Part shown: in pieces, positions 1-64,000 of the stretch | Layout: the number at the start of each line of letters is the position of its first letter | Position numbering within the stretch: the first letter of the stretch is position 1 | Source of the DNA: a virus | Length of the DNA stretch: 64,000 nucleotides | IMG/VR virus record: IMGVR_UViG_3300046777_001575 | Span: 14,478 to 78,477 of that record | Direction: 5' to 3' (one strand) | Position numbers and translations under genes: made by a program | The notes under the pieces: generated by a model | Seen by the model: the letters and a program-made list of their open reading frames with translations, nothing else | The model's database searches: none | Told to the model about the DNA's origin: nothing

Positions 1-3000
1 TTTCACCAAGACCTTCCCATAACTTAACTGGAACTGCTTTACCATTATCAGACTTAATCTTATAAAAGAAAACATTGCTAACACTTTCTCTTTCTTCTTG
101 AGACAAATTTCCCATACCAAGTGCTGCAATTTCAAAATAATACCCAACATTTGTTGATGAATTTAGCATAAACGCAATGCCACCAGACCCGCCAGATATA
201 TTAATATTTTTATCTGGCGTACTACCATTTACGACATAGTAGGTTGCGGAACCATTTGATGTTTGGCCCCTGTCTGTACTATTTTCAATTTTACCCACAA
301 TTCTCATTCTTGTGCCAAAATGTTTGTATTTGTTGTCGTCTAAAGACTTATGCACATATGATATAAAATTTCTTGGCTTTTCTTTAGTAGTAAAGTTTGG
401 TCCAGTCAGAGATAATGCTGATGATTGCAGAGTGCCACTTTGAACTGGTGTTGATGTACTGATCTCTCCTAAAAATGATGTAGACATAAAGTTTTTAATA
501 ATTCCACTTCGAGAAGATGTTCTTGCAAGAGCATCTGAAGATATTCCAGAATCAGTTAATTTGCCAGAACTAGAAACAGTTGTTGCTGGCAAAGTTAAAT
601 CTTTTTGAAATAGGTATTCGGATGACATATAGCATCCTTTTATGTTTTCATCAGATTTCCAATAGTCTGAAATTCCAGCATTATGCTCGACTATTTTAGT
701 TCCAAACTGACCACGACCATGTTTTTGAACTTCGCCATTTTGTAATTTGATCACTCCATTTTGCTCAAAATATTTTGGCTCAGAATATATTCTAACAAGA
801 CCAGTAGGATATATTTTTCCATTGAATGGAAGTTTAGAAAAATAGTTTTGATATTCTTCTGTTGATGTTATCCAAACATTTCCAAATCCAGAAACATTAT
901 ACTGAACTGCATCATATTTTATAATTTCTCCCTGTGAATAAAAGTATCCATTATATCTTGTAATCCAGTAGGCTGCCTCTCCAAGACTAAATGTATTGTT
1001 TATTAAAATATTATTTTTAACTGCAGGAACATCGGCTGTCAAATTTGAGTTAAGAGGAATTGCACTAAGAACATAAGCAGACTGATTAGCGACTTCGTTG
1101 TTAATAGATTTTGTGTTTTGAGTTCCAGAAACTTCCCAAAGAAGCGCTGGCTTATATGTATAATATCTTTCATTATCAACAAGGCTTGCCTGCCTAATAG
1201 ATCCTATCGATCTTTGTATATGCCTTGTAGTATAGTTAATTGCTCCATCGTTATATACAGAGTTTTCTTGTGTTGAAACAGAAATTATGTTTGAAAGTTT
1301 TGGCTTGTTTGTTTTATTTTTAACTTCAGAATCAGTAATAAAATCTTTTGTTCCTTGAAGTGCAAAATCGGTAGGTCTTTCTTTTTCAGATGGCATTATA
1401 TAGTTTTTACTCATCATAACAAAATTATTATATTCATCAAAAAACATAGCAGTTTGTGTTGATATAGCCAAATCTTGTAGAACTTGAGCAACGCTATTTT
1501 CTGGAGCAACAAAGAAGTATGGAATAATTATTTCTTTTTCACCTGGAACTCTTTTAAAAGTATAGTTAGAAAAACCAATATGATCTAAAAGCAAAGACAC
1601 TGCAGAACTAACAGATACCTCTGTCATCAAAATTTCTGGCGCAGTTATTGATTCAAGATACCAATACAGATCTCTTAAATTTATCGATACACTCTTTGTC
1701 ATTAAGTCTTGTTTTGGGAACGCATCAGCATAAAGAGTTTTGATTGGAACATAATAGTCCCAGCCATTAACATCAGCAATAACCTCATGGAATCTAAACT
1801 TTATATGCCTTGCAATATATTTAGATATAATACTGTTTGTATTATTTGGGTTAAATGCTTGATCGTAGTCAAAGATACTAATGTTGCCACTAGACGCAAT
1901 TAGTTGACCAACTGGTAATCCAGAAACTCCCAAGTCTGAAGCGCTTTTGGTTATTGAATAATCTAGTGTCTTATCAGAAATATTCATTATAAGTCTTGGA
2001 GAAATTTCAATAAGATCAAACGTAGAATCTTTATTTTGCATAGTATCAACAACAATTCTAATGCCATCAATATATTCAAACTCTCTAAATTGTGGCTTGT
2101 TATCAATCGATCTAATAAAAATATCTGGTGAGGTAGCATCAGTAATAAAGTTAGTTAACCTATCAACTGTTTCATCTTGAATATACCACCCATACTTCGG
2201 TGTAATTATTGTATAGTCTGTCCCGTTCCAAATATGAAACTTTCCAATGTCATTTATATTTTCTTTAATAAGATATGCGTATCCAATTACAGATTCCTCT
2301 GGTCTTAAAGATATACTTGAATATGTTTCTGCAAAAACAAAAGTAGATCTCCATTCGTCTGGAATAATAAGACCATATGCAATTTCTACATATCCATCAC
2401 TTTTAATTATTGAAGATCCATCTATTCTTCTAGATGCTGAATTAAACGATATTGTGTCTTCCCAATTACCATTTTTTAAAAGTTGAATTTTCCATTTACT
2501 AGGAACTTTTTGGTTAAGTTCTCCAAAAAATGGATCTGCAAATGTTCCTGTAGGTGAAGAGAATGGCCCCAAGTCTTCAGTTCCAATATGTGTTTGCATT
2601 TTTACGACTACTCTATTTACTGGAATTTTTTCTTTATACACTACAAACGGACACGCATCTTCTATATAATTTTGAGAGCCACGAACATTCGATGCTATAC
2701 CATATTCTTGGCCATTCTCAGTTCTGTAAGATGTCCAATATTTAAATTTATCATTTTTATCTGGCATATAATATCTAGGTCTATCTGCCATAACTATGTT
2801 TGGATGATGAAGTTTTCCATTTTCAAAAAATACAGCCTTGTTAATTCCAGATCTTGGTCTAAACTGTTCAAAACATGCTTCTAAAGAATATAAGGTTTGT
2901 GTTTTTTCTTTTTTAGTTAAAATAGTTGTTGGTGTATCTTCATTATCAAATGTTCCATCAACCAATACATCAGCGTCAGTTGCTCCTGTATAAAAATTTC

Positions 3001-3193
3001 CAGCATCATTTATATCAAAACTTGTTGGAAGAGATGAGTAAATTGATGATATTTGATTAGGTCTATATCTATAATTTCCAACATGCTTTATATTGGTTGG
3101 TATATTCATGTTCCATTCTGCTGTAATTATTGACTTGTTTTTTACTGTGGAAGAAGTCTCTAAAAATGATTGAAGTTCCTTGTCTACAAACAT
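1..3193 (-). CDS. Large minor tail / tail-tip protein, truncated by the window edge (>1060 aa)
   Basis: Not in the ORF track because it runs off the edge. ATG at 3193 overlaps the upstream stop (TAATG) and reads [32 protein letters not shown]... Position two genes after the tape measure. I translated only the N-terminal part by hand. Confidence 0.7.
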   Translation of the reverse strand, partial: MFVDKELQSFLETSSTVKNKSIITAEWNMNIPTNIKHVGNYRYRPNQISSIYSSLPTSFDINDAGNFYTGATDADVLVDGTFDNEDTPTTILTKKEKTQTLYSLEACFEQFRPRSGINKAVFFENGKLHHPNIVMADRPRYYMPDKNDKFKYWTSYRTENGQEYGIASNVRGSQNYIEDACPFVVYKEKIPVNRVVVKMQTHIGTEDLGPFSSPTGTFADPFFGELNQKVPSKWKIQLLKNGNWEDTISFNSASRRIDGSSIIKSDGYVEIAYGLIIPDEWRSTFVFAETYSSISLRPEESVIGYAYLIKENINDIGKFHIWNGTDYTIITPKYGWYIQDETVDRLTNFITDATSPDIFIRSIDNKPQFREFEYIDGIRIVVDTMQNKDSTFDLIEISPRLIMNISDKTLDYSITKSASDLGVSGLPVGQLIASSGNISIFDYDQAFNPNNTNSIISKYIARHIKFRFHEVIADVNGWDYYVPIKTLYADAFPKQDLMTKSVSINLRDLYWYLESITAPEILMTEVSVSSAVSLLLDHIGFSNYTFKRVPGEKEIIIPYFFVAPENSVAQVLQDLAISTQTAMFFDEYNNFVMMSKNYIMPSEKERPTDFALQGTKDFITDSEVKNKTNKPKLSNIISVSTQENSVYNDGAINYTTRHIQRSIGSIRQASLVDNERYYTYKPALLWEVSGTQNTKSINNEVANQSAYVLSAIPLNSNLTADVPAVKNNILINNTFSLGEAAYWITRYNGYFYSQGEIIKYDAVQYNVSGFGNVWITSTEEYQNYFSKLPFNGKIYPTGLVRIYSEPKYFEQNGVIKLQNGEVQKHGRGQFGTKIVEHNAGISDYWKSDENIKGCYMSSEYLFQKDLTLPATTVSSSGKLTDSGISSDALARTSSRSGIIKNFMSTSFLGEISTSTPVQSGTLQSSALSLTGPNFTTKEKPRNFISYVHKSLDDNKYKHFGTRMRIVGKIENSTDRGQTSNGSATYYVVNGSTPDKNINISGGSGGIAFMLNSSTNVGYYFEIAALGMGNLSQEERESVSNVFFYKIKSDNGKAVPVKLWEGLGE

Positions 3194-3831
3194 TATACTT
3201 CTTCCAAAGTTACAGAGACATTCCAGTAGTCAAACTTTGTTCCTCTTTTTTCAACTGAGTAATTAAAATTACTAATAAACATTTCTATTAGTTGATTATA
3301 CTGTCTAAGACGATCATACGGGTCTGGCTGACCATTAAAAACATCTTTTTTGTCATACGCAAGAAAAACCCAGAAAGAGTCTTTATGATTTTCATACCAC
3401 TCAAGCATATCTGCTCCACCTGCGCCACCATCTGTTGTATATGATGTATGTGGCGATATGCCAGTTTCTGCATTAAATGCTGGAATATTAGAATGAGATC
3501 TAGACGGAATCATATTCCAACTGGTACTAAGTTTTAATTTATCTGCAATATGATAGGATCTCATTCTTCCATTAATCATTCTTTCACGCTTTTCAATACG
3601 TTCATCTGAAAACTCTAATGGTGATCTGTTGTCATCTGTTAAAATTAAAAACTGATTAATTAGTGTGTCGTCTGGTTCACCAGTTGTATCTGCACCAACT
3701 TCTAACCCATATGGAACATATAACTTATTAATTATGGTGCCTGAATTTTCAGACCAAAGCATACCACTAGGTCTACTATATCTTTTTCTTCCTTGGATAT
3801 AAGAGTACCTTGGATCAATTTCGTCTGCCAC
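3193..3831 (-). CDS. Minor tail protein (distal-tail-like)
   Basis: 212 aa directly after the tape measure; C-terminus [10 protein letters not shown] is typical of Dit-like proteins. Mainly synteny. Confidence 0.55.
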
Positions 3832-6800
3832 TTATACCAATCCCCCTAATTCTTCTGTCTTCTGTTTGTCTAATTGTTGACATTACTGCCTGTGCAATCT
3901 CGTTTGGATTAGCATCTGTCTTTGCATTAACAGTTAATGTATATGTATTATTATACACTGCTCCCCCTGGGTTTTTACCACTATTCATTGCTCTGAGAGT
4001 ATCAACACCATGTGTATCGACTGCATACTTACTCATTATAAATTCTCCTGGAGTTAACATTGCTGGGATAGTATCTGTTCCTCTTGCAAAACCACCACTA
4101 GCAAAATATTTAGGAGGTACTATTCCACCCATGCTAAAACCAAATCTACCAAACACGCTCTTTAAAGCATTAGTTACTGTTGCAACAGGTTTTGTAACTA
4201 TATTTTTTACTGCTGATGCAACATTGGATACCCCAGTTGCAACTGCCTTGGCTACTGTAGAAACAGTACTTGCAACTGTTTTTACTACCGCAGTTGCTGG
4301 CTTTGTAACTGCTGCTACAACCTTTGCAATTGGCTGATTTACACCTAAATTCCACCCAACAGAAGGAACGGATGTTGTTTTTGTTAATGGGCTTCCACCA
4401 AGTGGATTAAATGTAGGGGTTGTTGTTGCTGTAGGCTTAGGAGTAGGTACTGGATTTGGTGTTGGATTTGGTGTTGGATTTGGTGTAGGGGTAGGATCTG
4501 GTGTAGGATCTGGCTTTGGTGTAGGGGTAGGGTCTGGCTTTGGTGTAGGGGTAGGGTCTGGGGTCGGAGTAGGCTCTGGTGTTGGTTCTGGTGTAGGCTC
4601 TGGTGTAGGGGTAGGCTCTGGTGTACCAGATGTTGCTCCAGTGATTGCATCATTGCCACTTGACTGTTGATTATTATATGCCTGTATTAATTTGTCTTGA
4701 GTATTTAAAGCAAGTTGCATTGACTCTATAAACTGCTTACTTCTTACCATAGCAAGATCTACCTGATTTTTAATTGCTTCCCAAGCATCTCTTGTTTTTC
4801 CAAGAACAGTTAAATTTTCAATATCAGTTTTTAATTGAATTTGTTTTAAACGAATAAATTCTTGAGCAGGTTCTATCTTCTTTTCTTCTAAATCAAATAT
4901 CTCATTTTGCAAATCTTTAATATCAGACTCAAGTTCTTTCCTAGTTCTATATGTTTTTGTAACTGGGTCATAGGCTTTTACTGAGTTGAGTTCATACTGT
5001 CTAGATTGCTCTAATGCTTCTCTCTGCTTTGTTACAGCATCAGCAGCCTGCTGTGCTCTCATTTCTTGTGCAGCCCTTGCCGCTGCTGCTATATCTCCAG
5101 ATGTTAGAGCCTCAGCAAGTGTTAGTTGGCCTCTTTGCTGATTAGCAATAGCAGCATTAGCCTTTTCAACATCGTCTAGTGCTTTGATTCTTTCATCATA
5201 TTTTTCATTAATTTTTTGCTCTTGATCTTCAATAGCCTTTAAGGATGCTTCCTTATCATCAATTTTATATTGAATTCCAGCAATAGTATTTTGTGCTTCC
5301 TCAATTATTTTATTGCTTTCTTTAGTGTCTAAATTAAACTTTATTTGAAGTGCAGTTTCTTCAACATCAAAGGCCTCCATAGCGTTACTAAATCCTTGAT
5401 CAAACATGTCTTGCATAAACCCAATAGTGCTCTTTAGTTGATTTAGTCTTTCATTAAAATCACTCACCATCTTATTTAGTTCATTTTGTGCAGCAATAAT
5501 TTGTGCTCTATCTGCACCCTTACTTATTAAACTGTTTATTCTTGATTGTTGAGCAGCAATAGCATTTTCCATTGATCTTAAGTTTTCATCAGAGCCAATT
5601 GCAAAAGCAGTTTCTGAACTGTATTGTTGTCTAATTCTATTTTCTTGAACTCTATCTTTCTTAAATTGAGCAATGTCTGTTTTTATTCCTGAAACTGCTG
5701 CAGCCTTTTCTTGTGCAATAGTTAATGCTTTATATTTTGCTATAAGTGATTTTAAGGTTTTATCGTTAACCCCATTTGCAATTGCTGCTGCAATTGTTTT
5801 ATCAGAAATTAATTCGTATGCATTGGCAACTGGCACTCCAAGTTTAGACAACTTATCGAATGCAATAGTTTGATTTGATAATGCTTTAGACTCTTCTTCC
5901 ATGCTAGAATTAAAATCTCCCATGGTGATTGAATACAAAGCCTCTTGAATATTTTTAGCATCTCTTTTTAGTGCAATAATATTTCCCTTGTTGTCAAACT
6001 TAAACAAAGAATTTTTTCTCTTTTCATATTCTTTTGGATCCATGCCAACAATTAGTTCAATAAGGTCCTGACTTCCACCTAGTGCTCGAATATCATTTTC
6101 TATACCACTAAATACATTTATTGTCTTGCTGCCTCCAAATAATTTATCCAATGCCTTACGAGAAGCAGACCAGCCTTCTGTAACTTTGATTTGATTCATT
6201 CTTACATCTCTAAGTTTCTTTACAAGGTCGTCAAGTGGAGAAGCCTCAACCTTGCTTCCTCCACCAGTATTGCCACCTGTTGGAGCATTTGTATTAACTT
6301 GAACATTATCAACAACAGCCTTGTTTCCTTGAGCCTCTATATATTTTTGTACAATATAGGATTTGCTTCCAGTAATACCAGCACCACCTCTTGGGCCAGT
6401 TTCTTTACGCCAAGCCTTGAAATCTTCGCTTTCAAGTATCTGTGGTTCTGGAACATTAATTAATGTAGAGATAGTAGTTGTATAAACTTTTTGCTGATCT
6501 TCAGTTAGAGTATTGAAATATGCTTCATCAAATGCTGCAGTTCCCTTAACCTGTGGCATAATTTCATAAACAATTTTTGCTGTTAAATCTTTGCTTCCTT
6601 CAATGCTGTCAAGCATTTTGTTTAGTCTGTCGTATGCTTCTTTATTCTTTGGATCTATGTAATAACTTACCATTACATCTGATGGTATAACAGCATTAAG
6701 ATTATTTAACTTAATTATATTTTTTGTAAAATCAAGAGCATCTGAGTCTTTTTCAAATGCTTCTACCTTAGTAATAAATTTTGTTTGTACTGTTTTATTG

Positions 6801-9800
6801 ATTTTATTGTCTGCACCAAGAATATTTTGTGCTGCAACACCAATTGACTCAGAAGTTGCACCACTAAACTTTGTAATAATATTCATCATCTTTGGAGCAA
6901 TATCTTTATTGTCTGTTGCTAACTGAAGAAGGCTTCTAAACACTGCTGGAGGTATATCGCCACTTGCCATCTTTGCCTGAATCAAGAACTCTTGTCCACT
7001 ATCAATAGCACCAGACTTTCTCAAATCTCCTGCTTGCTGATTAACAACATCAAGATAAGCCAATTGATTTGGATCATTCTTATATTTTGCAGTAGTAGCC
7101 TTTTTCATTCCAGACATCATTGCTTCTTGAAGTCCTCCAGCACTATTGTACTGGCTAACAATGTCTCCTTGCAATGCTGCTTGGGCACCTGTTAGTTTAT
7201 CTCTTTCTTTGATATACCTGGTTTGCATTTCATTGGCTTCATTAATTTTACCCTGCAACTTTAACTCTTCAATTTTCTTTTGATAATACATATCAAATGA
7301 ATCAAGCATTTGCTTGTTTTGCTCCATAGCAATTTTTGCATCAACTGCATATGCTGCTCCTAAAGTCCCTGCTTGTTTTGTAAATTTCTTTGATGCAAAA
7401 TAGCCTCCGATAGCACCTGCTGCTGCACCAATTCCTCCACCAATTATTGCTCCAACAACGTTTCCAACTACTGGAACAGCGGTACCAATTGCTCCACCAA
7501 TTGCTGCGCCTGCTGCTGCTCCTCCAAGAGCAGAAGCACCTATTCCAACCTTTTGCATTGTTTTTTGTCCAGCAAGTTTGGTTATAGGATTTGCATTTTG
7601 AATATTTGAGATACTGCTCTTCATATTCTTAGAATTTTCTTGAATCATTTTCATTCTAATTTCAAGCGGCTTATCTAAAAGGTTTTCTCCATTAGGTCCT
7701 AGAAGACTTTCTAGTTGAGCAATAACCTTAAGACCAATTGACATGTCTCCTGCTTGTCTTGCAGCATTCATTGCTAAACTCTTTGCCTGACCTATATCCA
7801 TAGCACCTGACATAATTGCAGAAGATAACTGACTGCTCAAATCTTTTACTGCAACATTTCCCTTGCCTGCAGCATTTTGTTCAGCAATTCTCTTTGTTAA
7901 TGCTTTACCTTCTGCAGTCTGAGTAAATGCTTCTCCATACGTTGTCTTTCCTGTTGCTGGACCAAGCATTGAAAAAGAGTTTTTGCGTCTCAGGTCCATT
8001 TGTTCAGATGCTGTTACTTTACCACTAAACTTTGCTATTTCATTAATTGCAGAAGTTGTTCCTTTAAACTTTTCGCTTTCTTCCAATACCTTTTTCTGTG
8101 CTCCGTCAAATGCCATTCTTAGCGCAACAAAGGATCCAACTGTTGCTGCAAGACCAATTGCTAGTGCTGCTGCTGGACTCTTTAGCATTGGCAAAATCAT
8201 TGACAATCCCATTAAAGGCATCATAACCTTTTGTGATATTTCTCCAACTTTGCCTGGGGCCATAGATCCAATCATTGCTGCTCCAGAAGCAATTCCTACT
8301 GCTCCCCCAAGACCCATCCCTGGTCGTTTACCTGCATCAATTCTTGCTTGTCTTTTTGCTGCTCTATTTTCAGCAAACTTAGTTAATCTTCCCATTGGCG
8401 TTCTTGCTTTTGCTTCTGCTGCTGCTCTTGCATCAATAATTGATTGCTGGTATGCAACCTTTGCAGCCAACTTACTTCTTTTTTCTTCTAATGCTGCTTG
8501 TTTTCTTCTTCCCCGCATAACTGGATCAATTGGTCCAGTAGTTCCATACATAGCAGTTTTGTTTGCATTAATTCTTGCTTGTGTTCTTGCTTCTGCTCTT
8601 TGTCTTTTTTCAATTTGGCGACGTAAAGATTTTGCATCAGCATCTATTGGTCCTGTTCCATACAACAATGTTCTTGATGCTGCTGCTGCTGATTGAGAAA
8701 GAGTTGTTCCGATTGTACTACCAACAGATCTTGCTTCTGCAATAGATCCTCTTGCTCCATCTATTAATGCTGTTGCTACTGTGCTCCTTGCTTCTGGTGC
8801 ATCGGATTTTCCACGCAAGACCATAGGCTTTTGACGAATTTTTGGCTCTGTTGATGCTGGGGCTAGTCTTGTATCCTTTGTACTTCCAGTAGATGACTTA
8901 ACTCCAGCAGGCTTACTTGTTGTCTTTGGTTTTTTTGTTTTTCCAGTTTTTGGATCTTCTACTACTTCGTCTGGTTTAATTAAAATAGATGTATGAAGTT
9001 TGTGTATTTTTTTCCAATCAACCTTTTTACCTTCTCTAAGTCTATCGACCATTGCTTGATAATATGGTCTTTCTTCTGGACTAAGGTCCATAGTTGCTAG
9101 TGTTTTTTCTAGTTTAGGTAAAACTCTATCAATTTCAGCATTCATTGCATTGTGATATTCTTGAGCAGTCATCCCCTTTGCAATATCTGCTGTTGCGTTT
9201 CCAAACCAGAATGGAGATTTTCCTGCTGCAGGGCCCTTAACACCACTCAGGTTTATTTTTGCCATCTCTTCCATTGAAGGAAGATTTTTTACAAAGTCTC
9301 TCTTGCCAGATGCTCTATCAAATACTCCTGCTGCTCCAACATCTGCAATAACATTTCCACCTAAGTTTCCAGCCTTTAGGTCTTTGTCTATTCTAAGGTT
9401 TGCTGCTACAAGTTGTCTAAAATACTGTTCTTTTGTAAAGTTCTTGCCCATCTTTGAAGAATCAAACCTTGCATCATATGGAGACTCTAATACAATTATC
9501 TTTCTCTTACCGCTTGGGTCTGTAGGATCAATCATTGTCCTTACAGTTTGTTTTGGAGCATCTAGTCCATGAACATCACGAGCAATTTGAGTTGCTCTTT
9601 GTTCTGCAAGTGCTCCCTTTTCATCAAGCATAGGCTTAACAAATACTCTTGATCCATCTGGCTTTTCATATAGTCCACCTAGGCCACTAACAGGGAAACT
9701 GAATCCAGTAGTTGGAGAGATCTGTTTTCCAAAGTCTGTTGGAGATAACTTGCCAGACTTGGTTTTTGCTGCCTCTTTTGCAATATCCTTTAGTATCTTT

Positions 9801-12763
9801 ACATTCTTTGCTTGGCTTGGGTTTGCTGCTCTTTTTGCTGCTTCATCACTTCTGCGCTTAGATTCTTCATCTTGGCTTATTGATACACGATGACCAGAGC
9901 CAAGTCTGTTCATATTTACAACAGTTCCATCATTAAGTGTAACAGTTGAAGATCCAGTCTTAACAGCCCCACTCTTTTTGCTTACTCTTTCTTCAATAGT
10001 AAATGATTTGATAAGTCCCTTTTCAACTGCATTACTAAGAATCTTTCTGCTTTCTTCTGGAGTTGTTCCAAGACCTTTTCCAAGCAAGAACTTTGTAGAT
10101 GTTTGATACAACTTTTGAGCATCCCTATATACAGTGCTTGAAGCAATCTCTGGACGTTCTGCTGGAATTCTCTTTGTAAAAATGTCACGAACTAAATTAT
10201 CATTTACTCCTTTTATCTTCCCATCTGCAAAATCTTGTTTAATTATTTCAATTATTGCACGATCCATTGCCTCAACACTTGCTGCTGGAAGTCTAGAAGG
10301 GCTCCACTTTCCTGGACCAAGTTTTTCCCACTCGGCTATAAATATTTTTGGATCTACACCTGCACTAGAAGTCATAGACTTATTTAAGTGCTCTGGGAAA
10401 GTAAATGCAAGTTTATGAAGTGTGGCTGTTGTTGCTGGAAGACCCTGTGATTTTAAAATTGCTTCAAGTGCTCTAAGTTTACCCTTTTGATCATCAGACA
10501 GAAACGCATTATCTCTTATGATGTCAGAAATAAGTTTTTGTTCACTCTTTCCACCAACGTGTGTGATATTTGTTTTTGTTGCTACATCTACTCCAGTGCT
10601 TCCCTCATTAAATCCCTGTACTTTTCTACCTGCAACCAATTGTGCAATCATTGGTCTGTTTGCTGGATCTTGTGCTGATTTTGCTGGAATAACTGCTTCT
10701 CCAGGTGTAAGCATTGTTGGAACAGAGTCGGTATTACCGCTTCCTGGAACTTGCGTAGTTCCTGTAGAATACTTCTTTAGTCCTGGACCCTTACCTCCAC
10801 CTTTAACTGGACCCGTGAAGCCTATTTGTGCTGCAATTGCTCTCTTATATGCTGATGCAAGTGAGTTAACTGCTGCTGCCTCAGAAGTAAATGTTTGTTG
10901 AAGTCTTTGATGTACTTGGTCAAGGGATGCAGCAACTGCTGATGCTTCTAACTGCTCTTTAGTTAGATAAGATGTTTGTTCTCCTAAAATCTTGCTTGTA
11001 TTTCCAGTTTTGTTATACATTGACTTCATGCTTGCAAAAAGTTTAATAATGTTTGCAGCAGCGTTTGCTATCAAACCAAATGTCATAAGGAGAACTGGAC
11101 CAATTCCAGCAACTGCAACAGTTAAAATAGTAATAAACTTCTTTGTTCCATCTCCAAGGTTGTTAAACTTATCAAGAACTTTGCCAACAAACTCAACTAT
11201 AGGGGTAAGTGCTTTTAAGAATTGTTCTCCTACTGGAGCAAGAGAAGTTTTAAGATCTTCCATAGATTTCTTAAACTTATATGTTGTTGTATTTTGAATC
11301 TTATCTAATTCTCGCTGTGACAAGATAGCAAGTTCTTCTGTAGTTGCCCTTGTTAGACCTAATACTCTTTGCGCTTGTGTACCTTGCGCTGTTACGTTCT
11401 GAAATAATGTAGATAGTCTTGAGAACTGGAACTTACCAAACAACTGTTCAATAGCACGAGCACGATTAAGTGGATCTAAGGTATCTAGTGCCTGTGCAAA
11501 ACCAACAACAGTAGCCTTTATGTCTCCCTTATTTGCTTCAACAATGCCACGAATATTAACACCAAGATTTCCAAGCATCTTTGCTGCTTTATCAGATGGA
11601 TTAATTAATGATGCAAGACCAGACTTTAGTGCGTTAGCACCTTCTGATGCGTTGATTCCACCTTCCTTCATTGCTGTAAGGAAGAATGCCAAATCTTCTA
11701 CATCTCCACCAAGTTGCTTAACAACTGGACCAGCCTTTGGAATTGCAACTGTTAAGTCTTCAATTGATACAACAGTTTGGTTTTCAACTGCGTTAAGAAA
11801 GTCAATTTTCTTTGCAAGATCTGCTGAGGCAACACCAAACGCATTTGTTACCGATATTGTTGTTTCCAATGCCTGTGTTTGTTCAACTCCACCAAGAACT
11901 GCAAGCCTTGTTGCCTGTGCAACCTGTGCAGTTAGTTCTGCCCCCATCTTACCCATTGCTGCTGCATCTGCAGCCATCTTCATGGTGTCTTCAACTGCAA
12001 CTCCATACTTGGTATATTCTTTAGCAAGAGTTTGAATCTGCTTTATCATTGCATCTGTTTCTTCTTGCGTTGTAAACATTTCTCCGTATACACGCTTGAA
12101 TCTGATTGCTTGCTCTTCAAGTTGCATAAATGTCTTTGAAGCCTGTGCTCCAAGCATTGCCAATGGGACTGTGAAACCAACCATCAACTGACGGCCAGCC
12201 CACTGTGTATTCTTACCAAAATTTAGAAGATTTGTGGATCCTTGTTTTAATAGTTGATTAAGGAGTTGCTGTCTCTGTGCTGCGATTGCTGTTTGAGTGC
12301 CTAGATTCTTCATATCTAGGGTAAGAGGTCTTACAGCGATTGCCTCTAATGCACCATTTGCACCACGACCCAGTTTAATATACTGTGTCTGAATATCTTT
12401 TACACGCTCTCGTGCAACCTTGTTTATTGTTTCAAACTCAGACCTAAATAGTCTTCCAAAGGTTTTTGTGGCTGCTCCAGTGTATCTAAAATATTCTCTG
12501 GATGTTAACTTGTTACGTTCTAACGCATCAGTAAAATGCTCTGTGCTTGTTGTTACTTGTCGCATAGATGCCTGGAATTGTCCAGTAGCATTTATTGCGT
12601 TCATCAAGTTTTTTGCTTGATTTGCTGATACTGCTGCTGCTGCAGTACCAGACTTTGCCATTTGTGTATGGAAGGCTGATATTTGACGTTGTAGAAGTTT
12701 TAGACTTGCTAAAGCATCCGACGTATCAATATTTACATTAATATTGGATTGAATATCAGCCAT
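3815..12763 (-). CDS. Tail tape measure protein, multidomain (TP901-type core, kinase-like insert, Gly-zipper segments, coiled coil, Pro/Thr linker)
   Basis: 2982 aa, Ala/Gln-rich, TMP core (…[16 protein letters not shown]…), located after the tail chaperones; SD GAGGTG upstream. Confidence 0.93.
4430..4625 (-). repeat. Pro/Thr-rich tandem repeat inside the tape measure (PEPT/PDPT/PNPT)
   Basis: [58 protein letters not shown]. Confidence 0.9.
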
Positions 12764-12781
12764 CCATTAACACCTCGTTAT

Positions 12782-13108
12782 TTAGTTGTTTGCAAGATTG
12801 CCTAGCAAAGTTGCGTCAGAAAGTTTAATTCCTGATGCTTCTTCAACAATCTTGTATACAGTTGGAAGATCTAGATTTTCTTCTAAGGCTTCCTTGTCTT
12901 CCGCCAATTCTGGCTTGTACTGTTGCATTGCGATTTGTACACAGTCCATGAGCAAATCCATAGACTTTTCGTTATCTTCTGCGACCTTTGCAATATCTTC
13001 AAACTTCTTCATAAATGGACGAAGTAGAGAGATCTTTAGTGGTCGGACCTTGACTTTTGTACCGTCAATTAGTGTTACTGTCTTTTCTTCTGTTGTGGCG
13101 GTTGCCAT
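12782..13108 (-). CDS. Tail assembly chaperone, short (gpG-like)
   Basis: 108 aa acidic helical protein immediately before the TMP; SD AAGGAGG; homologous to the N-terminus of 13167-13844. Confidence 0.75.
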   Translation of the reverse strand: MATATTEEKTVTLIDGTKVKVRPLKISLLRPFMKKFEDIAKVAEDNEKSMDLLMDCVQIAMQQYKPELAEDKEALEENLDLPTVYKIVEEASGIKLSDATLLGNLANN

Positions 13109-13134
13109 CTATTCCTCCTTATAAGGTTTAGTCA

Positions 13135-13143
13135 ATTATACCA
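13135..13143 (-). promoter_or_regulatory. Extended -10 promoter TGGTATAAT (representative of the late-gene class)
   Basis: The same TGnTAnnnT element recurs before many minus-strand genes (near 13851, 17612, 22799, 26560, 29765, 30556, 34505, 37135, 37803, 38395, 41821, 44904, 45950, 47923, 47996, 49705, 50291). Confidence 0.7.
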
Positions 13144-13166
13144 TAGGACAGGCTTATTTTTTGTTA

Positions 13167-13844
13167 TTAATAACTTTCATAATCAAGACCCATTCCTATA
13201 CCAAAACCAGCCTTTTCTGCATTTTTACCTTGTAGGGCAAGTATGTCATTTCCATCACTCACTGCACCCTTGCTAAAAACCCTGGCTTTCATATCTTCCC
13301 ATGCATTGCTATTTCCAGAATTTTTATCTAAATCTACACCCTGCATAGCAGCAGAAAACTTTTTGTCAGAATAGTCTAGTTCTCTTTTAATTTGTAATGT
13401 AGCGGTCAACTCTTGCATTGATAAAGAAGACTCTAATTCTTCATAATCTTTCCATATACCAAGCAAAAAAACCTCGGACTCTAATTTAGCCAAATCCAAT
13501 GTCTCCCAACTGGATCCACTTTCTACCGCTTGAGATTTTACTGTATCTTCTGACTTTTCATTAATTTTGATTCCTGCTGCTATATCAATAATTTCATATA
13601 TTGTAGGCAAATCAAGATTATCTTCTAATTGCTCTATTGTTTTTATTGATGGATAGTATTGTTGCATTGTAACAAGAGCACATTCAGCCAATATAGCAAT
13701 TGACTCATCATCTGTTTTTGCTTCTTTAATCTTTTCAAATGTTTCTAAAAACTCTCTAAGATATTTTATTTTTAAAGGAGCAGCAATAATTATGCTGTCA
13801 TCTATTAAAGATATTTTTTTAGTATCGTATATTTTAGTTGCCAT
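13167..13844 (-). CDS. Tail assembly chaperone, long (gpGT-like)
   Basis: First ~95 aa align with the 108-aa neighbour (LID…PLKI…MQQY…LE.NLDLPT.Y.I…GIK), followed by a ~125-aa extension. Confidence 0.7.
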   Translation of the reverse strand: MATKIYDTKKISLIDDSIIIAAPLKIKYLREFLETFEKIKEAKTDDESIAILAECALVTMQQYYPSIKTIEQLEDNLDLPTIYEIIDIAAGIKINEKSEDTVKSQAVESGSSWETLDLAKLESEVFLLGIWKDYEELESSLSMQELTATLQIKRELDYSDKKFSAAMQGVDLDKNSGNSNAWEDMKARVFSKGAVSDGNDILALQGKNAEKAGFGIGMGLDYESY

Positions 13845-13858
13845 TATATAAGTATATC

Positions 13859-13892
13859 AAACAGAAAGGCCCAACCCCGAAGGATTGAGCCT
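13859..13892 (-). terminator. Intrinsic terminator after the major tail gene
   Basis: AGGCUCAAUCC-UUCG-GGGUUGGGCCU followed by UUCUGUUU. Confidence 0.85.
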
Positions 13893-13910
13893 CTCATATA
13901 TTAAGTTGTA

Positions 13911-14567
13911 TTATGCTGTTAGGGAACGATCTACGATCTTTCCGTATGACGCATTGTCGTTTGGAAGAAGACGGAATGATACTTCAAACATTGAAGCCTC
14001 ATCACGCTTTGCTGATACTGTAACATTCTCAATTGAGAGTGCACGGTATGCAACATAGATTCTTTCCTTTGGCTCTAGAGAAGAACCAGAACCTGGTCCT
14101 ACTGCTACGAGTCCACGCTCTAGCGGAACGTCACCGATATCACCAGCAGACATCTTGAGTTGTGAAACTCCTGATGCTGTTGTTAGATCTGAGTCGTCTC
14201 CAGCAATTGCTACTAGAAGATTTTCTAGTGTTGCTTCTGCGAATGCAGTGTTTAGATTAACTGTCATACCTTGCTTGAACAAACGAGCAACGTCGAGAAG
14301 TTGGTCTACTGCTACTTCACCGAAATCAGGCTGGAATGCGAGTTCCAAACCATTTGATGTGTATCCTACGTTGGTATAGTCATTATTTGATGACAATGTA
14401 TCCTTGTAAGATGTTGTGGATGCTGTGAATACTGGAAGATCTGCTGATGCTTGAGTATCAGTAATTGCTCCAGTTAATGCTTCGTATCCAATTGGACCTG
14501 CATCATGTGTAAAAAGTGCTGCTGCACCCACGATGATGTTACTACTTGAACCACGGCTGTATGCCAT
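13911..14567 (-). CDS. Major tail (tube) protein
   Basis: NIIVGAAALF…VGYTSNGLELAFQPDFGEVAVDQ motif of actinophage tail tubes; position before chaperones; followed by a terminator. Confidence 0.85.
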   Translation of the reverse strand: MAYSRGSSSNIIVGAAALFTHDAGPIGYEALTGAITDTQASADLPVFTASTTSYKDTLSSNNDYTNVGYTSNGLELAFQPDFGEVAVDQLLDVARLFKQGMTVNLNTAFAEATLENLLVAIAGDDSDLTTASGVSQLKMSAGDIGDVPLERGLVAVGPGSGSSLEPKERIYVAYRALSIENVTVSAKRDEASMFEVSFRLLPNDNASYGKIVDRSLTA

Positions 14568-14632
14568 ATATTCTCACCTCTTTCATTTTATTAAAAGGGG
14601 GTTTGTTTCCTCATCATAATTATACTACCCTT

Positions 14633-15163
14633 TTATGATGGATTTATTGGATGCCAGTCATAGTCGATAATGATCTTATTCCCCGCATAAGTACGGGCTG
14701 TACCAAAGTCAATAATATCTCTTGCTTCCTCAAGTTGATATATCTTAAAGTTGTGGAAAAACAGTGGTTTAGACTCATTTGACCAAAGGGCCTCATTTTG
14801 TGCTGCCCACTCATTTATATCTTTTGCAGAATCATCTGCATTGTCCAATAAATCACTTACCATTTGCTGTATATAAACCATCTGCTCAGATGGACTCCAA
14901 CCTTTACTTACATTTCCTGTAGCATAAAAATAGTACAAAACTTGTTCACATTTTATGTATGGAAATGGAGTTCTTCTCATTCTAAACATTCTGTCATATA
15001 CTCCAAACAGTCCATTTGTATCTGGAAAAGTTTGAGTTAGTGAGTCAAGATCTGTTGGTAGTGTTGGAAAAAAATAAGTTGTTTCGTCTGTGCCAAACCT
15101 TTCATCAACTTTTGATGCCAAGTATTTATTAATTATTGTTGGGGGATGATGTACTAATGCCAT
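14633..15163 (-). CDS. Putative tail terminator / completion protein
   Basis: Synteny between neck genes and major tail. Confidence 0.5.
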   Translation of the reverse strand: MALVHHPPTIINKYLASKVDERFGTDETTYFFPTLPTDLDSLTQTFPDTNGLFGVYDRMFRMRRTPFPYIKCEQVLYYFYATGNVSKGWSPSEQMVYIQQMVSDLLDNADDSAKDINEWAAQNEALWSNESKPLFFHNFKIYQLEEARDIIDFGTARTYAGNKIIIDYDWHPINPS

Positions 15164-15837
15164 TATGCACCTACCCCTGCATTAGCAATCCAGCGATAGC
15201 CAGTTGATACGCCCTTTGTCTTACCCATCTTTTTGCCTGCTTGCAAATTCTTTTTATATACTTGTGGGTTTTCAAGATACTGTGCGATTCCACTTACTCT
15301 TAAGAATGCTTGAGAAAAATATCTATTAAAGAACATATCAAACACTTTTTCAAAACCACCCTGAACTTCTGTTCCTCCAGGATTTAAAACTTCTACTGGT
15401 CCCTGTGTAAATACTGTCTCTCCATTTTCTTCAAATGCTAAAACTTGTGCAGTTCTAGGTCTTATTGTGACTGGTATCCCCTGTTCCATAATTCTAGCCT
15501 TATCATAAAATGGTGTTCTAGAACCATTTTTAATTGATGTTGATTGACTAAACGAAGACTTAAAAGAAAGGCCTAGATTGCTGGTTGTATAAGATATATC
15601 ATATAGTCTTGCGCTTGGACTTCCTGTTTGGTTCCACTCATATATATGATGTAGCATATCTGGGTTAACTCTTGCATTTGAGTCAATAAATTCTTTCATT
15701 AATTCTACCGTTTCCATTCCTACTGTTTTTAAGAATATAGTTTTTCCTCTTTGAATACCATCTAAAAATCCAATAGAGTAGTCAACAATGTTACTCATTT
15801 CCTTCTTAAACTGGTTAGAATTAAATACGGCTCTCAT
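15163..15837 (-). CDS. Putative neck / tail-completion protein
   Basis: Synteny; coupled to its neighbours. Confidence 0.5.
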   Translation of the reverse strand: MRAVFNSNQFKKEMSNIVDYSIGFLDGIQRGKTIFLKTVGMETVELMKEFIDSNARVNPDMLHHIYEWNQTGSPSARLYDISYTTSNLGLSFKSSFSQSTSIKNGSRTPFYDKARIMEQGIPVTIRPRTAQVLAFEENGETVFTQGPVEVLNPGGTEVQGGFEKVFDMFFNRYFSQAFLRVSGIAQYLENPQVYKKNLQAGKKMGKTKGVSTGYRWIANAGVGA

Positions 15838-16283
15838 ACGTCACCTGTTTGATTTTCTGACCTTCTGATTACTACGTTATAGGACTCAACTACTCCAAAT
15901 GGTCCAACAAAAGGCTCGTATGTGGCTATTTCAAAGAGGGTCCCCTTACCAGATCTTGGACCAGAGGTCTCCATATAAACAAGGTTACCGCTTTGATCTC
16001 TGATATCTGTTATTAAGATATTGGTTAGAGAATTTTTGTTATCACGAGAAGATATTCGAATATCTGATTTTGTTCTGCCAACTAAAATTGAATTCTGTGT
16101 TATATTTACGTTTGGCTTTACTTCTTCTTTAAAAGCAGATCCGCCAGATGAAAATGTGCAAGCAAACACTCTATCTAAAACCCATTGCTTTTTTATTGCA
16201 CCGTAGTTGCCTTGTTCTACTATAGGATGATAAACTGATGCTTGAAGCGGATACATGAAGTCTGGGGTTTCGCAAACAACCAT
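15834..16283 (-). CDS. Putative head closure (stopper) protein
   Basis: 149 aa, beta-rich, after the connector. Confidence 0.5.
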   Translation of the reverse strand: MVVCETPDFMYPLQASVYHPIVEQGNYGAIKKQWVLDRVFACTFSSGGSAFKEEVKPNVNITQNSILVGRTKSDIRISSRDNKNSLTNILITDIRDQSGNLVYMETSGPRSGKGTLFEIATYEPFVGPFGVVESYNVVIRRSENQTGDV

Positions 16284-17164
16284 TATAAAACTCCAATTTT
16301 TGTAATAGACTTATTATACTTTGAGAGTATTTTGTCTACAATTATATTTCCTGTCCCCTGGAAAATACCTTTATCAAACTGAATTCTATATTGATCAGTA
16401 TTGTATGAAGTAACAAATCTCTTGTAATAGTCTAACTTTCCACATTCAATATCATGAATCAGCATCTCTGTTGCTCTAACAATGTCTGATGGCACGGTAG
16501 TGTATCCATGCTCTACTACAATTCTATAGTCCCAAGTATTTCCAAACCCTCTGTACACAAACTGTGGGTCAAGTGAGTCTGAAGATGCTGCTGGTAAAAC
16601 CAGTGGAGCAGATTCAGCACGATTAATATTGTCTATTGATTTTTCAACAATTGCTGTTTTGTCTGATGTGACCTCAAACTCTCTATCTGTTACTAATTTG
16701 TTATTTTCATATACTGACAAAACCTTCTTTACGTCATCCCATATTGGTAAGTAATCTGATCCTGTTCCTGTAAAATGTAAAACCTTTTTCTTATAATAAA
16801 ATCCTTCTGGAACTATTGAATCAATTATTGCTCTTGCAATTTCTTCATTATCAGCGTATGAAGCAATTTCTGATGCAGTACTTGCTTTATTGTTTGGATT
16901 AACATATGGCCTGGTTACCTCATATGTGTCATCAAAAATAATTTCATCTAAAACTTTAATTTCTACTCTATACTCAGAGTCATATCTTCCAGGTAGATTG
17001 ATTGTAATTGTATCTCCCGTCGATAGTTCTTCAAACTCTAAAGTAGAAAATGAAAGGTCCGCCATATCAGTTACCAAAACTGTAACATCTTTATCTGTAA
17101 TAGATGCAGGGATAGTGTAAGTAACTGGTATGTCTGCGTATGGCGGAACTCTCAATATATCCAT
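16283..17164 (-). CDS. Head-to-tail adaptor / connector
   Basis: C-terminal HGYTTVPSDIVRATEMLI motif typical of gp6/gp15-like adaptors. Confidence 0.65.
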   Translation of the reverse strand: MDILRVPPYADIPVTYTIPASITDKDVTVLVTDMADLSFSTLEFEELSTGDTITINLPGRYDSEYRVEIKVLDEIIFDDTYEVTRPYVNPNNKASTASEIASYADNEEIARAIIDSIVPEGFYYKKKVLHFTGTGSDYLPIWDDVKKVLSVYENNKLVTDREFEVTSDKTAIVEKSIDNINRAESAPLVLPAASSDSLDPQFVYRGFGNTWDYRIVVEHGYTTVPSDIVRATEMLIHDIECGKLDYYKRFVTSYNTDQYRIQFDKGIFQGTGNIIVDKILSKYNKSITKIGVL

Positions 17165-17167
17165 CTT

Positions 17168-17593
17168 TTATTGCCCAAAAGCCTTCTTGACTTCTTCTGG
17201 TGTAGCAATACGAACATGTGATCTTGTTAGCCACTTGTCAGCCTGTTCCTTGGTAACGATGTTGTAGCCTTTAGAAATTGCTCCAACCTCTTCCCAGCGA
17301 ACACTCTTAGTTGAATGAATTGCAACCTTTTCTGAATTATCAACTTCTGGCTTGATTTCTTTCTTAGGACCATCTGCTGCCATTGACCCAATAGCACCTG
17401 TTTGTGTAAAGCCTAATGATTGAACTGGCTCTTTTACTGCTGGTGCTTCAACTGCTTTTTCGGCAATTGGTTCTGGTGTAACTGCTTCAACGGCTGGCTC
17501 TGCTACTGACTCTGCTGGTGTTTCAACTACTGGAGTTTTAGCAGGCTCTTGCTGTTTTGCTATATATTCTGATAACGGACTATTATTTTCCAT
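17168..17593 (-). CDS. Hypothetical head-associated protein (Ala/Pro/Glu-rich N-terminus)
   Basis: 141 aa ORF after the capsid gene with SD AAGGAGG. Confidence 0.6.
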   Translation of the reverse strand: MENNSPLSEYIAKQQEPAKTPVVETPAESVAEPAVEAVTPEPIAEKAVEAPAVKEPVQSLGFTQTGAIGSMAADGPKKEIKPEVDNSEKVAIHSTKSVRWEEVGAISKGYNIVTKEQADKWLTRSHVRIATPEEVKKAFGQ

Positions 17594-17621
17594 TGTATCC
17601 TCCTTGTTTGTATTATATCAT

Positions 17622-17662
17622 TAAAGTATTAAGGGGGACAGGAGAGTGAACTCCCGCCCCCC
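17622..17662 (-). terminator. Terminator-like hairpin after the capsid gene
   Basis: GGGGGGCGGGAG-UUCACU-CUCCUGUCCCCC (12 bp with G-U pairs) followed by UUAAUACUUU. Confidence 0.7.
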
Positions 17663-17683
17663 ATTAAAGGTACTGTTTACAGA

Positions 17684-18817
17684 TTATGAATCTGAAGCAG
17701 CGTCAGCGAATGCAATTGCATCCTCTTCTTCCCATTGAATACCAAAGCGGACGAATACTGTGTATTCAATTGTGTCCTTCTTTGCTACGTATTCACGGTT
17801 TACAGTGATATCTCTTTGGAATCCCCATACACGGTTGGCAGGGAATGTCAAATCGATATAGCCTGCTGGGTAGTAAGGAACTTCCTGAACTTCAATTCCG
17901 AGAACACGAGTTGTACGTGCTCCACCGAATGTCTGTCCGATACCATCGAGGTATGATTGACGATTTGCCTGAGTGCTTCCTGGAACCTGTCCAGCAAATG
18001 CCTCAGCAACTGCGTCAGCAAGTGTACCGTTGTTCTTAACGATTCCACCGAATGCGTCAGTACCTGCATAGAACTTAAGATTGTTCTTAAGTGCACGGTA
18101 CTTACGTGGCATTGCATTGATGATGCCCTGCATTACATCAGGTGTCCAGGCATTGTTTGATACCTCTACAACTGACTCATGTGCATCTCCGTTTGTCTTT
18201 ACCTTGTTGATAAAGCCTGGCATGATTGACAAGAATGCTCCTGTCGCACCATCACCATTGATAGCGAGATCTTCGATATCATTTGCGAATGCGTTGGTCA
18301 TCAAGCGTACCAAGTGATCTTCTAGAGCGTCACCTTCTACACCATCTTCCAATGATTCTGCTGTTACTTCCCAATCAAGACGAATCTTCTTGGTAGTAAG
18401 TTCGACCTTAGAGAATGTTGCACCTGTGTTTGTGTAGTTGCCAACTGCTTGCGCTGCTGCACGAATTACACGCTCACCGACGTTTACCTTCTCAAGTTCC
18501 ATTGAGTTAGCCTTCATTGTTACACGACGGCCATCCTTTGCTAACACTGTAGCGTCCCAAACATAGTCGATAAAACGACGTGCCTGCTCGGGGCGCAAAA
18601 TTCCAGAAGCCGCTGAACCACTAGGGTTAACAGCGTTTGCTCCGCTTGTAGATCCAAGAGTTGCTGTTGGAATATTACCAAGTGTGTTTGCACCTGGATC
18701 TGTTACTCCACCAATTCCACCTGATGCGAAAGCACCTTGACCCTGGTAAAGACCTGGTGTAGTTCCACCTAGATCTCCACTAGCGCCTGGCTGGTTTTTG
18801 ATTATTTCTTCTGACAT
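17684..18817 (-). CDS. Major capsid protein (HK97 fold)
   Basis: GILRPEQARRFIDY…ELTTKKIRLDWEVTAESLED…ANDIEDLAINGD. Start re-set to MSEEII (18817) after SD GGAGGTG. Confidence 0.92.
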   Translation of the reverse strand: MSEEIIKNQPGASGDLGGTTPGLYQGQGAFASGGIGGVTDPGANTLGNIPTATLGSTSGANAVNPSGSAASGILRPEQARRFIDYVWDATVLAKDGRRVTMKANSMELEKVNVGERVIRAAAQAVGNYTNTGATFSKVELTTKKIRLDWEVTAESLEDGVEGDALEDHLVRLMTNAFANDIEDLAINGDGATGAFLSIMPGFINKVKTNGDAHESVVEVSNNAWTPDVMQGIINAMPRKYRALKNNLKFYAGTDAFGGIVKNNGTLADAVAEAFAGQVPGSTQANRQSYLDGIGQTFGGARTTRVLGIEVQEVPYYPAGYIDLTFPANRVWGFQRDITVNREYVAKKDTIEYTVFVRFGIQWEEEDAIAFADAASDS

Positions 18818-18840
18818 ATTGTCACCTCCTAGTGATTTGT

Positions 18841-20175
18841 TCATTTGAATAGATCGGCTGTTTTGAGGAAACTACCGCCCCATAGGGATTTTTCAACCAT
18901 TTCAGGTTGAGACTGAAAGATATCGCCGATATCTCCAGACTTTCGGAATGCGGTGTCTGCTTCCACAGCGTCTACTCGTTTTCCAAATTCATTAAACTCA
19001 TTTGTTACTGATGCAATATCTTTTGCAACGGCTGCAAATGAATCCTTTACTACATCAACATCTACCTTTGAAGACTTAAGAAGTTCTACTTCTGCTTGCA
19101 AAGATTTTACTGTTGACAATAGATCGCTAAAGGCTGATGTTAGATTATTCTTGATTTCTGCAATTGCTTCAACAACTACATCATCTGACTTAGATACATC
19201 TGCGCTTGCGTCTGCTACCTTTTCAACTGCTTCTGCAACTGGTGCATTTTCAGTATTTTCTACAACTGCTTCTTCTGACTTTACAACTTCTGCTGTTTCA
19301 GTCTCTTCTGCTTTTGCTACTTCGGTAACTTCTTCAACCACGGCATCTGCCTCTGGAGCGACCACAACATCTTCAACTACATCTGTCTTTTCAACTTGTG
19401 TCTTTGATTTTGTCATATGTTGTACCTCCTTGTTAATCTTAGAAGTATTAATGCCTTTAGCACTATCAACTAAGAATTTTATCATTGTTGTTTTTTCATC
19501 ATCCGTTTTTTCAACGAACCCTATGTTTTCCATCTGCTCTCCAGTAATGGGGCTAAGTTCTGACTCGTTTTCAGATGAAATTACAATTCCATTTTCCTTA
19601 TCATAAAAAACATTTTCTAATACTGTTGTATCTGCTTTAATTACGTCAACACCGTCAACCTTTTCTACAGATACAATATTTGCAAACTGATTTGCTGGGG
19701 AATCTACAAGACTCAACTCAACCAAATCATAATCTTTAATAATTCTAATCTGTGAGTCTGATTTTTCATCATAACCATCATCCCACTTATTCATACGACC
19801 ACCAATAGAAAATCCTGTTAGTGTGCCGTCCAAAACCTTTTCCCATGTATCTTGTGCACCCTTTGAAACATATGCAGATACAAAAACACCTTTATAAAAT
19901 TTCTTTGATTCTGGATCAAAGTACTTATCTTCTTTAAAGTTAATCATTTTTCCAACTGCTAATGGTTGGTGCATTTCACGAATATTACCACGGAACTTTG
20001 CAAATGCATTCATAGACGCTTCAGAAGTTACAATGTCGTTTTGCTTGTCAAGATTATCTAGAGATGCAAAACCAGAAACAATGCGTCTTTCCTTGTCTAC
20101 CTTACTAAAAGGCATCGAAAGACGAAGATTTTCCCCATCTGAATTCCAATGGGCTTTTGATATATTGCTCACCAC
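18841..20175 (-). CDS. Prohead protease fused to an acidic scaffold-like domain
   Basis: HK97-type protease motifs (RIVSGFAS, REMHQ, GFSIGG, LVELSLVDSPAN), then a Glu/Ala-rich coiled coil. Confidence 0.9.
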   Translation of the reverse strand: MVSNISKAHWNSDGENLRLSMPFSKVDKERRIVSGFASLDNLDKQNDIVTSEASMNAFAKFRGNIREMHQPLAVGKMINFKEDKYFDPESKKFYKGVFVSAYVSKGAQDTWEKVLDGTLTGFSIGGRMNKWDDGYDEKSDSQIRIIKDYDLVELSLVDSPANQFANIVSVEKVDGVDVIKADTTVLENVFYDKENGIVISSENESELSPITGEQMENIGFVEKTDDEKTTMIKFLVDSAKGINTSKINKEVQHMTKSKTQVEKTDVVEDVVVAPEADAVVEEVTEVAKAEETETAEVVKSEEAVVENTENAPVAEAVEKVADASADVSKSDDVVVEAIAEIKNNLTSAFSDLLSTVKSLQAEVELLKSSKVDVDVVKDSFAAVAKDIASVTNEFNEFGKRVDAVEADTAFRKSGDIGDIFQSQPEMVEKSLWGGSFLKTADLFK

Positions 20176-20228
20176 TATATTATATACCCTCTTTTTTCAT
20201 ATCTTGAATACTGAGATATAGATAACGA

Positions 20229-20810
20229 CTAATTTCTCCACCCTGGTCTTGCAGCCCTGAATAGCGCATTAAGAGATTTTTCACTCATCTGAAATAGCCC
20301 CTTTGATATACGCATATATTCGCTATCTTTTTGTGCTAGATGAACAAAAAGAAGGGTTAGGTGATCATCTTCACTAGAAGAGGGAAAGTCTGGTCTTCCA
20401 TGTACTTCCTCTTCACCCTTAATAAAAAAGATAGAGTTTGGTACATTGCTAAAACTTTCACCATTAATAATCAATGGCCAATCGATAGTGCCATCAATAA
20501 CCATGTCCATTACCCACTCGCCAGTAGTTATATCTTTGTGTTCTCTAAGTTCTGGAACTAGACCATCTTTAATTCTGTAGTCAACTATTTGACTGTATAC
20601 GATTTCTAGTGAGTCATCTCCAGTTTCTTTCTTTGCTATATTTAAAAACATTGTACTAAACTCTTCTGGCAAAAAGACTACCTTGTAGTACCTAGTAAGT
20701 TCTTCACCATAAGACCAAGAACTCATATCTTTTTTTTGATCTAAAACATATGCTTTTATTTTGTCAAAAGTTTCATTATCAAAAAAATTATTTTTATATA
20801 TAGATCTCAT
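20229..20810 (-). CDS. 2OG-Fe(II) oxygenase-like protein
   Basis: HKD…WPL…HGRPDFP; paralogous to 40048-40587. Confidence 0.6.
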   Translation of the reverse strand: MRSIYKNNFFDNETFDKIKAYVLDQKKDMSSWSYGEELTRYYKVVFLPEEFSTMFLNIAKKETGDDSLEIVYSQIVDYRIKDGLVPELREHKDITTGEWVMDMVIDGTIDWPLIINGESFSNVPNSIFFIKGEEEVHGRPDFPSSSEDDHLTLLFVHLAQKDSEYMRISKGLFQMSEKSLNALFRAARPGWRN

Positions 20811-22402
20811 TATGATGAAGACCGACCCTCACCCTTTGGATTTCTTCCAGATACAGTTGAAGTACTGTCAGAATTATTATTTGTTCTTTCTGCATCTCTT
20901 GCTCTTGTAGTATTTGCCTCTGCTGCGGTAGTTGGTTTAATATCTAACACTTCGTCTCCGCCTTCTCTTTGTGGCATGTCCAAAATTACTCTTGCCTCAT
21001 TTGGAGTTATGATTTGATTCTTGACATATCTTTCAAGAATTTGAGATTGTGCAATTTCATCAGTAAGTGTTAATTCGTTGAACACAAACTCAAGAATGTC
21101 TGTTTTTTCTCTAATGATTTTATTGATCATCTTTTCAAGTTGTCGTTGTGCTGGTCTAGCAACCTGTTCCTTAAAGGTGCGATCCTGTGCAAGTGCTGCT
21201 GCAATAGAACCAGAATCGCCACCTCCAAGTTTAGACAGTGGCACTTGATGTGCTACTAGGATGTCATCACGGTTTTGTTTACGATACTCTTTAAATGAGC
21301 CGTCTTGTATACCGTCTTCGATGGGATCCATTTTAAATTCAACTTTATTATTTTCGCTATCTCCTGGAAGTGGAATATATAGCGTTCTGTGCGATTGCCC
21401 TCTAAGATTTGTTTGTAAGAACCTAAACATCTTGTCTTCTGCATCTCCAGAAAGTTTTGCACCCTTTAATGTTACAACATATCTTGGTACTGCCTTGTTA
21501 GCAAAATAATCAATATTGTACTGTGAAGCAAGTGAGTCTCCATGTAATGAGTTAATAGCCGACATGATGTCAGGAACTCCATAAAATGTATTAAGAGGTG
21601 AGTATTGCTTAAAGTGAATAATTTCATTTGGTCTTGAATCAGTTGTTAAAGGATTTGGATTCTTTGCTCCAAAGTTACGGAAGTAAACAATCTTGTTTCC
21701 AATGATCTGTACGTAACCATCCTTGAGTCGTCTTACTCGCATTGTAGTTGCTGGTATATGTCCAACATATCCTATCTCACCACGAATAGTTCTACCAATT
21801 TCTAGATAGCCATTTCCTGTTGACTGTAGGTCTGTATAAACCTTTTCCATTGTTGCTGTAAATGAGTCGTCATCATTAAGAGATTCTAACCAATCACGCA
21901 TTTCAATCTTTGCTCGTTCGATTCTCTTTCTGGCTTTTTGTGTTGCGCTATTATCTTCTGCTGACTCAAGCCTCATGAGGGTTCTTTGAGAAACCTTAAA
22001 CTCGTATCCAAGTCCAACAATGTTTTCTACCTTTGCGTCAATAGCAGCATGATTAGCAAAAGATGTATCGTAGTAGTTTGCCAATTCATAAAGATTCCAT
22101 GGTGGCGTAATGACATCAAACATTCCATAGCCGTTTACATATACTAGCCCTGGATTTATCTCTTTTGACTGTGCTCCATCAATACCGCTTTTTCCAGCAA
22201 GTGCTGCTGTTGTATATTGAGTTGTTGGCTGTACCATCTTTGATGAAAGCCTAGAGGTTCTTCTTTTAAAGTTTGCATCTAGACCGTCTAAACTTTTTAG
22301 GGTTTCCCAAGTTCCAGTAAAAGGATCTGACTTTGCAAATGGGTCATCTTTCTTAATTGCATCATCAATTTTTGCACTAATCACATATTCATTATCTTCC
22401 AT
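20810..22402 (-). CDS. Portal protein
   Basis: TGNGYLEI, NEIIHFKQYSPLNTFYGVP, ITPNEARVIL; located upstream of the protease and capsid genes. Confidence 0.93.
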   Translation of the reverse strand: MEDNEYVISAKIDDAIKKDDPFAKSDPFTGTWETLKSLDGLDANFKRRTSRLSSKMVQPTTQYTTAALAGKSGIDGAQSKEINPGLVYVNGYGMFDVITPPWNLYELANYYDTSFANHAAIDAKVENIVGLGYEFKVSQRTLMRLESAEDNSATQKARKRIERAKIEMRDWLESLNDDDSFTATMEKVYTDLQSTGNGYLEIGRTIRGEIGYVGHIPATTMRVRRLKDGYVQIIGNKIVYFRNFGAKNPNPLTTDSRPNEIIHFKQYSPLNTFYGVPDIMSAINSLHGDSLASQYNIDYFANKAVPRYVVTLKGAKLSGDAEDKMFRFLQTNLRGQSHRTLYIPLPGDSENNKVEFKMDPIEDGIQDGSFKEYRKQNRDDILVAHQVPLSKLGGGDSGSIAAALAQDRTFKEQVARPAQRQLEKMINKIIREKTDILEFVFNELTLTDEIAQSQILERYVKNQIITPNEARVILDMPQREGGDEVLDIKPTTAAEANTTRARDAERTNNNSDSTSTVSGRNPKGEGRSSS

Positions 22403-22404
22403 AA

Positions 22405-22791
22405 TTATTCCTCATCACCATATAGAGCAATAGTATCTTTTGCTGCTTGAACCGCACCCAGATCATTAAGATTTGGAATTAGTCCAGACTTCATTCTGTC
22501 AACCTGTTCTGAATACTCTTCTTCAGAAACTCTTGTTAGTCCTGGAACAAATACACAAGTTCCATCTCCTGGATCTCCATAGTGCATTGCTGCCTTTTTT
22601 AATTCTGCTATTCTAGAAATATCATTTTTATCTGAAGGGATATTCAGCACAGAACCATTACCATCTGTAAACCATTTACCATTTGCTTTTTTGTAGACAT
22701 AAAGTCCCCAGTCATAGTTTTTTTCAATGACCTGTCTTCGAACATTTTTTACAATTGGTTGACCAGTTTTTGGGTCTATTAATGAATCCAT
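22405..22791 (-). CDS. Hypothetical protein
   Basis: 128 aa ORF with a leaderless-type promoter. Confidence 0.65.
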   Translation of the reverse strand: MDSLIDPKTGQPIVKNVRRQVIEKNYDWGLYVYKKANGKWFTDGNGSVLNIPSDKNDISRIAELKKAAMHYGDPGDGTCVFVPGLTRVSEEEYSEQVDRMKSGLIPNLNDLGAVQAAKDTIALYGDEE

Positions 22792-22809
22792 AACTATAAG
22801 TATACCATA

Positions 22810-25800
22810 TTAAACTGGATCAACAACTACTTGGCTCCAGTTTACGTCAGAATATCCAGTATATCTATAGTTTCCAAACCTTAAAACCCTGCTATCGTCT
22901 ACTATAATCTTGTTTGTTCCTGTATAACTCTTATAAACTTCTGCTGGGTTCACACCATAGTAACTTGTTTCTGATAAGACCAGAACCTTGTTCCAATTAA
23001 ATGATCCGACATTCCAGAACTTCCAGTCCAAATCTGTCGCATTAAGCACCTTAACCCTAAACCAAGGCCTTTCAGAAACATTCTGAACCTCTTGCAAATT
23101 TGTTGACTGATAGAATGAAATATTGTTAAATAGCAATGGGCCAGTTAGTCTTATTGCTCCTTCAAAATATGAAAAATCTAAAATATTTGCAAAACTAATG
23201 CCAATAAATCCCCAGTCTTGAAGTGTAATTACTGGTTCTTTTACTATCTTGCCGTTCCAGTAAAACCCTATGCCATCTTGTATTAATCCAGTCTTAGAAT
23301 TAATTGCATAAATTTTTGCTCTTCGTCCGCTAGGATCGCAAGCAACAAGATAAAACTTTATATACGAATCACGACTTTCTATTTCAAAAATTTGTGTTGG
23401 TGCATATGGGAAATAGTCACCATCAAACCTAACAGCAAGTTGCATTGCAATAACCTTAAAACCATCAGATCTACTACTATTAACTGGAATCATAAGACCT
23501 CTATTTATTAGTGGATCATATTTTCCTTTTAACTGAATACCACTTGTTTTTGTTAAATAAAGATATGGAGATGACGCATTATAAATTGAAAATGGATTAT
23601 CCTTTTTAAAATTATAATATATGCCAGTTTTTGTATATGGGTATATTGGTGTTCCAAATCTAGTACCAATTGGGCTTGCATCTGATTCATTAAGTGCCTG
23701 AGAACAATAAGATAAATTTTTTATATTTACATTATTTATTTCAGAATTTTTTACATTTATATCTATATGCGTTACTATTGACAAATCATTAAAATCAACT
23801 CCAGAGGGTGGATAGATGATCATATTGTCTACAACCTCATACTTTGTTGTCATCCAATCTGAACCTGGAATTAGTACACCGTCTCTTGATGGTCTTTCTA
23901 TTTTTGTAAAATAAGAAGATGGCGCATTTGCCCCAAGTTCTGTATATTGAAAGGTTATGTATGTTTTTACAAGTGCCCCGTCAGTATCATATCTATAGTC
24001 TTTTGAAATTTTATTTTTTAAATCTTCATAATCATTATATCCAGTAAACAAATAATTATCTAAAGATTCATAGGTTCTTTGTATTGGGGATCCATACTGA
24101 TTAGCAAGATCTTCATATGTCCAAGCAACTGGACTAGTCTCTATTGCAATTGTTTTTGTTGGAATTGGATAATTAATATTAAATTGAATAAAATCAAGAT
24201 CAAAATATTGATCGCCTCTTTGATCAAGAACAGACTCTGCAAAATACGTTAATGGCAGATTATCTTCCCAATATGCGTTTGATGCAACAGCAAGTGTATA
24301 CTTGTCAAACAAGATATCGGGAATCAGGGTATAACTTGCAGTATGCTCAACTAAAAAGTCTTCCTCTAAAAGAATAACTCCTCCACCAGAAATTGCTCCT
24401 GGGGATGTATCTGTTGTCCCTCCGTAAGGTGGCAAAGATGTGGTATCAATTCCTGCATCAATATCTACTATTTCATTATTTTGATAGGCAAAGAATAAAT
24501 CTTCGTTTAACTTTGGAACCCCAACCTCATTAAATAAGTTTTTAATTTTTTGAAAATTATATTTAGTTGCAAATCCAACATTGTAAATTTTTCCATCAAA
24601 TGTTGCAGTGTTTGTTTTATCTCCACCAACGTACATTCTTAAATCTGAATAGGACCCAAAAAAATCTGATACAGGATTTCCAAAAACTTCTACAAATCTA
24701 GGGATATTAATACCTGCCTCAAAGAACTCATTGTTGTTTAAAATTTCAGAAGAATATAAGATTTCTGATTGTCCATTTATGCTTATAATATATTTTAAAA
24801 CATTATTTTCTACCTGTATCTTAAAATAATTAGAAGTATTTTCTTTTTCAATTTTAAAAAGTATTTGTGGGCCTATTACACTACCTTTTAATTGAAAACA
24901 TCCATAAAATGCTGAAACTGGAGTTTTTAAAACATCAAAATTTTCAAAAAATAAATATCCAGATACGTTATTCCACAAAGTATTTGGCTTAAATGAAAAA
25001 TATTCTCTATTATCATAAAAAAAGTTTGAAGCATCTTCTACTAAATTAGCAACCCTATTATCTTCAAACAATTCTAACTCTGTTTTAGAAGAAAGAAAAA
25101 CTTTTGGAAGTGGATGAGATATTACAGAAAGTGATCTATTTGATGTTGACATATTATCATTAAAACCCTGATTCCAGGAACCTATTTTAGGATAAGAATA
25201 ATTTGCAGTATAATCTGCAAAAGAGTAGTCAATTGCAACTGACGTACCGCTATATGCTGTATTTATATTTTCTGGAACCTCAACACCCTGGCCAAACACA
25301 TACCGTCTTTTTGCAACTTGGCTAGGAACCAAATATGGGTATATTCCAACACAGTCTACGTCTATTGGAGATACATCATCATAAGCATAAAAGCCAATCC
25401 AGTCTTGATCTTTGTTGTCGGTATTTAGTTTTGATGGCAAGTTTGCAGAATCCTGTGAATATGGAATTGATATAACCTCTTCTCCATTAATTAAAAAGGA
25501 TGCATTGTCTTTTCCAATCTTTAAATGAACAAGCATTGGCCTTGTCCACTCTCCAATATAGTTTGTTTTATACTCATTTCCAATTTTTAATCCTACAGAA
25601 GGGCCATCCACATAAACTCCATCTGTTGAACCAATAGGACCAATTATTCTTTTCCTAGTATTTGTGTAAGAGTTTATTCGAATCCATGTTTCAAGTGTAT
25701 ATTGTTTAAATTGTCCTAAAGAATTTAACATTCCAGCACCAGGAATAATTAAAGAAGGTTTTCCATTATTTTCAAATAAAGTTGTGTGCCCAGAAGTTCC

Positions 25801-26550
25801 ATAAATCAGTGGTATACCAGCATTTTTTGCTTTTATCATGTTATCAGAAACAAGATAATAGGCATTTAATTCTTGAAGACCATAGCATTTAGCAATAATC
25901 CCTTTGTGTGGAGACAAAGCAATTGTTGATGGAATATCTATAACGCTAGTTCCTAAAGAACTTGAAGCAAACTCTTCTGACCATTGGCCAAGAGTTATTC
26001 CGTTGACTCTAAATGCATGCTCTTCATTTTTATTTTCAACATATGTAATTTCAAATACTACCCTAATATTTGAGTCATCTGGTGGCGCATCAAAAGTTTC
26101 TGATATAAAAATCCATTTATTGTTTACAACTGTATCAAAATTTTTAAGATGGGTGACGGTTTGATCACTTGTCGTATCTACATATTCATACCCAATTGAT
26201 AAACTTGTAATATAGGAACTTTCTGAATAAAAATAACCACCTACACAAAATGTTTTTAGGTATTTACTTAAATCTTGTATGTTAATTAACTCTTGGCTTT
26301 TTGCAGTAATTGTTGTTGTTCCATCTAATGAACCAGTTGCAACAATTCTACCAACATAACTATCAATAAACGGTGTATCAGAAGTTTTGGTATATGCGCT
26401 TGCCAATCCACCATTTATTGACCAGTTAGAAAGATTTCTTTGTGACTCTGATATTAAAGAAATATAGTCTGCTCCATCATCAAGAGCCCATAGCCCAATA
26501 GGATGTTCTGCAAACACCTTTTCTGCATATAAGTTTGATAGAGTAGACAT
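22810..26550 (-). CDS. Large virion protein with concanavalin/LamG-like domains
   Basis: AEHPIGLWALDD N-terminus; YTLETWIRIN; MYVGGD…FDGKIY beta-sandwich motifs. Confidence 0.65.
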   Translation of the reverse strand: MSTLSNLYAEKVFAEHPIGLWALDDGADYISLISESQRNLSNWSINGGLASAYTKTSDTPFIDSYVGRIVATGSLDGTTTITAKSQELINIQDLSKYLKTFCVGGYFYSESSYITSLSIGYEYVDTTSDQTVTHLKNFDTVVNNKWIFISETFDAPPDDSNIRVVFEITYVENKNEEHAFRVNGITLGQWSEEFASSSLGTSVIDIPSTIALSPHKGIIAKCYGLQELNAYYLVSDNMIKAKNAGIPLIYGTSGHTTLFENNGKPSLIIPGAGMLNSLGQFKQYTLETWIRINSYTNTRKRIIGPIGSTDGVYVDGPSVGLKIGNEYKTNYIGEWTRPMLVHLKIGKDNASFLINGEEVISIPYSQDSANLPSKLNTDNKDQDWIGFYAYDDVSPIDVDCVGIYPYLVPSQVAKRRYVFGQGVEVPENINTAYSGTSVAIDYSFADYTANYSYPKIGSWNQGFNDNMSTSNRSLSVISHPLPKVFLSSKTELELFEDNRVANLVEDASNFFYDNREYFSFKPNTLWNNVSGYLFFENFDVLKTPVSAFYGCFQLKGSVIGPQILFKIEKENTSNYFKIQVENNVLKYIISINGQSEILYSSEILNNNEFFEAGINIPRFVEVFGNPVSDFFGSYSDLRMYVGGDKTNTATFDGKIYNVGFATKYNFQKIKNLFNEVGVPKLNEDLFFAYQNNEIVDIDAGIDTTSLPPYGGTTDTSPGAISGGGVILLEEDFLVEHTASYTLIPDILFDKYTLAVASNAYWEDNLPLTYFAESVLDQRGDQYFDLDFIQFNINYPIPTKTIAIETSPVAWTYEDLANQYGSPIQRTYESLDNYLFTGYNDYEDLKNKISKDYRYDTDGALVKTYITFQYTELGANAPSSYFTKIERPSRDGVLIPGSDWMTTKYEVVDNMIIYPPSGVDFNDLSIVTHIDINVKNSEINNVNIKNLSYCSQALNESDASPIGTRFGTPIYPYTKTGIYYNFKKDNPFSIYNASSPYLYLTKTSGIQLKGKYDPLINRGLMIPVNSSRSDGFKVIAMQLAVRFDGDYFPYAPTQIFEIESRDSYIKFYLVACDPSGRRAKIYAINSKTGLIQDGIGFYWNGKIVKEPVITLQDWGFIGISFANILDFSYFEGAIRLTGPLLFNNISFYQSTNLQEVQNVSERPWFRVKVLNATDLDWKFWNVGSFNWNKVLVLSETSYYGVNPAEVYKSYTGTNKIIVDDSRVLRFGNYRYTGYSDVNWSQVVVDPV

Positions 26551-26587
26551 TATAAGTCTATTTTACCATAGAAGACTTCTTATTTTT

Positions 26588-27082
26588 TTAATTTTTAGGA
26601 ACCCACAACTTCTCACTACCCTTATTGTGATACCTAGCCATCACAAATAGTAAGTCTGAAAGTCTGTTCAGATATTTTGCAATATTTGTATTTATACCAT
26701 CTATTTTCCAAACCTGACGCTCTGCTCTTCTAACAATAGTTCTGGCGTTGTGCAGTGGCCCAGTAGGTAATATAAAAGAGTGCAGCGGTTCTAAATATTT
26801 ATTATAATCATCTATAATATTTTCTAAATAGATAACTCTTTCTTCAGAAATTTTTATTGTTAACGCTCCAGCAAGTTCTGCACCTAAGTCAAAAAGATCA
26901 CTTTGAATTCTATCTGTAATATCATTATGAAATTCGATTGCCATACCGATAGCAGAATTTGCCTCATCTATCACACCAATAGCCTCTATCAGGTCGCTAC
27001 TTTTGTCTACTATTTTGTTGTTGGCGGTTGATGTTTTTCCACCGTCCCCTGTTTTTGTATAAATACGAGTTAGATGAACCAT
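26588..27082 (-). CDS. pduO: ATP:cob(I)alamin adenosyltransferase, PduO type
   Basis: IYTKTGDGG, GVIDEANSAIG, IQSDLFDLGAELA, FILP, ARTIVRRAER, YLNRLSDLLFVMAR. Start re-set to MVHLTR (TAATG overlap). Confidence 0.93.
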   Translation of the reverse strand: MVHLTRIYTKTGDGGKTSTANNKIVDKSSDLIEAIGVIDEANSAIGMAIEFHNDITDRIQSDLFDLGAELAGALTIKISEERVIYLENIIDDYNKYLEPLHSFILPTGPLHNARTIVRRAERQVWKIDGINTNIAKYLNRLSDLLFVMARYHNKGSEKLWVPKN

Positions 27083-27246
27083 TAGTGTCCCGTCAAAGAT
27101 CTCCAAATATCAATAGTCATCTGGTTTGCTATATATAGTGCACAAATATTTATAACTAGTTGAAAAATATATTCAATAGTTTTTGGTTTCTTTTTTTGCA
27201 AAGGAAACTGTATTACATTATTTAAATTTTTATATGCTAGTTTCAT
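27082..27246 (-). CDS. Small 54-aa putative membrane protein
   Basis: MKLAYKNLNNVIQFPLQKKKPKTIEYIFQLVINICALYIANQMTIDIWRSLTGH*; ATGA and TAATG overlaps with both neighbours. Confidence 0.7.
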   Translation of the reverse strand: MKLAYKNLNNVIQFPLQKKKPKTIEYIFQLVINICALYIANQMTIDIWRSLTGH

Positions 27247-27698
27247 GGAAACCTAACCTTGCCATTGTCAGCAAACACTAAGCCAATGGAGTCTCCTGGA
27301 TTCAAATATTGTTCATTAATTGCAAGTTGACCCCAGCCCCACTCTTTAGTAGGGAAAGGCAAAAATTGTTTTTCTTTAATAATAATTGCCCAATATGCTT
27401 TTTCTGATGGCATTCCGTCGCATGGCTCAATTGTTGCATTTGGCAAATTGTTTACTCGACAAACAACAGCGTCACCCCATCTTTTTGTACCTTCTATTGT
27501 TAAGCCAGCCTGTTTTAATAAGTCTAAGGCAATAATTTCTGTAGAAGATTCTACGCATTGATTTGACTTTGTATTATTATTTAATGAGCCGTAATCAATA
27601 TATAAATTAATACACTTACTGTCTTCATTTGTTACAAGAGGCAGACCAAAGAATGCCAGTGTAATAATGACTATAGACATTAATGTTTTTTGAATCAT
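27243..27698 (-). CDS. Exported transcobalamin-C-terminal-like (DUF4430-type beta-grasp) putative B12-binding protein
   Basis: N-terminal hydrophobic segment, then C..IDYG…C…ALDLLKQAG…VCRVNNLP…YW…W…LNPGDSIGLVF; lies between nrdJ and pduO. Confidence 0.65.
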   Translation of the reverse strand: MIQKTLMSIVIITLAFFGLPLVTNEDSKCINLYIDYGSLNNNTKSNQCVESSTEIIALDLLKQAGLTIEGTKRWGDAVVCRVNNLPNATIEPCDGMPSEKAYWAIIIKEKQFLPFPTKEWGWGQLAINEQYLNPGDSIGLVFADNGKVRFP

Positions 27699-27700
27699 TA

Positions 27701-29731
27701 CTATCCAATCTTTATTTCGCAATAATCAGTAGTGCAGTAAGCCTCACCTTGTGCTTCTAGATTATCTACTCCGTCGTAAATAGCACTAAAGTCAATATGC
27801 TTCAGTTTACCAATATAGGACTCATACTCTTCTTCAGTAATTTGAGTGTATGGCTGTTGTGGATAAACAGTATTTCCCATTGGCAGAAATGAGACTGCCT
27901 TTAATTGTCCCTCGTACATATGCAGTGCTGGGACAACATGCTTTGACTCTGTTTCCTTATCAAATGAAAGTGTTACAGAAACACCATTATCAGACCAGTA
28001 CTTCTGAGCAGTTGCAGCAAGTGCGATCTTTTCAAATAGGGTTACATCCTTTTCAGATCTTGGGTGACCTGACTTGATTGGGAAGTATACGACTGATGTG
28101 TTTGCTGATACTACGTCATCTTCGATTGTGTACCCTGCTGCTTTGAACAAGTGCATCATTGGATCTGTGTTTCCAAATCGAACTGCACGAAGGAAGAAGT
28201 TTCCTCCAGGTCCCCAGTGAACTCCAGGAGTTGCGCCAGAAAGAATTGAAACTGATCCTGATGGCTTAACTGTTGTTACACGAATTGATTCACGAACACA
28301 AAGCCATTCTGAATATGAGTGATCATATTTACGAATTGTTGTGTATCCTTCGTCCATCCATTCACGAACCGTTGGCAAACCTTTTTGATCAGCAAATGAT
28401 GCAATGCCAGTAAGTGATGTACCAATACGACGATTGCGCTGCATGATGCCATTAGTCTGTTGCCAGTGTGTTGGAACGAGTGTTACAGTCTTTCCATAAA
28501 GATATGCAAACTTCAGGGTACGCAGGAAGTCCTCCTTGGATTCATGACGATTCAGGTGCACTTCTACAAGTGTACACAATTCGTATGATTCCAATGGCTG
28601 CTCCGCACATGGGTTAAATCCCATCACACGATAATCTTTACCGTCTGGCGCATCCTTTAGTCGTCCATAATTACGAGCAACATCAAGCCAGATAAAACCT
28701 GGTTCTCCATTTTCTGTAATCAAATCTACATAGTCTTCATACTTAGTCCCCACCTCTGCTGAGATAGAGTTATTAGACATCCAAGCCCAACCTGGATTTT
28801 CTGGGTCAAAAGAATTGCGCTCTGGAAACACTTCTGCATTCTTAAGATTCATGAATGCTTGGTCACCTTCATTTCCTAAAGCAAGGGTTGCAGAACGACG
28901 AACATTGCCAGATACTACACAGGTACCAATTAGGTTTACTAGGTCTACAATGGCACGAGAATCTAGTGTTTCACCTGCTCTGGAGCCGATTACACGGTCT
29001 ATCTGATCATGCAACTTAATAAGAGGTGCAGGTCCCGATGCAACGCCACCAAAACCTTTAATTGGTGCTCCAAGAGGTCTAATTAAGTCATAATTAAACT
29101 TTTGAATACTTTGATTTGGTCTTAGGTAAGAGTTAATTAAAAGTCGTACCGACTCCACCCAACCCTCACGAGTGTCTGGAATTTCAAAGATCTCTTCTGG
29201 CTCCGTCGGTGTATAGATTGCAAAATTCTTATCCTGTCCAACAGTGTCAAAGCCTACACCAATGCCAAGCATTAATGCATCCATCACCCAAGCAAATAAG
29301 GCTCCTGGATCATTTTTATCAAGATCTTTTGTTGAAACCATTGCACAATTTTGTAGTGCTGCTGAGTTCTTCTTTTCCATAGTCATAGGAGTTCCAAATG
29401 CCCACATGCCACGACCTGGTGGTGTCCACTTTAACTCAAACATTCTCTGGAATGCTTCCTGTGCTGACTTCTGAGCCTTATAGTCATTCCATGGCAAACG
29501 ATTTTCCTTAGCATGATTCTTCTGTACGGAATACATACCCTCGATTACACGACGACAAACTTCGTGCCATCTTTCCTTAGTTCCATCTTCCTTCATTCGA
29601 GAATATGTACGAATAAAAGTAATCTCTCCAAGTGAATTTTCTGCTGCATCTTTGAATCCAAATGGGCTTTCTGCATTCTTGTACTTTTCTACAAAATCCT
29701 CTGGAAGTTTAAAACTAAAAAAATCTGACAT
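27701..29731 (-). CDS. nrdJ: Class II (AdoCbl-dependent) ribonucleotide reductase, monomeric RTPR type
   Basis: PPGRG, NPCAEQPL, TTVKPSG, C-terminal CTTDYC redox pair. Confidence 0.95.
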   Translation of the reverse strand: MSDFFSFKLPEDFVEKYKNAESPFGFKDAAENSLGEITFIRTYSRMKEDGTKERWHEVCRRVIEGMYSVQKNHAKENRLPWNDYKAQKSAQEAFQRMFELKWTPPGRGMWAFGTPMTMEKKNSAALQNCAMVSTKDLDKNDPGALFAWVMDALMLGIGVGFDTVGQDKNFAIYTPTEPEEIFEIPDTREGWVESVRLLINSYLRPNQSIQKFNYDLIRPLGAPIKGFGGVASGPAPLIKLHDQIDRVIGSRAGETLDSRAIVDLVNLIGTCVVSGNVRRSATLALGNEGDQAFMNLKNAEVFPERNSFDPENPGWAWMSNNSISAEVGTKYEDYVDLITENGEPGFIWLDVARNYGRLKDAPDGKDYRVMGFNPCAEQPLESYELCTLVEVHLNRHESKEDFLRTLKFAYLYGKTVTLVPTHWQQTNGIMQRNRRIGTSLTGIASFADQKGLPTVREWMDEGYTTIRKYDHSYSEWLCVRESIRVTTVKPSGSVSILSGATPGVHWGPGGNFFLRAVRFGNTDPMMHLFKAAGYTIEDDVVSANTSVVYFPIKSGHPRSEKDVTLFEKIALAATAQKYWSDNGVSVTLSFDKETESKHVVPALHMYEGQLKAVSFLPMGNTVYPQQPYTQITEEEYESYIGKLKHIDFSAIYDGVDNLEAQGEAYCTTDYCEIKIG

Positions 29732-29820
29732 GTGTTTCGTCCTTTCTAAAACGGAATAGAGTTAATTATAGCAGAGTTTTATTAAAAGTAAAACTCTACC
29801 TAAATGTATTGTTGAGAGTT

Positions 29821-30534
29821 TTATTTAAAAGTTTTCTTTTGCCAAAACTTAAGTCTATAACCATTTTGAAAAGTAGATCTAACCTTATTACTTTGTTCTT
29901 CTACTTTTTTTGTTGAGAAGTTTTTGTCTAATTCCATGACCCAATCTTCTCTTTTAAATGGAAAAATTTGAGACATTGGCGTTCCCTGCTTTATGGTTCC
30001 TTTAAAATTCTTTTTTATTAAAAAAGAAAGATGTCCATCAGTAAAATAGTTATCAGTATCAACTACAGCATCTATAGCCTTTAGTGGTGATGGTGGTTGG
30101 TGCATTGGGCTTGTAAAAAATGTGCTATATCCAGCACTAGTTTGTACCATCCAAGTAGGATGAATTCTTAAAATTTTATTGCAATAGATATCGCTATCTA
30201 TCGGCAAATGAGATACCTGTTCTTGTGAATGTTCACTTATTAATAAGGAGTAATACTTGTTCATGGCAGCAGGAAGTTGAATGTTAACATTTCCATCAGT
30301 TGTGTCTATATATATATCACATGGTACCTTTAGAAGATATCCCATTGCCATTGCATCAAAAAACGCTTGACATTTTTTTACTGTTAACCTCATGACACCC
30401 TTGTCAGGAACATCGCTACCTGAAATTGCAGGTTGCTCTTTATACCAAGTCGGAATATTTTTAGTTGCCTGCTCTGGTTCTGGAACAATATTAACTAATT
30501 GAGGATACATTTGAAGAAATCTAACAGTGTTCAT
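29821..30534 (-). CDS. Conserved phage hypothetical protein (possible dUTPase-like beta fold)
   Basis: TVKKC.AFFDAM..GY and IKQGTPMSQIFPFKRE motifs; fold assignment is tentative. Confidence 0.45.
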   Translation of the reverse strand: MNTVRFLQMYPQLVNIVPEPEQATKNIPTWYKEQPAISGSDVPDKGVMRLTVKKCQAFFDAMAMGYLLKVPCDIYIDTTDGNVNIQLPAAMNKYYSLLISEHSQEQVSHLPIDSDIYCNKILRIHPTWMVQTSAGYSTFFTSPMHQPPSPLKAIDAVVDTDNYFTDGHLSFLIKKNFKGTIKQGTPMSQIFPFKREDWVMELDKNFSTKKVEEQSNKVRSTFQNGYRLKFWQKKTFK

Positions 30535-30566
30535 ACAAGCCTTTCTTTTATATTAATTATATCATA

Positions 30567-30980
30567 TTAAAGGGTTTGCCACAATGTTAGATCCTGTAAT
30601 CCTAAAAGATAACTTGGAGCAACATAGAAATACAATAACTCCTCATCATCCTTTACAAATGTTGAGTTGTCTACTCCTTCGGACATTATTAAAATATTTT
30701 TAGAATTTGGCTCAACTACAACAAACTGGTCTTTAATATAAATATTTTCAATAATAGTATTTTTTTTATTTGTATATATTTTACCATAAAAAGACAAACT
30801 TTTATTAAATCCAGAAGTAAATTTTACTCCATTATGCTTATATAATATTTTTTCATTAGAAAACAAAACTTTATAGTCTTGTTTTTCATAATTTATATTA
30901 TTTTCTTTACACATTTTTTTTACTAGTTTATTAATAGATAATTCTACGCTAGTCTCTATATTATCAACAATGTATTTCAT
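30567..30980 (-). CDS. Hypothetical protein (very AT-rich)
   Basis: 137 aa; ATGA overlap with the upstream gene. Confidence 0.55.
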   Translation of the reverse strand: MKYIVDNIETSVELSINKLVKKMCKENNINYEKQDYKVLFSNEKILYKHNGVKFTSGFNKSLSFYGKIYTNKKNTIIENIYIKDQFVVVEPNSKNILIMSEGVDNSTFVKDDEELLYFYVAPSYLLGLQDLTLWQTL

Positions 30981-31486
30981 CTTCTTGAAACCATTCTACC
31001 AAAAAAAATATATGGATATATTGGTTGATCAAATAACTCTTCTCTTAAATCCAATGCTTCTTCTACTGGGGTATCTTTAATACGATCAGTATTTAAAGCA
31101 GCAGAAAACAATCTGTTTCCACTTTCTGGACCATAGTCGTGTTTTAAATTTTTGTTAAATAAAAAATATAGTAATTTTGCACCGTAAGCCAATGCTGCCT
31201 TACCTACACCATTATTCCTATATATTGGCGATACATACATTCTGTCTGTAAAAACATCTCCAGAATCATCATGTTTTTTCCATGTTGCGTATACTCCTGG
31301 GTAATCATTTAAAATATAGTCTCCAACATAAACAGACCCGCTTGGATATTTGTCATTAAAGTATACTATTGCTATTCCATCTATAGGGATTTTTCCTTCA
31401 AAGAATACATAGTGTACCCATCCACCTTCAAGTTCTTCTGGGTGCTTAAGTTCTTTAAAACCAGAAGTGTCTATACGCTCAAACAC
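30977..31486 (-). CDS. GNAT-like acyltransferase
   Basis: DRMYVSPIYRNNGVGKAAL matches the acetyl-CoA-binding motif A (V.P.YR..G.G). Confidence 0.6.
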   Translation of the reverse strand: MFERIDTSGFKELKHPEELEGGWVHYVFFEGKIPIDGIAIVYFNDKYPSGSVYVGDYILNDYPGVYATWKKHDDSGDVFTDRMYVSPIYRNNGVGKAALAYGAKLLYFLFNKNLKHDYGPESGNRLFSAALNTDRIKDTPVEEALDLREELFDQPIYPYIFFGRMVSRR

Positions 31487-31501
31487 AGAAAACTATTCTG
31501 A

Positions 31502-32743
31502 TCAGTATCCATCATAGACCAAGAAATGGTCTGTGTAAAACATATCATATGGTTCACAGTTAATAGAGATAACCTCATGTGGAAGGTTTGAAAGGATGAA
31601 CTCGGTTACTGGGGTCCATGTGTTAGTATCTGTTGACCATAGTTCGTCTGTTTCTAATACATCTGCAGCCATTATAATTCTGGCAACACCATCTCTTTTT
31701 ATAAGCATACCGTGATTTGCTGAATAAAACTCTCCGTTTAGAGATACGGCTTGCTCTGCTGTACGTGATCCTATATTTACAATTGTTGTTACCTTATCAG
31801 GAACCATCTGAAGATCGGATGGATTACGGCTCCAATTAGCAACATCTTGTAGTGTAAAGTTAGATCCTAATCCAGGAATTTCTGTAGAAACAAGTTGATC
31901 CCCAACCTTAAGAGTTGATGCCTGTGTATATCCATTTGTAGTTAAAACTAGTGTATACATACTAACAGATTTACCTGCACCGAATGCTCCGAATGCTGAG
32001 AAAGCACCGAAAGCACCGAATGCTCCGAATGCTGAGAAAGCACCAAAGGCACCGAAGGCTCCGAATGCTGAGAAAGCACCAAAGGCTCCGAAGGCACCAA
32101 AGGCACCAAAGGCTCCGAAGGCACCGAAGGCACCGAAGGCTCCGAAGGCACTAAATACTGTTGTAACTGATCCAGACTGACTAGAAGTTTGTGAATTACC
32201 ATTTGCATTTGTAGCATATACATTATATGTCTGTGCAGTACCTTGCTCTTGACCAACATCTACAGATGTTGAAGATGTATCTCCTGATTTTCCATCGTCA
32301 GAACTCCAACGATAATTAGTAATAGCCTTACCACCATTTGCTGGGGCTGACCATGAAACGGTATCTACACCTGCTGAAGGAGATGATGCTGATGGAGCAC
32401 TTGGCGTTGCTGGGACAGTTGTAACTAACACAGAAGATGATACTGAAGAATATGGAGATTCTCCACTAGCATTGATGGCCTTAACTGTAAAGGTATAGTT
32501 TGTGTTAGATGACAGTCCTTCTATACGAACTGGAGAAGAAGAACCTGTTGCAGTATGACCACCACTAGATAGCACTGTATATGATGTTGCTGCGTATACA
32601 CCTGATGGGGTAAACGCTACATCTACTGCGCCATTGTCATATGCTCTATTTGTTCCAACATCTGTTACTGATGTTATTGTTGGTGTTCCTGGGGCCAAAA
32701 AGTCATTGGCTCCTTGACTCATTCTGCCTGCTTGCTTTGACAT
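31502..32743 (-). CDS. Virion protein: two fibronectin type III domains, (F-G/S-A)20 repeat, C-terminal Hint domain
   Basis: FN3 (GLSSNTNYTFTVKAINASG; WSAPANGGKAITNY). Hint-like: SVSMYTLVLTTNG…LKVGD, YSANH, INCEPYDMFYTDHFLVYD. Confidence 0.8.
   Translation of the reverse strand: MSKQAGRMSQGANDFLAPGTPTITSVTDVGTNRAYDNGAVDVAFTPSGVYAATSYTVLSSGGHTATGSSSPVRIEGLSSNTNYTFTVKAINASGESPYSSVSSSVLVTTVPATPSAPSASSPSAGVDTVSWSAPANGGKAITNYRWSSDDGKSGDTSSTSVDVGQEQGTAQTYNVYATNANGNSQTSSQSGSVTTVFSAFGAFGAFGAFGAFGAFGAFGAFGAFSAFGAFGAFGAFSAFGAFGAFGAFSAFGAFGAGKSVSMYTLVLTTNGYTQASTLKVGDQLVSTEIPGLGSNFTLQDVANWSRNPSDLQMVPDKVTTIVNIGSRTAEQAVSLNGEFYSANHGMLIKRDGVARIIMAADVLETDELWSTDTNTWTPVTEFILSNLPHEVISINCEPYDMFYTDHFLVYDGY
31976..32155 (-). 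repeat. 9-bp-unit coding repeat: 20 tripeptides FGA/FSA
   Basis: 180 nt with varied synonymous codons. Confidence 0.95.
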
Positions 32744-32766
32744 ATCTTAATCTCCCTTAATTTGTA

Positions 32767-34464
32767 TTATGCTGATAAATCTCCGAAGACTAGCCATCCA
32801 CCTGGTGTCTTCATTGCTGTTGCAACTGAATTAGTTGTTCTAAATTTTAATCCAGGGGTTCCAACTACGCCATTGCTAGAACTAAACTGTGCCCCAGTAC
32901 CAGACTCTTGGTAAAAGTCAATTGACTGTCCAGTTGAGTATCCTGATGCAGGAAGTGTAATAGTTACGGCTCCTGTTAGTGGGACAAATTTGTCTGCTTC
33001 TCCTGCTGCAAGTGTTGCAGATGATGAGATTGCTGTTGCAAATGTTGTAATTGAAGGAACTCCAACCTTTGTCTGTGTACCGTCTGAAAACACTATACCA
33101 GATGAAGGAGTTACTGTCGTTGCCTCAAGTGCTCCAACCGCAAGGGCATCAAGTGATCCTTGTGTAAAGTCAACTGTTGTTGCTGGCTCTGTTGTTACAT
33201 CCTTAAACAACTTCCACTTAGAGTCAGATACGTCTCTTACGATACCTGCGTGATAGCCAGTCTGACCATCATTGTAGGCAACTACAAGACCAAGGTCAAC
33301 TGTGTTTGCTGCATTTTGATGAGCAAGTTGAACCATATTGTCTTCAATCACAATAGATGTTGCTGAGGCATTAAAACTTCCACCATTAACTGTTATATTT
33401 CCATCAACAACAAGGTTGCCGTCAATTTCCATATTTCCAGTAAATGTCTGATTTGCTGCATTTTTGTAAGCCAACTCTGCAGTATTTGTAATGCCATGTA
33501 CGTTCTCTGTTAGAGATGCGTGGGTGTTAACAGAAGTATCTACATAACTTGTAGTTGCAACTGTGTTATCTATATCAAATCTATTGTCAACTGAATTCCA
33601 ATCAATTCCTGTACCAGCAAGAGTTGATTGGTCTACAGTTGCACCGCTAATAGCGTTTGTCAAATCTGTTTGTGTTACAAGAAGTGATGTATCTGCAATT
33701 CCATGGACATTGGTTTCATCTAGATTGTGAACTGAGATTTTATCGTCTGCTGCTTGTCCTGCTGCTGTAATTGCTTCAGTTTTTGCTGTATCAATTGCTG
33801 ATGCTTGTGCTGCAGAAACTGGCTTATATTCATCTGCTGTGTCGTCTACATTTCCAAGTCCAACCATGGCCTTAGTAATACCAGAAACTGTTCCTGTAAA
33901 TGTTGGTGACTCAATAGGTGCTTTAAGACCAAGTGCTGTATTTACATCTGCAGTTAATGCTAGTGCTGATGTATCTGCAATCCCGTGAATATTTTCTGTA
34001 AGATTCTTATGAGCCAAAACACTGTTATCTGCATATTCTTTTGTTGCAATTTCTGCAGTATCTGCAATGCCGTGAACATTTATAGTATTTTGTGTATGAG
34101 TTAAAAGTGACTGTCCAAAGTAATCTCTTGCTTCTTGAAGAGCCCCTGTAGCAGTAACATTTATAAGATCAACTCTTTGATTTGTTGCGTATAGTGACAA
34201 AAAGTCAGGATTGTCACCAAGTGCTGCTGCTAACTCATTGAGTGTATTTAAAGTTTCTGGGGCTGCATCAATAAGATTATTGATTGCTGTCTCAAGTTCT
34301 GCTGCATTAGCAAAATATTGTAGGGCAGACCATGTGGATGTTCCATTTCCCATCTTAAATTTATTTGTGTCGGTTTCAAAACCGATCTCACCTGCTGCCA
34401 AAACTGGATTTGCAGCCGTCCATTGGGCTGCAGTACCTCTGCGCTGTTGCATTCTTGTTGCCAT
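32767..34464 (-). CDS. Tail fibre protein with Mtd/hyaluronidase-type N-terminal domain
   Basis: RMQQRRGTAAQWTAANPVLAAGEIGFETDT; APETLNTLNELAAAL; several VHGIADT repeats. Confidence 0.8.
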   Translation of the reverse strand: MATRMQQRRGTAAQWTAANPVLAAGEIGFETDTNKFKMGNGTSTWSALQYFANAAELETAINNLIDAAPETLNTLNELAAALGDNPDFLSLYATNQRVDLINVTATGALQEARDYFGQSLLTHTQNTINVHGIADTAEIATKEYADNSVLAHKNLTENIHGIADTSALALTADVNTALGLKAPIESPTFTGTVSGITKAMVGLGNVDDTADEYKPVSAAQASAIDTAKTEAITAAGQAADDKISVHNLDETNVHGIADTSLLVTQTDLTNAISGATVDQSTLAGTGIDWNSVDNRFDIDNTVATTSYVDTSVNTHASLTENVHGITNTAELAYKNAANQTFTGNMEIDGNLVVDGNITVNGGSFNASATSIVIEDNMVQLAHQNAANTVDLGLVVAYNDGQTGYHAGIVRDVSDSKWKLFKDVTTEPATTVDFTQGSLDALAVGALEATTVTPSSGIVFSDGTQTKVGVPSITTFATAISSSATLAAGEADKFVPLTGAVTITLPASGYSTGQSIDFYQESGTGAQFSSSNGVVGTPGLKFRTTNSVATAMKTPGGWLVFGDLSA

Positions 34465-34520
34465 ATTTTATTTCTCCTTATGGGGTCTGCCCAATTTCTT
34501 ATCTTATTATAACATCAATT

Positions 34521-34976
34521 TTAATTGAAGTTATCTGTTGCACTGCCTCCGTCAAACACAACTGTCCATTCTGTTGTAGAAGGCCCTCCTGCATCTAGTC
34601 CTATTCCGAGTGGGCTATTAAAAGAACCACCTTCATAGAATTGAGACACTATGAATCCAGTTCCGTCAATTGCTGTATCGTGAATATGTTGTGGAAGATT
34701 ATTTGTATCATCAATAGTTGCTTGGGTATACCAAACTCCGTTATAATAAAAATTAACCCTATTTGTTGAGGTATCTAGCCACTGTGATCCATTAGTTGGT
34801 GAAGAAGGAGCAGTTGTGCCTACAGCCATAGACAATGTTAAAGAGTCTACATACTCCTTGGTTGCTGCATGTGAAGCAAGAGTTGGTTCTCCTACTGTTA
34901 CTGCGCCTCCGAATGTTCCGCCGTTTGCTACGATCAGTCCATTCTTGACCTTGAAGTCTTTTTCTACTGTTGCCAT
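34521..34976 (-). CDS. Minor fibre-associated virion protein
   Basis: KDFKVKNGL N-terminus shared with 35016-36662; HAATKEYVD. Confidence 0.65.
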   Translation of the reverse strand: MATVEKDFKVKNGLIVANGGTFGGAVTVGEPTLASHAATKEYVDSLTLSMAVGTTAPSSPTNGSQWLDTSTNRVNFYYNGVWYTQATIDDTNNLPQHIHDTAIDGTGFIVSQFYEGGSFNSPLGIGLDAGGPSTTEWTVVFDGGSATDNFN

Positions 34977-35015
34977 TTACTACTCCTTCTTCCAACTATT
35001 TTTATTTTTTAAAAC

Positions 35016-36662
35016 TTAGTCATTGTAAGCAAGCAGTGTTGCTGCTACAAGAACTTCTGAATTATTGTTTGCTGTTGTTACGTTTAGGTTATACGCTGAT
35101 TGTCCATCCCAAACAACAGTTGCTGTTGCAAGTGGATTTTCTGAGGTATAAATTGTTCCGTACTCAACAACTGCAACATTGTTACTTGCATCTGTTGTTG
35201 CAAGAATTTCAGTTACATGAGAGAAAGATCCACTAATTACACGAACAAGGTACTTTGCGCTGCCCTTATTTGTTGCAAATGAGTGAACTGTTGCTGTTGA
35301 AGCAGTTGGAACATTTGTCCAAGTTGCTTCTTCACGACGAACCCAAGTAATATCAACAGATTCTGGCTGAATGTTTGAGCCAGAGACTGCATCAAGTGCT
35401 CTTTGTTCTGTGAAGTAAAGATTTGTTGTACCTTCAGTTAGGTCATCAGTATCAGAATCTGCAACACCGTTTTCTGCGGTAATTGTAAGACCACCATTAC
35501 CTGTACCAGTAATTGTGATATTTGTTAATGTTGCAGTTGTAAGAAGTGCTGCTGCTGAATCCTTAGCACGAGCATCTGTGAAGTATTGACTTGAACCTTC
35601 TGCAACATCGTCTGTATCAAGATTATCAATACGAGTATTTGTTGCTGAATCAAGTCCAGAAGCATATCCTTCTGCTGCAGTTTGTGCTGCTGATGCTGAA
35701 CCTGCTGGATCATAGTTTCCTGCAAGTCCATCAGCATAATCTTCAGCATTTGACTGTGCTGTTGATGCTGCTGTATCTACATAAGCCTTAGTTGCTGCTT
35801 CAAGATTATTTACTGGGTCTGCATGAAGAACAAGAGCACCAGTCATGGTGTCTCCAGCCTTTGCAACCTTTTCTCCTACTGAGGTAGCAAGGTTTGCTGC
35901 AAAGTTAGCGTCATCGCCAATTGCTGCAGCCAATTCATTGAGTGTGTCAAGAAGTGCTGGTGCAGAATCTACAAGATCTGCAACCTTTTGATCAGCATAA
36001 GCCTTTGCATCTGATTCTGCTGTATCAGCATATGATTGATATGCTGTGGTAATAGCAGCCTCACGAGTGTCTGTGTATGCTTTAGCAGCATTAGCCTTTG
36101 AGGTAGCGTCTGCTGATGCTGTAGCCTCTGCTGCAGATTGAGCATTTGCTGCTGCACCTGCTGCATCATACCATGTGTCTACTACAAATCTATCAATTCC
36201 AACAAAAGATATAGCATTTGGTCCAGTACCAGGATAAACTTCAAGACCGCTAACTGAACTATCTCCGATTGCTCCATGTGTATTTACAGAAATCTCTCCA
36301 TTTACAATATCAATACCCAATCCTTCAGAAAATGCTCCACGAGCACGAGTATCTGTGTAATAAAGGTTGTTTGAACCCTCTGAAAGACTGTCTGTATTAT
36401 GATTTGAGATGTCAGAAACTGTACCTGTTACATCACCAACAAGATCTGCTGTAATTGTGCCTGCAGCAAAGTTGCCTGAGCCATCACGCTTTACGACCTT
36501 ATCTGCTTCATTTGCTGAGGTGGCTGTACCACCAATTAAATTGACGACATAATTTTGATCGTCTTGCTTTTTTGTAAGAATATCATAGCCATTAACTGTA
36601 GCAGTTGTACCTTCAACGACGAGACCACTCTTAATCTTAAAGTCTTTATTTACTGTTGCCAT
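35016..36662 (-). CDS. Tail fibre protein
   Basis: TDxLxEGxxNLYYT repeats, APALLDTLNELAAAI, AATKAYVD. Confidence 0.75.
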   Translation of the reverse strand: MATVNKDFKIKSGLVVEGTTATVNGYDILTKKQDDQNYVVNLIGGTATSANEADKVVKRDGSGNFAAGTITADLVGDVTGTVSDISNHNTDSLSEGSNNLYYTDTRARGAFSEGLGIDIVNGEISVNTHGAIGDSSVSGLEVYPGTGPNAISFVGIDRFVVDTWYDAAGAAANAQSAAEATASADATSKANAAKAYTDTREAAITTAYQSYADTAESDAKAYADQKVADLVDSAPALLDTLNELAAAIGDDANFAANLATSVGEKVAKAGDTMTGALVLHADPVNNLEAATKAYVDTAASTAQSNAEDYADGLAGNYDPAGSASAAQTAAEGYASGLDSATNTRIDNLDTDDVAEGSSQYFTDARAKDSAAALLTTATLTNITITGTGNGGLTITAENGVADSDTDDLTEGTTNLYFTEQRALDAVSGSNIQPESVDITWVRREEATWTNVPTASTATVHSFATNKGSAKYLVRVISGSFSHVTEILATTDASNNVAVVEYGTIYTSENPLATATVVWDGQSAYNLNVTTANNNSEVLVAATLLAYND

Positions 36663-36681
36663 TTTTTATATCTCCTTTTAT

Positions 36682-37128
36682 TTATGCCTTAAGTCCCATA
36701 CGTGCAAAACGTACAGTGACTGGCTTGATCGCAGGATCTGGAGTGACTGTCAAAGCCACGGTATTTCCAGTGCGAGAGACATTAACGGTGCCAATATTCC
36801 CATCATTGTCGATTGTTCCATATTCGCTGACTGATACATTTGTACCGTCAACGAGAATTGTCATTTCAGTTGCGTAGAACTTATTGTCCCCTGCTGTAGT
36901 CTTTGATATTGAAATAATATACTTGACCATACGCCAAACTGTAGCATCAAAGTTATCAATTACAGTTACGTTCTCAATACCAGTGATTGTATTTTCATTA
37001 TTTCCTGCTGATCCCAAGTCTGTTGACTGAGATGACAGGGTGTCAATTAAATCTTCATAGTTTTCTTGAGTAGGTCTATCTCCTGTTTGAAATAGGCTCT
37101 TAACTCCTGGAATTGATATCTTTGCCAT
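36682..37128 (-). CDS. Virion protein (C-terminus resembles that of 35016-36662)
   Basis: KYIISI…ATEMTILVDGTNVSVSEYGTI vs KYLVRV…VTEILATTD…VVEYGTI. Confidence 0.6.
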   Translation of the reverse strand: MAKISIPGVKSLFQTGDRPTQENYEDLIDTLSSQSTDLGSAGNNENTITGIENVTVIDNFDATVWRMVKYIISISKTTAGDNKFYATEMTILVDGTNVSVSEYGTIDNDGNIGTVNVSRTGNTVALTVTPDPAIKPVTVRFARMGLKA

Positions 37129-37161
37129 ACTGAGATTATAGCATGTATTTTAATAATATAA

Positions 37162-37386
37162 TTAAAGAATATAGTTACTATACCCAATAACCTGTAAAGG
37201 AATTCCTGGAGTATTTCCCAAGCCAATAGCCTGTATTTGAAGTGCTGTAAACCTAACTCTAAATGGCAAGATCTCTTTAATTACTGATTGGCGAGTAAAG
37301 TCTTGTATTTGTATTTCTGGATAATCAATAGGAAATATTTTTTCTGTCTTATTTTTTAAATTATCAAGGATTACTGCTGTTGCCAT
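37162..37386 (-). CDS. Hypothetical virion-module protein
   Basis: 74 aa, TAATG-coupled. Confidence 0.55.
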   Translation of the reverse strand: MATAVILDNLKNKTEKIFPIDYPEIQIQDFTRQSVIKEILPFRVRFTALQIQAIGLGNTPGIPLQVIGYSNYIL

Positions 37387-37796
37387 TAATCTGTTACATC
37401 TTCAAGGATCTTCATGCTACCCTGGCAAACTGTCCATACTCTTGTTGGGTCTGATACTTGAATATCAAAGATGTCTCCTGTTTGAAGTTGTGCCGACTCT
37501 TCTGCCGTAAGCCAAACTGTGAACTCTCCAACCAAATCATCTTCATCTGCCCTTGGAGTTATATTCATAACAAGCACAGCATCATCAGTAATAATTCCTG
37601 GCTTTGTGTTTGGTCTTTTAATTTTCATTGCAATATCCCACTCAGATCCCTCGCCTTTTAGAACAAGTGGTTGTTTAGCATCATCTGTTACATAAACCTT
37701 AAAACCAGAAGTATCTCCACGAACTACAGTCCAAATAACTGTTGGTGGTTTGTTACCGATATCGTATGATGTTTGAGATCCTCTTTGAATAGCCAT
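37386..37796 (-). CDS. BppU-N-like Ig-fold fibre/baseplate adaptor
   Basis: VVRGDT…FDIQV…TVCQG pattern shared with 45503-45943 and 47514-47915. Confidence 0.5.
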   Translation of the reverse strand: MAIQRGSQTSYDIGNKPPTVIWTVVRGDTSGFKVYVTDDAKQPLVLKGEGSEWDIAMKIKRPNTKPGIITDDAVLVMNITPRADEDDLVGEFTVWLTAEESAQLQTGDIFDIQVSDPTRVWTVCQGSMKILEDVTD

Positions 37797-37808
37797 AATG
37801 TTATTATA

Positions 37809-38387
37809 TCACGACAAACCGTCTTTGAGTGCTCCCCATGTACCATTGCCTTTTGTTTGAACAACTATCATTCCACCATTTGGCTTTGTTGCTTTAATTG
37901 CAAGCACCCCTACATATCTTGCTGGACCAGTTGCTGGACGACCTGCGACTAAATTTCCAAGATTGTCTACATAAATTTTTGTTCCAGCAACAACATCGCC
38001 AAAACCTGTTGTATTCATTTGTATAATTCCAGAAACTACCGCAATACCGTCACCGCCAGTAGCACTTGAAGGTAGCATATCTGATTGCAATAAACCAAGT
38101 ATCGGAAAATCTGGGTTATGATCAGGACTTGATGGATTATATTTTTGCACAAGTGGTTTTAATTTACCATCATGAGAAGTGCTTCCAGAAATAAATACTG
38201 GAGTTCCTGCGGGTAGTGCAATAGAAGAACTTGCATTTCTTACAGGAGAAGAAACGCTTGTCATTCCTAATGGTGGCAAAATATCATTTAAAGCATCAAC
38301 TAATACTTTAAAGTCTCCGTGTACATTAACTGGATCAGATGCAATAGGATATTTCATATTAGGATAATTAGATGACTGGTTAGGCAT
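37809..38387 (-). CDS. Virion protein (possible capsid-decoration/fibre type)
   Basis: LPAGTPVFISG…GIAVVSG…GTKIYVDNLG pattern. Confidence 0.45.
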   Translation of the reverse strand: MPNQSSNYPNMKYPIASDPVNVHGDFKVLVDALNDILPPLGMTSVSSPVRNASSSIALPAGTPVFISGSTSHDGKLKPLVQKYNPSSPDHNPDFPILGLLQSDMLPSSATGGDGIAVVSGIIQMNTTGFGDVVAGTKIYVDNLGNLVAGRPATGPARYVGVLAIKATKPNGGMIVVQTKGNGTWGALKDGLS

Positions 38388-38413
38388 AATCTTTATTATA
38401 CCACCCTATAAAG

Positions 38414-38443
38414 TTGACTTTTGGCCAAAATTTGTGTTATACT
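38414..38443 (+). promoter_or_regulatory. SigA-type promoter of the lysozyme-like gene
   Basis: TTGACT-N18-(TGT)TATACT. Confidence 0.65.
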
Positions 38444-38490
38444 TGGTAGTAACACCTACCAAGGTGTTATTGTTTTCTAAGGAGGAAACT

Positions 38491-39054
38491 ATGATTAAAT
38501 TTATCGAAAGAAACAAAGAGATCATTAGCACACTCAGTATCGTGGTATTAGTTAGTGTTTTTTCAAATTCTGCTAATGCTTCTGTAGATCTTGATACTAA
38601 AAACAATCTTAGCCTGGAACAGGCTCAGACTGAAAAGACTACCTCGAAAGAGGTTTTTTTGGTTTCTAAGGCCAAAAAGTTGGAGAGTTTTGAAAACAAG
38701 ACATCTCTTACAGACCTAGAACTAAAAGAACTGCTTTCTCTGGTTGGCTTCAAGGGTAGAGACCTTGTTGTTGCCTGGGCAGTAGCAAAAAAGGAGTCTA
38801 ATGGTAGACCATTGGCATTCAATGGAAACCACAAGACTGGAGATTCATCCTACGGGATGTTTCAAATTAATATGATAGACAACCTTGGTCCTGACCGTAG
38901 AACCAAGTTTGATCTTGATTCAAATGCTGAGTTATTTAACCCCGTGAAGAATGCAGAGATTGCATACTACATGACAAACGGTGGAGAAGACTGGTCTTCT
39001 TGGAAGGGTATAACCCCTAAGACCAAGTACTGGATGACTAAATTTCCTAATTAG
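38491..39054 (+). CDS. Secreted lysozyme-like / lytic transglycosylase (SLT/Rpf-like)
   Basis: Signal-like N-terminus; AVAKKESNG (catalytic Glu), SYGMFQIN, NAEIAY, WSSW. Start after SD AAGGAGG. Confidence 0.85.
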   Translation: MIKFIERNKEIISTLSIVVLVSVFSNSANASVDLDTKNNLSLEQAQTEKTTSKEVFLVSKAKKLESFENKTSLTDLELKELLSLVGFKGRDLVVAWAVAKKESNGRPLAFNGNHKTGDSSYGMFQINMIDNLGPDRRTKFDLDSNAELFNPVKNAEIAYYMTNGGEDWSSWKGITPKTKYWMTKFPN

Positions 39055-39069
39055 TATATAAAAATAAAT

Positions 39070-39098
39070 TACCCCCTAGAGAAATCTGGGGGGTTTAT
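39070..39098. terminator. Hairpin between convergent genes (likely bidirectional terminator)
   Basis: ACCCCCTAGA-GAAA-TCTGGGGGGT followed by TTATTT. Confidence 0.75.
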
Positions 39099-40051
39099 TT
39101 ATCTCTTCTTGGTGGCATTCCATATCCACGATTTTCTATAACAACATGAGAAGAATAGTTAGGAATAAAAGTTAAATATTTTTTAGAAAGTCCAGTAAGT
39201 TCACAAAACTGCTGGACTTTTTCTTTTGGTATATCTAGCATACCTGACATTAATAAGGACAGCCTATCTGTTGATTCTTGCACATGGCTCCAATAAACTT
39301 CTTTTCTATCATCTGCCCATGGACGTAATGTTTCTCTTGTAACGGTTCCATTTGGCTGCTTATGAGACTCATGGTGAAAAACATCTCTAGTTCCTATTGA
39401 ATATATTTCCCAATTTGCTGCAAAAGTTCTTAATGATAAACAGATTTCCTCGGTATTAAAAGATTCTTTTTTTGATATTCCAACCTCGTCAACCCATTTT
39501 TTGGGAGCAAAAAGATAACAACAGGTTGCCCAATATGACCTTACTATTTCATTATTTTTTAAAACACTATACCCTGGAAAACTAAAACCAGGAATAAACT
39601 CATTATAGTGGGAGGCATATTTTGAAAAAGTATCAACACCAAAATCAACTGAATTATCCGACATAAGTTCATAATTTGCTGGAGCATAAGCAATTATAAT
39701 ATTTTTACCTAAAGAGTTTATTTCTTTATATCTAGTACAAGCCAAATCATCCCATCCAAAAGACGCATAGGTATGAGAATCAAACTGTATAAAAAAATCA
39801 TACTCCAGGTCAATCTGTATTGCTAAATTTCTAGCCCAACCAAGTCCACCTCTATATTTAGAAATATCATAATGCAAATACCTAATTTGATTTGAAGGTA
39901 TAAAAGAAAAATCAAAAGTTTCAGAATCTTCAGAAACTAAAGAGAAAAACAATCTATCTTTATATTTGGCCTCCTGCCACAGTGATTTGATTGTTGTATA
40001 AAATTCTGGATCACAATAATTAACAACACTAATTAATATTTTTTCGTTCAT
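39095..40051 (-). CDS. GT-A glycosyltransferase, GT60-like (Skp1-hydroxyproline / polypeptide GlcNAc transferase family)
   Basis: ILISVVNYCDPE…TIKSL, GLGWARNLA, FIQFDSH…GWDD, EEICLSLR.F…W, FHH. Confidence 0.78.
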   Translation of the reverse strand: MNEKILISVVNYCDPEFYTTIKSLWQEAKYKDRLFFSLVSEDSETFDFSFIPSNQIRYLHYDISKYRGGLGWARNLAIQIDLEYDFFIQFDSHTYASFGWDDLACTRYKEINSLGKNIIIAYAPANYELMSDNSVDFGVDTFSKYASHYNEFIPGFSFPGYSVLKNNEIVRSYWATCCYLFAPKKWVDEVGISKKESFNTEEICLSLRTFAANWEIYSIGTRDVFHHESHKQPNGTVTRETLRPWADDRKEVYWSHVQESTDRLSLLMSGMLDIPKEKVQQFCELTGLSKKYLTFIPNYSSHVVIENRGYGMPPRRDK

Positions 40052-40587
40052 TTTTTCTTTCTTATGTGTGTCTCTAGATATTCTGGTCCCTCAACAAAAT
40101 ACCAATGATCTGGTTCTGCAAAATGAAAAAAAACCATAGCAACATTATTGTTGCTTGGATTTGGAAAATCTTCTCTCCAGTGTTCTTGATCATTTCCATA
40201 ATAAGCCAACGCTTGATTTGGCTTTAAAGAATATGGAACGCCCTCAACAAAAAGGGGCCAGATTTCTTTTTGATATACACATAAGTCTAAAGTATATGTG
40301 CAAGCGTTATCATCCTTGTGTCTATACAGACTAGCATCTGGGCCTTCATAGTGTGCAAACAACGAGTATGTTGGTAATAAGTTTTCGCTTTTAAAAATTT
40401 TTCTAGCAATAGGAACCAGTTTAATTGATATTTCTTTTAAAATTGGCAAAGATTTTTCAGAAGCAATATACCTAGAAAACCCATTCTGATATTCAAGACT
40501 TTTTGGATCAGGAATAGAACTTATTAAATTATCGTAATCTATTTGATTTAAAACATTCTCTATGAGAATAGGATTTTGAATATTCAT
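40048..40587 (-). CDS. 2OG-Fe(II) oxygenase-like protein
   Basis: LYRHKDDNAC…WPL…HWRE; HxD…H triad. Confidence 0.7.
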   Translation of the reverse strand: MNIQNPILIENVLNQIDYDNLISSIPDPKSLEYQNGFSRYIASEKSLPILKEISIKLVPIARKIFKSENLLPTYSLFAHYEGPDASLYRHKDDNACTYTLDLCVYQKEIWPLFVEGVPYSLKPNQALAYYGNDQEHWREDFPNPSNNNVAMVFFHFAEPDHWYFVEGPEYLETHIRKKK

Positions 40588-41168
40588 TTAATCCAACTTG
40601 CTACAGCATATCTTGTTCCATCAGTAACTTCTGAAACTGAATGATTATATACATATGTTGATGGGAAAATTATCATTTCATTTGCTTTTGGTTTATATGA
40701 TATCTCAAATCTTGGAAAGTTTATTTCTCCACCAGTATAATTATCGTTTAAATAGTAAACACTAGAAAGTCTTCTATGGTATTGTGGATGATCATCTATA
40801 TGATTTGTAAAATATTGACCCTTTCCATATTTTAGAAGTTGATAATTGTCGTGATCAGAAAAATAAACTCCGTAACTAGCCATATATTCTTTTTCTGCAA
40901 CAACCAAAGTGTTATAAAATAGGTTAGCAATATTTTTCTGAAATGCATCTACAAGTGTTGAATACTCTTCATCTATACCATTAATAAACGGAACAGATAT
41001 AGAACTTGTGTTTCTTACTTTTGTATCTACCCCGCCAATAACTGTTGCAGAAAACCACTCAATACCAGAAGATGTCATTCCTTCTTCTATATCGTTCACT
41101 AAATTTTCATGACCATCAATTAGATCAGAATAAACAACTATGCCTGGAGCAATTTCTTTTTTTACCAT
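40584..41168 (-). CDS. Prolyl-4-hydroxylase-like 2OG-Fe(II) oxygenase
   Basis: YQLLKYGKGQYFTNHID, YYLNDNYTGGEINFP, IIFPS, HSVSEVTDGTRY. Confidence 0.88.
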   Translation of the reverse strand: MVKKEIAPGIVVYSDLIDGHENLVNDIEEGMTSSGIEWFSATVIGGVDTKVRNTSSISVPFINGIDEEYSTLVDAFQKNIANLFYNTLVVAEKEYMASYGVYFSDHDNYQLLKYGKGQYFTNHIDDHPQYHRRLSSVYYLNDNYTGGEINFPRFEISYKPKANEMIIFPSTYVYNHSVSEVTDGTRYAVASWIK

Positions 41169-41408
41169 TTACCATTTCCCTATCGGACAAAAAGCCTTTT
41201 CAAGTTTTGTTTTTGCTTTCATAAAACAACCACACTTTTTACATTGTGTTGTTAGTTTTATTAACTCTGGGCAACTTTTGCAAAGACTATATCTTTCTGC
41301 TGCTTTTTCTTCACTTGCCCATTCAGTGTTTGGATTAACAAGATCCCAGGGACGAACCTGTCTCTGTTCATTGTTTTGTTTACTTTTATACTCTTCCCAT
41401 TTATTCAT
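41169..41408 (-). CDS. Small Cys-rich protein (DUF6171-like, probable metal binding)
   Basis: R…CKSC…CKKCGCF…K……CPIGKW. Confidence 0.7.
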   Translation of the reverse strand: MNKWEEYKSKQNNEQRQVRPWDLVNPNTEWASEEKAAERYSLCKSCPELIKLTTQCKKCGCFMKAKTKLEKAFCPIGKW

Positions 41409-41794
41409 TCGTATTGCCCTGGTAGTTTAAATGTATCATCTAAGAACTTCCATCCTACTGTAACAATTCTTCCATACTCATGACCATCGTCAACATTGAT
41501 AGCCTTTGCATCTGAAAGCAAGATAGAGTATAACATTTCATCACATAAAATTGTTTCTACAACTTCATTGTTTTTAATAATATTTACTGTATATGAACCA
41601 GTTTGTTCGTCAATGCTATTTTCTGTAAAACTATCTGCAGAATAAAGCATTGCTCCAATATTAGAATCAACAACATCAATATGAACAACTTCATCACCAA
41701 CAACATATGCTATAGCCATTCCTGCAATATTGTTTGCTAATTTATTTTGTTTGTCTTCTGCTGTTACCCATTTAACATCCTTATAATTAATCAC
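41405..41794 (-). CDS. Hypothetical protein
   Basis: 129 aa, GTG start, SD AAGGAG; first gene of the oxygenase/GT operon. Confidence 0.6.
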   Translation of the reverse strand: MINYKDVKWVTAEDKQNKLANNIAGMAIAYVVGDEVVHIDVVDSNIGAMLYSADSFTENSIDEQTGSYTVNIIKNNEVVETILCDEMLYSILLSDAKAINVDDGHEYGRIVTVGWKFLDDTFKLPGQYE

Positions 41795-41851
41795 AAATAT
41801 CTCCTTATTTCTCTAATAATATTCTATCATAAAAAGACTCTACTGTCAAAA

Positions 41852-44800
41852 CTAGCACGAGGATAGGCTTCCAAGCGGATCACATGCTCCTGGATACATG
41901 CAGTATGGAGAAGGAAGGTTGGCGTAGTCAGACTGGCTACATGTACGATTTGAACTTGCTGGTGGAGTTGGGGTAGGAGCAGGTGGTGTTGGTGTAGGAG
42001 CATAATCTCCCTGACAAATATTTGGACATGATCCTGGAGTTATACACCATGTTCCATTGCCATAGGTTCCACATGCACCACCATAACTTACGCAAGTATT
42101 GCAGTCAGCAGTTGGTGTTGGAGCAGTTGGTGTTGGTGCAGTTGGTGTTGGAGAACAGTTTGTAGACTGGCAAGCAGGGAAGTCCCCAGTTGTGTATATA
42201 CATTGACGTGAGTAGCCAGTACCAGAACCAGAATTATCATATCCTGGAGTTGTATATGAACAGTTTCCTGTTCCACCGCACTGATAACTTTCAGTACACT
42301 TCCACTGTGCAGTTACTGCAGTTGGTGTTGGAGCAGTTGGTGTTGGTGTTGTAGGAACACAACCATTAGTTTGATCTATATTTGGACAAGAACCTGGAGT
42401 TACACATGTTCTATAATATTCTGAACCAGAAGGGCATCCAGAATTTGGTCTTGTTGCATATGATCCATCAGCATATGGAGAATAAGTATTACATGTGTTA
42501 CAGTCAACTGTTGGAGTTGGGGCAGTTGGAGTTGGGGCAGTTGGAGTTGGGGTAGATCCACACAAAGACTGAGCATTGGCCAATGCAGTTTGATAATTTG
42601 TGGTTACTCCTGATTCAGTACATCCTGTTGCACTTTGATATTCTGCTCTAGCAGTATTGCTATTTGGACCATCAATTACTTCTGGGAGACCATTACAGCA
42701 TCCATAAGCATAATAGAATGTTTGAGTTGGTGTTGGGGCAGTTGGGGTTGGGGCAGTTGGGGTTGGTGTTTGAGAATATTGATATACAGTTATTCCAGCA
42801 TTAAGACCACAAATATCTGTTGTTCCTCCAGCAGGACTCTGAGAAGCAACAGTTCCATTATTTTGTTGAGTTGCACCAACTGTTGTATAATCTAAGTATT
42901 CAAATAACCATCCAGAAGCAACAATTGCATTTCCTGCAGCAGATTCTGTCATTCCTACAACATTAGGTAATGTACAATTTGCAGGTGGTGTTGGGGTAGG
43001 AGCAGGTGGTGTTGGTGTTGGAGCAGGTGGTGTTGGGGTAGGTGTAGAAGAACATCCTGTTGGTGCAGGTCTTGCAGATACTATTGAGCAATCAATCTTT
43101 GTCGCTCCTATTCCACTAAGCAAGTTTGTGTATACTGAACAAGCCTCATTTATATTTGTTGTCAAAACATTGTTTGCATCAACTGTGTATGATTCTGAAT
43201 ATGGCTGACCGTCAAGGCAATATGCAAGATAAACTGTTCCAGGGTTTACAACTGGAACTGATGGGCATCCGCCACCATATCCAAGAAGAGCAACTATTTG
43301 CTCACTAGTTAACGATGGATTTGTTGTTGTTCCAACAACTACAGTTGAACTTGCTGTCGCTGTTCCATATGCTCCACCTCGGCTACCAACGATTACTGGA
43401 TCGCAATAAGTATAAATGTTATATGTTCCTGGGGTTGGTGTTGGTGTTGGGGCTGGATCATTTATACAAGAAACACCCAAACTGGTATACAATGGAGAAG
43501 ATGCTGTTCCCTGTACACATGTAAAGTTAGTTGCTCCATTTTGACTTAAACTATTTCCAATTCCAGTACATGCTTCATTTACTGATGTATATCCACCATA
43601 AGATATGTCCATACCAGAGTATCCGTTTATGTATCCACTGCTATCACAATATGCATAGGTTATGTAGATTGGTCCTGATGTTGGTGTTGGTGTTGGTGCT
43701 GGAGTTGGTGTTGGGGAAGCACCAGGAGTTGCAGCAAATGTTATTGATCCTGTAGAACTTTGATATCCAGCACGGGATGCAGTTATATATACTGTATAAG
43801 ATTGGTTTGGTGTTAGACCGCTAATATTAAATTCTTCTGGAAATTCTTGATTCTGTGTTCCTAAAGAAGAAGAATAAGAGTTACTATAGTCGTGATTGGT
43901 TATAGTAACATTTGCATAAACGGAACTAGGATAAACATTCCATCCTGTTGTATATGTAAGTGTTGGCGTTGGAAGCGTTGGCAATGTTGGTGTAGGTGTA
44001 GGGGCAGGTGGTGTAGGTGTAGGGGCAGGTGGTGTAGGTGTAGGGGCAGGTGGTGTAGGTGTAGGGGCAGGTGGTGTTGGTGTAGGGGCAGGTGGTGTAG
44101 GTGTAGGGGCAGGTGGTGTTGGTGTAGGAGCAGTTGGTGTAGGAGCAGTCGGTGTTGGTGTTGGGCTTACTATGTTAAGTAAATTTCCAAAAAAAAACCA
44201 TGTATCTGAGCCTATCTTTGAAAGAGTTCCTTTTGAGTACTGACCATCCAAAGAACGAACATTTGATTTGCTATTAAGAAATACCGAAGAATCTTCTTCA
44301 GTAATTGTCGTAAGTGCTGTACCTATTTGAATTATGTCAACAGAATAACCTACAGGAATTTGTACTGAAGAATTTTTTGGAAGAGTTAGAGTGTTTGGAG
44401 TAGAAGTAGATAGAAGAATAGTTTTTCCAATATCTTCTGCAGAGAGTGTAAAACTTTCTGTTTTTGTTATTACTGTTCCAGTGTTTGCAAGTGCTGGATC
44501 CAAGTCAAATCTTAAATCTACAGAATTCCAATCAATACCATTTCCAGCAAGATCTGAGTATGCTGATGTTGCTCCATTAATACCATTAGTAACTGCTGTA
44601 TCAACATATGCTTTTGTTGCTAGATTTGCAGTGTTAGCAATACCATGAACATCTGTAGTCTTTGCGCTATGTGTTGCATCTGCATCTACAAGATTTTGAA
44701 GGTGTTTTGCAATAGATGGGTTTACTAGGTTTGCAGGATTTACATTTGCGCCATCATAGGCATATGATCCATAGTGATAAAGCCGTAGGGCTGCCTGAAT

Positions 44801-44884
44801 ATCTGCAGCATCTGAAAGACCAGGCACTTTGGTAGGGAAAAGCCCAGTGCCATTGACGGTATTATCAATATTTTCTGCTGCCAC
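41852..44884 (-). CDS. Mucin-like fibre protein: adaptor domain, Pro/Thr linkers, FN3-like, PASTA and Cys-rich modules
   Basis: (PTPTPPA)n and (PTPTA)n blocks; PASTA LPNVVGMTESAA…VASQSPAGGT; many paired Cys. Confidence 0.8.
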   Translation of the reverse strand: MAAENIDNTVNGTGLFPTKVPGLSDAADIQAALRLYHYGSYAYDGANVNPANLVNPSIAKHLQNLVDADATHSAKTTDVHGIANTANLATKAYVDTAVTNGINGATSAYSDLAGNGIDWNSVDLRFDLDPALANTGTVITKTESFTLSAEDIGKTILLSTSTPNTLTLPKNSSVQIPVGYSVDIIQIGTALTTITEEDSSVFLNSKSNVRSLDGQYSKGTLSKIGSDTWFFFGNLLNIVSPTPTPTAPTPTAPTPTPPAPTPTPPAPTPTPPAPTPTPPAPTPTPPAPTPTPPAPTPTPTLPTLPTPTLTYTTGWNVYPSSVYANVTITNHDYSNSYSSSLGTQNQEFPEEFNISGLTPNQSYTVYITASRAGYQSSTGSITFAATPGASPTPTPAPTPTPTSGPIYITYAYCDSSGYINGYSGMDISYGGYTSVNEACTGIGNSLSQNGATNFTCVQGTASSPLYTSLGVSCINDPAPTPTPTPGTYNIYTYCDPVIVGSRGGAYGTATASSTVVVGTTTNPSLTSEQIVALLGYGGGCPSVPVVNPGTVYLAYCLDGQPYSESYTVDANNVLTTNINEACSVYTNLLSGIGATKIDCSIVSARPAPTGCSSTPTPTPPAPTPTPPAPTPTPPANCTLPNVVGMTESAAGNAIVASGWLFEYLDYTTVGATQQNNGTVASQSPAGGTTDICGLNAGITVYQYSQTPTPTAPTPTAPTPTQTFYYAYGCCNGLPEVIDGPNSNTARAEYQSATGCTESGVTTNYQTALANAQSLCGSTPTPTAPTPTAPTPTVDCNTCNTYSPYADGSYATRPNSGCPSGSEYYRTCVTPGSCPNIDQTNGCVPTTPTPTAPTPTAVTAQWKCTESYQCGGTGNCSYTTPGYDNSGSGTGYSRQCIYTTGDFPACQSTNCSPTPTAPTPTAPTPTADCNTCVSYGGACGTYGNGTWCITPGSCPNICQGDYAPTPTPPAPTPTPPASSNRTCSQSDYANLPSPYCMYPGACDPLGSLSSC
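43985..44165 (-). repeat. 21-bp tandem repeat encoding PPAPTPT
   Basis: ggggcaggtggtgtaggtgta repeated about 6 times, plus 15-bp APTPT units. Confidence 0.9.
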
Positions 44885-44903
44885 TATAGATCACCCTGTT
44901 TCA

Positions 44904-45500
44904 TTATACCACCGTAATAAAGAGATGAACATATTTTGGACCAGACATTGCGACCCATTCTCCATCTAGATATTCTACACCCTCTATTTCAAGTGGTAGG
45001 GCAATAAATCCCTGAGTTGTATCTACTTCTTTTATAATTAAGTTTGTTGCTAACGGTCCAGCAGTTTCTGGTGATGAGATACTGTATTGAACGCTAAATC
45101 TTGACGAACTAATAGTTCCTTCTGCTAAATCATATATGCTTGCAAGGTTTATTGGAGCAATTGTTAGTTTACCATTTACTGGAGTTAAAGGACCTTTGGT
45201 TTCAGAATAAAAGTTTGTTTTTAAACTAAGCATTGGTGTCCACTGTGATCCAGTTGCTGTTGCTACTCTTTGAAAAACAGTCTTATATGTTGGTGAAGAT
45301 GGACTATAGTCAATTGCAATATCTAATGGCTGAATGTCTTGTACTATTACCTTATGAACATTTATATCTTGTGGATTTCCAAGTGATCCAACAATGATAC
45401 TTCCACGGTCACCTGTTGGACCAAAATCTAAATCCAAACTAATTGTTTCTGGTCCACCAAAAACAGTTAAGTCATCATTTGATAATAGTATGTCTGCCAA
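44904..45500 (-). CDS. Hypothetical virion protein
   Basis: 198 aa; DFGPTGDRGS short collagen-like motif. Confidence 0.55.
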   Translation of the reverse strand: MADILLSNDDLTVFGGPETISLDLDFGPTGDRGSIIVGSLGNPQDINVHKVIVQDIQPLDIAIDYSPSSPTYKTVFQRVATATGSQWTPMLSLKTNFYSETKGPLTPVNGKLTIAPINLASIYDLAEGTISSSRFSVQYSISSPETAGPLATNLIIKEVDTTQGFIALPLEIEGVEYLDGEWVAMSGPKYVHLFITVV

Positions 45501-45502
45501 TG

Positions 45503-45943
45503 TTATGCTCCAGTTACCTGATCAGTAATTGTTATTTTGCCAGTTAGTAGTGTGTGAACTAGTGGATAAGATTCTGGATTTCCTGCAGCGCCTGCTGGCT
45601 TTACCACCTCTACGTCATAAACGTATTCTGTTCCTGCAACTAGCGTTGTTGAGTCTTGCGGTCTAATTGCACACCTTACATGTGTTCCATCATCCCAAAT
45701 TCTTGCATAGCAATTTATTTTATTGGCAACTCCAGCAGTTCCTCTTGCTGTAGATATTGTAAATCTTGCACTATCATATGGGGCAATTGTATCAATTACG
45801 CCGTCTATTGTACTAGAAGAATCTGAGTCAATCTGGTAAGATGACAAATTAAAAACCGTTCCATCATTCTTTTTCGGGTAAATACGAAATTCAAAGGTAT
45901 CACCCTTATAGTAGTTAAAGTCATAAGTCGCTGGAAATGCCAT
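45503..45943 (-). CDS. BppU-N-like adaptor
   Basis: YYKGDTFEF…YVYDVEV…LLTGKITITDQVT. Confidence 0.55.
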   Translation of the reverse strand: MAFPATYDFNYYKGDTFEFRIYPKKNDGTVFNLSSYQIDSDSSSTIDGVIDTIAPYDSARFTISTARGTAGVANKINCYARIWDDGTHVRCAIRPQDSTTLVAGTEYVYDVEVVKPAGAAGNPESYPLVHTLLTGKITITDQVTGA

Positions 45944-45950
45944 GGTTTTA

Positions 45951-46682
45951 TTATACCACGCTGACGTATACAGAATTGAAAATTACTGATGCATCAAAGT
46001 CTGTTCTTATCTGGGGGACGGCACCATTTCCCCACATGTCTTTATCCTCTATAAAGATTTGCTGAGTAATAGAAAGTATATAAGTTCCTTGATATTTAAA
46101 TGACCCTATTAACTGAACAAATTCTTTATCTTTGCTTGGAAAATAGGTTCTTATCCAAACCTCTGTATTTGATGTATGGGTGGTTAGTTCAAAGTTATAG
46201 GTTACAAATACCTGAGATCCTTCTTTTATACCGTGAAAGTTTAAAGCCCTTTGATTACTATTCCAGAGACTTGTACATTCCGCAGGAAGATATGTTTCAT
46301 TTTGTCTTTTTCCTTTAGTATCAAGAATAAGAGTTACCCACCCATCATCTCCTTGAGTAATACCCAACTTTATTGGTTTATCGAGCATATTAGTATATGA
46401 TGCCCAGCCAGCCTGCTGACCAGCGGAAGATAAAGAACTTAATCCATCTTTTCCAGAAGGTCCTTGAGGACCTCTTGGCCCCTGCTTACCCTCTGGGCCT
46501 GGTTCTCCCTGCTTACCATCTTTTCCATCTCTGCCTGCAGGTCCTTGAGGCCCAACTGGTCCAGGAACTGGGAGGAAAGATAATGTATTTTCCGATGAAA
46601 CACTAGTTTTATTTTGCTCAACTTGTGCAGCATAAGATGTTTTTTTTGCGCTAGGAAAATCCATGGATTTAGAAACTGCCAT
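45951..46682 (-). CDS. Collagen-repeat virion protein
   Basis: About 13 Gly-X-Y triplets: GPVGPQGPAGRDGKDGKQGEPGPEGKQGPRGPQGPSGKDG. Confidence 0.85.
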   Translation of the reverse strand: MAVSKSMDFPSAKKTSYAAQVEQNKTSVSSENTLSFLPVPGPVGPQGPAGRDGKDGKQGEPGPEGKQGPRGPQGPSGKDGLSSLSSAGQQAGWASYTNMLDKPIKLGITQGDDGWVTLILDTKGKRQNETYLPAECTSLWNSNQRALNFHGIKEGSQVFVTYNFELTTHTSNTEVWIRTYFPSKDKEFVQLIGSFKYQGTYILSITQQIFIEDKDMWGNGAVPQIRTDFDASVIFNSVYVSVV

Positions 46683-46699
46683 AGGAGCATTATCTCATA

Positions 46700-47146
46700 T
46701 TATTCACAAATATAAGAAAATGACATATGAAATTTATCATTAGTATCTAAAATAAATGGAGAATTATGATCAAATGGCTCATCAAGTGCACTTGACTTTA
46801 AGTTCCAAACTGTCATACCAATACTTCCAGGTGATAAATGACCTTTAATACTATAATGATCAGTAGCACCATTATTTGCATGATGAATTGATCCACCATA
46901 AACATCTGTATGATACTTTGATGCTATTGGCAGTGTCAATGAATACTGCCCAGTTCCAAAATTAGTAACAGTTGTAAATAATACATCTATCTGCACAGTT
47001 ACTAAATTACCAATTTTAATGTAAGAGCCAGTTGCTGGTGTTCCAGTAAATGTTAATCCTGTAGCAGACCATATCGGATTATACGAATTAATTTTTGTAG
47101 TAAGTCCTCCGACATCTCCGAAGGCGGGATGTGTAAAACGTGCCAT
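46700..47146 (-). CDS. Receptor-binding-head-like small fibre protein
   Basis: GSYIKIGNLVTVQI…FGTGQYSLTLP pattern typical of fibre tip domains. Confidence 0.55.
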   Translation of the reverse strand: MARFTHPAFGDVGGLTTKINSYNPIWSATGLTFTGTPATGSYIKIGNLVTVQIDVLFTTVTNFGTGQYSLTLPIASKYHTDVYGGSIHHANNGATDHYSIKGHLSPGSIGMTVWNLKSSALDEPFDHNSPFILDTNDKFHMSFSYICE

Positions 47147-47427
47147 TATGAACCACTTTCAAGACTTGTTCTTAATACTGCTAATTTCATTTCGTTTACA
47201 GAAGATATTGCATATAGAGCATCTTCGCCAGGTAACTCAAAAGAAATAGAATGGTTTGGCATAATTCTAAATCCATAGGATAAAGATGTAACATCTTCGG
47301 CCCCAATGTATATGTATCCAGAGTCATTTACATTTTGCAATGTTATGTCCATGCCAGAATGAGAACCATTTGGGGTAAGCCTTGTTGCTTCTGTGTTACT
47401 AAGAGTTCTTAGTACATGCTGTGTCAT
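47146..47427 (-). CDS. Hypothetical virion protein
   Basis: 93 aa, coupled to its neighbours. Confidence 0.55.
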   Translation of the reverse strand: MTQHVLRTLSNTEATRLTPNGSHSGMDITLQNVNDSGYIYIGAEDVTSLSYGFRIMPNHSISFELPGEDALYAISSVNEMKLAVLRTSLESGS

Positions 47428-47514
47428 TTATTTACCTACCTTAAAGGTTTTATTTTTTATTTTAATTGTTGATGGGAGTTGTGGTTTTGGTGATGAAACC
47501 TTAATTACTGCCAT
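47428..47514 (-). CDS. 28-aa basic peptide
   Basis: MAVIKVSSPKPQLPSTIKIKNKTFKVGK*; fills the gap exactly (TAATG overlap upstream, stop abuts the next ATG). Confidence 0.55.
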   Translation of the reverse strand: MAVIKVSSPKPQLPSTIKIKNKTFKVGK

Positions 47515-47915
47515 TATAGACTCCCAGTGACATCGCCAATTACAGATATAGTTCCAATAACTGGAGTCCAAATTGTCGGTCCATCCATATTAACATTTGG
47601 TCCATCAATAGTTACCTGAAGATCAAACATTAGTTCAGCAACTATACTCTTATATCCACTGCCCCAAAGTTCTGTTATTGAGGCTGGAGCCATAATGTCG
47701 ACATACCCTGCGCCAGGAGTTACCTCTAGTTCATCCAGGAAATCTGTTTTTGAATCATAACTTGTTGCTTTATAGGTCCAGTCAGAGGTATCAAAATATG
47801 TAGTTTCATCATCTTCTAAAAATTCAATACGAAGCGGAGAGGTATCTCCTCTGACTACATTCCACTTGATAGATACTGGATCTGCTCCAAACACCTCTGG
47901 GCCACACATACTCAT
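47514..47915 (-). CDS. BppU-N-like adaptor
   Basis: WNVVRGDT…FDLQV…TPVIGTI. Start re-set to the ATG 7 nt after TGGTATAAT. Confidence 0.55.
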   Translation of the reverse strand: MSMCGPEVFGADPVSIKWNVVRGDTSPLRIEFLEDDETTYFDTSDWTYKATSYDSKTDFLDELEVTPGAGYVDIMAPASITELWGSGYKSIVAELMFDLQVTIDGPNVNMDGPTIWTPVIGTISVIGDVTGSL

Positions 47916-47934
47916 AATCTTGATTATACCATGA

Positions 47935-47989
47935 AAATTGACTAATACCAAGGTTGGTGGGTATAGGACAAACCAAGGTATTAGCCAAT
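47935..47989 (-). ncRNA. Candidate small hairpin RNA with its own late promoter
   Basis: TGGTATAAT at 47996-48004, then GGCUAAUACC…GGUAUUAGUC stem; no supported ORF. Confidence 0.35.
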
Positions 47990-48182
47990 AATAAAATTAT
48001 ACCATAATAGACAAAAAGGACATGATATTAAAGTTTACCAAATTGTTACAATTGATAATGTCCGTTTTGTTACTTTTAAGATGAAATGCCAGGATTGGGA
48101 TGGTGTATACTTAAATATATATAAGAAAAGAAATATCCTTATAGTTTTAAAAACTATCTTATATATAATATATAGGAGAAAA

Positions 48183-48257
48183 ATGAGAAAAATAGTTAAT
48201 CGAATTAAGTTGTATTTTATCAAAAGAAAAAATAAAAATCAAAGATATATCTATTAA
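48183..48257 (+). CDS. 24-aa basic peptide
   Basis: SD AGGAG, then MRKIVNRIKLYFIKRKNKNQRYIY*. Confidence 0.35.
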   Translation: MRKIVNRIKLYFIKRKNKNQRYIY

Positions 48258-48259
48258 AA

Positions 48260-48514
48260 TTAAATTTTGTTTTTTGATATATATTCTATAAGTATATCGT
48301 ACATGTGGTCTAGTTTTCGACTCATATCTTTTCTTTTTTCGTCTGCGTCATTAATACGATTTTCAAGCCTATTAACCTGGTCTTTTAGCGATGATCCAGA
48401 ATTCGGTTTAAGTTCGCTTAAATAATGTTTTACAAGCCACTTGATTCCAAAAGCAATTGATGATACAATTGTTAAAATGGCTACAATTAACGAAGCCCAA
48501 TCTTGTACGGTCAT
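48260..48514 (-). CDS. Membrane protein (one TM plus coiled coil; holin-like/lysis-associated)
   Basis: WASLIVAILTIVSSIAFGIKWLV; ELKPNSGSSLKDQVNRLE. Confidence 0.55.
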   Translation of the reverse strand: MTVQDWASLIVAILTIVSSIAFGIKWLVKHYLSELKPNSGSSLKDQVNRLENRINDADEKRKDMSRKLDHMYDILIEYISKNKI

Positions 48515-48543
48515 GAAAATATTATAAGGGGTATTTTAACAAA

Positions 48544-49314
48544 ATGAAAACAGACATACTTGAAACATTAGAGCATTCTAAGAATTTAATAATATCCCCT
48601 GATATGGATGGTTTTATGACCGCAAAATTAATAGAGCGTTTTAACGGTTCGCAAATAGTAGGTTCGTATGATAAAAATATTTTATGTCTCGCCGACGGGA
48701 TAAATCCAGAAGAGTGCTTGTTCGTCGACTGCGACATGAATCGTCAAGAGTATGTATCTTTAGGAAACCATATGCGGTTATTAAAAGACAATATGTCAGT
48801 TGAGTCATTCAATCCGAATGTGCACTTCGGCGTTTCGACATATAGCGACAAGTTTCCTTTCGCAACCGCTTTTTTGGTTTCGTTCGCAACAGAGGTTCAA
48901 ACCTCCAATTCTGACCTAATACGCATGGCCTTTGCTGATTCAACTCTCAAGAACATGGAGAAGTATGAGCCTAACATGCGAAACTGGTCAAAACGGATGG
49001 ATCATGATGCAGTAAAGTACATAATAGACAATTCGGACATTGCAAAATCAAATGATGCACAGGCAAGGTTTGATTATGTTGATCAAGCATTTGTATCAAA
49101 ACGTTACGGCAAGGAAAGATATTTGGATACCCTAAATAAGGCCCTAGAAGCGCAGGGGATGAAGTTTCAAACCCTAACTAAGGGTATTAAGTACATATGC
49201 GATAAAGTTGGCATAGAAACCCTTATAAGGTATAATAGAGATATAATCTCATATGCCGAGATATTTACAGGAGAATATTCTGTTACTTACGACCAAGAAA
49301 AGGAATGGGTATGA
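48544..49314 (+). CDS. Possible DHH-superfamily phosphoesterase
   Basis: IISPDMDG (DxDG motif I) and LFVDCD (motif II); GNH where DHH is expected. Confidence 0.4.
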   Translation: MKTDILETLEHSKNLIISPDMDGFMTAKLIERFNGSQIVGSYDKNILCLADGINPEECLFVDCDMNRQEYVSLGNHMRLLKDNMSVESFNPNVHFGVSTYSDKFPFATAFLVSFATEVQTSNSDLIRMAFADSTLKNMEKYEPNMRNWSKRMDHDAVKYIIDNSDIAKSNDAQARFDYVDQAFVSKRYGKERYLDTLNKALEAQGMKFQTLTKGIKYICDKVGIETLIRYNRDIISYAEIFTGEYSVTYDQEKEWV

Positions 49315-49496
49315 CAAAAGAAGAAGTTATTCAAACAATGATTGATACAGTAAATGTTTATAATATTAATTTAATGAAGCAAGCCAAGATGAGCGAAGAT
49401 GAAATTACAAAAAATATTGACGGACAGTACCCCGCACTTCACTACATGTTTACTTTAATATATGATGATCTTGAAGTTAAGGATGCTTTTAAGTAG
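49305..49496 (+). CDS. Hypothetical protein
   Basis: 63 aa; overlaps the upstream stop. Confidence 0.55.
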   Translation: MGMTKEEVIQTMIDTVNVYNINLMKQAKMSEDEITKNIDGQYPALHYMFTLIYDDLEVKDAFK

Positions 49497-49509
49497 AATC
49501 TGAAAAAAA

Positions 49510-49698
49510 TTATTTGCCACAACTGCAGTTAGTGCAGCAGGTTTCTGAAAATAATTTTACAGCAAGGTTTGGTTCTTCTGGTCGACCTAAGTCTTCCCAA
49601 AATTTTTCTCTGCCAATGGAATCGGTTTCGACTATAGGCTTTGATTCAAATTGGAAATTATCATCCCAAGCGTTTTCTAAGTTATCTAATATTCCCAT
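49510..49698 (-). CDS. Hypothetical protein with Cys-rich C-terminus
   Basis: …CCTNCSCGK; leaderless promoter TGATAGAAT-N6-ATG. Confidence 0.6.
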   Translation of the reverse strand: MGILDNLENAWDDNFQFESKPIVETDSIGREKFWEDLGRPEEPNLAVKLFSETCCTNCSCGK

Positions 49699-50284
49699 TT
49701 AGATATTCTATCATAGTTTGTAGTGTTTCCACATTATCATTTACTTGGCCAAGAACCCTATTGCAGTTTGAGCATAACAAACCTCTAATGCACTTGCCAC
49801 AGGATTTAGACCCAGAACAACAAGCATGGTCGTGATCTACTGATAGGCGTTTTTTATACTTTTCAGGTTCCCCGCAAATTTTACAAACCCCATTTTGGGA
49901 TTTTTCCATATTCACATAGTCATCTCTTGTCAAACCATAATTTTTTAAATTTCCTATATGGCCAATGAGATTATCACACTCAATGCAATAGGTATAGGTT
50001 AGGTATTTGCCATTTTTTCTTAGTTTGGGAAAGTCTGTTTTATCAAGATACCGTTCGCATTTGCGACAATGAATTTTTATACCCTGGAGTTTTCTAGGCA
50101 TAACTCTTTTTGGATCATCTTCTGCTAGGTCATATTCTCTTACACAAACCTTACACCAGGGTTTTAGTCCATCTTGTGCTTTAGAGAATTTATGAAAATC
50201 AGATGTTTCTTTGTAGTTCTGACATTTTGTACATTGTTTTAAACCATCTTTGTTGTATTGTACTCGTGTGTATTGTTTTCTCAT
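49682..50284 (-). CDS. Endonuclease VII-type HNH nuclease with N-terminal Zn ribbons
   Basis: YGLT…QNGVCKIC…LSVDHDH…IRGLLCSNCN…G. Confidence 0.9.
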   Translation of the reverse strand: MRKQYTRVQYNKDGLKQCTKCQNYKETSDFHKFSKAQDGLKPWCKVCVREYDLAEDDPKRVMPRKLQGIKIHCRKCERYLDKTDFPKLRKNGKYLTYTYCIECDNLIGHIGNLKNYGLTRDDYVNMEKSQNGVCKICGEPEKYKKRLSVDHDHACCSGSKSCGKCIRGLLCSNCNRVLGQVNDNVETLQTMIEYLNGNIR

Positions 50285-50432
50285 AAATCAAGTATACCAG
50301 ATTTCAGATTTGTTGTCAGATTTCTCATTTAGATAAAATTGGAATATTTTGTTCAGATGTACGATACATACTACAAAAAAAATAAACACAAAAAAATAGT
50401 GCGCCCATTAGGGACACACTAGATCATTTAGT

Positions 50433-50684
50433 TTATTTAATGACCCCCGCTTGCATAAGGGCTACATACCGCTTAGCAATTCTAATTGCCATAGGGTGAG
50501 GGGTAGGGCGTAGCGCACCTTTTTCCCATGTGGCAGGATACTTATTGTTAATTCGTTGAGCAACACGAATTGGTAATTCATACTTAGGGCGAGGTGCATA
50601 ACCTGCAGCCTCTAAGCCAAATTCTTTAGCAATGTCAGAACGAATTTCGTTATAGTAGTTATTTAGTGTAGTCATTTTGACCAC
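50433..50684 (-). CDS. Hypothetical protein
   Basis: SD GAAAGG; leftward promoter TTGACT-N17-TAGTAT at ~50712-50740. Confidence 0.6.
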   Translation of the reverse strand: MVKMTTLNNYYNEIRSDIAKEFGLEAAGYAPRPKYELPIRVAQRINNKYPATWEKGALRPTPHPMAIRIAKRYVALMQAGVIK

Positions 50685-50878
50685 CTTTCTTTTTTAATTC
50701 TTATAGTAGTAATACTAGCATAGAAATGTCAAAAAGTCAAGTTTAGACACGGACAAATCGGACATTTTCTTTGTGATTTAGACCACATGACAAATCGGAC
50801 ATATTGGACACACGTCTGTCAAGTCGACACGCCGATAATGCTATGATCGTTACGGAAATGTTATAATTCCCCTAAAAA

Positions 50879-50894
50879 TGTGATGTGATTCACA
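50879..50894. promoter_or_regulatory. CRP/GlxR-type box TGTGA-N6-TCACA (representative)
   Basis: Perfect copies at 50879, 52199, 53231, 54599, 60311; 1-mismatch copies at 50772, 52075, 55853, 56141, 58197. Confidence 0.75.
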
Positions 50895-50934
50895 ATCCCA
50901 ATTGTTCTAAATGTCCGTTTTGTACCCCTCAATT

Positions 50935-50956
50935 TGTCAGACCCCCCTGCTACACT
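50935..50956 (+). promoter_or_regulatory. RecA-NDp/PafBC-type promoter TGTCAG-N10-TACACT
   Basis: Exact spacing; first of 8 copies. Confidence 0.75.
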
Positions 50957-51012
50957 TGTAGGTATACAAGGTTGAAAAAGAAGTAAGCCCCTAAAAGAAA
51001 GGTAGTTTCTAA

Positions 51013-51999
51013 ATGACTACACTAACAATAATCGAAGTATGTAAAACACATACACCTAATAAATCTGCTATCTCTATGGTAGGAGATGACCAATTCACTT
51101 TCTGTGAGGTCTGTGAAAATAACATAGAGCGTTGGTATAACGATACCGACCCAGAGCGTCTACCTATGTGGACAGATTGGAAAGTGTCTAAATGATAAAA
51201 GACTACATTGACCAAAATGAGTTTTATCTTATCAAAGATGAACAACATTTTTGCTGTGGCGAAAGCCAATTCGTCTATGTGTGTAAATCACACGGAGAAC
51301 AAATGGATTGCTACTTTTGCGGTTTCGACTACTCTACAGATTGCGAGGAACAACACTAATGACTACACTACTACGCCTTGACTCCGTATGTGGAAAGACA
51401 CATACTTTCGTTGATGTCTATGACATAAACCTAAACCCTCACGGCTCTATCTGCTGTGATAACTGTCAATCAATCCTAATGTGCCGAGAGGCATGGGACT
51501 ATCTCTATAAGGAGAATAACTAATGCCAGTATTTGAGTTTACCACTTTTATCAACATTGAGGCAGATAACTATGATGATGCAATTGATGTATTTGACTAT
51601 AAACTAAAAACAGGAATAAACAGAAGCGATGTCTATGTCGCAGAAATTGAGGAACAGTAAATGACTAAATACAATGTGCTTATTTCTTATGTCGTAGAGG
51701 CAGAAGATGAAATGAGAGCGGTATTCGCTCTAAACAAATCACTCTATCCACTAAGTGAAAATGAATTAGAAAAGTTTAACGCTTTTCATGTAGAGGAGGC
51801 TACACAATGAAAACACTACAAGAAAAATTAGATGAAGCCGCTCTAGCACTAGAGCCAATCTTATGGGAAACACTAAAAGAAATTGAGGAAAACTAAAATG
51901 GAAAAAGATTTATTCGGATTTGCTGATGCAATTAATTTGGATCATCTCAACTTAGAACAACTAAAAGAATTAGAAAAACTTTTAGAAAAAATAAAATAA
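51013..51999 (+). CDS. Operon of seven tiny early genes (51013-51195, 51192-51359, 51359-51523, 51523-51660, 51661-51810, 51807-51896, 51898-51999)
   Basis: Mostly ATGA/TAATG overlaps or abutting, several with SD; the first three are Cys/His-rich. Confidence 0.7.
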
Positions 52000-52049
52000 A
52001 AAAACAATTTTGCAGAAATAAAAACTCTGCAAAAATTGCACGTGCAGAG

Positions 52050-52070
52050 TTATCCACAGGCTGTGTATAA
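52050..52070. promoter_or_regulatory. Paired DnaA boxes
   Basis: TTATCCACA-ggc-TGTGTATAA; similar pairs at 53197/53209, 58161/58173 and 63549/63561, plus 63636. Confidence 0.7.
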
Positions 52071-52242
52071 CTTATGTGGTATAAATCACATACGACACGC
52101 CGTGTTTGGGCTTGACTTTTTGAGTTTTGTGTGATAGTCTTACTACATAAGAAAAACTAAATAAAGGACAAATTGGCTAATGAGCCTAAGCAAATAAATG
52201 TGAGATAAATCACAGTGAGCCTTAGCAAATAAGTAGCCAAAA

Positions 52243-52264
52243 TGTCAGACCCCTCTGATAGGAT
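52243..52264 (+). promoter_or_regulatory. PafBC-type promoter TGTCAG-N10-TAGGAT
   Basis: Exact spacing. Confidence 0.75.
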
Positions 52265-52295
52265 AGTCTTATCAAAATAAAGAAAGGAAGTCAAA

Positions 52296-53146
52296 ATGAC
52301 TTACACTATAACACTAGAAACCTTCAATGGTTCAACTAAAAAAATCGCTCTCCCTTCTCGTGGTGCGGTTGCTCAATTCATCTCAACTTATCCAACACAA
52401 CTTCCCGTAGGTGTTGCGGTAAAAGTATCTTGCGACGCTTTAGGCGTTAGCGGAACACTAAGAGGAAAGGCGGTTCTCTAATGATAAACTCCGTTCTAAC
52501 AATTCCTTGTGATGAATGTAATTCAACAGGTCTAATCTTTTTTGGTAATGATTTTGACTATGATGTAGAAACCTGCTCTTGTGATTTTGGCAAAGAACAA
52601 GACCTCAATTTTTTCAACAACTAAAAGAATAGGAAATAAAAATAATGACAAAAATAATTGAACACTCTCTAAAGTTTGTAACCGAGTTTGATGAAACTCA
52701 TCCAGTATCACAGCAAGCCCTTGCTATTCCTCACTCAGAATTAGTAAAAATGCTTGAGCAAATGCTAAAAGAATTAGTCGTGCCTGCACTTGGTCCAGTT
52801 ATTGAGGAAATAAATAAAAATGGTTCTTATGCAATTCTAAAGGTGGCCGAATAATGATGACACGAAAAGACTATGTAGCAACTGCTGAAATTTTATCTTC
52901 TTATAAAGATTTAATCGCTGATGAATTTACTTTTCAAGATTTAGTAAATGATTTTGGTGCAATGTTTGAGGCAGATAATCCAAGATTTAATTTTGAAACT
53001 TTTAGAGAGGCTTGTGAAAAATGAATAGACTACTAACAACTATTGTTCAACTATTTTTAGCGGGAACTGTTTTTATTTTATTCCGCATGATGTTGCCAAT
53101 GTTAAAAGAAGATTTGCAAGAAATAAAAAACGATTTGCAAAAGTAA
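52296..53146 (+). CDS. Operon of five small early genes (52296-52481, 52481-52624, 52645-52854, 52854-53024, 53021-53146)
   Basis: Coupled ORFs; 52854 has the phage-common MTRKDY…DNPRF…F..AC pattern. Confidence 0.7.
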
Positions 53147-53151
53147 ATTGT

Positions 53152-53178
53152 GATCCTGAGCAAGATTCAAAACTGCTC
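53152..53178 (+). ncRNA. H-type pseudoknot element, copy 1
   Basis: GAUC-CU-GAGCA-A-GAUU-CAAAAC-UGCUC. Confidence 0.7.
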
Positions 53179-53377
53179 AAATTTTGGACGTGGGACTTAT
53201 CCACAGGCTGTGGAAAACCTTTAAGTACGATGTGAGATTTATCACATGGCTTGAGCGTCTCATTATTTAAGATTACTCGCTAGTAAGTTGATATTTTTTA
53301 TCTAATAGGATAGACTTACATAGTAAGAAAAAATAAATAAAGAAAGTCTATTTATCTACGGCGTGTCTAACCGAAAA

Positions 53378-53399
53378 TGTCAGACCCCTATGCTAAGAT
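53378..53399 (+). promoter_or_regulatory. PafBC-type promoter TGTCAG-N10-TAAGAT
   Basis: Exact spacing. Confidence 0.75.
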
Positions 53400-53432
53400 A
53401 GAATTATCAACAAAAAAGAAAGAGGTTGCCCA

Positions 53433-54531
53433 ATGGCTACTAAACTATACACAATAGAAAACCTACTTGTAGGAAAAACTTATCGTTCTAACTCTCGCCA
53501 CTTTGAGGGAGAAATTGTTTCTGCCCGACCAAGAACAGAAATTTGGTATGGCGAAAATACAGAAGCCTATCTAATTGAAGTAAATACTCGCAGTTTGCGA
53601 AATAAGTTTGCGACTATCGCAGTAAAGGTTGGTGAATAATAATGGGATACATAGAGATTTTTAGAATTGACAATGAAGGCGCAGGTTGGATAGACTTGTC
53701 CCAAGCCAATAGCGATGAATTGTTTAATTTAGAGTTAGGCTTACTTAATGAAGGCGCACTATTTACAACGAAAGAGGCAGACTAATGGAATACCTATACG
53801 CAGTTACTAGCACTAATGATAACGATACTAACCCTGAGTGGGTTGGTCGCTATTCTAATGCCCTTGAAGCAGTAAATGTCTTTAATAGTTTTATTGACTA
53901 TGGTGATGCAAAAGAGTATCGCACAGTTAATTTATCAGAGCCTTCAGGCAAAATGCACACTAAGATTTTTTATACTAATGGAACAGTAGGAGGTAAGTAA
54001 TAATGGGTTCAGTTACAGCAATAGGGTTGGCAGATAGTGTCCTTGACCTTGAAACACAATTACTTTATCACCTTAGAGGTAATCACTATCCTCCAGTCCC
54101 CGCAGAAATGGTAACACCTTGTATTGAAGCAATTGATGCTGCCTATGAAGAAGACTATGACCGCATGATTGACATGCCTATGGTTGGCGACTTTCAAATT
54201 ACTTATAAAGGTAGCAAGCAAGCACCTGCATGGGCTATCATAGAGCAACACCACCTTCAATTTTTTATTGACCCAGTAGATGAGGATTGAAATGTCTGAT
54301 ACAATGATTGACATGGAACTAGTCTTTGCAGATAACTTAACACCAGATCAATTAATGATTGGTGATTTAATTAAAATTGGTGACGACATTCTTGAAGTAA
54401 AATTTATTGAAAGTGATTCTACTGGAGATAACTACGACATACAAACTGAAAACGAATTTGGTGAAACAGAATTTACACAGTATAGTTATACTGATTTAAT
54501 TCCGTTGTATGTTTTTATTCAAGAAGAATAA
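53433..54531 (+). CDS. Operon of five small early genes (53433-53639, 53642-53785, 53785-54000, 54003-54290, ~54292-54531)
   Basis: Closely packed ORFs with SD sequences. Confidence 0.7.
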
Positions 54532-54660
54532 TAAAAATATTTTTATGCACTTCCCCGCATAAAAATGCACGTCCCGCAGTCGGGCGTGTCGTGATCTATG
54601 TGAGATTGATCACATTAAGCAGATTTGACATTTTCCCCCGATTTATGATAAGATTATTTT

Positions 54661-54807
54661 ATGAAAAAAACACCAGAGGAATTACGCAGGCTTATGGAAT
54701 TGCGCCGTAGCAATGCTGCTTCTGCCGTGCCCTCTAAAAAAGCCTACTCTCGCAAGGGTAGAAAATGTCAGTCTGAAATGCTACAATTAAAATATAAAAA
54801 CTACTAA
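54661..54807 (+). CDS. Small basic protein (leaderless)
   Basis: TTGACA-N18-TAAGAT-N6-ATG; MKKTPEELRRLMELRRSNAASAVPSKKAYSRKG…. Confidence 0.65.
   Translation: MKKTPEELRRLMELRRSNAASAVPSKKAYSRKGRKCQSEMLQLKYKNY
54766..54787 (+). promoter_or_regulatory. PafBC-type promoter TGTCAG-N10-TACAAT (inside an ORF)
   Basis: Exact spacing; precedes 54824-55000 and the GP88-like gene. Confidence 0.7.
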
Positions 54808-54989
54808 GAAAGGTCGTGCCCCCATGACATTCGAAAACGATGAATTCTATGATGAATTCTATGCAACAATATGCCCTTCATGCAATGAAAATTCAATAGA
54901 TGAAAATGATGAAAAGTGTGGCTCATGCATGCTAGATGAATTGGCTGAAACCTACAATGAGGATATTGCCTTAGAAATGAGCCTAGGCC

Positions 54990-55724
54990 TTGACTACTAA
55001 TACACTTAAACTAAAACGCTCTAATGATAGAAAGGTGGCTAACCTTGTCACAAAAAATGGAAAACAAGCCGCAATTGCCAACACATTCGGATTACCCGCA
55101 GGAAAAAACTATTCATGTCCTGGCGCTACGAGTGTCTGCGAAACTGTTTGCTACGCTGGCAAATTGGAAAAAATATTCCCAGGAGTAAAAACTAATTTAC
55201 TACATAACTGGGACCTGTTAAAAGACGCAGATCTTACAACTATGTACACTTTACTTTCTGATATGATTGCAGAATTTAAAACTGATTGTGTAAAGAAAGA
55301 CGCACCTATGCTATTCCGCATTCACTGGGACGGAGATTTCTTTAGCGATGAGTACGCACACGCATGGCGCATGGTTATTGAAGAACAACCCGACATTCAA
55401 TTCTGGGTATACACACGAGTAAAGTCTGCAGCGCTTATTCTTAAGGATGTATCTAATCTTTCACTTTATTTTAGTACTGATAGTGAGAATGTAAAAACTG
55501 GCGTTGACTTAAAAAATCAAAACGGTATTCGTCTTGCATACCTTGCTAAAAATTTCGCAATAGGTCAAGCAGACATGAAAGAAATGATTGGTAAGCCTGG
55601 CGCTAAATGTCCAGAAAATGCAAAACGCATTCCACTAATTAGCAATGCAGGCTCCGCTTGTGTTTCTTGCTCACTTTGTGTATACTCTAAAGCAGACATA
55701 GTTTTTTCTGCAACTAAGAAATGA
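54990..55724 (+). CDS. Gene-product-88-like (radical-SAM-related Cys cluster) phage protein
   Basis: FGLPAG…CPGATSVCETVCYA, FRIHWDGDF, FWVYTR, C-terminal CP…CVSCSLC. Confidence 0.75.
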   Translation: MTTNTLKLKRSNDRKVANLVTKNGKQAAIANTFGLPAGKNYSCPGATSVCETVCYAGKLEKIFPGVKTNLLHNWDLLKDADLTTMYTLLSDMIAEFKTDCVKKDAPMLFRIHWDGDFFSDEYAHAWRMVIEEQPDIQFWVYTRVKSAALILKDVSNLSLYFSTDSENVKTGVDLKNQNGIRLAYLAKNFAIGQADMKEMIGKPGAKCPENAKRIPLISNAGSACVSCSLCVYSKADIVFSATKK

Positions 55725-55961
55725 GTTAAAGTGAGTAATACACAAATTATTTTTTTCTTTTGGTGTTTAGTTCTTTTATTTTTTATGCAATGATCGCAAA
55801 GGTGGGCACGTCCGCAAAATCTAATTTGTCAAGTTACGACACGCCTTTAAGATGTGATTAAGGACACACTCAAAATCCTCCCCTGAATTGGTATTTTTGA
55901 CATTTTTCTGCTAAAATTATAATGTAGGAAAAACCCCCACAACAGAAAGGCAAGACCCAAA

Positions 55962-56132
55962 ATGACACTTCACGGATACACTTACCAAATTGGTGATTTA
56001 TTCACAACAAGTAAGACAGGCGTTACAGGTCGTATCGCAGGTTTTACACCAATGTCTAATAAGGTTACTAGAGTTAGTCTGGTTTTGGCAAATGGCTCAC
56101 GCCGTTTGGCTATGGTCAAGACAAGCAAGTAA
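55962..56132 (+). CDS. Small beta-barrel (SH3/KOW-like) protein
   Basis: MTLHGYTYQIGDLFTTSKTGVTGRI…; SD GAAAGG. Confidence 0.65.
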   Translation: MTLHGYTYQIGDLFTTSKTGVTGRIAGFTPMSNKVTRVSLVLANGSRRLAMVKTSK

Positions 56133-56239
56133 TCTCACATTGTGAGAAATGTCAGAAATGGATTTGACATTTTTATCCCCAAAATGTTATACTTAGGTAT
56201 AACCAAATAACAACCCCTAACAGAAAAGGAAATAAACAA

Positions 56240-56404
56240 ATGGCAGTAAATACAGCACTATACAAGGTCGGAGATACTTTCACAACACAGAAGTCAAAGA
56301 TTACAGGAACTATCTTGGAAATCAACCCACAGGCTAATGGTAATGTTCGTGTAAAGTTAGATGTAGATGGCAAGGCTCGCTACACAACTTGGACAGCAAA
56401 GTAA
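56240..56404 (+). CDS. Small beta-barrel protein, paralog of 55962-56132
   Basis: MAVNTALYKVGDTFTTQKSKITGTI…; own promoter TTGACA-N18-TATACT. Confidence 0.65.
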   Translation: MAVNTALYKVGDTFTTQKSKITGTILEINPQANGNVRVKLDVDGKARYTTWTAK

Positions 56405-56421
56405 TTTAGCAAACGCTAAAA

Positions 56422-56450
56422 AGTCCTGAGCAAGACTACTAAAACTGCTC
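56422..56450 (+). ncRNA. H-type pseudoknot element, copy 2
   Basis: AGUC-CU-GAGCA-A-GACU-ACUAAAAC-UGCUC. Confidence 0.75.
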
Positions 56451-56487
56451 AACACAACCCCCAACTAACAGAAAAGGAAAAGACCCA

Positions 56488-56913
56488 ATGGCTAGAAACG
56501 GAAAATCTATCAGCGTGAAAATCGCTACACCTAAAGTAATCAAGGCACTAGAAACACGCCTTGCTGAGTTAGAAAAGTCATACGCCACACAAGGCGAGAA
56601 CGAGGCAAAGTATCAGAAAGCCCGTGATAAGTGGCAAAAGGAAATCGGTAAGTGGGCTGTTGCTAACTTTGCTAAGGCAGAGAACATCAGAACAAACTAT
56701 CGTAATTGGAACAAAACCCTAAATGTGGATTTTGACCTTATTGTAAATGAAAGTGATTTCCCTAAAGAGCCTGAAAAGGACTTTGAGGTAATCCACTCAC
56801 ACTCTTACAATGAGATGAAAGAGGAAATCACGAACGCAATTCGTATCCTCAAAATGACAGATGAGGAAGTTGTAAATACTTCCACATACAACGCTATTGC
56901 TCGTTATCTATAA
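56488..56913 (+). CDS. Hypothetical protein
   Basis: 141 aa; SD AAAGGA. Confidence 0.75.
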   Translation: MARNGKSISVKIATPKVIKALETRLAELEKSYATQGENEAKYQKARDKWQKEIGKWAVANFAKAENIRTNYRNWNKTLNVDFDLIVNESDFPKEPEKDFEVIHSHSYNEMKEEITNAIRILKMTDEEVVNTSTYNAIARYL

Positions 56914-56923
56914 ATAACAGCAA

Positions 56924-56950
56924 CCACCTGAGTAAGTGGCTAAACTGCTC
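56924..56950 (+). ncRNA. H-type pseudoknot element, copy 3
   Basis: CCAC-CU-GAGUA-A-GUGG-CUAAAC-UGCUC. Confidence 0.75.
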
Positions 56951-57017
56951 CCCGCAATCCCCCTGCGTTCAAGGCAGAGTTTCTGCGAAAGTCCCCTGGG
57001 GGATCATAAACGGGTAT

Positions 57018-57047
57018 TTGACAAATGTCAGCCTCGTGCCCTATAAT
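57018..57047 (+). promoter_or_regulatory. Dual promoter: -35 TTGACA plus -26 TGTCAG sharing TATAAT
   Basis: TTGACA-aa-TGTCAG-N10-TATAAT. Confidence 0.8.
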
Positions 57048-57080
57048 TAAATAAATACCTAAAGAAAGAAGGAAGCCCCC

Positions 57081-57578
57081 ATGGGATTAGATATGTATCT
57101 TAGTGCTAAGAAGCACATGGAAAAAATTGACTGGAAAGCGCTAAGAGATAATGAGGAATTATCTTATTCATCACCTGAAGCCGTTTATCCTAAGTTTAAT
57201 GATTTAATGGAACTAACGCAACTAAGCGATGTTGCTACAGATATCTATGGTGCAAGTGTAGAGGTTACCTGTGCCTACTGGCGCAAGGCTAATCAAATTC
57301 ACAAATGGTTTGTCGATAATGTACAACAAGGTGAAGATGATTGTGATAACTACTATGTTTCACAAGATAAATTAATAGAGTTGATTGCAATATGTAAGCA
57401 TGCATTAGAAACTAAGGACCCTAGCCTGCTACCGCCGCAATCAGGATTTTTCTTTGGCAGTACAGATATTGATGAATGGTATTGGAAAGATTTAGAAAAT
57501 ACTATTAGTCAGTTAGAGCGTATCTTTGCTTTACCTGAAGTAGATAAATTATCATTCTACTACACTTCCTCTTGGTAG
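57081..57578 (+). CDS. Conserved phage hypothetical protein
   Basis: MGLDMYL…YWRKANQIHKWFV…GFFFGS…YTSSW. Confidence 0.8.
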   Translation: MGLDMYLSAKKHMEKIDWKALRDNEELSYSSPEAVYPKFNDLMELTQLSDVATDIYGASVEVTCAYWRKANQIHKWFVDNVQQGEDDCDNYYVSQDKLIELIAICKHALETKDPSLLPPQSGFFFGSTDIDEWYWKDLENTISQLERIFALPEVDKLSFYYTSSW

Positions 57579-57600
57579 GGGAAGTTAGTAGGATCCAAAA

Positions 57601-57630
57601 TTGACAATTGTCAGCGGTACCTAGTACAAT
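57601..57630 (+). promoter_or_regulatory. Dual promoter: -35 TTGACA plus -26 TGTCAG sharing TACAAT
   Basis: TTGACA-at-TGTCAG-N10-TACAAT. Confidence 0.8.
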
Positions 57631-57662
57631 TAATATTAACAACTAACAGAAAGAGGGCCCCC

Positions 57663-58088
57663 ATGGACCAGCAAGAAACAGCAGTAAAGATAGTAAACGC
57701 AACAGAAGACTTTCTTAAGTCAGAAATTGAAAAGAAGGACCAACGCATTACTCAACTAGAAGAGCACATTCAAAAAGTAACGCAGCGCTCATATGCAGAT
57801 TCTGCAGACCGTAACCGTATCACAGAGGCCATGCAAGAGTGGACCTTGGAGCAATTGGACGAAGGGTCTCTTACAGAATCACAGGCCGAAGAGATTGCAG
57901 AAATTATTGGCTTTGAGTTAACAAAAGAATTCGAAGTTGAAGTAACTGTGATGTACTCAGTCACTGTTAATGCTCGCACTGAAGAAGAAGCACAGAATGC
58001 AATTCATGATATTGATTTTGATTCTGTTTCTTATAACGATGATTCAATTTCTTATCTGTCATCCTCAATTGACAGAATAGATATTTAG
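57663..58088 (+). CDS. Hypothetical acidic coiled-coil protein
   Basis: 141 aa ORF after a promoter and SD. Confidence 0.75.
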   Translation: MDQQETAVKIVNATEDFLKSEIEKKDQRITQLEEHIQKVTQRSYADSADRNRITEAMQEWTLEQLDEGSLTESQAEEIAEIIGFELTKEFEVEVTVMYSVTVNARTEEEAQNAIHDIDFDSVSYNDDSISYLSSSIDRIDI

Positions 58089-58103
58089 TAGGGGGCTACT
58101 AAT

Positions 58104-58130
58104 AAACCTGAGCATGTTTTAAAACTGCTC
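58104..58130 (+). ncRNA. H-type pseudoknot element, copy 4
   Basis: AAAC-CU-GAGCA-U-GUUU-UAAAAC-UGCUC. Confidence 0.7.
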
Positions 58131-58261
58131 CTCTTTTCCCCAAAAAAATGCACGTGGGGTTTATCCACAGGGTTATCCACATGATCAAGATCACATTGTG
58201 AATTACGACACAGTTACGAAATGTCCGAATTATCCCATGTCTAACTATCCCGATTTGTATT

Positions 58262-58283
58262 TGTCAGCCTATCCTGCTATACT
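58262..58283 (+). promoter_or_regulatory. PafBC-type promoter TGTCAG-N10-TATACT
   Basis: Exact spacing; upstream of the DUF932 gene. Confidence 0.75.
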
Positions 58284-58314
58284 TGAAATTCAACAACAAA
58301 AAGGAGAAAAACTC

Positions 58315-59337
58315 ATGGCACATGACCTAGAAACACAAAACGGAAAAACATCTTTTGCTTCTTTCCGTGAACCTGCTTGGCATGGATTGGGAACTGTCTT
58401 CACAGAAGAAAAAACAACTGCAGAAATGCTAGAGGCTGCAAACCTCAATGGTTGGAATGTTCGTCTGGAAGATTTAGAAACCCCCTCACATCTAACAAGC
58501 GACAAGAACTACCAGTATGTTCTTCGCACTAACCCTACTGATAACACACAAACCGACATTCTTGGTGTCGTTGGTGAGCGTTATCATGTTTTGCAGAATG
58601 AAGATTTATTCTCATTTGGTGATAACATTCTTGACGGCGGTGGTCGTTGGGAAACTGCTGGCTCAATCAAGGGTGGTCGTGTTGTATTCGGTGCTCTTGC
58701 ATTAGAGCGTGAAACAATTCTAGACCCTAGCGGTGTTGCAGATAAAGTAAAAACTTATTTGCTCATCAACACATCACACGATGGCTCAATCGCAATTCAG
58801 GCTTCAATCACACCAGTGCGTGTTGTCTGCGCTAATACTCTCAACCTTGCTCTTGGTGGCGTAGGTCGTAAGAAAAATAAGGGTATCAAGCAATCATTCA
58901 AGATACGCCATACACAAACTGCAAATGGTAAAGTGCAGATTGCTCGTGAAACTCTTGGGCTTGCTAACACTTACATGGACGAATTCGATAAAATGGCTAA
59001 GGCTATGATTGAGAAGGAAGTTTCTGCTAAGCAATTCAATGACATCATTCTTGCTGCATACGCTAAGCCTGAAAAGGACGCTAAGGGTGCTTTCAAGAAA
59101 TGGGAAAATAAAGTTGATACTATCAACGACATCTATACTGGCGAATTCAATGGAATGATTGCTGGTAATGCGTGGGGTGCTTTCAATGCACTTACTGAAC
59201 GCCTTGATTGGTATCGTTCTGCTCGTGGTGGTTCTAACGAGTCAATCCTCGCAAGTGCAAGTGGTTTTGACCCTGCTATCAACGCAGAAAAAAATCGTTT
59301 GCTAAAAGTTGTGCAAAATGTAATGCAGATTGCATAA
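58315..59337 (+). CDS. DUF932 / phage-plasmid-like protein (TIGR03299 type)
   Basis: REPAWHGLG, WETAGSIKGGRVVF, YLLINTSHDGS, TPVRVVCANTL. Start re-set to MAHDLE after SD AAGGAG. Confidence 0.88.
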   Translation: MAHDLETQNGKTSFASFREPAWHGLGTVFTEEKTTAEMLEAANLNGWNVRLEDLETPSHLTSDKNYQYVLRTNPTDNTQTDILGVVGERYHVLQNEDLFSFGDNILDGGGRWETAGSIKGGRVVFGALALERETILDPSGVADKVKTYLLINTSHDGSIAIQASITPVRVVCANTLNLALGGVGRKKNKGIKQSFKIRHTQTANGKVQIARETLGLANTYMDEFDKMAKAMIEKEVSAKQFNDIILAAYAKPEKDAKGAFKKWENKVDTINDIYTGEFNGMIAGNAWGAFNALTERLDWYRSARGGSNESILASASGFDPAINAEKNRLLKVVQNVMQIA

Positions 59338-59344
59338 ATAAAAA

Positions 59345-59372
59345 ATTTCCTGAGCATGAAATAAAACTGCTC
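59345..59372 (+). ncRNA. H-type pseudoknot element, copy 5
   Basis: AUUUC-CU-GAGCA-U-GAAAU-AAAAC-UGCUC; 7 nt before the tRNA. Confidence 0.75.
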
Positions 59373-59379
59373 ACCATTA

Positions 59380-59453
59380 GGTCCGTTAGAATAGTTGGTT
59401 AGTTCGCTACCCTGTCACGGTAGAGGTCACGGGTTCAAGTCCCGTACGGATCG
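59380..59453 (+). tRNA. tRNA-Asp(GTC)
   Basis: Acceptor GGTCCGT/ACGGATC, discriminator G, anticodon arm CTACC-CTGTCAC-GGTAG, T-loop GTTCAAG; CCA not encoded. Confidence 0.93.
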
Positions 59454-59639
59454 CAATTAATAAATATGCATTGCAGTGCATAAAAAATGCACGTGAGTAC
59501 AAACCAGACAATTCGGACATATCAAAAATGTCAAATTGAAAAATCTTTACGAAGGCTATTACTGATCTCCCAAAATGTCAAACCTAAAAATCTTTACGAT
59601 AGAGTTGACATTTCCCAGGTTCTAGACTACAATTAATAT

Positions 59640-60578
59640 ATGACCCAACAAGTTGCAATATATGAAATGGAATACTCATGCTCTCCTGGCGGTATTGACT
59701 GCTGGGAAGCAACTATCAATGGCTATGGTACTAGTAGTACTGCTAGTGATTTTAAGACTGCTGGAGAGGCTCTTAACTGGGTTCTTGACAGATACCCTGA
59801 TGAAATGTTAGAATTGACAGTAGTTTCACTCCCCGCATATGAAAAGGAAATAGCATGACCCAAACAGAAATATTCAATAAAGTAATACAAACCATCTATG
59901 ATGACAACTTCTCTCATGTAGATTTCATGGACAACATGGGTGGAGATTGTGATTGTCAAATCCACAATGTATTAAACTTCTTACATGAATACGAGGTAGC
60001 ATAATGTTGGGTTATACTAAAGAAGATTTAGATAATATGCAGTATGGTGTTGACTGTGTTCTACTTATGATCAACTCTGATGATAACCCTGCTATCTTTA
60101 ATTATTTAACTACTACCTCAGAATTCCTAGGTGGTCTATGGGCAGAAGGGTATTTTGACTAATGTGGACTAAGTATAGTTATGTTTGTTCAGACTGTGAC
60201 TCTCTTATTGAGGTTACTACCAATAAGGCTCCCGTGCTAGATCCAGGGTGTGTCTGTGGTTTGGATACATTTGTTACCCGCACAGCCCTAGAGCCAACGG
60301 TAATGCCAAATGTGATGAGTATCACATCCTCAGATGTTGTAAAAATCAACACAAACCCCTATAATTAATATATGGACCTAAACACACTTATAGAATATAT
60401 GAGAATACATCTCATCAGTCTATATCAGGATGCAGAAATGCTTCAAGATAAAATGGACAACTTTAAAGGTGACCTTGACTCTTGGGACTATCAGGAGTTA
60501 GAGATTGCTGATATGAATAATACAGGCGAGATTGCCGCTACTCAACACCTTTTGTCAGTGGCAGAGGGTAGAATATAA
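59640..60578 (+). CDS. Five small early genes (59640-59858, 59855-60004, 60004-60162, 60162-60368, 60372-60578)
   Basis: Leaderless promoter TTGACA-N17-TACAAT-N6-ATG; coupled ORFs. Confidence 0.7.
60553..60574 (+). promoter_or_regulatory. PafBC-type promoter TTGTCAGTG-N8-TAGAAT, leaderless to ATG 60581
   Basis: Full match to the mycobacterial RecA-NDp consensus as I recall it. Confidence 0.78.
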
Positions 60579-60580
60579 TC

Positions 60581-61301
60581 ATGAACACAACACAACTAGA
60601 CCCAAGACTGCAAAAACTCGTAGACCTAGGGGAATCAGGTACTGATATCCTCCATGGTGAACTCAAGAACCTAATGCTTGAGGCTGAAAAGGAATACCTT
60701 GAAGCACAACAGATTGAAGAAGATAACGACTATTCCGACGCTATGGAATCCATGGAGCGGAAGTACTGGGAAGGCATGTGCGACGCATACTCTCATGTCT
60801 ATGCTCTTACATACCAACTAGCATTTGCTATTAGTGATAGGGCTAAGAATCGTGGATAAATTTATCGAAATGACAATGGATGAGTGGGAAGCCACATATA
60901 AGCCTATTTATAATCATATTGATAAGAATGCCTCATTCCAAGATGAGACAGGCCAAGGTATCATGTTTGAAACCTATGGCGATGAGGTAGAGTTTGTTAA
61001 ATCTCAGGACCCTGCAAAAATTTGGATGTATGGTGATGGAGACGATGGTGGCTCCTATATCTGGTCTGGCTGGGGATTTGTAAATAGACTAGGATACTTC
61101 ATTACTGAGGTTCCGTGCCCACCTGACACAACGATTCAGATTCAGGTTAGTGTACCTTGGTATTTCTGCGAGAATTGCGAGGCAGAACTAGAAGACCCTG
61201 ATAATCTTATTAGAGATGCCTTTGATGAGGCAGACTTGCAAAAATGTCCTGAATGCGCTACAATTGAAGAAATGACCCTAGTAGGAATGGAAAAGAAATG
61301 A
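60581..61301 (+). CDS. Two hypothetical acidic proteins (60581-60859; 60852-61301 with C-terminal Zn ribbon)
   Basis: ORF track; CENC…CPEC. Confidence 0.7.
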
Positions 61302-61636
61302 CCCAATACATAATCGATGAACTAGAACTCGTAGGCTCCTTTGCTGTTGACAGCGGTCAAGCAATGGTAGGCGACCCCTGCTATTTAGACCAATGGAAAA
61401 CCAATGAAGGCGAGGAGTGGAACCTAGAAGGCAAGGCTGGAGATTACTCTTATCACGGCGCAAGTGCTATGACAATTCAGGCTAATGCTGGAGTGCTGGG
61501 CACTGGCTCTGCAGTTGTATTTAATACAGGCTATGGAGATGGCTATTATCCTGTCTATGTTAAGTATAATGAGGACGGACGAATTGTTAAGGTAGTTATT
61601 GATTTTGAAGGTGACTTAGATGAGGAACAAGACTAA
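61298..61636 (+). CDS. DUF4241-like protein
   Basis: FAVDSGQAMVGDPCY…TGYGDGYYPVY…VVIDF. Confidence 0.75.
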   Translation: MTQYIIDELELVGSFAVDSGQAMVGDPCYLDQWKTNEGEEWNLEGKAGDYSYHGASAMTIQANAGVLGTGSAVVFNTGYGDGYYPVYVKYNEDGRIVKVVIDFEGDLDEEQD

Positions 61637-62174
61637 TGCCACTATACACAATCATCGCTACACGAGAAGTACAGTATGAATTTAATATTGAGGCTGAAGA
61701 TGAAGCCTCTGCCATTGAGGAGATCAACCGTATTGAACTCAATGAAGATGTTGAAGAATATGCCTATGACTGGTATCCTTTAGAAGTCACCGAAATTAAT
61801 GAAGAGGAGCAGGAATAATGGGAGACAGAATCGTATACACAATCAAACAAGATAGTAATTTATCTTTAAATTTATACAGTCACTGGGGTGGCTATGATAG
61901 ATTTACTAGTCTTGCCAATGCCCTGAATGCAGCACGGCCTAGATGGGATGACTCATCATATGGCGCTAGAATTATTGTTTCTCAATTGATTGGGGACCAA
62001 TGGGCTGAAGAGACTGGGTTTGGGCTCTGGGCCTCTAGCGAAGATGGCTACTATGGCGGGGACCATCCAGATATCACAATTGATTTTATTAATAAGACTG
62101 TTACAGATGAAACTGGGACCCATACATTTGAACAGTTTATAGCCTACCATGGAAGTTTGACTGCGACGGTCTAG
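61636..62174 (+). CDS. Two hypothetical proteins (61636-61818; 61818-62174 with LYSHWGG motif)
   Basis: TAATG-coupled ORFs. Confidence 0.7.
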
Positions 62175-62195
62175 GTATTGGGTCACCTAGGCCAC

Positions 62196-62240
62196 AGGGG
62201 GAGGGGCATGCGTGGGGCTTGCTCTTTCCCCCACTTTTTG
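62196..62240 (+). terminator. Probable intrinsic terminator
   Basis: G-rich/C-rich stem (GGGGGAGGGGCA…TGCTCTTTCCCCC) followed by ACTTTTT. Confidence 0.55.
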
Positions 62241-62264
62241 ATACAATGTATATAAGGGAGAACT

Positions 62265-62709
62265 ATGCGTATAAATCGTAAACTAACAGAAGAAGAAAAA
62301 GTTGCCAACAGATTGGGCAATATGGTTTCTGACCTTCGTGTTGATTTGGAATTGGTCGGGGAATATATAGCATATTCTCAGCCCCATGTAGTTTATAATC
62401 GCTTACAGGTTATTGCCGAAGCAGCAAAAGAAACTAAGGAGAATACTAATTATGCCAAAAACCACATTTGAAAACAAGGCTCTAATTTTAGGGCAACTAT
62501 GGATAAACTATAAAGCAGATGAGGAGTGGATTGACTTTTTTGTTTACAACGATTTAGGTTTGCCACTTGCTTTCGCATTTGCCGAGGGAATCATAAACCA
62601 CACACCAACATTAGAACAATACATAAACGAAACATGGGATTTGTTCCTTGAAGGTTTGGATACTGAGGATGAAGGGTTTGAAGATATTGAGGATTTGTTA
62701 GAAGATTAG
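62265..62709 (+). CDS. Two hypothetical proteins (62265-62471; 62452-62709)
   Basis: SD GGAG before both starts. Confidence 0.7.
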
Positions 62710-62749
62710 CAATCCTGCCCGAAAGGGCCCACGTGCCATATCTTTATCA

Positions 62750-63645
62750 AATTGTCAAACCAAAAACCTTTGTATCCAAACATTACGATCCAACCTAAAA
62801 ATCCCCAAACCAGAACATTACGAACCTCCAAAACCTTCCCCCTCCAGAAGATTACGATCCAAACCTTATATCCCCAAACCTTATACCATAGATATCGAGG
62901 TTTGTCAAACCATATATCCACGATGTTATACCATATCCAAACCTATTTGTCAAACCAGGTGTATAATTATATTATGAGTCCAAGACATTTTGCAAACCTT
63001 AGACAGTCAGATCCTCAAGCATATAAAAAAGGAGAAGACAAGGTTTGGAATACCTTTGTAGGTATTACTCATACTATAGGTTTGAATAGATTCTTTACCT
63101 TTACCCCCGATTTTTTACCAGGCCCCGCCAAAGGCGAGAATATCACAGGCCGCTTTGAGCCAGGGGAAATCCCAGGGGATCAATAAACAAACCAATAACA
63201 CCCCCTATAGAATAACAAACCTTTTCCCTGGTTTTCTATAAATTACATAATAGTTTTATTAAATAACATTACGATATTGGTAAATTTTCCCCTAATTTGG
63301 GGATATTTTTATGGGCATTTTCATGCATAAAAAGACTTGACAAACCATGGTTTTGCATGTATAATGCCCAAACCTTATATCAGGATATGATGGTTTGACA
63401 ATATCGGGCAAATGTGGTATGAGGGTTTGGGATAGGGAGGTTTGTCGGTTTGACATTACGATCCCCTTTATGATATACTCCAATCTCCACTATCCTCCAC
63501 TTCACTCCACTTCTACCCTATCTAATAATATAATCAGTAAGATTAATCTGTGGATAAACCTGTGGATAACTATCAAACCCAAGGCACCACAACACCTTAA
63601 CAAACCTTATTTTAAGGTATCCTAACACCTTAACCTGTGGATAAC
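62750..63645. repeat. Iterated-motif region (CCAAACC, TGTCAAACC, ATTACGATCC, DnaA boxes); possible replication origin
   Basis: Dense short repeats, AT-rich tract at ~63230-63290, three TGTGGATAA. Confidence 0.45.
62974..63186 (+). CDS. Hypothetical protein (leaderless)
   Basis: TATAAT-N6-ATG; MSPRHFANLRQ…. Confidence 0.5.
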   Translation: MSPRHFANLRQSDPQAYKKGEDKVWNTFVGITHTIGLNRFFTFTPDFLPGPAKGENITGRFEPGEIPGDQ

Positions 63646-63661
63646 CTGCTATACTTAAACC

Positions 63662-63790
63662 ATGCTAGATGTATTATGTTTTGACTGTGGGGGTATGTTT
63701 AAGGTTCCTTATGGAACTAAAGACCTAACCAAACAATGCCCTAAATGCCTAGATAAACTATGGCAATCTCAAACCTCATTTGAGGAATAG
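63662..63790 (+). CDS. Small Zn-ribbon protein (leaderless)
   Basis: TGCTATACT-N6-ATG; CFDC…CPKC. Confidence 0.55.
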   Translation: MLDVLCFDCGGMFKVPYGTKDLTKQCPKCLDKLWQSQTSFEE

Positions 63791-64000
63791 CCAGGGGATC
63801 AAGAATCCCTAATTGCCCTATTGACCATACGGATCAAACCTTTTCGAGTTATCTTCGACGCATCAAATGTCTCAGTATAACCACCTTGGGGCATATCGTC
63901 CTTATCCAGGAAATGTCCATGCTTATCTCTTAATGTGTTTAGTACTAGGGTTTCTACGGCTCTTGCCTTATCCCGTTCGGAAAACCACCAATACTTAATG

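Follow-up and report, generated by a model that had tools for sequence, protein, structure and literature searches.

Tape measure proteins (TMPs) seal the tail channel of the phage and are released at ejection (PMC13033339), and each tail contains several copies, six in lambda (PMC12617516). For cell-wall hydrolases embedded in TMPs, PMC12617516 cites two studies (references 56 and 59 of that paper). The Rpf-like motif of TM4, the muramidase of phiIPLA35 and pb2 of T5, cited in PMC12617516 and PMC13033339, each represent a catalytic module within a TMP that is thought to act at entry. These known TMP enzymes are peptidoglycan hydrolases, which act outside the membrane and do not need ATP. Domains of the kinase superfamily also occur in the polyvalent proteins of phages and plasmids, large multidomain proteins for which entry into the cell together with the DNA and action on host proteins have been predicted (Iyer et al. 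2017, PMC5512222). The polyvalent kinase family has lost its whole C-terminal subdomain and is found in (pro)phages of Verrucomicrobia-Chlamydia and Bacteroidetes; TMPs are not mentioned there as carriers (PMC5512222). Among cellular enzymes, the atypical kinase CotH of the Bacillus spore coat phosphorylates the structural coat proteins CotB and CotG in their Ser-rich repeats, and mutation of its catalytic Asp D228 and metal-binding Asp D251 inactivates the enzyme (PMC7821199). In this study, we report the computational characterisation of a predicted protein-kinase-like domain carried inside a giant phage TMP, which resembles the TMP hydrolases in its carrier and differs from them in requiring the cytoplasm. 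No paper describing a kinase-fold module in a TMP was found in the literature.

The window, a 64,000-nucleotide stretch of a virus record with a G+C content of about 37%, belongs to an abundant uncultured freshwater phage, near-identical sequence of which was recovered in at least 12 aquatic studies. The initial annotation had placed a kinase-like domain within a tape measure, and analysis of the gene confirmed that the carrier is a genuine TMP. Residues 246-443 matched Pfam PF10145 (E 1.6e-24), residues 199-556 matched TIGR01760 (E 6e-31), and residues 8-675 matched PHROG TMP families (best phrog_10030, E 1.8e-100). The surrounding genes, encoding a protease, a major head protein, an Ig-domain major tail protein, chaperone-like proteins and a minor tail protein, follow the normal order of a head-tail module. 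The TMP gene lies between the tail chaperone-like genes and the distal and minor tail genes, as it does in Streptomyces phage Wofford. The kinase region was also covered by contigs from two metatranscriptome runs, in which DNA carry-over is possible, so that this coverage is not proof of transcription. The features of the TMP gene are listed in Table 1.

Table 1. Features of the tape measure gene, with positions in the window and residues of the TMP
Feature	Position	Strand	TMP residues	Remarks
TMP gene	3815..12763	minus	2,982 aa	single open frame
C-terminal copy of KKY..LTPGE block	4034..4129	minus	2879-2910	
Variable slot	8564..10591	minus	~725-1400	module X, kinase and basic Ser/Thr/Lys/Arg-rich linker
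Protein-kinase-like domain	8984..9760	minus	1002-1260 (~255 residues)	AF2 model, VIA-align, Foldseek, 164 homologs
Lobes of the domain			N lobe to ~1095; helical C lobe to ~1258	AF2 model
IADVG	9335-9349	minus	1139-1143	
Metal-binding D1141, V, G1143 (DFG equivalent)	9335..9343	minus	1141-1143	D1141 in 129/129, G1143 in 126/129
DKDLKAGNL, catalytic loop	9362-9388	minus	1126-1134	directly after helix 112-125 of the model
ALAEQ	9599-9613	minus	1051-1055	
E1054, alphaC glutamate	9602..9604	minus	1054	129/129; in model helix 49-64
VFVK	9635-9646	minus	1040-1043	
K1043, beta3 lysine	9635..9637	minus	1043	129/129; in model strand 40-45
SGLGGLY	9668-9688	minus	1026-1032	
Nucleotide-loop region	9668..9706	minus		G1020, S1022, G1030 invariant, Y1032 near-invariant; between and in the first model strands
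Module X	9809..10585	minus	727-985	conserved accessory module directly upstream of the kinase
Internal copy of TMP C-terminal block (KKY..G..D-S-V-P-x-M-L-T-P-G-E)	10688..10783	minus	661-692	just before the slot

Positions 9002-9721 of the window correspond to TMP residues 1015-1254, and direct translation verified all five kinase motifs at the places where the initial annotation had read them. The AlphaFold2 (AF2) model of the domain was confident and two-lobed (pLDDT 92.6, pTM 0.90), and its C lobe was retained as packed helices (165-259 of the model). All of the top 50 rows of the VIA-align search were protein-kinase-like enzymes. The best was CotH (5jda; Z 12.3, 219 residues aligned, rmsd 4.1), by a modest margin over the next row at 10.4; this tier included MavQ (10.4), PI4KII-alpha (10.2), CtkA (10.1), Fam20 (9.4), Vps34 (9.3), HipA (9.0) and also PI4KIII-beta. 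Foldseek against the PDB returned 12 matches at E<=1e-3, each a kinase-containing entry, with CtkA at the top (E 1.4e-4), and the wider list, in which SidJ appeared too, consisted almost entirely of kinases. At the level of fold, the domain also matched large phage proteins with several domains, some of them from actinophages and carrying an ADP-ribosyltransferase annotation. Overall, structural similarity reached moderate scores (Z 12, Foldseek TM 0.35-0.42), and sequence identity to known kinases was 9-15%. The superfamily features were present in the model, namely the two-lobed fold, the beta3 Lys-alphaC Glu pair, the loop with Asp and Asn(+5), and the metal-binding Asp. The protein-kinase-like fold anticipated for this region was thus borne out by AF2, Foldseek and VIA-align, and TMP residues 1002-1260 are predicted to form a compact and complete domain of this kind. 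The helical C lobe of the model sets the domain apart from the polyvalent-protein kinase family.

In an exhaustive HMMER search, 164 cluster representatives passed E<=1e-3 and 135 passed E<=1e-30; conservation was scored over 129 full-length homologous domains that were 29-71% identical. Seven residues (G1020, G1030, K1043, E1054, Q1117, N1133 and D1141) were invariant in all 129 copies. Within the catalytic loop, D1126 was present in 123/129, D1128 in 128/129 and N1133 in 129/129, and N1133 follows D1128 by five positions, as in HRDxxxxN. The dN/dS values against relatives (0.08-0.28, with dS near saturation) and the lack of indels in contigs from four other runs reveal purifying selection. 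Variation of the K/E/D/N/D residues among homologs had been named as grounds for rejecting the kinase reading; they are conserved, with D1128 alone changed, in a single copy. Chance resemblance in a long repetitive protein, a reading to which we attach practically no weight, is refuted by this conservation together with the predicted fold and the dN/dS values.

The nucleotide-binding Lys-Glu pair, the Asn and both Asp residues, catalytic and metal-binding, are kept essentially without exception, so that the domain most probably works as an ATP-dependent phosphotransferase. Kinase-fold enzymes can catalyse other chemistry, for example AMPylation or glutamylation, and the domain might instead perform such a reaction or an ATPase reaction, or, by binding a nucleotide, play a structural or gating role in the TMP. 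Non-kinase enzymes with this fold exist, SidJ being in the Foldseek list; the N-to-D spacing of the active site (+8) is unusually short; and module X, which in this lineage never occurs apart from the kinase, matches no known fold. Against this stands the canonical K/E/D/N/D set, a signature of phosphotransfer, which has been kept across the 129 sequences, whereas pseudokinases usually lose at least one of these residues. We regard a function other than phosphotransfer as unlikely.

Searches of the domain against Pfam, NCBIfam and PHROGs, and against PDB sequences both as a single sequence and as a profile, gave no significant kinase match. As none of these sequence models recognises it, the domain constitutes a kinase-like family that is absent from the curated libraries. 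The CotH model (PF08757) matched neither the domain of the window at E<=1 nor any of 32 family members at E<=10, and the PDB sequence profile search did not retrieve 5jda. No match to PI3_PI4_kinase (PF00454) was seen in the 32 members even at E<=10, and for the HipA models (PF07804, PF20613) one of the 32 members touched HipA_2 (E 0.014). The catalytic loop D-K-D-L-K-A-G-N has no His of the DxHxxN (HipA) or DRHxxN (PI3K/PI4K) type. Hence, of the earlier description of the domain as HipA/PI-kinase-like, the kinase-like fold holds, but the assignment to HipA or PI3/4-kinases is not specific: CotH scores best, no sequence model supports either group, and the loop His is missing. On the predicted structure, kinship to HipA or PI kinases is not closer than kinship to CotH.

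With CotH, the domain shares an atypical kinase fold, catalytic and metal-binding Asp residues, and a place in a large proteinaceous assembly. The two differ in that identity is 9% and that CotH is a free-standing protein of 359-362 aa in spore formers, while the phage domain is a 255-aa cassette in a TMP. HipA/HipT (Z 8-9) and Helicobacter pylori CtkA are comparable in being small, atypical Ser/Thr kinases of bacteria that serve in conflict or are directed at host targets; unlike HipA, the domain has no HipB-type partner, toxin-antitoxin context or DxHxxN His, and is internal to a TMP. The PI3K/PI4K group, with MavQ (7m7a), PI4KII-alpha (4hnd, 4pla) and Vps34 (2x6f) at Z 9.3-10.4 over 207-220 residues, has the same D-x-x-x-x-N catalytic loop spacing and D-x-G metal site, but the phage domain is far smaller and lacks the helical and C2 accessory domains.

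The family is, so far as sequence searches reach, essentially confined to giant TMPs, with almost no stand-alone copy seen. Of 150 homologs listed, 126 were at least 1,500 aa long; nearly all of the short ones had flanks matching internal parts of TMPs, and one homolog of 276 aa (P0059) is either a fragment or a stand-alone gene. Among cultured phages, a tblastn comparison of the domain with 50,697 records produced no match at E<=1e-5, and those up to E<=10 were noise; no phage sequence matched the TMP gene by megablast, and the family profile did not find the domain in Streptomyces phage Wofford. A single-protein search of 185,579 bacterial species genomes revealed no relative, and so no prophage or cellular copy at that sensitivity.

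The nearest cultured relatives of the phage are Streptomyces phages, none of which carries the domain, and on this distant kinship an actinobacterial host is likely; given the G+C content of the window, any such host would belong to a low-GC freshwater lineage. The matches to nrdJ at 83-96% identity belonged to phage contigs that binning had placed in MAGs from many unrelated phyla and are therefore uninformative on the host, and matches of 56-57% in Micrococcales MAGs give a weak hint. No WhiB gene was found on the contig, which is 72% complete.

Actinobacteria make phosphatidylinositol (PI), and a delivered lipid kinase could act on PI or related envelope lipids of such a host rather than on proteins. 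The ranking of the Legionella PI kinase MavQ, PI4KII-alpha, Vps34 and PI4KIII-beta in the top structural tier favours this, as does the Streptomyces phage kinship; insertion of the TMP into the membrane would, moreover, bring the domain beside lipids. However, the protein kinases CotH and CtkA score equal or higher, the PF00454 model and the DRHxxN His are both wanting, and the idea depends on a host inferred from remote phage relatives, with no WhiB on the contig. We consider a lipid kinase improbable. The matches to CotH and CtkA tip the balance slightly towards a protein as the substrate, ahead of a lipid or glycan.

Comparison with related TMPs revealed that the domain occupies a variable part of the protein. 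In blastp alignments, kinase-less relatives aligned from residue 1 to about 725-845 and again from about 1333-1405 (some later), leaving the centre unaligned, and complete TMPs with N-termini 65-83% identical were found without the kinase domain. At least four gains or losses of the domain are needed on the tree of TMP N-termini. Judging from these alignments, the kinase is carried, together with the upstream module X, as an optional cassette within a variable slot; its absence from close relatives shows that the cassette is dispensable. In each of the 26 proteins that contain module X the kinase follows directly downstream, whereas the kinase also occurs where module X is absent. The AF2 model of the module (pLDDT 79.8) gave no structural match (best Z 5.5), and no Pfam or NCBIfam match was obtained. 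Slot contents of the kinase-less relatives likewise had no Pfam match except a sub-threshold DUF3626 in one of them (L136). In 57/110 homologs a block of the LTPGE type lies no more than 120 aa upstream of the kinase, and in 34/110 downstream, where about nine would be expected by chance.

The same slot bears on the possibility that the kinase acts late, in the producer cell rather than in the next host, phosphorylating phage structural proteins or the TMP itself in the manner of CotH. CotH being the best structural match, the basic Ser/Thr-rich linker that follows the domain would offer a candidate substrate; the producer cell certainly contains ATP, and the domain could fold in it without steric obstacle. 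Yet homologs do not conserve the linker, and such a task could be left to a free-standing late gene, although stand-alone copies are almost never seen; delivery is the better explanation for placing the domain inside the one protein that is expelled before the DNA. Action in the producer cell is thus unlikely, though the strongest of the rival readings.

The best reading of the data, to which we assign a probability of roughly 0.55, is an active phosphotransferase that is expelled with the TMP; its activity, delivery, timing and substrate are all inferred. As the family is found essentially only in giant TMPs, its role probably depends on carriage by the tail. The tail-tube lumen is narrow, estimated at a few nm, and a folded domain of about 28 kDa in several TMP copies should not fit, which would require the domain to be stored unfolded and to refold later. 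The lumen would hold a few copies per virion in an unfolded or extended state. At infection these would be expelled with the TMP, after its C-terminal part, with hydrophobic segments, has engaged the membrane. ATP is available only in the cytoplasm, and the domain would refold at or beyond the cytoplasmic membrane, where it could phosphorylate a host target ahead of any phage gene expression. If the C-terminus is at the tail tip, the kinase, lying in the N-terminal third, should leave the tail last and may never reach the cytoplasm.

A broader and more tentative proposal, which we hold to be possible but short of probable, is that the central slot of giant TMPs is a general effector-delivery platform, in which the kinase is one swappable payload among several unrecognised ones and the LTPGE blocks are cassette borders or processing sites. 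Were this true, a few kinase molecules would enter ahead of the DNA and, within seconds, could shut off a host defence or remodel the envelope or translation while no phage gene has yet been read. The enzymatic TMP domains known so far cut the cell wall; if the TMP carries an ATP-dependent enzyme of kinase fold, siphoviruses would be able to inject an enzyme of the signalling or toxin type by this route, comparable to the internal head proteins of other phages and to the effectors of bacterial secretion systems. The domain itself founds a kinase-like family missing from curated libraries, and at 255 aa it is short and easy to express. The phages that carry it are abundant in fresh water, so the mechanism would matter for a major phage-host system of lakes, whose hosts are hard to culture.

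A single ORF contains the kinase-like region, and the match of its N-terminal part to tape measure protein (TMP) models (see table) bears out the embedding of a kinase-like domain in a TMP that the initial annotation had proposed. The gene lies in a siphovirus morphogenesis module: a head maturation protease and the major head protein come first, followed by a major-tail-type protein with an Ig domain, a pair of chaperone-like genes, the TMP itself and minor tail proteins. The adjacent phrog_10504 genes upstream of the TMP gene resemble a tail-chaperone pair that has been duplicated or extended, not the usual single G/GT arrangement. A Val/Ala/Thr-rich repeat comes after the long linker near the TMP C-terminus.

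Location of the TMP, its parts and the slot contents of related loci
Feature	Location	Strand	Description
TMP gene	window 3815-12763	-	2,982 residues
TMP model matches	N-terminal 675 residues	-	Pfam PF10145 E 1.6e-24; TIGR01760 E 6e-31; phrog_10030 E 1.8e-100
Hydrophobic segments	aa 541-576, 1522-1552, 1755-1787	-	TMP
Border block	aa 661-692, window 10688-10783	-	just before slot
Border block, second copy	aa 2879-2910, window 4034-4129	-	TMP C-terminus
Module X	aa 727-985, window 9809-10585	-	about 260 aa, in same slot as kinase, window's lineage
Kinase domain	aa 1002-1260	-	protein-kinase-like
Linker	aa about 2700-2770, window about 4450-4660	-	long, Pro/Thr/Glu/Asp; repeated P-T-P and P-E-P units
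Gene upstream of TMP	window 12782-13108	-	phrog_10504
Gene upstream of TMP	window 13167-13844	-	phrog_10504 and phrog_10474
Slot without kinase	L115:12140-13282		related locus
Slot without kinase	L116:12155-15397		related locus
Slot without kinase	L135:3808-5565		related locus
Slot without kinase	L152:12203-16690		related locus
Slot without kinase	L136:12086-15688		related locus

Direct translation located all of the proposed kinase motifs in the claimed order, at residues 1026-1143. With residues 1000-1270 as query, 1.84 billion cluster representatives were searched exhaustively by HMMER and yielded 164 proteins at E<=1e-3, 135 of them at E<=1e-30. Across 129 full-length domain copies (29-71% identity to the window copy), the beta3 Lys, alphaC Glu, catalytic Asp/Asn and metal-binding Asp named beforehand proved to be the conserved residues: G1020, G1030, K1043, E1054, P1070, Q1117, N1133 and D1141 are invariant, D1128 is kept in 128 copies and D1126 in 123. 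Pairwise dN/dS against eight relatives was 0.08-0.28, with dS near saturation, and contigs of four other sequencing runs carried substitutions and no indels in the kinase region.

In the AlphaFold2 model of the domain (32-sequence alignment; pLDDT 92.6, pTM 0.90), K1043 falls on strand three and E1054 on the long helix after it, followed by two strands and a helix ending just before the D1126/D1128/N1133 loop; past this catalytic loop come short strands with D1141 and a helical C lobe to about residue 1258. The order of the modelled elements is that of kinases. The D1128-to-N1133 spacing (+5) is canonical, and that from N1133 to D1141 (+8) is unusually short. When 48,161 solved chains were searched with VIA-align, the best 50 matches were all protein-kinase-like enzymes, including CotH 5jda (Z 12.3 over 219 residues, rmsd 4.1), MavQ (Z 10.4), PI4KII-alpha (Z 10.2), CtkA (Z 10.1), Fam20C (Z 9.4), Vps34 (Z 9.3) and HipA/HipT (Z 9.0). 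Foldseek agreed, with CtkA as top match (E 1.4e-4). Because both searches return kinase-like enzymes, the predicted kinase-like fold is well supported, as the initial annotation had anticipated.

Curated sequence models (Pfam, NCBIfam, PHROGs, PDB sequences) do not recognise the domain. Pfam gave no match to the window's copy at E<=1 and no recurring kinase family among 32 members at E<=10 (HipA_2 in one member, E 0.014); NCBIfam and PHROGs gave none, nor did PDB sequences, whether searched with the single sequence or with the profile. Membership of CotH, HipA, PI3K/PI4K and eukaryote-type Pkinase was ruled out by the sequence definitions of those families. Of the earlier HipA/PI3-4K label the kinase-like part stands, and the specific assignment is supported no better than "CotH-like" would be. 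The domain is built like an atypical kinase and is predicted to work like one.

Among the matches listed, 126 of 150 homologs have at least 1,500 residues. Almost all of the shorter homologs are fragments, with flanking sequence that matches the interior of giant TMPs; one protein of 276 residues (P0059) is ambiguous. At least 101 related loci are present in IMG/VR. The domain was found in none of 50,697 cultured phage records at BLAST sensitivity, nor in any of 185,579 species genomes by a pattern-seeded scan.

The kinase is an optional cassette in the TMP. Among 80 IMG/VR loci with TMP N-termini 65-99% identical to that of the window, complete kinase-bearing TMPs are mostly 2,900-3,100 aa and kinase-less ones mostly 2,560-2,760 aa. 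Against kinase-less relatives, the window TMP aligns from residue 1 to about 725-845; with the closest relatives the alignment restarts at about residues 1333-1405, with others further on. A FastTree phylogeny built from 60 distinct rows of the first 680 TMP residues requires four or more changes in kinase presence, each of them imposed by branches with good support. The slot of kinase-less relatives holds unrelated sequence with no Pfam match above threshold, which in five loci amounts to 170-1,500 aa each and may represent other unrecognised payloads; in L136, DUF3626 was matched below threshold (E 2.6e-4).

The slot is bordered by a block some 30 residues long with M-L-T-P-G-E at its end. 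In 57 of 110 homologs a copy precedes the kinase by no more than 120 residues (median 60 residues), and in 34 one lies downstream (median 27 residues), far above the chance expectation of about 9. The copies may mark recombination borders of the cassette or sites of processing; in lambda, gpH is cleaved close to the C-terminus once the tail has been assembled (PMC12617516). Module X lies directly upstream of the kinase in all 26 occurrences and never without it in the loci compared; the kinase is also found without module X. Invariant His, Trp and Asp positions are present in this module, whose AlphaFold2 model is moderate (pLDDT 79.8) and gave no structural match (best Z 5.5) and no sequence family match. 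It may serve the kinase as a partner in targeting or regulation.

By both the TMP N-terminus (29-30% identity) and the major head protein (40-42%), the nearest phages in culture are Stanwilliamsviridae that infect Streptomyces and have the same gene order; the representative Wofford has a TMP of 2,084 aa without the kinase. These sequence relationships support, without proving, an actinobacterial host. No WhiB gene was found on the contig, an IMG/VR record of 78.5 kb (estimated 72% complete) of which the window is part; G+C is about 37%. Copies at 83-96% identity to the nrdJ of this phage occur in L163-L176, contigs binned into bacterial MAGs under the labels Chitinophagaceae, Flavobacterium, Luteolibacter, Gammaproteobacteria, Bifidobacterium, Acidimicrobiaceae and Paceibacteria, among others; the contigs are almost certainly mis-binned phage sequence, and nrdJ was rejected as a host marker, being confounded by such mis-binning across many phyla. 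Aquatic and freshwater metagenomes of at least a dozen studies (15 listed) contain near-identical sequence, and two metatranscriptome runs yield contigs that span the kinase region, a coverage that is not proof of transcription.

The analysis shows fold, catalytic residues, selection, restriction to TMPs and cassette mobility; beyond these, we infer the mode of action. The tail channel is filled and sealed by the TMP, which is released when the genome is ejected (PMC13033339), and a lambda tail contains six copies (PMC12617516). By analogy, a few kinase copies would exit the tail together with the TMP. Since hydrophobic segments flank it on both sides, the kinase would lie between membrane-active parts. 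It would have to travel unfolded, because the narrow tail lumen should have no room for several folded 28-kDa copies, and to reach the cytoplasmic side, because ATP is required. The main rival reading places the action of the kinase in the producer cell, with phage structural proteins as targets, much as CotH, the fold placed first above, acts on CotB and CotG (PMC7821199).

For delivery at infection, the nearest precedents are wall hydrolases acting during entry in some TMPs, according to references given in PMC12617516, whereas the window domain is kinase-like, and phage "polyvalent proteins" with kinase domains, for which entry alongside the DNA is predicted (PMC5512222). That kinase family, in contrast, lacks a C lobe and comes from other bacterial phyla, and TMPs are unmentioned in PMC5512222. 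In BFVD, the kinase model matched parts of large phage proteins of 770-1,480 aa (A0A6B9L6W7, A0A6J5S481, A0A6J5PWC9, A0A4D6E245, A0A5Q2F0H9; Foldseek probability 1.0), annotated as ADP-ribosyltransferase or portal fusions and including Mycobacterium phage Onyinye and Gordonia phages GodonK and Sixama. It also matched PI3K/PI4K-annotated proteins of haloarchaeal tailed viruses. The likeness is at fold level, with no sequence similarity to the kinase domain, and points to the presence of kinase-like domains within large phage proteins made of several domains, some of actinophages. Enzymatic TMP domains and phage kinase domains are each already known; the literature searched yielded no account of a TMP that carries a kinase.

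Follow-up and report, generated by a model that had tools for sequence, protein, structure and literature searches.

A phage gene cassette that places a candidate corrinoid-binding membrane protein between a class II ribonucleotide reductase and a PduO-type adenosyltransferase

Results

The stretch of DNA analysed here (the window) is 64,000 nt long and corresponds to positions 14,478-78,477 of the virus record IMGVR_UViG_3300046777_001575. Four closely spaced genes lie on its minus strand (Table 1), and their neighbours are virion and tail-fibre genes. The original prediction had described four genes joined by a short gap and two overlaps, and our reading of the sequence agreed with it in both coordinates and junctions: a 2-nt gap (27699-27700) separates the nrdJ stop from the ATG of X151, X151 and Y54 share an ATGA overlap, and Y54 and pduO share a TAATG overlap.

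Table 1. Positions of the cassette genes and upstream elements within the window
Feature	Position	Strand	Length	Description
Cassette nrdJ-X151-Y54-pduO	26588-29731	minus		Four genes
nrdJ	27701-29731	minus	676 aa	Predicted monomeric adenosylcobalamin-dependent ribonucleoside-triphosphate reductase (class II RTPR)
X151	27243-27698	minus	151 aa from ATG	Candidate corrinoid-binding, transcobalamin-beta-like protein
Y54	27082-27246	minus	54 aa	Single-pass membrane micro-protein, phage-specific
pduO	26588-27082	minus	164 aa from ATG	Predicted PduO-type ATP:cob(I)alamin adenosyltransferase
Promoter-like site	29765..29792	minus		TTTACT-16 nt-TGcTATAAT, 34 nt 5' of the nrdJ ATG
RNA hairpin	29770..29800	minus	12 bp	Overlaps the -35 hexamer and spacer

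NrdJ scored 340.8 bits on the RTPR model TIGR02505, barely above the equivalog cut-off of 340.05, and was found to contain the RNR_Alpha domain (PF17975, 9.6e-32) as well as the class II insertion domain (PF21995, 2.1e-14); its match to phrog_367 reached 1.1e-142. Based on the equivalog score and the class II-specific domains, we assign it to the monomeric class II reductases. The pduO product matched PF01923 with 155.4 bits (cut-off 24; E 1.9e-45) and the N-terminal domain model TIGR00636 with 149.9 bits against a cut-off of 108.45, which places it by sequence among the PduO-type adenosyltransferases. Both enzyme calls of the original prediction were thus upheld. Among 50,697 deposited phage genome records PduO is nearly absent; it was present in 15, most of which are short fragments.

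Gene order was compared in 80 related viral loci. The order X-Y-pduO was unbroken, with the same overlaps, in 77/77 loci with enough downstream sequence, and nrdJ was located directly 5' of X in 68 of the 70 loci with enough upstream sequence, so that the conservation of the four-gene order, which had been proposed as a check, was borne out. The linkage persists although identity ranges over 27-97% in nrdJ and 45-87% in pduO. One phage group, whose nrdJ genes are 81-97% identical, contributes most of the 80 loci; the X-Y-pduO trio was also observed beside nrdJ genes of 64% and 27% identity, with pduO at 45-48%, and in a complete 134-kb genome from another lineage. It is kept even without an adjoining nrdJ, with the RNR gene 20 kb off, and a second order, nrdJ-pduO-X-Y', also occurs. 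Identity of X across the fetched loci is only 51-69%, yet 35 of its columns are invariant. This gene arrangement is far beyond chance.

X151 has a hydrophobic N-terminal stretch at residues 5-23 (KD 2.18) and four invariant cysteines (C29, C48, C80 and C93). We predict it to be a 4-Cys beta-grasp protein anchored in the membrane in type II orientation (N-in, C-out), with its domain outside the cytoplasm. Pfam, PHROG and NCBIfam models gave no match for X151. PF14478 (DUF4430) did not match it in hmmscan even at E up to 10, nor was this domain found in a six-frame search across the whole phage record, and the NCBIfam model of the SCO2322 family, NF040672, likewise gave no match. A tblastn search of the 50,697 phage records and a genome-contig scan using the phage alignment found nothing, and a profile search of PDB sequences returned chance matches only (CDC14B2, E 0.5). 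In BFVD, no match was obtained at E <=0.001, the best being an uncharacterized pandoravirus protein (E 0.03, probability 0.77).

Overall, the AF2 model of X151 has medium quality (pLDDT 77), with a core at residues 31-110 that reaches 82-94 and a conserved loop at residues 105-125 that is poorly modelled. When this model was searched against 48,161 representative chains, only five reached Z >=8, and these are the beta domains of transcobalamin, haptocorrin and intrinsic factor together with the DUF4430 protein 3u7z (PDB 2bb6, 5no0, 4kki, 2pmv and 3u7z). Superposition on them gave Z values of about 10-10.9 and an rmsd of 2.5-2.7 Å over 93-96 residues; the next-best fold had a Z of 6.5. Foldseek, which had been suggested as a check against the transcobalamin beta domain, returned transcobalamin-type structures with a probability of 1.00 and E about 2e-3. 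The model thus places X151 in the transcobalamin beta-domain fold, well above generic beta-grasp proteins. Using hhalign, the comparison with three actinobacterial DUF4430 proteins gave a probability of 11% (E 2.7e-3) for the phage alignment and 34% (E 4.4e-4) for the alignment of cellular relatives; the alignment is collinear across the AYW and GD-x-(V/I) motifs and is marginal, the DUF4430 side comprising 3 rows. The likeness to DUF4430 and transcobalamin-C domains that had been claimed for this protein therefore holds for the fold (Z 10.1-10.9) but not for membership of the Pfam DUF4430 family.

The beta-grasp-derived fold that X151 is modelled to have in common with these domains spans about 93-96 residues, and both are extracytoplasmic, in the case of X151 by prediction. 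The isolated beta domain of transcobalamin alone binds cobalamin and cobinamide (PMC5599065). Identity between X151 and the transcobalamin-type domains is only 11-20%, and X151 differs from them in its four family-specific cysteines, its WGWGQ loop and its membrane anchor. In the phage it has no accompanying alpha domain and is paired with a micro-protein.

That micro-protein, Y54, was present in 77/77 loci, always after X and with the ATGA overlap conserved. Its TM core comprises residues 27-45, flanked by a charge of +6 on the N-terminal and 0 on the C-terminal side. The C-terminus reads W-R-S-(L/M/V)-T-G-H in the cassette, and W-R-x-x-T-G-(H/C) is invariant across phages. Since these residues are encoded by varying synonymous codons, selection acts on the peptide itself rather than on a signal in the RNA. 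In the order nrdJ-pduO-X-Y', Y' again overlaps X by ATGA and pduO is not downstream, which indicates that Y travels with X and not with pduO. Y54 had no match in Pfam, PHROG or NCBIfam, no longer or fused homologues were found, and no Y-like motif was seen in cellular loci. Y54 is a real, conserved and phage-specific partner of X.

Cellular relatives of X were identified in actinobacteria, where the phage X alignment matched a set of lipoproteins with an hhalign probability of 99.95% (E 2.5e-38). The relatives carry a predicted export signal, either a lipobox Cys or a TM anchor, and some are fused to alpha/alpha toroids resembling the transcobalamin alpha domain; one relative (P0229) matches PF01122 weakly. 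PF14478 did not match the distant cellular relatives, and NF040672 gave weak, sub-threshold scores (17.7 and 27.8 bits; cut-off 85). A metagenome scan using a single protein (P0129) found nothing.

The genomic context of these relatives was that of vitamin B12. In low-GC freshwater actinobacteria, X is a stand-alone gene without ECF neighbours, and an AdoCbl riboswitch (RF01482) ends just 5' of it in 8/9 loci; an nhmmer profile detected this riboswitch before X in 64 of 68 such loci. High-GC actinobacterial X was found in cobalamin-riboswitch operons with ECF transporter genes, and in 8/18 of these loci RF00174 is present 1.2-1.7 kb before X, on the same strand. One operon (L163) runs in the order riboswitch, SCO2321-family toroid protein, X, toroid protein, X, CbiQ, two ABC genes and an ECF S component. 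More distant relatives adjoin a riboswitch-controlled metE, or metH. In Microbacteriaceae, an ECF T-A-A' fusion comes after X in 79/80 loci and an S-like protein in 73/80, with metH next in 64/80; no riboswitch was found in 10 of these loci, a result that is uninformative because three whole genomes of this family have no detectable cobalamin riboswitch at all. Phage X groups in the tree with the riboswitch-controlled freshwater cellular X (support 98/92 and 100/99). The cellular relatives of X belong to the B12 regulon, and their position beside ECF genes, riboswitches and metH agrees with the expectation that such proteins accompany Gram-positive ECF transporters for B12. They define an unannotated, riboswitch-controlled actinobacterial family of likely extracytoplasmic B12 binders that serve ECF importers.

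At the phage X loci themselves, no cobalamin or AdoCbl riboswitch was found. This may be read as a deliberate release from B12 repression. We found no gene for an ABC ATPase, CbiQ or ECF S component in the phage record, and no ABC ATPase in the complete 134-kb relative.

A single promoter had been predicted ahead of the operon. The promoter-like site upstream of nrdJ has 10/12 matches and an extended -10 TG, but the region holds 9 such sites against 11.7 expected from shuffles; since this is no higher than chance, we describe the promoter as consistent with the sequence and go no further. The 94-nt intergenic RNA has an MFE of -16.4 kcal/mol (z -3.1), and no U tract follows its hairpin, which is possibly a terminator or attenuator of the upstream gene. 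No terminator-like site was found between pduO and the following gene. In contigs from RNA libraries, which may contain DNA, nrdJ was well covered, X151 thinly and pduO almost not at all, weakly suggesting that the cassette is transcribed.

Discussion

The best explanation of these observations, to which we give a probability of about 0.65, is that the cassette provides a riboswitch-free capture of B12 that feeds a host importer, then PduO and then NrdJ, with X151 as a candidate corrinoid binder. This abundant uncultured lake phage has its host among the freshwater actinobacteria, the dominant members of which are unable to synthesise B12; acI bacteria, which lack B12 synthesis, carry a riboswitch-controlled ECF module (PMC5301498). 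The cassette would represent auxiliary metabolism by which the phage secures adenosylcobalamin for its ribonucleotide reductase in a host that would be unable to make B12 and would repress its B12-uptake genes via riboswitches. X151 would be the phage's version of a B12-regulon protein of the host; its N-terminal anchor would hold it to the outside of the cytoplasmic membrane, and two disulfides would stabilise it. Driven by a phage promoter without a riboswitch, it would capture corrinoid at the cell surface and, because the phage encodes no transporter, hand it to the ECF-type B12 importer of the host. Y54, translationally coupled to X151, would span the membrane with its invariant C-terminus beside X151; its probable role is to complete or dock the binding module, and it may, as the original prediction suggested, link X151 to a host transporter. 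Inside the cell, PduO would adenosylate cob(I)alamin to AdoCbl, which NrdJ would use in supplying dNTPs for phage DNA. The phage probably boosts vitamin capture by a B12-starved host in order to feed its own replication. The phage has no alpha-domain partner for X151, which counts against B12 capture.

A different role for the two membrane proteins would be to bind surface corrinoid so as to mask, replace or block a B12-uptake receptor of the host (superinfection exclusion), or to withhold B12 from it. In other bacteria, proteins for B12 uptake are well-known receptors of phages, X151 would be the phage's diverged version of a surface protein of its host, and the surroundings of the cassette are virion and tail-fibre genes. 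We nevertheless consider this improbable, since stopping B12 entry would starve the phage NrdJ, and X-Y is tied to pduO in 77/77 loci and to nrdJ in 68/70, occurring with B12 enzymes also in the second gene order and where the RNR gene is 20 kb distant. This constant company is better accounted for by metabolic supply than by exclusion. Y54 in turn could be no partner of X151 at all, being instead a small membrane protein with no relation to it, for example holin-like, or no more than a spacer that couples translation of pduO, as its very short length, its restriction to these phages and its overlap with the pduO start codon would allow. That the peptide stays behind X through the ATGA overlap in nrdJ-pduO-X-Y', and not before pduO, and that its C-terminal residues are invariant under varying codons, makes this unlikely as well.

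It is less probable still that the ligand of X151 is heme or another tetrapyrrole, cobalt or a non-tetrapyrrole, and that its place between nrdJ and pduO is incidental. A common fold is no proof of a common ligand, the PDB title of 3u7z is that of a putative metal-binding protein, and in the Firmicute L. sakei an ECF operon that includes transcobalamin alpha- and beta-like proteins is claimed to serve in heme import (bioRxiv 10.1101/864751). Against this, the nearest cellular relatives of X151 lie directly behind AdoCbl riboswitches, the distant ones reside in cobalamin-riboswitch operons by a riboswitch-controlled metE or adjoin metH, and both flanking phage genes encode B12 enzymes. Finally, the linkage might simply reflect the shared ancestry of close phages, with X and Y as passengers that have no role in B12 supply. 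The dominance of one phage group among the 80 loci, with nrdJ at 81-97% identity, speaks for it; the occurrence of the trio with nrdJ of 64% and 27% and pduO of 45-48%, in the 134-kb lineage and in a rearranged order, and the 35 invariant columns kept by X at 51-69% identity, leave it with very little likelihood.

The proposed supply of B12 to NrdJ also has a more specific form, possible though rather doubtful, in which X151 and Y54 constitute a minimal two-piece membrane trap for B12. The W-R-x-x-T-G-(His/Cys) terminus of Y54 would here replace the absent transcobalamin-alpha-like domain, act as a lid or axial cobalt ligand and dock the host ECF importer, so that uptake would be de-repressed. 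Small ECF metal-transporter subunits such as CbiN and NikN are tiny membrane proteins encoded beside, and needed with, the substrate-capture component. Y54 resembles them by analogy, as a very small membrane protein adjoining a putative capture component; it differs in having one TM segment and not two, in showing no sequence relation to them and in occurring in phages alone.

The cellular relatives of X151 are found in ECF operons of the kind represented by lsa1836-1840 of L. sakei, the actinobacterial SCO2321/SCO2322-type loci and the putative B12 module of acI. Operons with these relatives are governed by cobalamin riboswitches and encode, besides a toroid and a beta-like protein, CbiQ, two ATPases and an S component. 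The logic of an extracytoplasmic binder that delivers to an ECF importer would be common to such operons and the cassette, whereas the phage has the beta-like piece and Y54 alone, with no transporter, toroid protein or riboswitch. As with other auxiliary metabolic genes of phages, such as class II RTPR in virioplankton and cobS/cobT in aquatic phages, a host-like gene would remove a bottleneck of replication; the cassette differs from these in combining the user enzyme, the cofactor activator and a candidate capture module in one translationally coupled unit.

We found no description of a phage pduO-nrdJ module, of SCO2322 or of DUF4430 with B12 in bacteria in the literature, in agreement with the original prediction, which knew of no described phage module with this whole B12 supply chain. 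Lakes hold little B12 (PMC5301498), yet many aquatic viruses depend on a B12-dependent reductase. Whether these viruses manipulate B12 acquisition has so far been a matter of speculation (PMC10547690), and the cassette gives this question concrete and abundant genes: a candidate surface binder, a phage-only micro-protein and an adenosyltransferase. If the two-piece trap were true, the vitamin uptake of a B12-auxotrophic host would be rewired and de-repressed during infection; it would be the first virus-encoded device for extracellular vitamin capture and would tie viral infection to the flux of B12 in lakes. Cassette genes were observed on at least 135 viral contigs, and cassette DNA in sequencing runs from 14 studies.

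Cassette organisation and its two enzymes

The cassette (26588-29731) consists of four minus-strand genes, in which the X151 and Y54 genes (working names for the 151- and 54-aa products; X and Y denote their families) lie between nrdJ and pduO. The 2-nt gap, the ATGA overlap and the TAATG overlap of the original prediction were all seen at the three junctions.

Features of the cassette and of the region upstream of nrdJ
Feature	Position	Strand	Remark
nrdJ	27701-29731	-	first gene of cassette
X151	27243-27698	-	151 aa
Y54	27082-27246	-	54 aa
pduO	26588-27082	-	last gene of cassette
TTTACT-16-TGcTATAAT promoter-like site	34 nt upstream of nrdJ	-	sequence match
12-bp hairpin	29770-29800	-	overlaps -35 hexamer and spacer of candidate nrdJ promoter

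NrdJ carries the RNR_Alpha and class II insertion domains and narrowly exceeds the cut-off of the curated model for monomeric adenosylcobalamin-dependent triphosphate reductases. These matches agree with its proposed identity as a B12-dependent enzyme, a class II AdoCbl-dependent triphosphate reductase, and the last gene is a clear PduO-type adenosyltransferase. The closest nrdJ (64.6% nucleotide identity) belongs to Actinomycetia phage DSL-LC01 from a lake, in which the other three cassette genes are absent beside nrdJ. Of 50,697 deposited phage records, only 15 contained PduO homologues, and these records were mostly short fragments. The PduO matches H6-H17, in records labelled 'Listeria', 'Enterococcus' or 'Salmonella' phage, lie on short unannotated fragments of 2-34 kb and may be host DNA instead of phage genes.

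X151 resembles the transcobalamin beta domain

X151 matched no Pfam, PHROG or NCBIfam model even at E 10, and its 170 close homologues in metagenomes are all unnamed. Their alignment revealed an N-terminal hydrophobic anchor, four invariant cysteines, a WGWGQ loop and a GDSIGLV motif. An AlphaFold2 model built on this alignment had an overall pLDDT of 77, with 82-94 by 10-residue block in the core (residues 31-110) and a poorly predicted conserved loop. Foldseek ranked the DUF4430 protein 3u7z and the beta domains of transcobalamin, haptocorrin and intrinsic factor at the top, and on re-alignment the top 15 entries scored Z 10.0-10.9, the next 6.6. A search of 48,161 representative chains, independent of Foldseek, returned exactly five at Z 10.1-10.9 (transcobalamin twice, 3u7z, haptocorrin and intrinsic factor), followed by a generic beta-grasp fold at Z 6.5. 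Since only these proteins stand out and the three structure comparisons agree, the modelled X151 has the transcobalamin-beta-like fold predicted for it, without Pfam membership. The suggestion that it is a DUF4430 domain was thus not borne out at the Pfam level, and a profile-profile comparison of the X family with three genuine actinobacterial DUF4430 proteins was marginal.

Cellular relatives of X151 belong to a B12 regulon

Among 1.8 billion representatives, a profile search identified 339 relatives of X151. Those at greater distance are lipoproteins of actinobacteria whose homology to the phage proteins is clear (hhalign probability 99.95%). Several carry a fusion to alpha/alpha toroid domains, which share their fold class with the alpha domain of transcobalamin, and one weakly matches a eukaryotic cobalamin-binding family. 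Three independent genomic contexts tie the X family to B12, and the expectation that transcobalamin-like proteins lie beside Gram-positive ECF transporters holds for these cellular relatives, judging by ECF genes, riboswitches and metH.

Among 80 Microbacteriaceae genomes, X precedes an ECF T-A-A' fusion in 79 and a multi-span S-like protein in 73, and metH, encoding B12-dependent methionine synthase, lies just past the ECF genes in 64. The arrangement of X-family lipoprotein, T-A-A' fusion, S-like membrane protein and convergent metH (loci L083-L162, for example L123:6926-14233) is kept across many genera. In three whole Microbacteriaceae genomes, no protein except MetH had a B12-binding domain that passed the Pfam cut-off, and neither PduO nor a cobalamin riboswitch was present; one of the three has a strong NrdJ-like match (384 bits) just under the cut-off. 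In Aurantimicrobium, a 7-bladed YVTN beta-propeller gene (L123:4538-5728) lies upstream of the X-ECF operon and is probably unrelated to it, being present in only one of the 80 loci.

In other high-GC actinobacteria, a same-strand cobalamin riboswitch lies 1.2-1.7 kb upstream of X in 8 of 18 loci. The best-resolved operon (locus L163) reads riboswitch, SCO2321-family toroid protein, X, toroid protein, X, CbiQ, double ATPase and ECF S component, and adjoins a riboswitch-controlled metE. Two loci, L178:1713-5798 and L179:3456-5376, have divergent back-to-back pairs of cobalamin riboswitches, and those of L178 each lead an operon that includes a separate X-family gene. In L167/L261 (G180:C1:3652211-3659127), about 6.5 kb separates an X-family gene from a genuine Pfam DUF4430 gene, with an opposite-strand cobalamin riboswitch adjacent, so the two beta-like families can co-occur.

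On freshwater metagenome contigs of 40-44% GC, with the housekeeping genes NadA, DUF3043, GcvT, PepA and Lpd, X is a stand-alone gene, and an AdoCbl riboswitch ends immediately upstream of it. Rfam detected this arrangement in 8 of 9 loci, and a profile built from those eight did so in 64 of 68. The protein resembles phage X151 in its membrane anchor, IPxPF...W-x-W loop and C-terminal FP. In a maximum-likelihood tree the phage X group joins freshwater cellular X (support 98/92, within a 100/99 clade), beside Microbacteriaceae; as the tree is unrooted, we can only infer the direction of transfer between cells and phages.

Conservation of the cassette and of Y54 in phages

At least 135 IMG/VR contigs contain X151 relatives, of which 80 loci were fetched for synteny. 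The proposed four-gene order is kept: X-Y-pduO is contiguous in 77/77 and nrdJ lies directly upstream in 68/70, and linkage persists despite identities of 27 to 97% for nrdJ and 45 to 87% for pduO. The two loci without adjacent nrdJ still have X-Y-pduO, one with an RNR-like gene 20 kb away. The cassette is also present in a complete 134-kb genome with terminal repeats. A second order, nrdJ-pduO-X-Y', occurs in a further group of phages, in L181:5315-8730 and in L183, L184 and L185 (contigs of about 44-47% GC). Y' (about 60 aa) has an ATGA overlap with X and ends V-W-R-(F/I)-C-T-G-C, with Cys replacing the His of Y54, so the terminal residue of Y can be either. Because Y' stays after X, Y is the companion of X and not of pduO.

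Wherever a viral locus extends far enough, an ORF of 41-54 aa occupies the Y54 position. The X/Y ATGA overlap is kept in nearly all (a few lineages have a 10-nt overlap or a damaged 5' end) and the one-base Y/pduO overlap always. The C-terminal W-R-S-(L/M/V)-T-G-H is invariant, with four Arg, four Ser, three Thr, three Gly and two His codons in use; residues fixed while codons vary point to the peptide, and not an RNA signal, as the target of selection. Y54 has a positive N-flank (+6), a single hydrophobic span and a neutral C-terminal tail, which predicts an N-in, C-out topology that would place the tail on the side of the X151 domain. Neither a Y-like ORF in cellular loci nor a longer Y54 homologue was found.

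Proposed role in B12 capture

No riboswitch was found in the cassette or any phage locus. The IMG/VR record of the window encodes neither an ABC ATPase nor CbiQ nor an ECF S component, and ABC ATPases are also missing from three related phage records, one of them the complete genome. The acI-type freshwater actinobacteria are unable to synthesise B12, and their riboswitch-controlled ECF module is thought to be a B12 importer (PMC5301498). In transcobalamin, the beta domain in isolation is able to hold cobalamin, whose presence is required for it to recruit the alpha domain (PMC5599065). On these grounds we propose a capture-activate-use sequence, in which X151 would be a riboswitch-free, phage-expressed copy of the host surface B12 binder, increasing B12 capture at the membrane and feeding the host importer. 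Y54 would complete or dock the capture module, PduO would produce AdoCbl and NrdJ would consume it. If the host used B12 only in MetH, as is largely the case in the three Microbacteriaceae genomes, it would lack an adenosyltransferase, which would account for the constant presence of pduO in the cassette.

A role of X151 and Y54 in receptor masking or exclusion is an unlikely alternative that fits poorly with their constant company of two B12 enzymes. One Firmicute study of a related ECF system (bioRxiv 10.1101/864751) suggests a ligand other than B12, such as heme, but the riboswitches and metH/metE neighbourhoods of the X family speak for B12. That X and Y merely hitch-hike is countered by their conservation across lineages and arrangements.

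Class II RNR, PduO, the transcobalamin-like beta fold and ECF operons with exported transcobalamin-like proteins are all of known kinds. What is new is their assembly in a virus, an X sequence family outside every curated library, a phage-only partner peptide and the implied freeing of B12 capture from riboswitch control. A literature search found no description of the cassette; enhanced B12 uptake by RTPR viruses is an explicit speculation in one paper (PMC10547690).

Transcription and genomic setting

The operon had been placed behind a single promoter. A matching site is present upstream of nrdJ, but the region shows no enrichment of such sites, which leaves this promoter only plausible. 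The hairpin could terminate the transcript of the upstream gene or modulate promoter use. As no terminator-like site was found 3' of pduO, co-transcription of the cassette with structural genes is possible. Weak support for transcription comes from exactly matching contigs that span the nrdJ/X junction and fall inside X; they stem from RNA libraries, which can contain DNA. The source is a 78.5-kb IMG/VR viral record of 72% estimated completeness. The cassette is embedded in a virion-gene block (22810-34464), with a 1246-aa fibre-like gene on one side and phrog_7084, GNAT and fibre genes on the other.

Follow-up and report, generated by a model that had tools for sequence, protein, structure and literature searches.

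Directly behind the gene for a tail-fibre-type protein, the 64,000-nucleotide stretch of viral DNA analysed here (the window) carries a cassette of Fe/2OG oxygenases and a GT60-family transferase, which we think probably modify the Pro-Thr linkers of the adjacent fibre. Because the enzyme set of related phages varies with linker chemistry, it is probable that the phage hydroxylates its own fibre and coats it with sugar, and comparative genomics together with predicted structures makes such tailoring of the linkers likely. What is new, at the level of sequence comparison, is a recombining glycosylation island behind the fibre gene whose oxygenase content tracks linker type (97 loci, 53 types); a literature search found no published description of such a phage cassette.

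The fibre gene and the operon behind it

The locus comprises six ORFs, all on the minus strand and running from the fibre gene to the glycosyltransferase (GT) gene, with the gene content and order that a preliminary description of this DNA had reported. The 1010-aa tail-fibre-type protein (41852..44884), the proposed substrate, is followed by a 129-aa protein with no family assigned (41405..41794), a 79-aa, zinc-ribbon-like DUF6171 protein with six conserved Cys (41169..41408; PF19668, phrog_13558), the 194-aa OXY3, a PF13640 2OG-Fe(II) oxygenase of the prolyl-4-hydroxylase (P4H) type (40584..41168), the 179-aa P179, which has a predicted Fe/2OG dioxygenase fold and no Pfam family (40048..40587), and the 318-aa GT, a GT-A enzyme of Pfam PF11397 (GT60 family), subfamily A, with a DxH motif (39095..40051). 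A gap of 57 nt separates the fibre gene from the cassette, and from there on neighbouring genes either abut or share 4 nt, which makes the label of a coupled operon accurate. Within this gap lies a promoter-like site (TTGACA, 17 nt, TAGAAT, with TG; 41821..41849, minus strand) that agrees with 11 of 12 consensus positions, a consensus match only, such sites in the region totalling no more than in shuffles. At the other end, a GC-rich hairpin (39071..39094, assigned to neither strand) lies where the GT and SLT-lysozyme-like genes converge, and homology between the window and a related locus (L072) resumes beside it, at 39053; the hairpin is probably a bidirectional terminator and the downstream recombination boundary of the cassette.

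In Pfam and PHROG profile searches, the fibre protein matches phrog_16053 (tail fiber) and PASTA (PF03793), and its N-terminal fibre domain is followed by Cys-rich modules, one of them the PASTA, strung on Pro-Thr blocks. These PTPT/PPAPTPT-type blocks, previously put at about ten, are present but number nine, covering 186 residues with 86 Pro and 65 Thr, compared with a mean of 0.56 and a maximum of 4 in the residue-shuffled fibre. The DNA of the gene shows 15- and 21-nt tandem arrays matching the blocks, and the modules between them all contain an even number of Cys (4, 6, 2, 4, 6, 6, 6 and 4). Proteins that carry no modification also commonly have PT linkers.

The 129-aa protein gave no match in Pfam and PHROG searches, and its homologues occur in only a minority of related loci, where it is often replaced or absent. 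The DUF6171 gene is the near-universal first gene of the cassette (50 of 53 types); its product matches phrog_13558 at 1e-13 and scores 26.1 bits against PF19668, just below the 27-bit cut-off, with conserved Cys at C43, C46, C56, C59, C61 and C74. Natural DUF6171-GT fusions (P0114, L070/L071, L106) are consistent with a likely role as helper or adaptor for the tailoring enzymes.

Two oxygenases and a GT60-family transferase

OXY3 bears out the earlier prediction of a P4H-like oxygenase. It matches PF13640 at 70.4 bits (cut-off 27; E 2.6e-19), its HxD...H iron triad (H123, D125, H176) is invariant in the family alignment, and a basic 2OG-binding residue, R186 in both the window's protein and the family consensus, lies about 10 residues past the distal His. 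All PDB matches of the family profile are prolyl hydroxylases, including B. anthracis P4H (3.5e-10), PBCV-1 vCPH (9.5e-7) and PHD2 (about 1e-5), and PhyA is also among the sequence matches. PF13640 also covers enzymes with other substrates, and it is the co-variation with Pro-periodic linkers, described below, that points to proline as the substrate of OXY3.

The second oxygenase that had been proposed is P179, whose predicted model (pLDDT 94) folds as an Fe/2OG dioxygenase with a double-stranded beta-helix (DSBH). Compared by Foldseek and VIA-align, the model matches Fe/2OG oxygenases at Z of about 14-16 (16.2 to 6n1f, 14.9 to PHD2, 14.4 to P. putida P4H and 13.8 to PhyA, 6t8m), and the invariant residues H90, D92, H136 and R138 include the HxD...H pattern. 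PBCV-1 vCPH (5c5t) is among the top matches of both OXY3 and P179; Pfam and PDB sequence searches with P179 returned no match, and hhalign of P179 against OXY3 gave nothing real. In the structural comparison, prolyl hydroxylases score within about 2 Z of amino-acid hydroxylases or halogenases. Free-amino-acid hydroxylases and halogenases match the P179 fold as well as prolyl hydroxylases do, and the fold is silent on substrate.

The GT is GT60-like and carries a DSH motif, as had been claimed: it matches PF11397 at 59.6 bits, where the curated cut-off is 21 (E 4.7e-16), over positions 96-319 of the 352 in the profile, the same domain is present in all 120 GT homologues listed except one fragment, and D91-S92-H93 does not vary among 19 homologues, the most distant of them at 43% identity. 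Invariant residues in the homologue alignment are Q89, D91, S92, H93, T94, E201, E202, H226 and H230. The predicted model (pLDDT 91.5) aligns with GT-A catalytic domains, its best solved-fold match belonging to GT27 (Z 21.2, rmsd 3.1 Å, 259 residues); as modelled, the fold is closest to mucin-type polypeptide GalNAc-transferases (ppGalNAc-T2, T10, T12 and TgGalNAc-T3, Z 18-21), the next-best GT-A enzymes reaching Z of at most 17. On sequence and model, we propose the GT as a candidate peptide O-glycosyltransferase, and its reaction may be the GT60 activity, transfer of alpha-GlcNAc from UDP-GlcNAc to hydroxyproline (Hyp) or Thr.

Pairs of 2OG oxygenase and GT are also known in DNA hypermodification, and such pairs lend some weight to the least probable reading we considered, that the target of the GT, acting alone or together with the oxygenases, is phage DNA or the host envelope, for anti-restriction or superinfection exclusion. 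Action on DNA or host envelope has been suggested for the GTs of freshwater actinophages infecting Nanopelagicales (PMC10202952). Against it, the cassette is embedded in the tail-fibre module and changes with the chemistry of the fibre linkers, its oxygenases are of P4H and DSBH types, the fold and family of its GT are peptide-directed, and its products lack the signal peptides or membrane segments expected for work on the envelope. A search for PF12851 (TET/JBP-type oxygenase) found no match in the 78-kb record, which is about 72% complete, and was silent in control genomes too.

Across relatives, 41 of 63 loci encode P179 immediately before the GT and 17 more have it no further than 1.8 kb upstream, giving 58 of 63 over a GT identity range of 43-98%. 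By gene order, the constant partner of GT subfamily A is P179 rather than OXY3, which is facultative, many close relatives keeping the GT without it; on this point the earlier interpretation is corrected.

An island that varies with linker type

In all 97 complete related loci of the comparison set (53 types), the cassette follows the fibre gene. Compared at the sequence level, the slot behind this gene is a recombining glycosylation island, of which the window's locus is one state: its gene stock includes GT60, GT61-, GT8- and O-FucT-like genes, sugar epimerases/dehydratases and radical SAM enzymes, and sister cassettes also carry HAD-nucleotidyltransferase, radical SAM/SPASM and methyltransferase genes. 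Full-length OXY3 and/or P179 is found in the cassette of 44 of the 45 types with Pro-periodic linkers (PT, AVTP, APV, APAPV) and in none of the eight others (seven poly-Thr, one linker-poor), all of which keep a PF11397 GT. Taken singly, OXY3 occurs in 30/45 Pro-periodic types and P179 in 29/45, each against 0/8. The tree of a neighbouring anchor gene implies at least 6 linker-class switches, and the oxygenases switch with linker class in six of six independent pairs (sign test p about 0.03). Co-occurrence of PT-rich fibres with the operon had been suggested earlier as a check, and comparative genomics now ties the enzymes to the linkers of the adjacent fibre.

The same pattern appears at finer scale. 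Two loci (L114 and L098) have homologous Cys modules and differ in both linker type and cassette, and two independent lineages fit the rule, one with poly-Thr/Ser linkers and a GT without oxygenase (L071), the other with PT linkers, P179 and a GT (L044). The exception is a Pro-linker type with a GT and no oxygenase (L106). Fibre and cassette being adjacent, part of the co-variation could stem from the two moving together as a single block; on the GT tree, no more than 2-3 changes are required for the poly-Thr class. An additional PF13640 gene lies some 5 kb off, on the opposite strand, in two poly-Thr types and eight Pro types, so that poly-Thr phages are not strictly hydroxylase-free.

These patterns bear on a parallel chemistry that we regard as unlikely, in which the GT would add sugar directly to linker Thr, as in mucins, while the oxygenases separately stiffen the linker by hydroxylating proline (or another residue), with no Hyp-sugar bond. 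The 65 Thr in the window's linkers make direct Thr glycosylation possible, the solved folds nearest the GT are Ser/Thr-directed ppGalNAc-Ts, PF11397 GTs of subfamily B go with poly-Thr linkers without cassette oxygenase, and seven Pro-linker types have oxygenases and no recognisable GT. GT60 also includes Thr-directed enzymes, in T. cruzi and Dictyostelium (PMC6939170). What argues against this parallel chemistry is that the window's subfamily A is almost always translationally coupled to P179, and that fusions of PF11397 to a P4H-type domain recur (12 of 61 long relatives, distant and in other organisms). Moreover, a phage whose (APAPV)n linkers are essentially devoid of Ser/Thr (L112) keeps OXY3, P179, GT-like genes and a sugar epimerase/dehydratase; there, if the linkers are the target, Hyp is the sole possible O-acceptor.

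A different virion protein as target is very improbable, one candidate being a collagen-like tail fibre encoded three genes upstream (45951-46682), by analogy with prolyl or lysyl hydroxylation and glycosylation of animal and Mimivirus collagens. This 243-aa protein matches the PF01391 collagen repeat and tail-fibre PHROGs, and the best PDB relatives of OXY3 hydroxylate collagen-like peptides; however, it is conserved in relatives whatever their cassette, including loci without OXY3, most of its G-X-Y prolines occupy the X position rather than the X-Pro-Gly context of collagen P4H, and the cassette varies instead with the linkers of the adjacent fibre.

For tailoring of the adjacent fibre, we infer that, in the cytoplasm of the infected cell, two Fe/2OG oxygenases, P179 as the constant and P4H-like OXY3 as an optional second, would hydroxylate the low-complexity linkers of the fibre encoded just upstream, most plausibly converting proline to Hyp. 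The GT60-family transferase would then add a sugar, drawn from a host nucleotide sugar, onto linker Hyp and/or Thr, with the six-Cys DUF6171 protein as helper or adaptor. The benefit to the phage may lie in extensin- or mucin-like linkers that would be stiffer and shielded from proteases or recognition. More tentatively, and at somewhat short of even chances, freshwater phages may possess a recombining "fibre glyco-code" island in which Pro-periodic and poly-Thr linkers co-evolve with matched enzymes, and glycoproteins of an extensin- or mucin-like kind, with Hyp-linked glycans among their sugars, would be made in the bacterial cytoplasm. The matched set in that reading comprises hydroxylases, interchangeable GT60/GT61-like/O-FucT-like/GT8-like protein O-glycosyltransferases and sugar-nucleotide tailoring enzymes.

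Known systems and biological meaning

Hyp-linked glycosylation is regarded as a eukaryotic trait, found in plant cell walls and on protist Skp1. In the Skp1 pathway of Dictyostelium and Toxoplasma, where PhyA acts before Gnt1, a cytoplasmic Fe/2OG hydroxylase is likewise paired with a PF11397/GT60 transferase, and PhyA turns up among the matches of both phage oxygenases, by structure for P179 and by sequence for OXY3. Gnt1, a GT60 alpha-GlcNAc-transferase, depends on prior hydroxylation (PMC6939170). In contrast to that pathway, the phage has no Skp1 or single regulatory proline, its candidate substrate being a repetitive linker with tens of sites; its constant oxygenase P179 is a separate family without Pfam match; it adds a DUF6171 helper, and the later sugars and oxygen-sensing role are absent. 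Membership in the pathway is ruled out, this being a bacteriophage in which the only nearby Pro-rich candidate substrates are fibre proteins; by analogy, the cassette may work like the Skp1 pathway without belonging to it.

Mucin-type initiation, by GT27 ppGalNAc-Ts and the GT60 enzymes of T. cruzi and Dictyostelium, shares with the phage the closest folds (Z 18-21), the DxH metal motif and Thr/Pro-rich repeats as acceptors. Those enzymes act on secreted proteins in the Golgi lumen and need no hydroxylase, GT27 carrying a lectin domain, whereas the phage GT, coupled to oxygenases, consists of nothing but a cytoplasmic catalytic domain of 318 aa. In plant and algal extensins and arabinogalactan proteins, PF13640-type P4H acts on AP/TP/SP-type repeats and Hyp O-glycosylation then yields stiff, protease-resistant rods; these repeats resemble the phage linkers, but plants use Hyp-GTs of other families (GT31, GT77, GT95), which work in the ER and Golgi. 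PBCV-1 vCPH (5c5t) and Mimivirus L230 are viral hydroxylases for virus-encoded Pro-rich or collagen-like repeats; theirs, however, are viruses of eukaryotes, L230 hydroxylates lysine and adds glucose, and vCPH is not known to have a coupled GT. Glycosylation of phage virions is a recent finding, known from mycobacteriophages only, where hydroxylases are not known to take part. Mycobacteriophage GTs reportedly glycosylate the phages' own structural proteins in the bacterial cytoplasm, at capsid and tail-tube C-termini, with no hydroxylases and with other GT families than here (the work of Freeman et al. 2023, Cell Host Microbe, a study cited in PMC12801897).

If the proposed function is true, abundant lake phages would make fibres of an extensin- or mucin-like kind, using compact, soluble enzymes of their own; and if the wider glyco-code reading also holds, it would be the first known case of hydroxyproline glycosylation in a bacterial virus. 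Such enzymes, small and compatible with the bacterial cytoplasm, would serve to make Hyp- or Thr-glycosylated peptides, and the natural variation among these phages (Pro versus Thr linkers, swappable GT modules) offers ready-made experimental controls. Fibre tailoring would also bear on phage stability, on host recognition and on the meaning of the hypervariable islands beside tail-fibre genes, and a co-evolving glyco-code island would add a new axis to the adaptation of phages to host and environment.

The fibre gene and its adjacent cassette

The source of the window is a 78-kb IMG/VR virus record with an estimated completeness of 72%, of which the window is a part. Inspection of open reading frames reproduced exactly, in order and in coordinates, the six-gene minus-strand layout of the preliminary description: a fibre-type protein of 1010 aa (41852-44884, minus strand) is followed on the same strand by genes for proteins of 129, 79 (Cys-rich), 194, 179 and 318 aa. 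The fibre gene is separated from the 129-aa gene by 57 nt, while the five downstream genes are either directly adjacent or share a 4-nt overlap. Within the 57-nt spacer lies a promoter-like site, a consensus match only, and a hairpin follows the 318-aa gene; read as consensus matches only, these elements suggest that the cassette, meaning the genes between the fibre gene and a convergent SLT lysozyme-like gene, is a separate transcription unit. The neighbouring genes are of tail or fibre type, encoding a collagen-like fibre, an Mtd_N fibre, a tape measure and the SLT lysozyme-like protein, and a megablast search of the region against deposited phages returned no match.

The fibre contains nine linker blocks of the PTPT/PPAPTPT type, against 0.56 expected from shuffles, which together span 186 residues (86 Pro and 65 Thr) and are matched in the DNA by 15/21-nt tandem arrays. 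The modules between the linkers have even Cys counts, and one of them is a PASTA domain (PF03793; window 42818-42973, fibre residues 638-689; 24.9 bits, barely over the cut-off), which suggests, on this sequence match, peptidoglycan binding and a Gram-positive-type host. A search for WhiB as support for an actinobacterial host was negative within the 72%-complete record. In several sister fibres (L081:3566-6481, L066:5987-7786 and L090), (PPFF)n or comparable Pro-Phe repeats stand at the end, with a Hint/intein-like domain after them, a theme also present in the window as an FN3-repeat-Hint gene (31502-32743).

The glycosyltransferase and the oxygenases

The 318-aa protein (hereafter GT) matches Pfam PF11397 with 59.6 bits (cut-off 21), the family of Gnt1 and of the Trypanosoma cruzi polypeptide GlcNAc-transferase, CAZy GT60 (PMC6939170). 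Residues Q89, D91-S92-H93, T94, E201-E202, H226 and H230 are kept in 19 GT homologues, down to 43% identity. Its model (pLDDT 91.5) most closely resembles mucin-type polypeptide GalNAc-transferases in their catalytic domains (Foldseek E about 1e-10); under VIA-align (Z 21.2, rmsd 3.1 Å, 259 residues), these enzymes fill the 29 best rows, with generic GT-A enzymes at Z ≤17. The family match thus places GT in the GT60 Pfam family, and its predicted fold is GT27-like. PDB sequence searches with GT alone and with its profile gave no match, and tblastn against deposited phages yielded Xanthomonas phage XacN1 as the sole match (20.7% identity). No close GT relative turned up when about 185,000 prokaryotic genomes were scanned by pattern; being pattern-based, this result is weak evidence for restriction to phages. 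At the C-terminus, GT ends in an invariant G-M-P-P (window 39104-39121, residues 311-316), kept down to 43% identity in a tail whose pLDDT (about 50) predicts disorder, and this motif could serve in docking or as a self-substrate.

The 194-aa protein, OXY3, belongs to PF13640 (E 2.6e-19) with invariant H123, D125 and H176, and it is the one PF13640 gene product of the window's own record. Its family profile retrieves only prolyl hydroxylases from the PDB, including Bacillus anthracis P4H (3.5e-10), PBCV-1 vCPH (9.5e-7) and PHD2 (about 1e-5); top PDB matches of OXY3 to designer PPR proteins were discarded as repeat-summation artefacts over residues 1-19. The 179-aa protein, P179, gave no match in a Pfam search or in PDB sequence searches with the protein and its profile; its model (pLDDT 94) adopts the double-stranded beta-helix fold of Fe/2OG dioxygenases, with H90, D92 and H136 invariant. 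Since prolyl hydroxylases and free-amino-acid hydroxylases or halogenases score alike against P179, the fold does not tell the substrate. An hhalign alignment of P179 with OXY3 was rejected, gap columns alone having been aligned. As for the small proteins, the 79-aa product is a DUF6171 protein with six conserved Cys, and the 129-aa product has no family match and is poorly conserved.

These enzymes are repeatedly linked to one another. Relatives of GT are encoded in 69 viral loci; in the 63 with sufficient upstream sequence, P179 lies immediately upstream of GT in 41 and no more than 1.8 kb upstream in another 17, over a range of 43-98% GT identity. OXY3 is a facultative member, missing for example from the close relatives L002 and L003, and DUF6171 is naturally fused to GT in P0114, L070/L071 and L106. 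A full HMMER search collected 2,442 relatives, many of them giant, with two to four PF11397 domains. Among 61 relatives of at least 450 aa, 12 also bear a P4H-type domain, recognised by the phage-derived OXY3 model, and some a peroxiredoxin domain. That such fusions recur argues independently for GT60-type transferases and P4H-type oxygenases acting in one pathway. Three metagenomic proteins of 1641-2461 aa (P0122, P0123 and P0124) combine four PF11397 domains, a peroxiredoxin (AhpC/TSA) and one or two P4H-type domains, and may be single-chain hydroxylation-glycosylation machines. In another lineage (L048:1-8800, L049 and L068:2700-9700), the companions of a PF11397 GT are three to five PF13640 oxygenases, DUF6065 proteins and a tryptophan halogenase (PF04820, E 2e-91), with neither P179 nor DUF6171 present; in L068, an FN3 protein with PPGFF repeats lies just upstream.

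A variable island behind the fibre gene

A search with the anchor gene, which is conserved and directly precedes the fibre gene, added 80 loci, and the resulting dataset comprises 97 complete loci representing 53 distinct fibre/cassette types. In these 97 loci, the cassette between the fibre gene and the convergent SLT gene varies in content and constitutes a glycosylation island. Its first gene is DUF6171 in nearly all cases, and behind it come, in differing combinations, OXY3, P179, PF11397 GTs from two deep subfamilies, and GT61-like, weak GT2-like and GT8-like genes. Other members encode NAD-dependent sugar epimerases/dehydratases, a HAD-nucleotidyltransferase fusion, a methyltransferase, cupins and radical SAM/SPASM enzymes. 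The latter recur beside a GT and a sugar epimerase/dehydratase (L098:14053-15057, L107:6622-7557) and may act in sugar tailoring or in peptide cross-linking of Cys-rich modules. A 343-aa family resembles protein O-fucosyltransferases (Atlas score 0.96; PF10250 weak and sub-cut-off in 7/9 members), a likeness that we treat as a lead only.

The window and its nearest relative, L072, are collinear, with 87-96% DNA identity across the fibre, the 129-aa gene, DUF6171, OXY3 and nearly all of P179, until homology breaks exactly over the GT gene (40078 to 39053, against L072:15294-17127). In place of the 1-kb GT60 gene, L072 carries a 256-aa GT8-like gene and a 334-aa epimerase/dehydratase gene, the breakpoints falling at the P179 3' end and the terminator hairpin. 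This clean exchange between nearly identical phages marks GT as a swappable module. The 243-aa collagen-like tail-fibre protein (window 45951-46682; PF01391, about 14 G-X-Y triplets) offers the P4H-like enzyme another possible substrate; however, it is conserved across all related loci, constant while the cassette varies, making it the less likely target.

Cassette oxygenases, linker chemistry and a proposed pathway

Fibres fall into two classes, with Pro-periodic linkers (PT, AVTP, APV, APAPV) or with poly-Thr linkers containing little Pro. Full-length OXY3 and/or P179 is present in the cassettes of 44/45 Pro-linker types compared with 0/8 others (naive Fisher p 1e-8; OXY3 alone, 30/45 versus 0/8; P179 alone, 29/45 versus 0/8), a comparison in which fibre and cassette, being adjacent, may transfer as one block. 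The eight others, seven poly-Thr and one nearly linker-less, all retain a PF11397 GT. On the anchor-gene tree, well-supported branches show six or more switches of linker class, and the oxygenases shift concordantly in 6/6 independent pairs (sign test p about 0.03); on the GT tree, by contrast, just two or three changes suffice for the poly-Thr label, as block transfer would allow. L114, with (AVTP)n linkers, and the poly-Thr L098 share homologous Cys modules, yet their cassettes differ correspondingly. Distant lineages follow the same pattern, L071 having poly-Thr/Ser linkers and GT only, and L044 PT linkers with P179 and GT. A short, divergent OXY3 precedes DUF6171 in three poly-Thr types. 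In two poly-Thr types (L098:5065-5655, L096:612-1193, both minus) and eight Pro types, the opposite strand carries a further PF13640 gene some 5 kb upstream of the anchor gene, so the oxygenase-linker rule covers cassette content, not the whole genome.

Modification of DNA or of the envelope has been proposed for actinophage GTs (PMC10202952), but such a target is at odds with the cassette position, the enzyme families and the co-variation, and is less likely. The most likely reading, held with moderate confidence, is that the cassette serves to tailor, in the cytoplasm, the linkers of the fibre encoded next to it. P179, together with OXY3 where present, would hydroxylate linker prolines, and GT would then transfer a sugar onto the linker. 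The donor is assumed to be a nucleotide sugar of the host, namely a UDP-sugar, because the window's cassette has no genes for sugar-nucleotide or sugar synthesis. DUF6171 would be a helper, perhaps docking the enzymes onto the fibre. For subfamily A, to which the window's GT belongs, hydroxyproline is the favoured acceptor: this subfamily is tightly coupled to P179, fused domains occur as described above, and in L112 the linkers are (APAPV)n, essentially without Ser/Thr, although the locus retains oxygenases, GT-like genes and a sugar enzyme. Direct glycosylation of Thr, with Pro hydroxylated in parallel, is a real though less probable alternative to this sequential route.

A full-text literature search found no description of coupled hydroxylase/GT60 tailoring of phage fibres, nor of the variable island. 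In PBCV-1, a virus-encoded P4H acts on viral Pro-rich repeats, and virion O-glycosylation is known in mycobacteriophages, where we know of no hydroxylase involvement. The proposed hydroxylation and glycosylation of phage fibre linkers would follow the same logic as the protist Skp1 PhyA/Gnt1 pathway and the hydroxyproline-rich glycoproteins of plants.

Follow-up and report, generated by a model that had tools for sequence, protein, structure and literature searches.

The locus lies in a window of 64,000 nucleotides, the whole stretch of DNA that was analysed, which belongs to a 78,477-base contig (72% complete) from an uncultured, abundant member of a large freshwater phage family with genomes of 112–119 kb. 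The window contains a block of small genes in which promoters of two classes, one built on TGTCAG and one on canonical TTGACA, occur side by side (Table 1). Recognisable families within the block are limited to a GP88-family protein (PF17338), encoded among the genes behind promoter 4, and to DUF932 and DUF4241 proteins, with almost no other gene having one. When 40 proteins encoded in the block or flanking it were searched against Pfam, none matched a DNA-binding family.

Table 1. Promoters and genes of the small-gene block. Positions are those of the window.
Feature	Position	Strand	Description
Promoter 1	50935..50956	+	TGTCAG-N10-TACACT, extended -10 TGc; upstream of ATG 51013, small-gene operon 51013-51810
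Promoter 2	52243..52264	+	TGTCAG-N10-TAGGAT, TGa; upstream of ATG 52296, operon 52296-53146
Promoter 3	53378..53399	+	TGTCAG-N10-TAAGAT, TGc; upstream of ATG 53433, operon 53433-54531
Promoter 4	54766..54787	+	TGTCAG-N10-TACAAT, TGc; upstream of ATG 54824, genes 54824-55724
Promoter 5, dual	57018..57047	+	TTGACA 57018-57023, 2 nt, TGTCAG 57026, N10, TATAAT; ATG 57081 (165 aa)
Promoter 6, dual	57601..57630	+	TTGACA 57601-57606, 2 nt, TGTCAG 57609, N10, TACAAT; ATG 57663 (141 aa)
Promoter 7	58262..58283	+	TGTCAG-N10-TATACT, TGc; upstream of ATG 58315 (DUF932 protein, 340 aa)
Promoter 8	60553..60574	+	TGTCAGTG-N8-TAGAAT, full RecA-NDp form; ATG 60581
Canonical promoter	54625..54654	+	TTGACA-N18-TAAGAT; ATG 54661 six nt past the -10, leaderless
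TTGACA-class promoter	59605-59633		ATG 59640, leaderless
Other TTGACA-class promoters	56164-56193, 59785-59814, 63337-63365, 63450-63479
tRNA-Asp	59380-59454		next after the DUF932 gene (ATG 58315)
Gene block	51013..63625	+	~40 small genes, two promoter classes

A scan of the window for TGTCAG-N10-TAnnnT returned eight matches, all on the + strand and spanning positions 50935-60574, compared with a mean of 0.96 and a maximum of 5 in 100 dinucleotide shuffles. No further match was found on either strand of the full 78,477-base contig. The coordinates and hexamers listed for these sites in a preliminary description of this DNA proved exact as written, and the strict 10-nt spacing claimed there was borne out, with no matches at N9 or N11, two at N8 and one at N12. 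TGTCAG by itself was not enriched (28 observed, 35 expected); the signal is therefore its pairing with the -10 box. The sites also lie, as had been described, on the coding strand ahead of start codons, with the -10 box ending 6–56 nt before an ATG in all eight cases. At the seven intergenic sites this distance is 31–56 nt and the ATG is preceded by a Shine–Dalgarno sequence. Promoter 8 is located inside the 3′ end of an ORF (60372-60578), and because its -10 box ends only 6 nt before the ATG, a leaderless mRNA is predicted. An alternative reading of promoter 8 is TTGTCA-N16-TATAAT.

All eight sites have the GTC-containing element TGTC(A/G)G at approximately -28 to -23, as counted from the -10 box rather than from a mapped start. 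A good -35 for the N10-linked -10 box is absent at six of them; the two copies previously singled out as dual are real, each having a perfect TTGACA (57018 and 57601) at a spacer of 18 to the -10 box. RNA-library contigs from two studies start at 52277, near promoter 2, which is a weak hint, as these are assembled contigs only; some such contigs start 6–29 nt past the predicted starts and one starts 12 nt before.

The same arrangement was found across 80 related loci from the phage family, with 556 forward and 36 reverse matches and with spacers of N10, N9 and N11 in 556, 11 and 2 cases, respectively. In an unbiased scan for hexamers upstream of -10-like hexamers, TGTCAG at a spacer of 10 was the most enriched (409 unique contexts), and TTGACA was recovered 145 times at a spacer of 17 and 132 times at 18. 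An ORF follows 98% of 610 family sites, and the distance from the -10 box to the start codon peaks at 30–34 nt and at exactly 6 nt, the latter, leaderless class comprising 58 sites and agreeing, indirectly, with transcription starts 6–8 nt past the -10 box. Among 42 variants of promoter 7 in orthologous positions, TGTC is intact in all except one, position 5 wobbles between A and G, like the RecA-NDp consensus, and the -10 box and spacer length are kept while the spacer letters drift; one variant without the box has TTGACT in its place. A second -10-like hexamer, TAnnnT at N15-17, is present at 181 of 419 unique family sites (43%), and with it xTGTCA might take the part of a weak -35.

Judging from its proteins, the phage is an actinophage, despite a GC content of 37%. 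This assignment follows from the presence of WhiB in all four complete relatives, and from WhiB and capsid proteins that match only or best to actinophages, the nearest being Streptomyces phages; the present contig does not include the whiB part because it is 72% complete. The nearest cultured kin are the Stanwilliamsviridae (Streptomyces phages BillNye, Coruscant and relatives), by capsid (40–42%) and WhiB (42–46%), and their gene order of RNR, portal, protease, capsid and tape measure resembles that of this phage. Unlike this family, however, BillNye has no TGTCRG-N10-TAnnnT sites and was therefore rejected as a cultured model. No near-identity match to cultured phages was found with the 12 kb searched. 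The nearest cellular NrdJ is from Actinomycetota. NrdJ matches of 83–96% identity in MAGs of many phyla were rejected as evidence of hosts, as these are misbinned phage contigs. A WhiB search of genome contigs returned no relative, and the WhiB homologues in the protein collection all came from the phage family, hence giving no host clue.

The candidate host order is 'Ca. Nanopelagicales', the RecA of which shows 91% identity to that of 'Ca. Planktophila'; its GC content lies 5–14 points above that of the phage, which counts against the assignment. The preliminary description had proposed a search of the host for pafBC, and a tandem WYL pair was indeed present in 41 of 41 genomes of this order, from which the host may come. 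The pair matches M. smegmatis PafB (1e-38) and PafC (2e-22) in the 7p5x/9fnd chains, and RMFER, which contains the DNA-reading arginines, is kept. At the recA loci of the order, TGTC(A/G)G-N10-TAnnnT is found in 25 of 30 cases and CGTC(A/G)G in the remaining five. TGTCRGTG-N8-TAnnnT occurs 194 times in the order versus 29 for the control, including upstream of leaderless radA; the TG after the box, typical of most host sites, is found at one of the eight window sites. The idea that GACAC(GCC) regularly accompanies the host box was rejected, as this sequence was found at recA only.

PafBC-dependent (recA P1-type) promoters of Mycobacterium and other Actinobacteria are used through 'sigma adaptation' (PMC8635444, PMC11804915, PMC8223512). 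Their published motif, tGTCgg(N10)tA(N3)T, spans 22 nt with the element at -23 to -28 and no -35, and its conserved GTC is read by R46 and R50 of PafB (PMC8635444). The layout of the phage sites is identical to this consensus, as had been claimed: TGTC(A/G)G, N10 and TAnnnT occupy the same 22 nt, usually without a -35, the GTC core is invariant in both, and the box has the form that the candidate order places upstream of recA and radA. The phage sites differ in that they belong to a virulent-looking phage, at ~8 per 10 kb, and precede genes of unknown function. Their -10 boxes are also stronger (TAnAAT, often with TGn), about a tenth of them overlap a TTGACA/TTGACT -35 (70 of the 610 family sites), and no LexA box lies alongside, none having been found in the window.

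As the phage promoters are built like host PafBC promoters, recA among them, the phage probably borrows the host switch, and the explanation we favour is that the eight sites are promoters of the PafBC (RecA-NDp) class, to which sigma-A RNA polymerase is adapted by host PafBC. The GTC-containing element, 10 nt before the sigma-A -10 box, would stand in for the -35. In this scheme, ssDNA would activate the PafB-PafC heterodimer of the host, which would then sit between the element and region 4 of sigma-A. The otherwise unmodified host RNA polymerase could thereby initiate at six to eight small-gene operons of the phage, most of those in the block, with the canonical TTGACA promoters of the same block firing without PafBC. 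Resected ends, replication forks or degraded host DNA may provide the trigger. More tentatively, ssDNA made during infection might activate host PafBC, so that the phage uses the alarm as a timer for most of the small-gene block. Of the host damage switch put forward in the preliminary description, the promoter layout, the actinophage and the pafBC pair and recA/radA boxes of the candidate hosts are thus upheld, and the dependence on PafBC stays a deduction from sequence. With an extended -10 (TGn) at five of the promoters and TTGACA at two more, seven of the eight may also fire without PafBC.

It appears unlikely that the sigma-A holoenzyme alone suffices at these sites, with the box having another role, either as a sponge that soaks up PafBC and so dampens the host's reaction to damage, or as a repressor operator. 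The extended -10 and TTGACA hexamers speak for this reading, but host recA boxes likewise join the element to TGc-TAnnnT, so that an extended -10 is normal for the PafBC promoter class. The second TAnnnT at N15-17 would allow xTGTCA to be read as a weak -35; however, only 16 of 571 TGTCAG contexts have this hexamer without the one at N10, and G6, which is kept in ~97% of family xTGTCA sites at this spacing, is unexplained by a -35 reading. The site density, ~800 per Mb in the phage versus ~3 per Mb for the strict pattern in hosts, would titrate a scarce factor, as the sponge version supposes.

Middle promoters of phage T4 combine a MotA box at -30 with a -10 box and are used through sigma appropriation by AsiA and MotA. 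If PafBC is the adaptor at the phage sites, these are alike in that a nearer upstream box replaces the -35 and an adaptor sits on sigma region 4, and T4, like the two-class block here, also uses canonical early promoters. There is accordingly a slim chance that an unrecognised phage-encoded factor, such as a MotA/AsiA analogue or a WYL-less PafB mimic, is made from the canonical TTGACA promoters and redirects host RNA polymerase to TGTCAG 'middle' promoters independently of PafBC; sigma adaptation has itself been likened to T4 sigma appropriation (PMC8635444). The block encodes ~40 small proteins without a family or recognisable fold, one of which could be a new factor. T4, however, encodes both MotA and AsiA, whereas no WYL, HTH_11, sigma-70 r2, MotCF or AsiA match turned up in the phage family, nor did phmmer recover a PafB/C homologue; for MotCF and AsiA, searched in five family genomes, none of the control genomes contained a positive, and sensitivity is therefore unproven. 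The search for WYL/HTH activators in the phage proposed in the preliminary description thus came back empty, and its alternative of a phage-encoded mimic found no candidate. Moreover, the box matches the host's own recA/radA box even in its A/G wobble and its TGG extension, a likeness for which a private factor would have no need.

That the eight sites arose by duplication of a single cassette and have no function of their own is scarcely credible: those at 50935, 52243 and 53378 have a common spacer start (ACCCC), but the remaining spacers are unrelated, orthologues preserve the box and spacing rather than the spacer letters, and the family sites precede at least 129 different genes.

Temperate phages with lambda-type induction are placed under host control by LexA-based SOS wiring. 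Regulation by PafBC would similarly tie phage expression to a host DNA-damage signal (ssDNA), but here an activator would make the coupling positive, and no tyrosine integrase was found in the phage family. To our knowledge, PafBC and sigma adaptation are known solely as a cellular DNA-damage response. In agreement with the preliminary description, which knew of no described phage regulon of this kind, a literature search that included full text found no paper reporting one. If the favoured explanation is true, this would be a new route to transcription takeover by a virulent phage family without a factor of its own, in which the eight sites serve as compact, portable promoters, and activation of the WYL-domain ssDNA sensor upon phage infection would be expected. 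On the more tentative reading, with infection-made ssDNA as the timer, no earlier phage regulon would have been under a host sigma adaptor. PafBC would then favour the virus in acI / Nanopelagicales, the most abundant freshwater bacteria, and the host could not silence it without losing induction of its own recA and radA. Metagenomes from 15 studies (freshwater, aquatic and plankton) contain members of the family, as do metatranscriptome libraries; turnover of the dominant freshwater actinobacteria may therefore be affected by this wiring.

A renewed scan of the window returned the eight TGTCAG-N10-TAnnnT sites of the preliminary description at exactly the coordinates claimed, all on the (+) strand, against a mean of 0.96 and never eight in 100 dinucleotide shuffles. 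No further match was present on either strand of the 78,477-base contig, an IMG/VR virus record whose bases 14478–78477 form the window. The spacing proved as strict as had been stated, with no match at N9 or N11, and TGTCAG by itself was not enriched. The described placement shortly before start codons also held: seven sites are intergenic, with 31–56 nt between the end of the –10 and an ATG equipped with a Shine-Dalgarno sequence, and at the eighth the –10 ends 6 nt before ATG 60581. RNA-library contigs from two studies start at 52277, 6 bases past the predicted start of promoter 2, contigs being unable to reveal starts.

Across 80 related loci (1.38 Mb) from the family, the large freshwater phage group of the window phage, the pattern occurred 556 times forward and 36 times in reverse, and the count by spacer was 556 at N10, 11 at N9, and 2 at N11. 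A box-blind scan, in which all TA-N-R-M-T on the (+) strand were taken and upstream hexamers tallied per offset, ranked TGTCAG at spacer 10 first (409 unique contexts) and also returned TTGACA (145 at spacer 17, 132 at spacer 18); both being enriched, two promoter classes are therefore present in the block. The logo of the box class reads A-A-W-TGTCAG-[T/A][C/G][C/G]C-nnn-TGn-TAnAAT. When 42 distinct orthologous regions upstream of the DUF932 gene were aligned, TGTC was conserved in all except one, with A or G at position 5, 7–8 freely varying spacer bases of constant length, and a conserved TGn-TAnnnT; the single boxless variant carries TTGACT in place of the box. An ORF lies downstream for 98% of the 610 forward TGTC(A/G)G sites, with no fewer than 129 distinct genes behind them, and in complete genomes the sites are concentrated in one 7–10 kb zone. 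Distances from –10 to start form two sharp classes, one at 30–34 nt and the other, with 58 sites, at precisely 6 nt. Leaderless mRNAs are common in Actinobacteria, and 6 nt is leaderless geometry. As judged from sequence, the sites are promoters and neither chance matches nor mere paralogy.

The layout had been likened to RecA-NDp, the mycobacterial promoter class of the host DNA-damage activator PafBC, and the phage sites indeed match base for base its 22-nt in vivo motif, tGTCgg(N10)tA(N3)T (PMC8635444). At such promoters, PafB contacts –23 to –28, the –35 is absent, and R46 and R50 read the conserved GTC (PMC8635444). The motif reaches other Actinobacteria, and PafBC and LexA both control recA (PMC8223512); ssDNA activates PafBC (PMC11804915). 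A family-wide class of predicted promoters with the PafBC layout is confirmed, and dependence on host PafBC is the best explanation and a rather likely one. Sigma-A could read seven of the eight promoters unaided, via an extended –10 or a –35: TGn precedes the –10 at five, and of the remaining three, two show an exact TTGACA two bases 5′ of the box with spacer 18, as the dual mode proposed for two copies had it. A second –10-like hexamer at N15–17, for which xTGTCA could act as a weak –35, accompanies 181 of 419 unique family sites; it occurs without the N10 hexamer in only 16 of 571 TGTCAG contexts. No candidate for the suggested phage-encoded PafBC mimic emerged: WYL, HTH_11, sigma-70 region 2, MotCF, and AsiA had no match in five family genomes, nor had tyrosine integrase, and phmmer with host PafB and PafC retrieved nothing from ORFs of the contig and 87 related loci. 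No LexA box occurs in the window, and therefore the copying appears confined to the activator side of the host circuitry. As had been supposed, phage promoters of the PafBC class turned up in no paper found by full-text literature search.

In the left 47 kb of the window (GC 33–42%), the (–) strand carries the genes for portal, capsid, a 2982-aa tape measure, fibres, and a class II ribonucleotide reductase; about 40 small (+) strand genes follow from 51 kb, almost all familyless except GP88, DUF932, and DUF4241. No cultured phage is close at the DNA level; the capsid protein is 40–42% identical to that of Stanwilliamsviridae (Streptomyces phages), in which gene order is alike. Unlike the window phage, the Streptomyces phage BillNye has no TGTCRG-N10-TAnnnT site. 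Relatives of the DUF932 protein were found in 423 IMG/VR contigs (the best 80 being 91–99% identical), and complete family genomes measure 112–119 kb. Each of the four complete relatives examined has a WhiB gene whose product passes the Pfam cut-off, and among cultured phages WhiB matches only actinophages, Stanwilliamsviridae at the top; whiB serves as an actinophage marker (PMC10202952). The stretch is present in freshwater, aquatic, and plankton metagenomes from 15 studies and, in part, in metatranscriptome libraries. Given WhiB in complete relatives, actinophage-nearest proteins, and this occurrence, the phage is classified as an actinophage of freshwater; the low GC is no argument against this.

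The nearest cellular NrdJ homologues (56–57%) are from Actinomycetota. Matches of 83–96% in MAGs from many phyla were rejected as hosts, being misbinned phage DNA. Family contigs (L096–L109) are binned in MAGs named Chitinophagaceae, Flavobacterium, Bifidobacterium, Luteolibacter, Paceibacteria, and others, which is a trap when predicting hosts. The candidate order was entered through one MAG with misbinned phage, a 1.5-Mb "Actinomycetota bacterium" (genomes of the order are mostly 1.2–1.5 Mb), and is assigned to Nanopelagicales (acI) because its RecA shares 91% identity with that of "Candidatus Planktophila sp." The proposed search for host pafBC found two adjacent WYL genes in all 41 sampled genomes of this candidate order; the pair taken from one of them hits PafB (1e-38) and PafC (2e-22) of M. 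smegmatis as present in the solved complexes, and retains the RMFER motif with R46 and R50. Upstream of recA, 25 of 30 genomes carry TGTC(A/G)G-N10-TAnnnT, mostly TGTCAGTGGCGCCTGCTACCTT, with the LexA box TCGAACagatGTTCG directly after the PafBC-type site, and the remaining five carry CGTC(A/G)GTG-N8-TACCTT. The 41 genomes contain 194 copies of TGTCRGTG-N8-TAnnnT versus 29 of the reversed control, and the genes that this motif precedes include leaderless radA and carD. WhiB, habitat, abundance, and the shared promoter form point to Nanopelagicales as candidate host; the PafBC argument requires just some actinobacterial host carrying pafBC. In Nanopelagicales genomes, zones of ~20–65 kb with 5–8 PafBC-type boxes (G014:C1:438000-472000, loci L185 and L186; similar in genomes G011, G016, G033, G035, and G045) may be damage- or phage-responsive islands, the genes after their boxes encoding TPR proteins, a trypsin-like peptidase, VWA proteins, a C5 DNA methylase, an OGG-like glycosylase, and unknowns.

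Features of the small-gene block and other motifs (window positions)
Feature	Position	Strand	Remark
Promoter 1	50935..50956	+	precedes ATG 51013
Promoter 2	52243..52264	+	precedes ATG 52296 (operon 2, 52296-53146)
Promoter 7 (DUF932)	58262..58283	+	precedes ATG 58315
Predicted leaderless starts	54661, 59640, 60581		ATG exactly 6 nt past –10 box
CRP-type palindromes	50772-60326		TGTGA-N6-TCACA, ≤1 mismatch
CGACACGCC	50825, 52093, 55837		
CGACACGCC	54583, 53360	–	
DnaA boxes TTATCCACA	52050, 53197, 58161, 58173	+	perfect match
DnaA boxes TTATCCACA	63549, 63561, 63636, 27858	–	perfect match
AATGTCCGAWTT, operator-like	50755, 50792, 50910, 58220, 59510, 49030, 48057		among eight
Divergent 83-aa gene	50433-50684	–	
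Repeated words	51811-59640		in gaps

Ten CRP-type palindromes lie in the small-gene block (3.75 expected window-wide), four within a few bases of the word CGACACGCC, which has six matches at ≤1 mismatch, five intergenic, versus 1.6 expected. The similar GCGACACGCC stands 13–17 nt 5′ of the Nanopelagicales recA box and is absent at other host boxes. Perfect DnaA boxes number eight (0.87 expected), and the three within 100 bases at 63.55–63.64 kb may mark an origin. AATGTCCGAWTT has eight copies (0.76 expected), with a cluster in the gap separating the divergent 83-aa gene from promoter 1, and the word is strongly conserved 5′ of the DUF932 promoter (42 variants). One RNA-library contig fuses 50957, the end of promoter 1, to 52282 in the operon 2 leader across 15 other bases; it comes from a variant phage without the first operon, which hints at an exchange of cassettes at promoters. 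Repeated words in the gaps comprise CCTGAGCA...AAACTGCTC after stop codons and ATGCACGTG after terminator hairpins.
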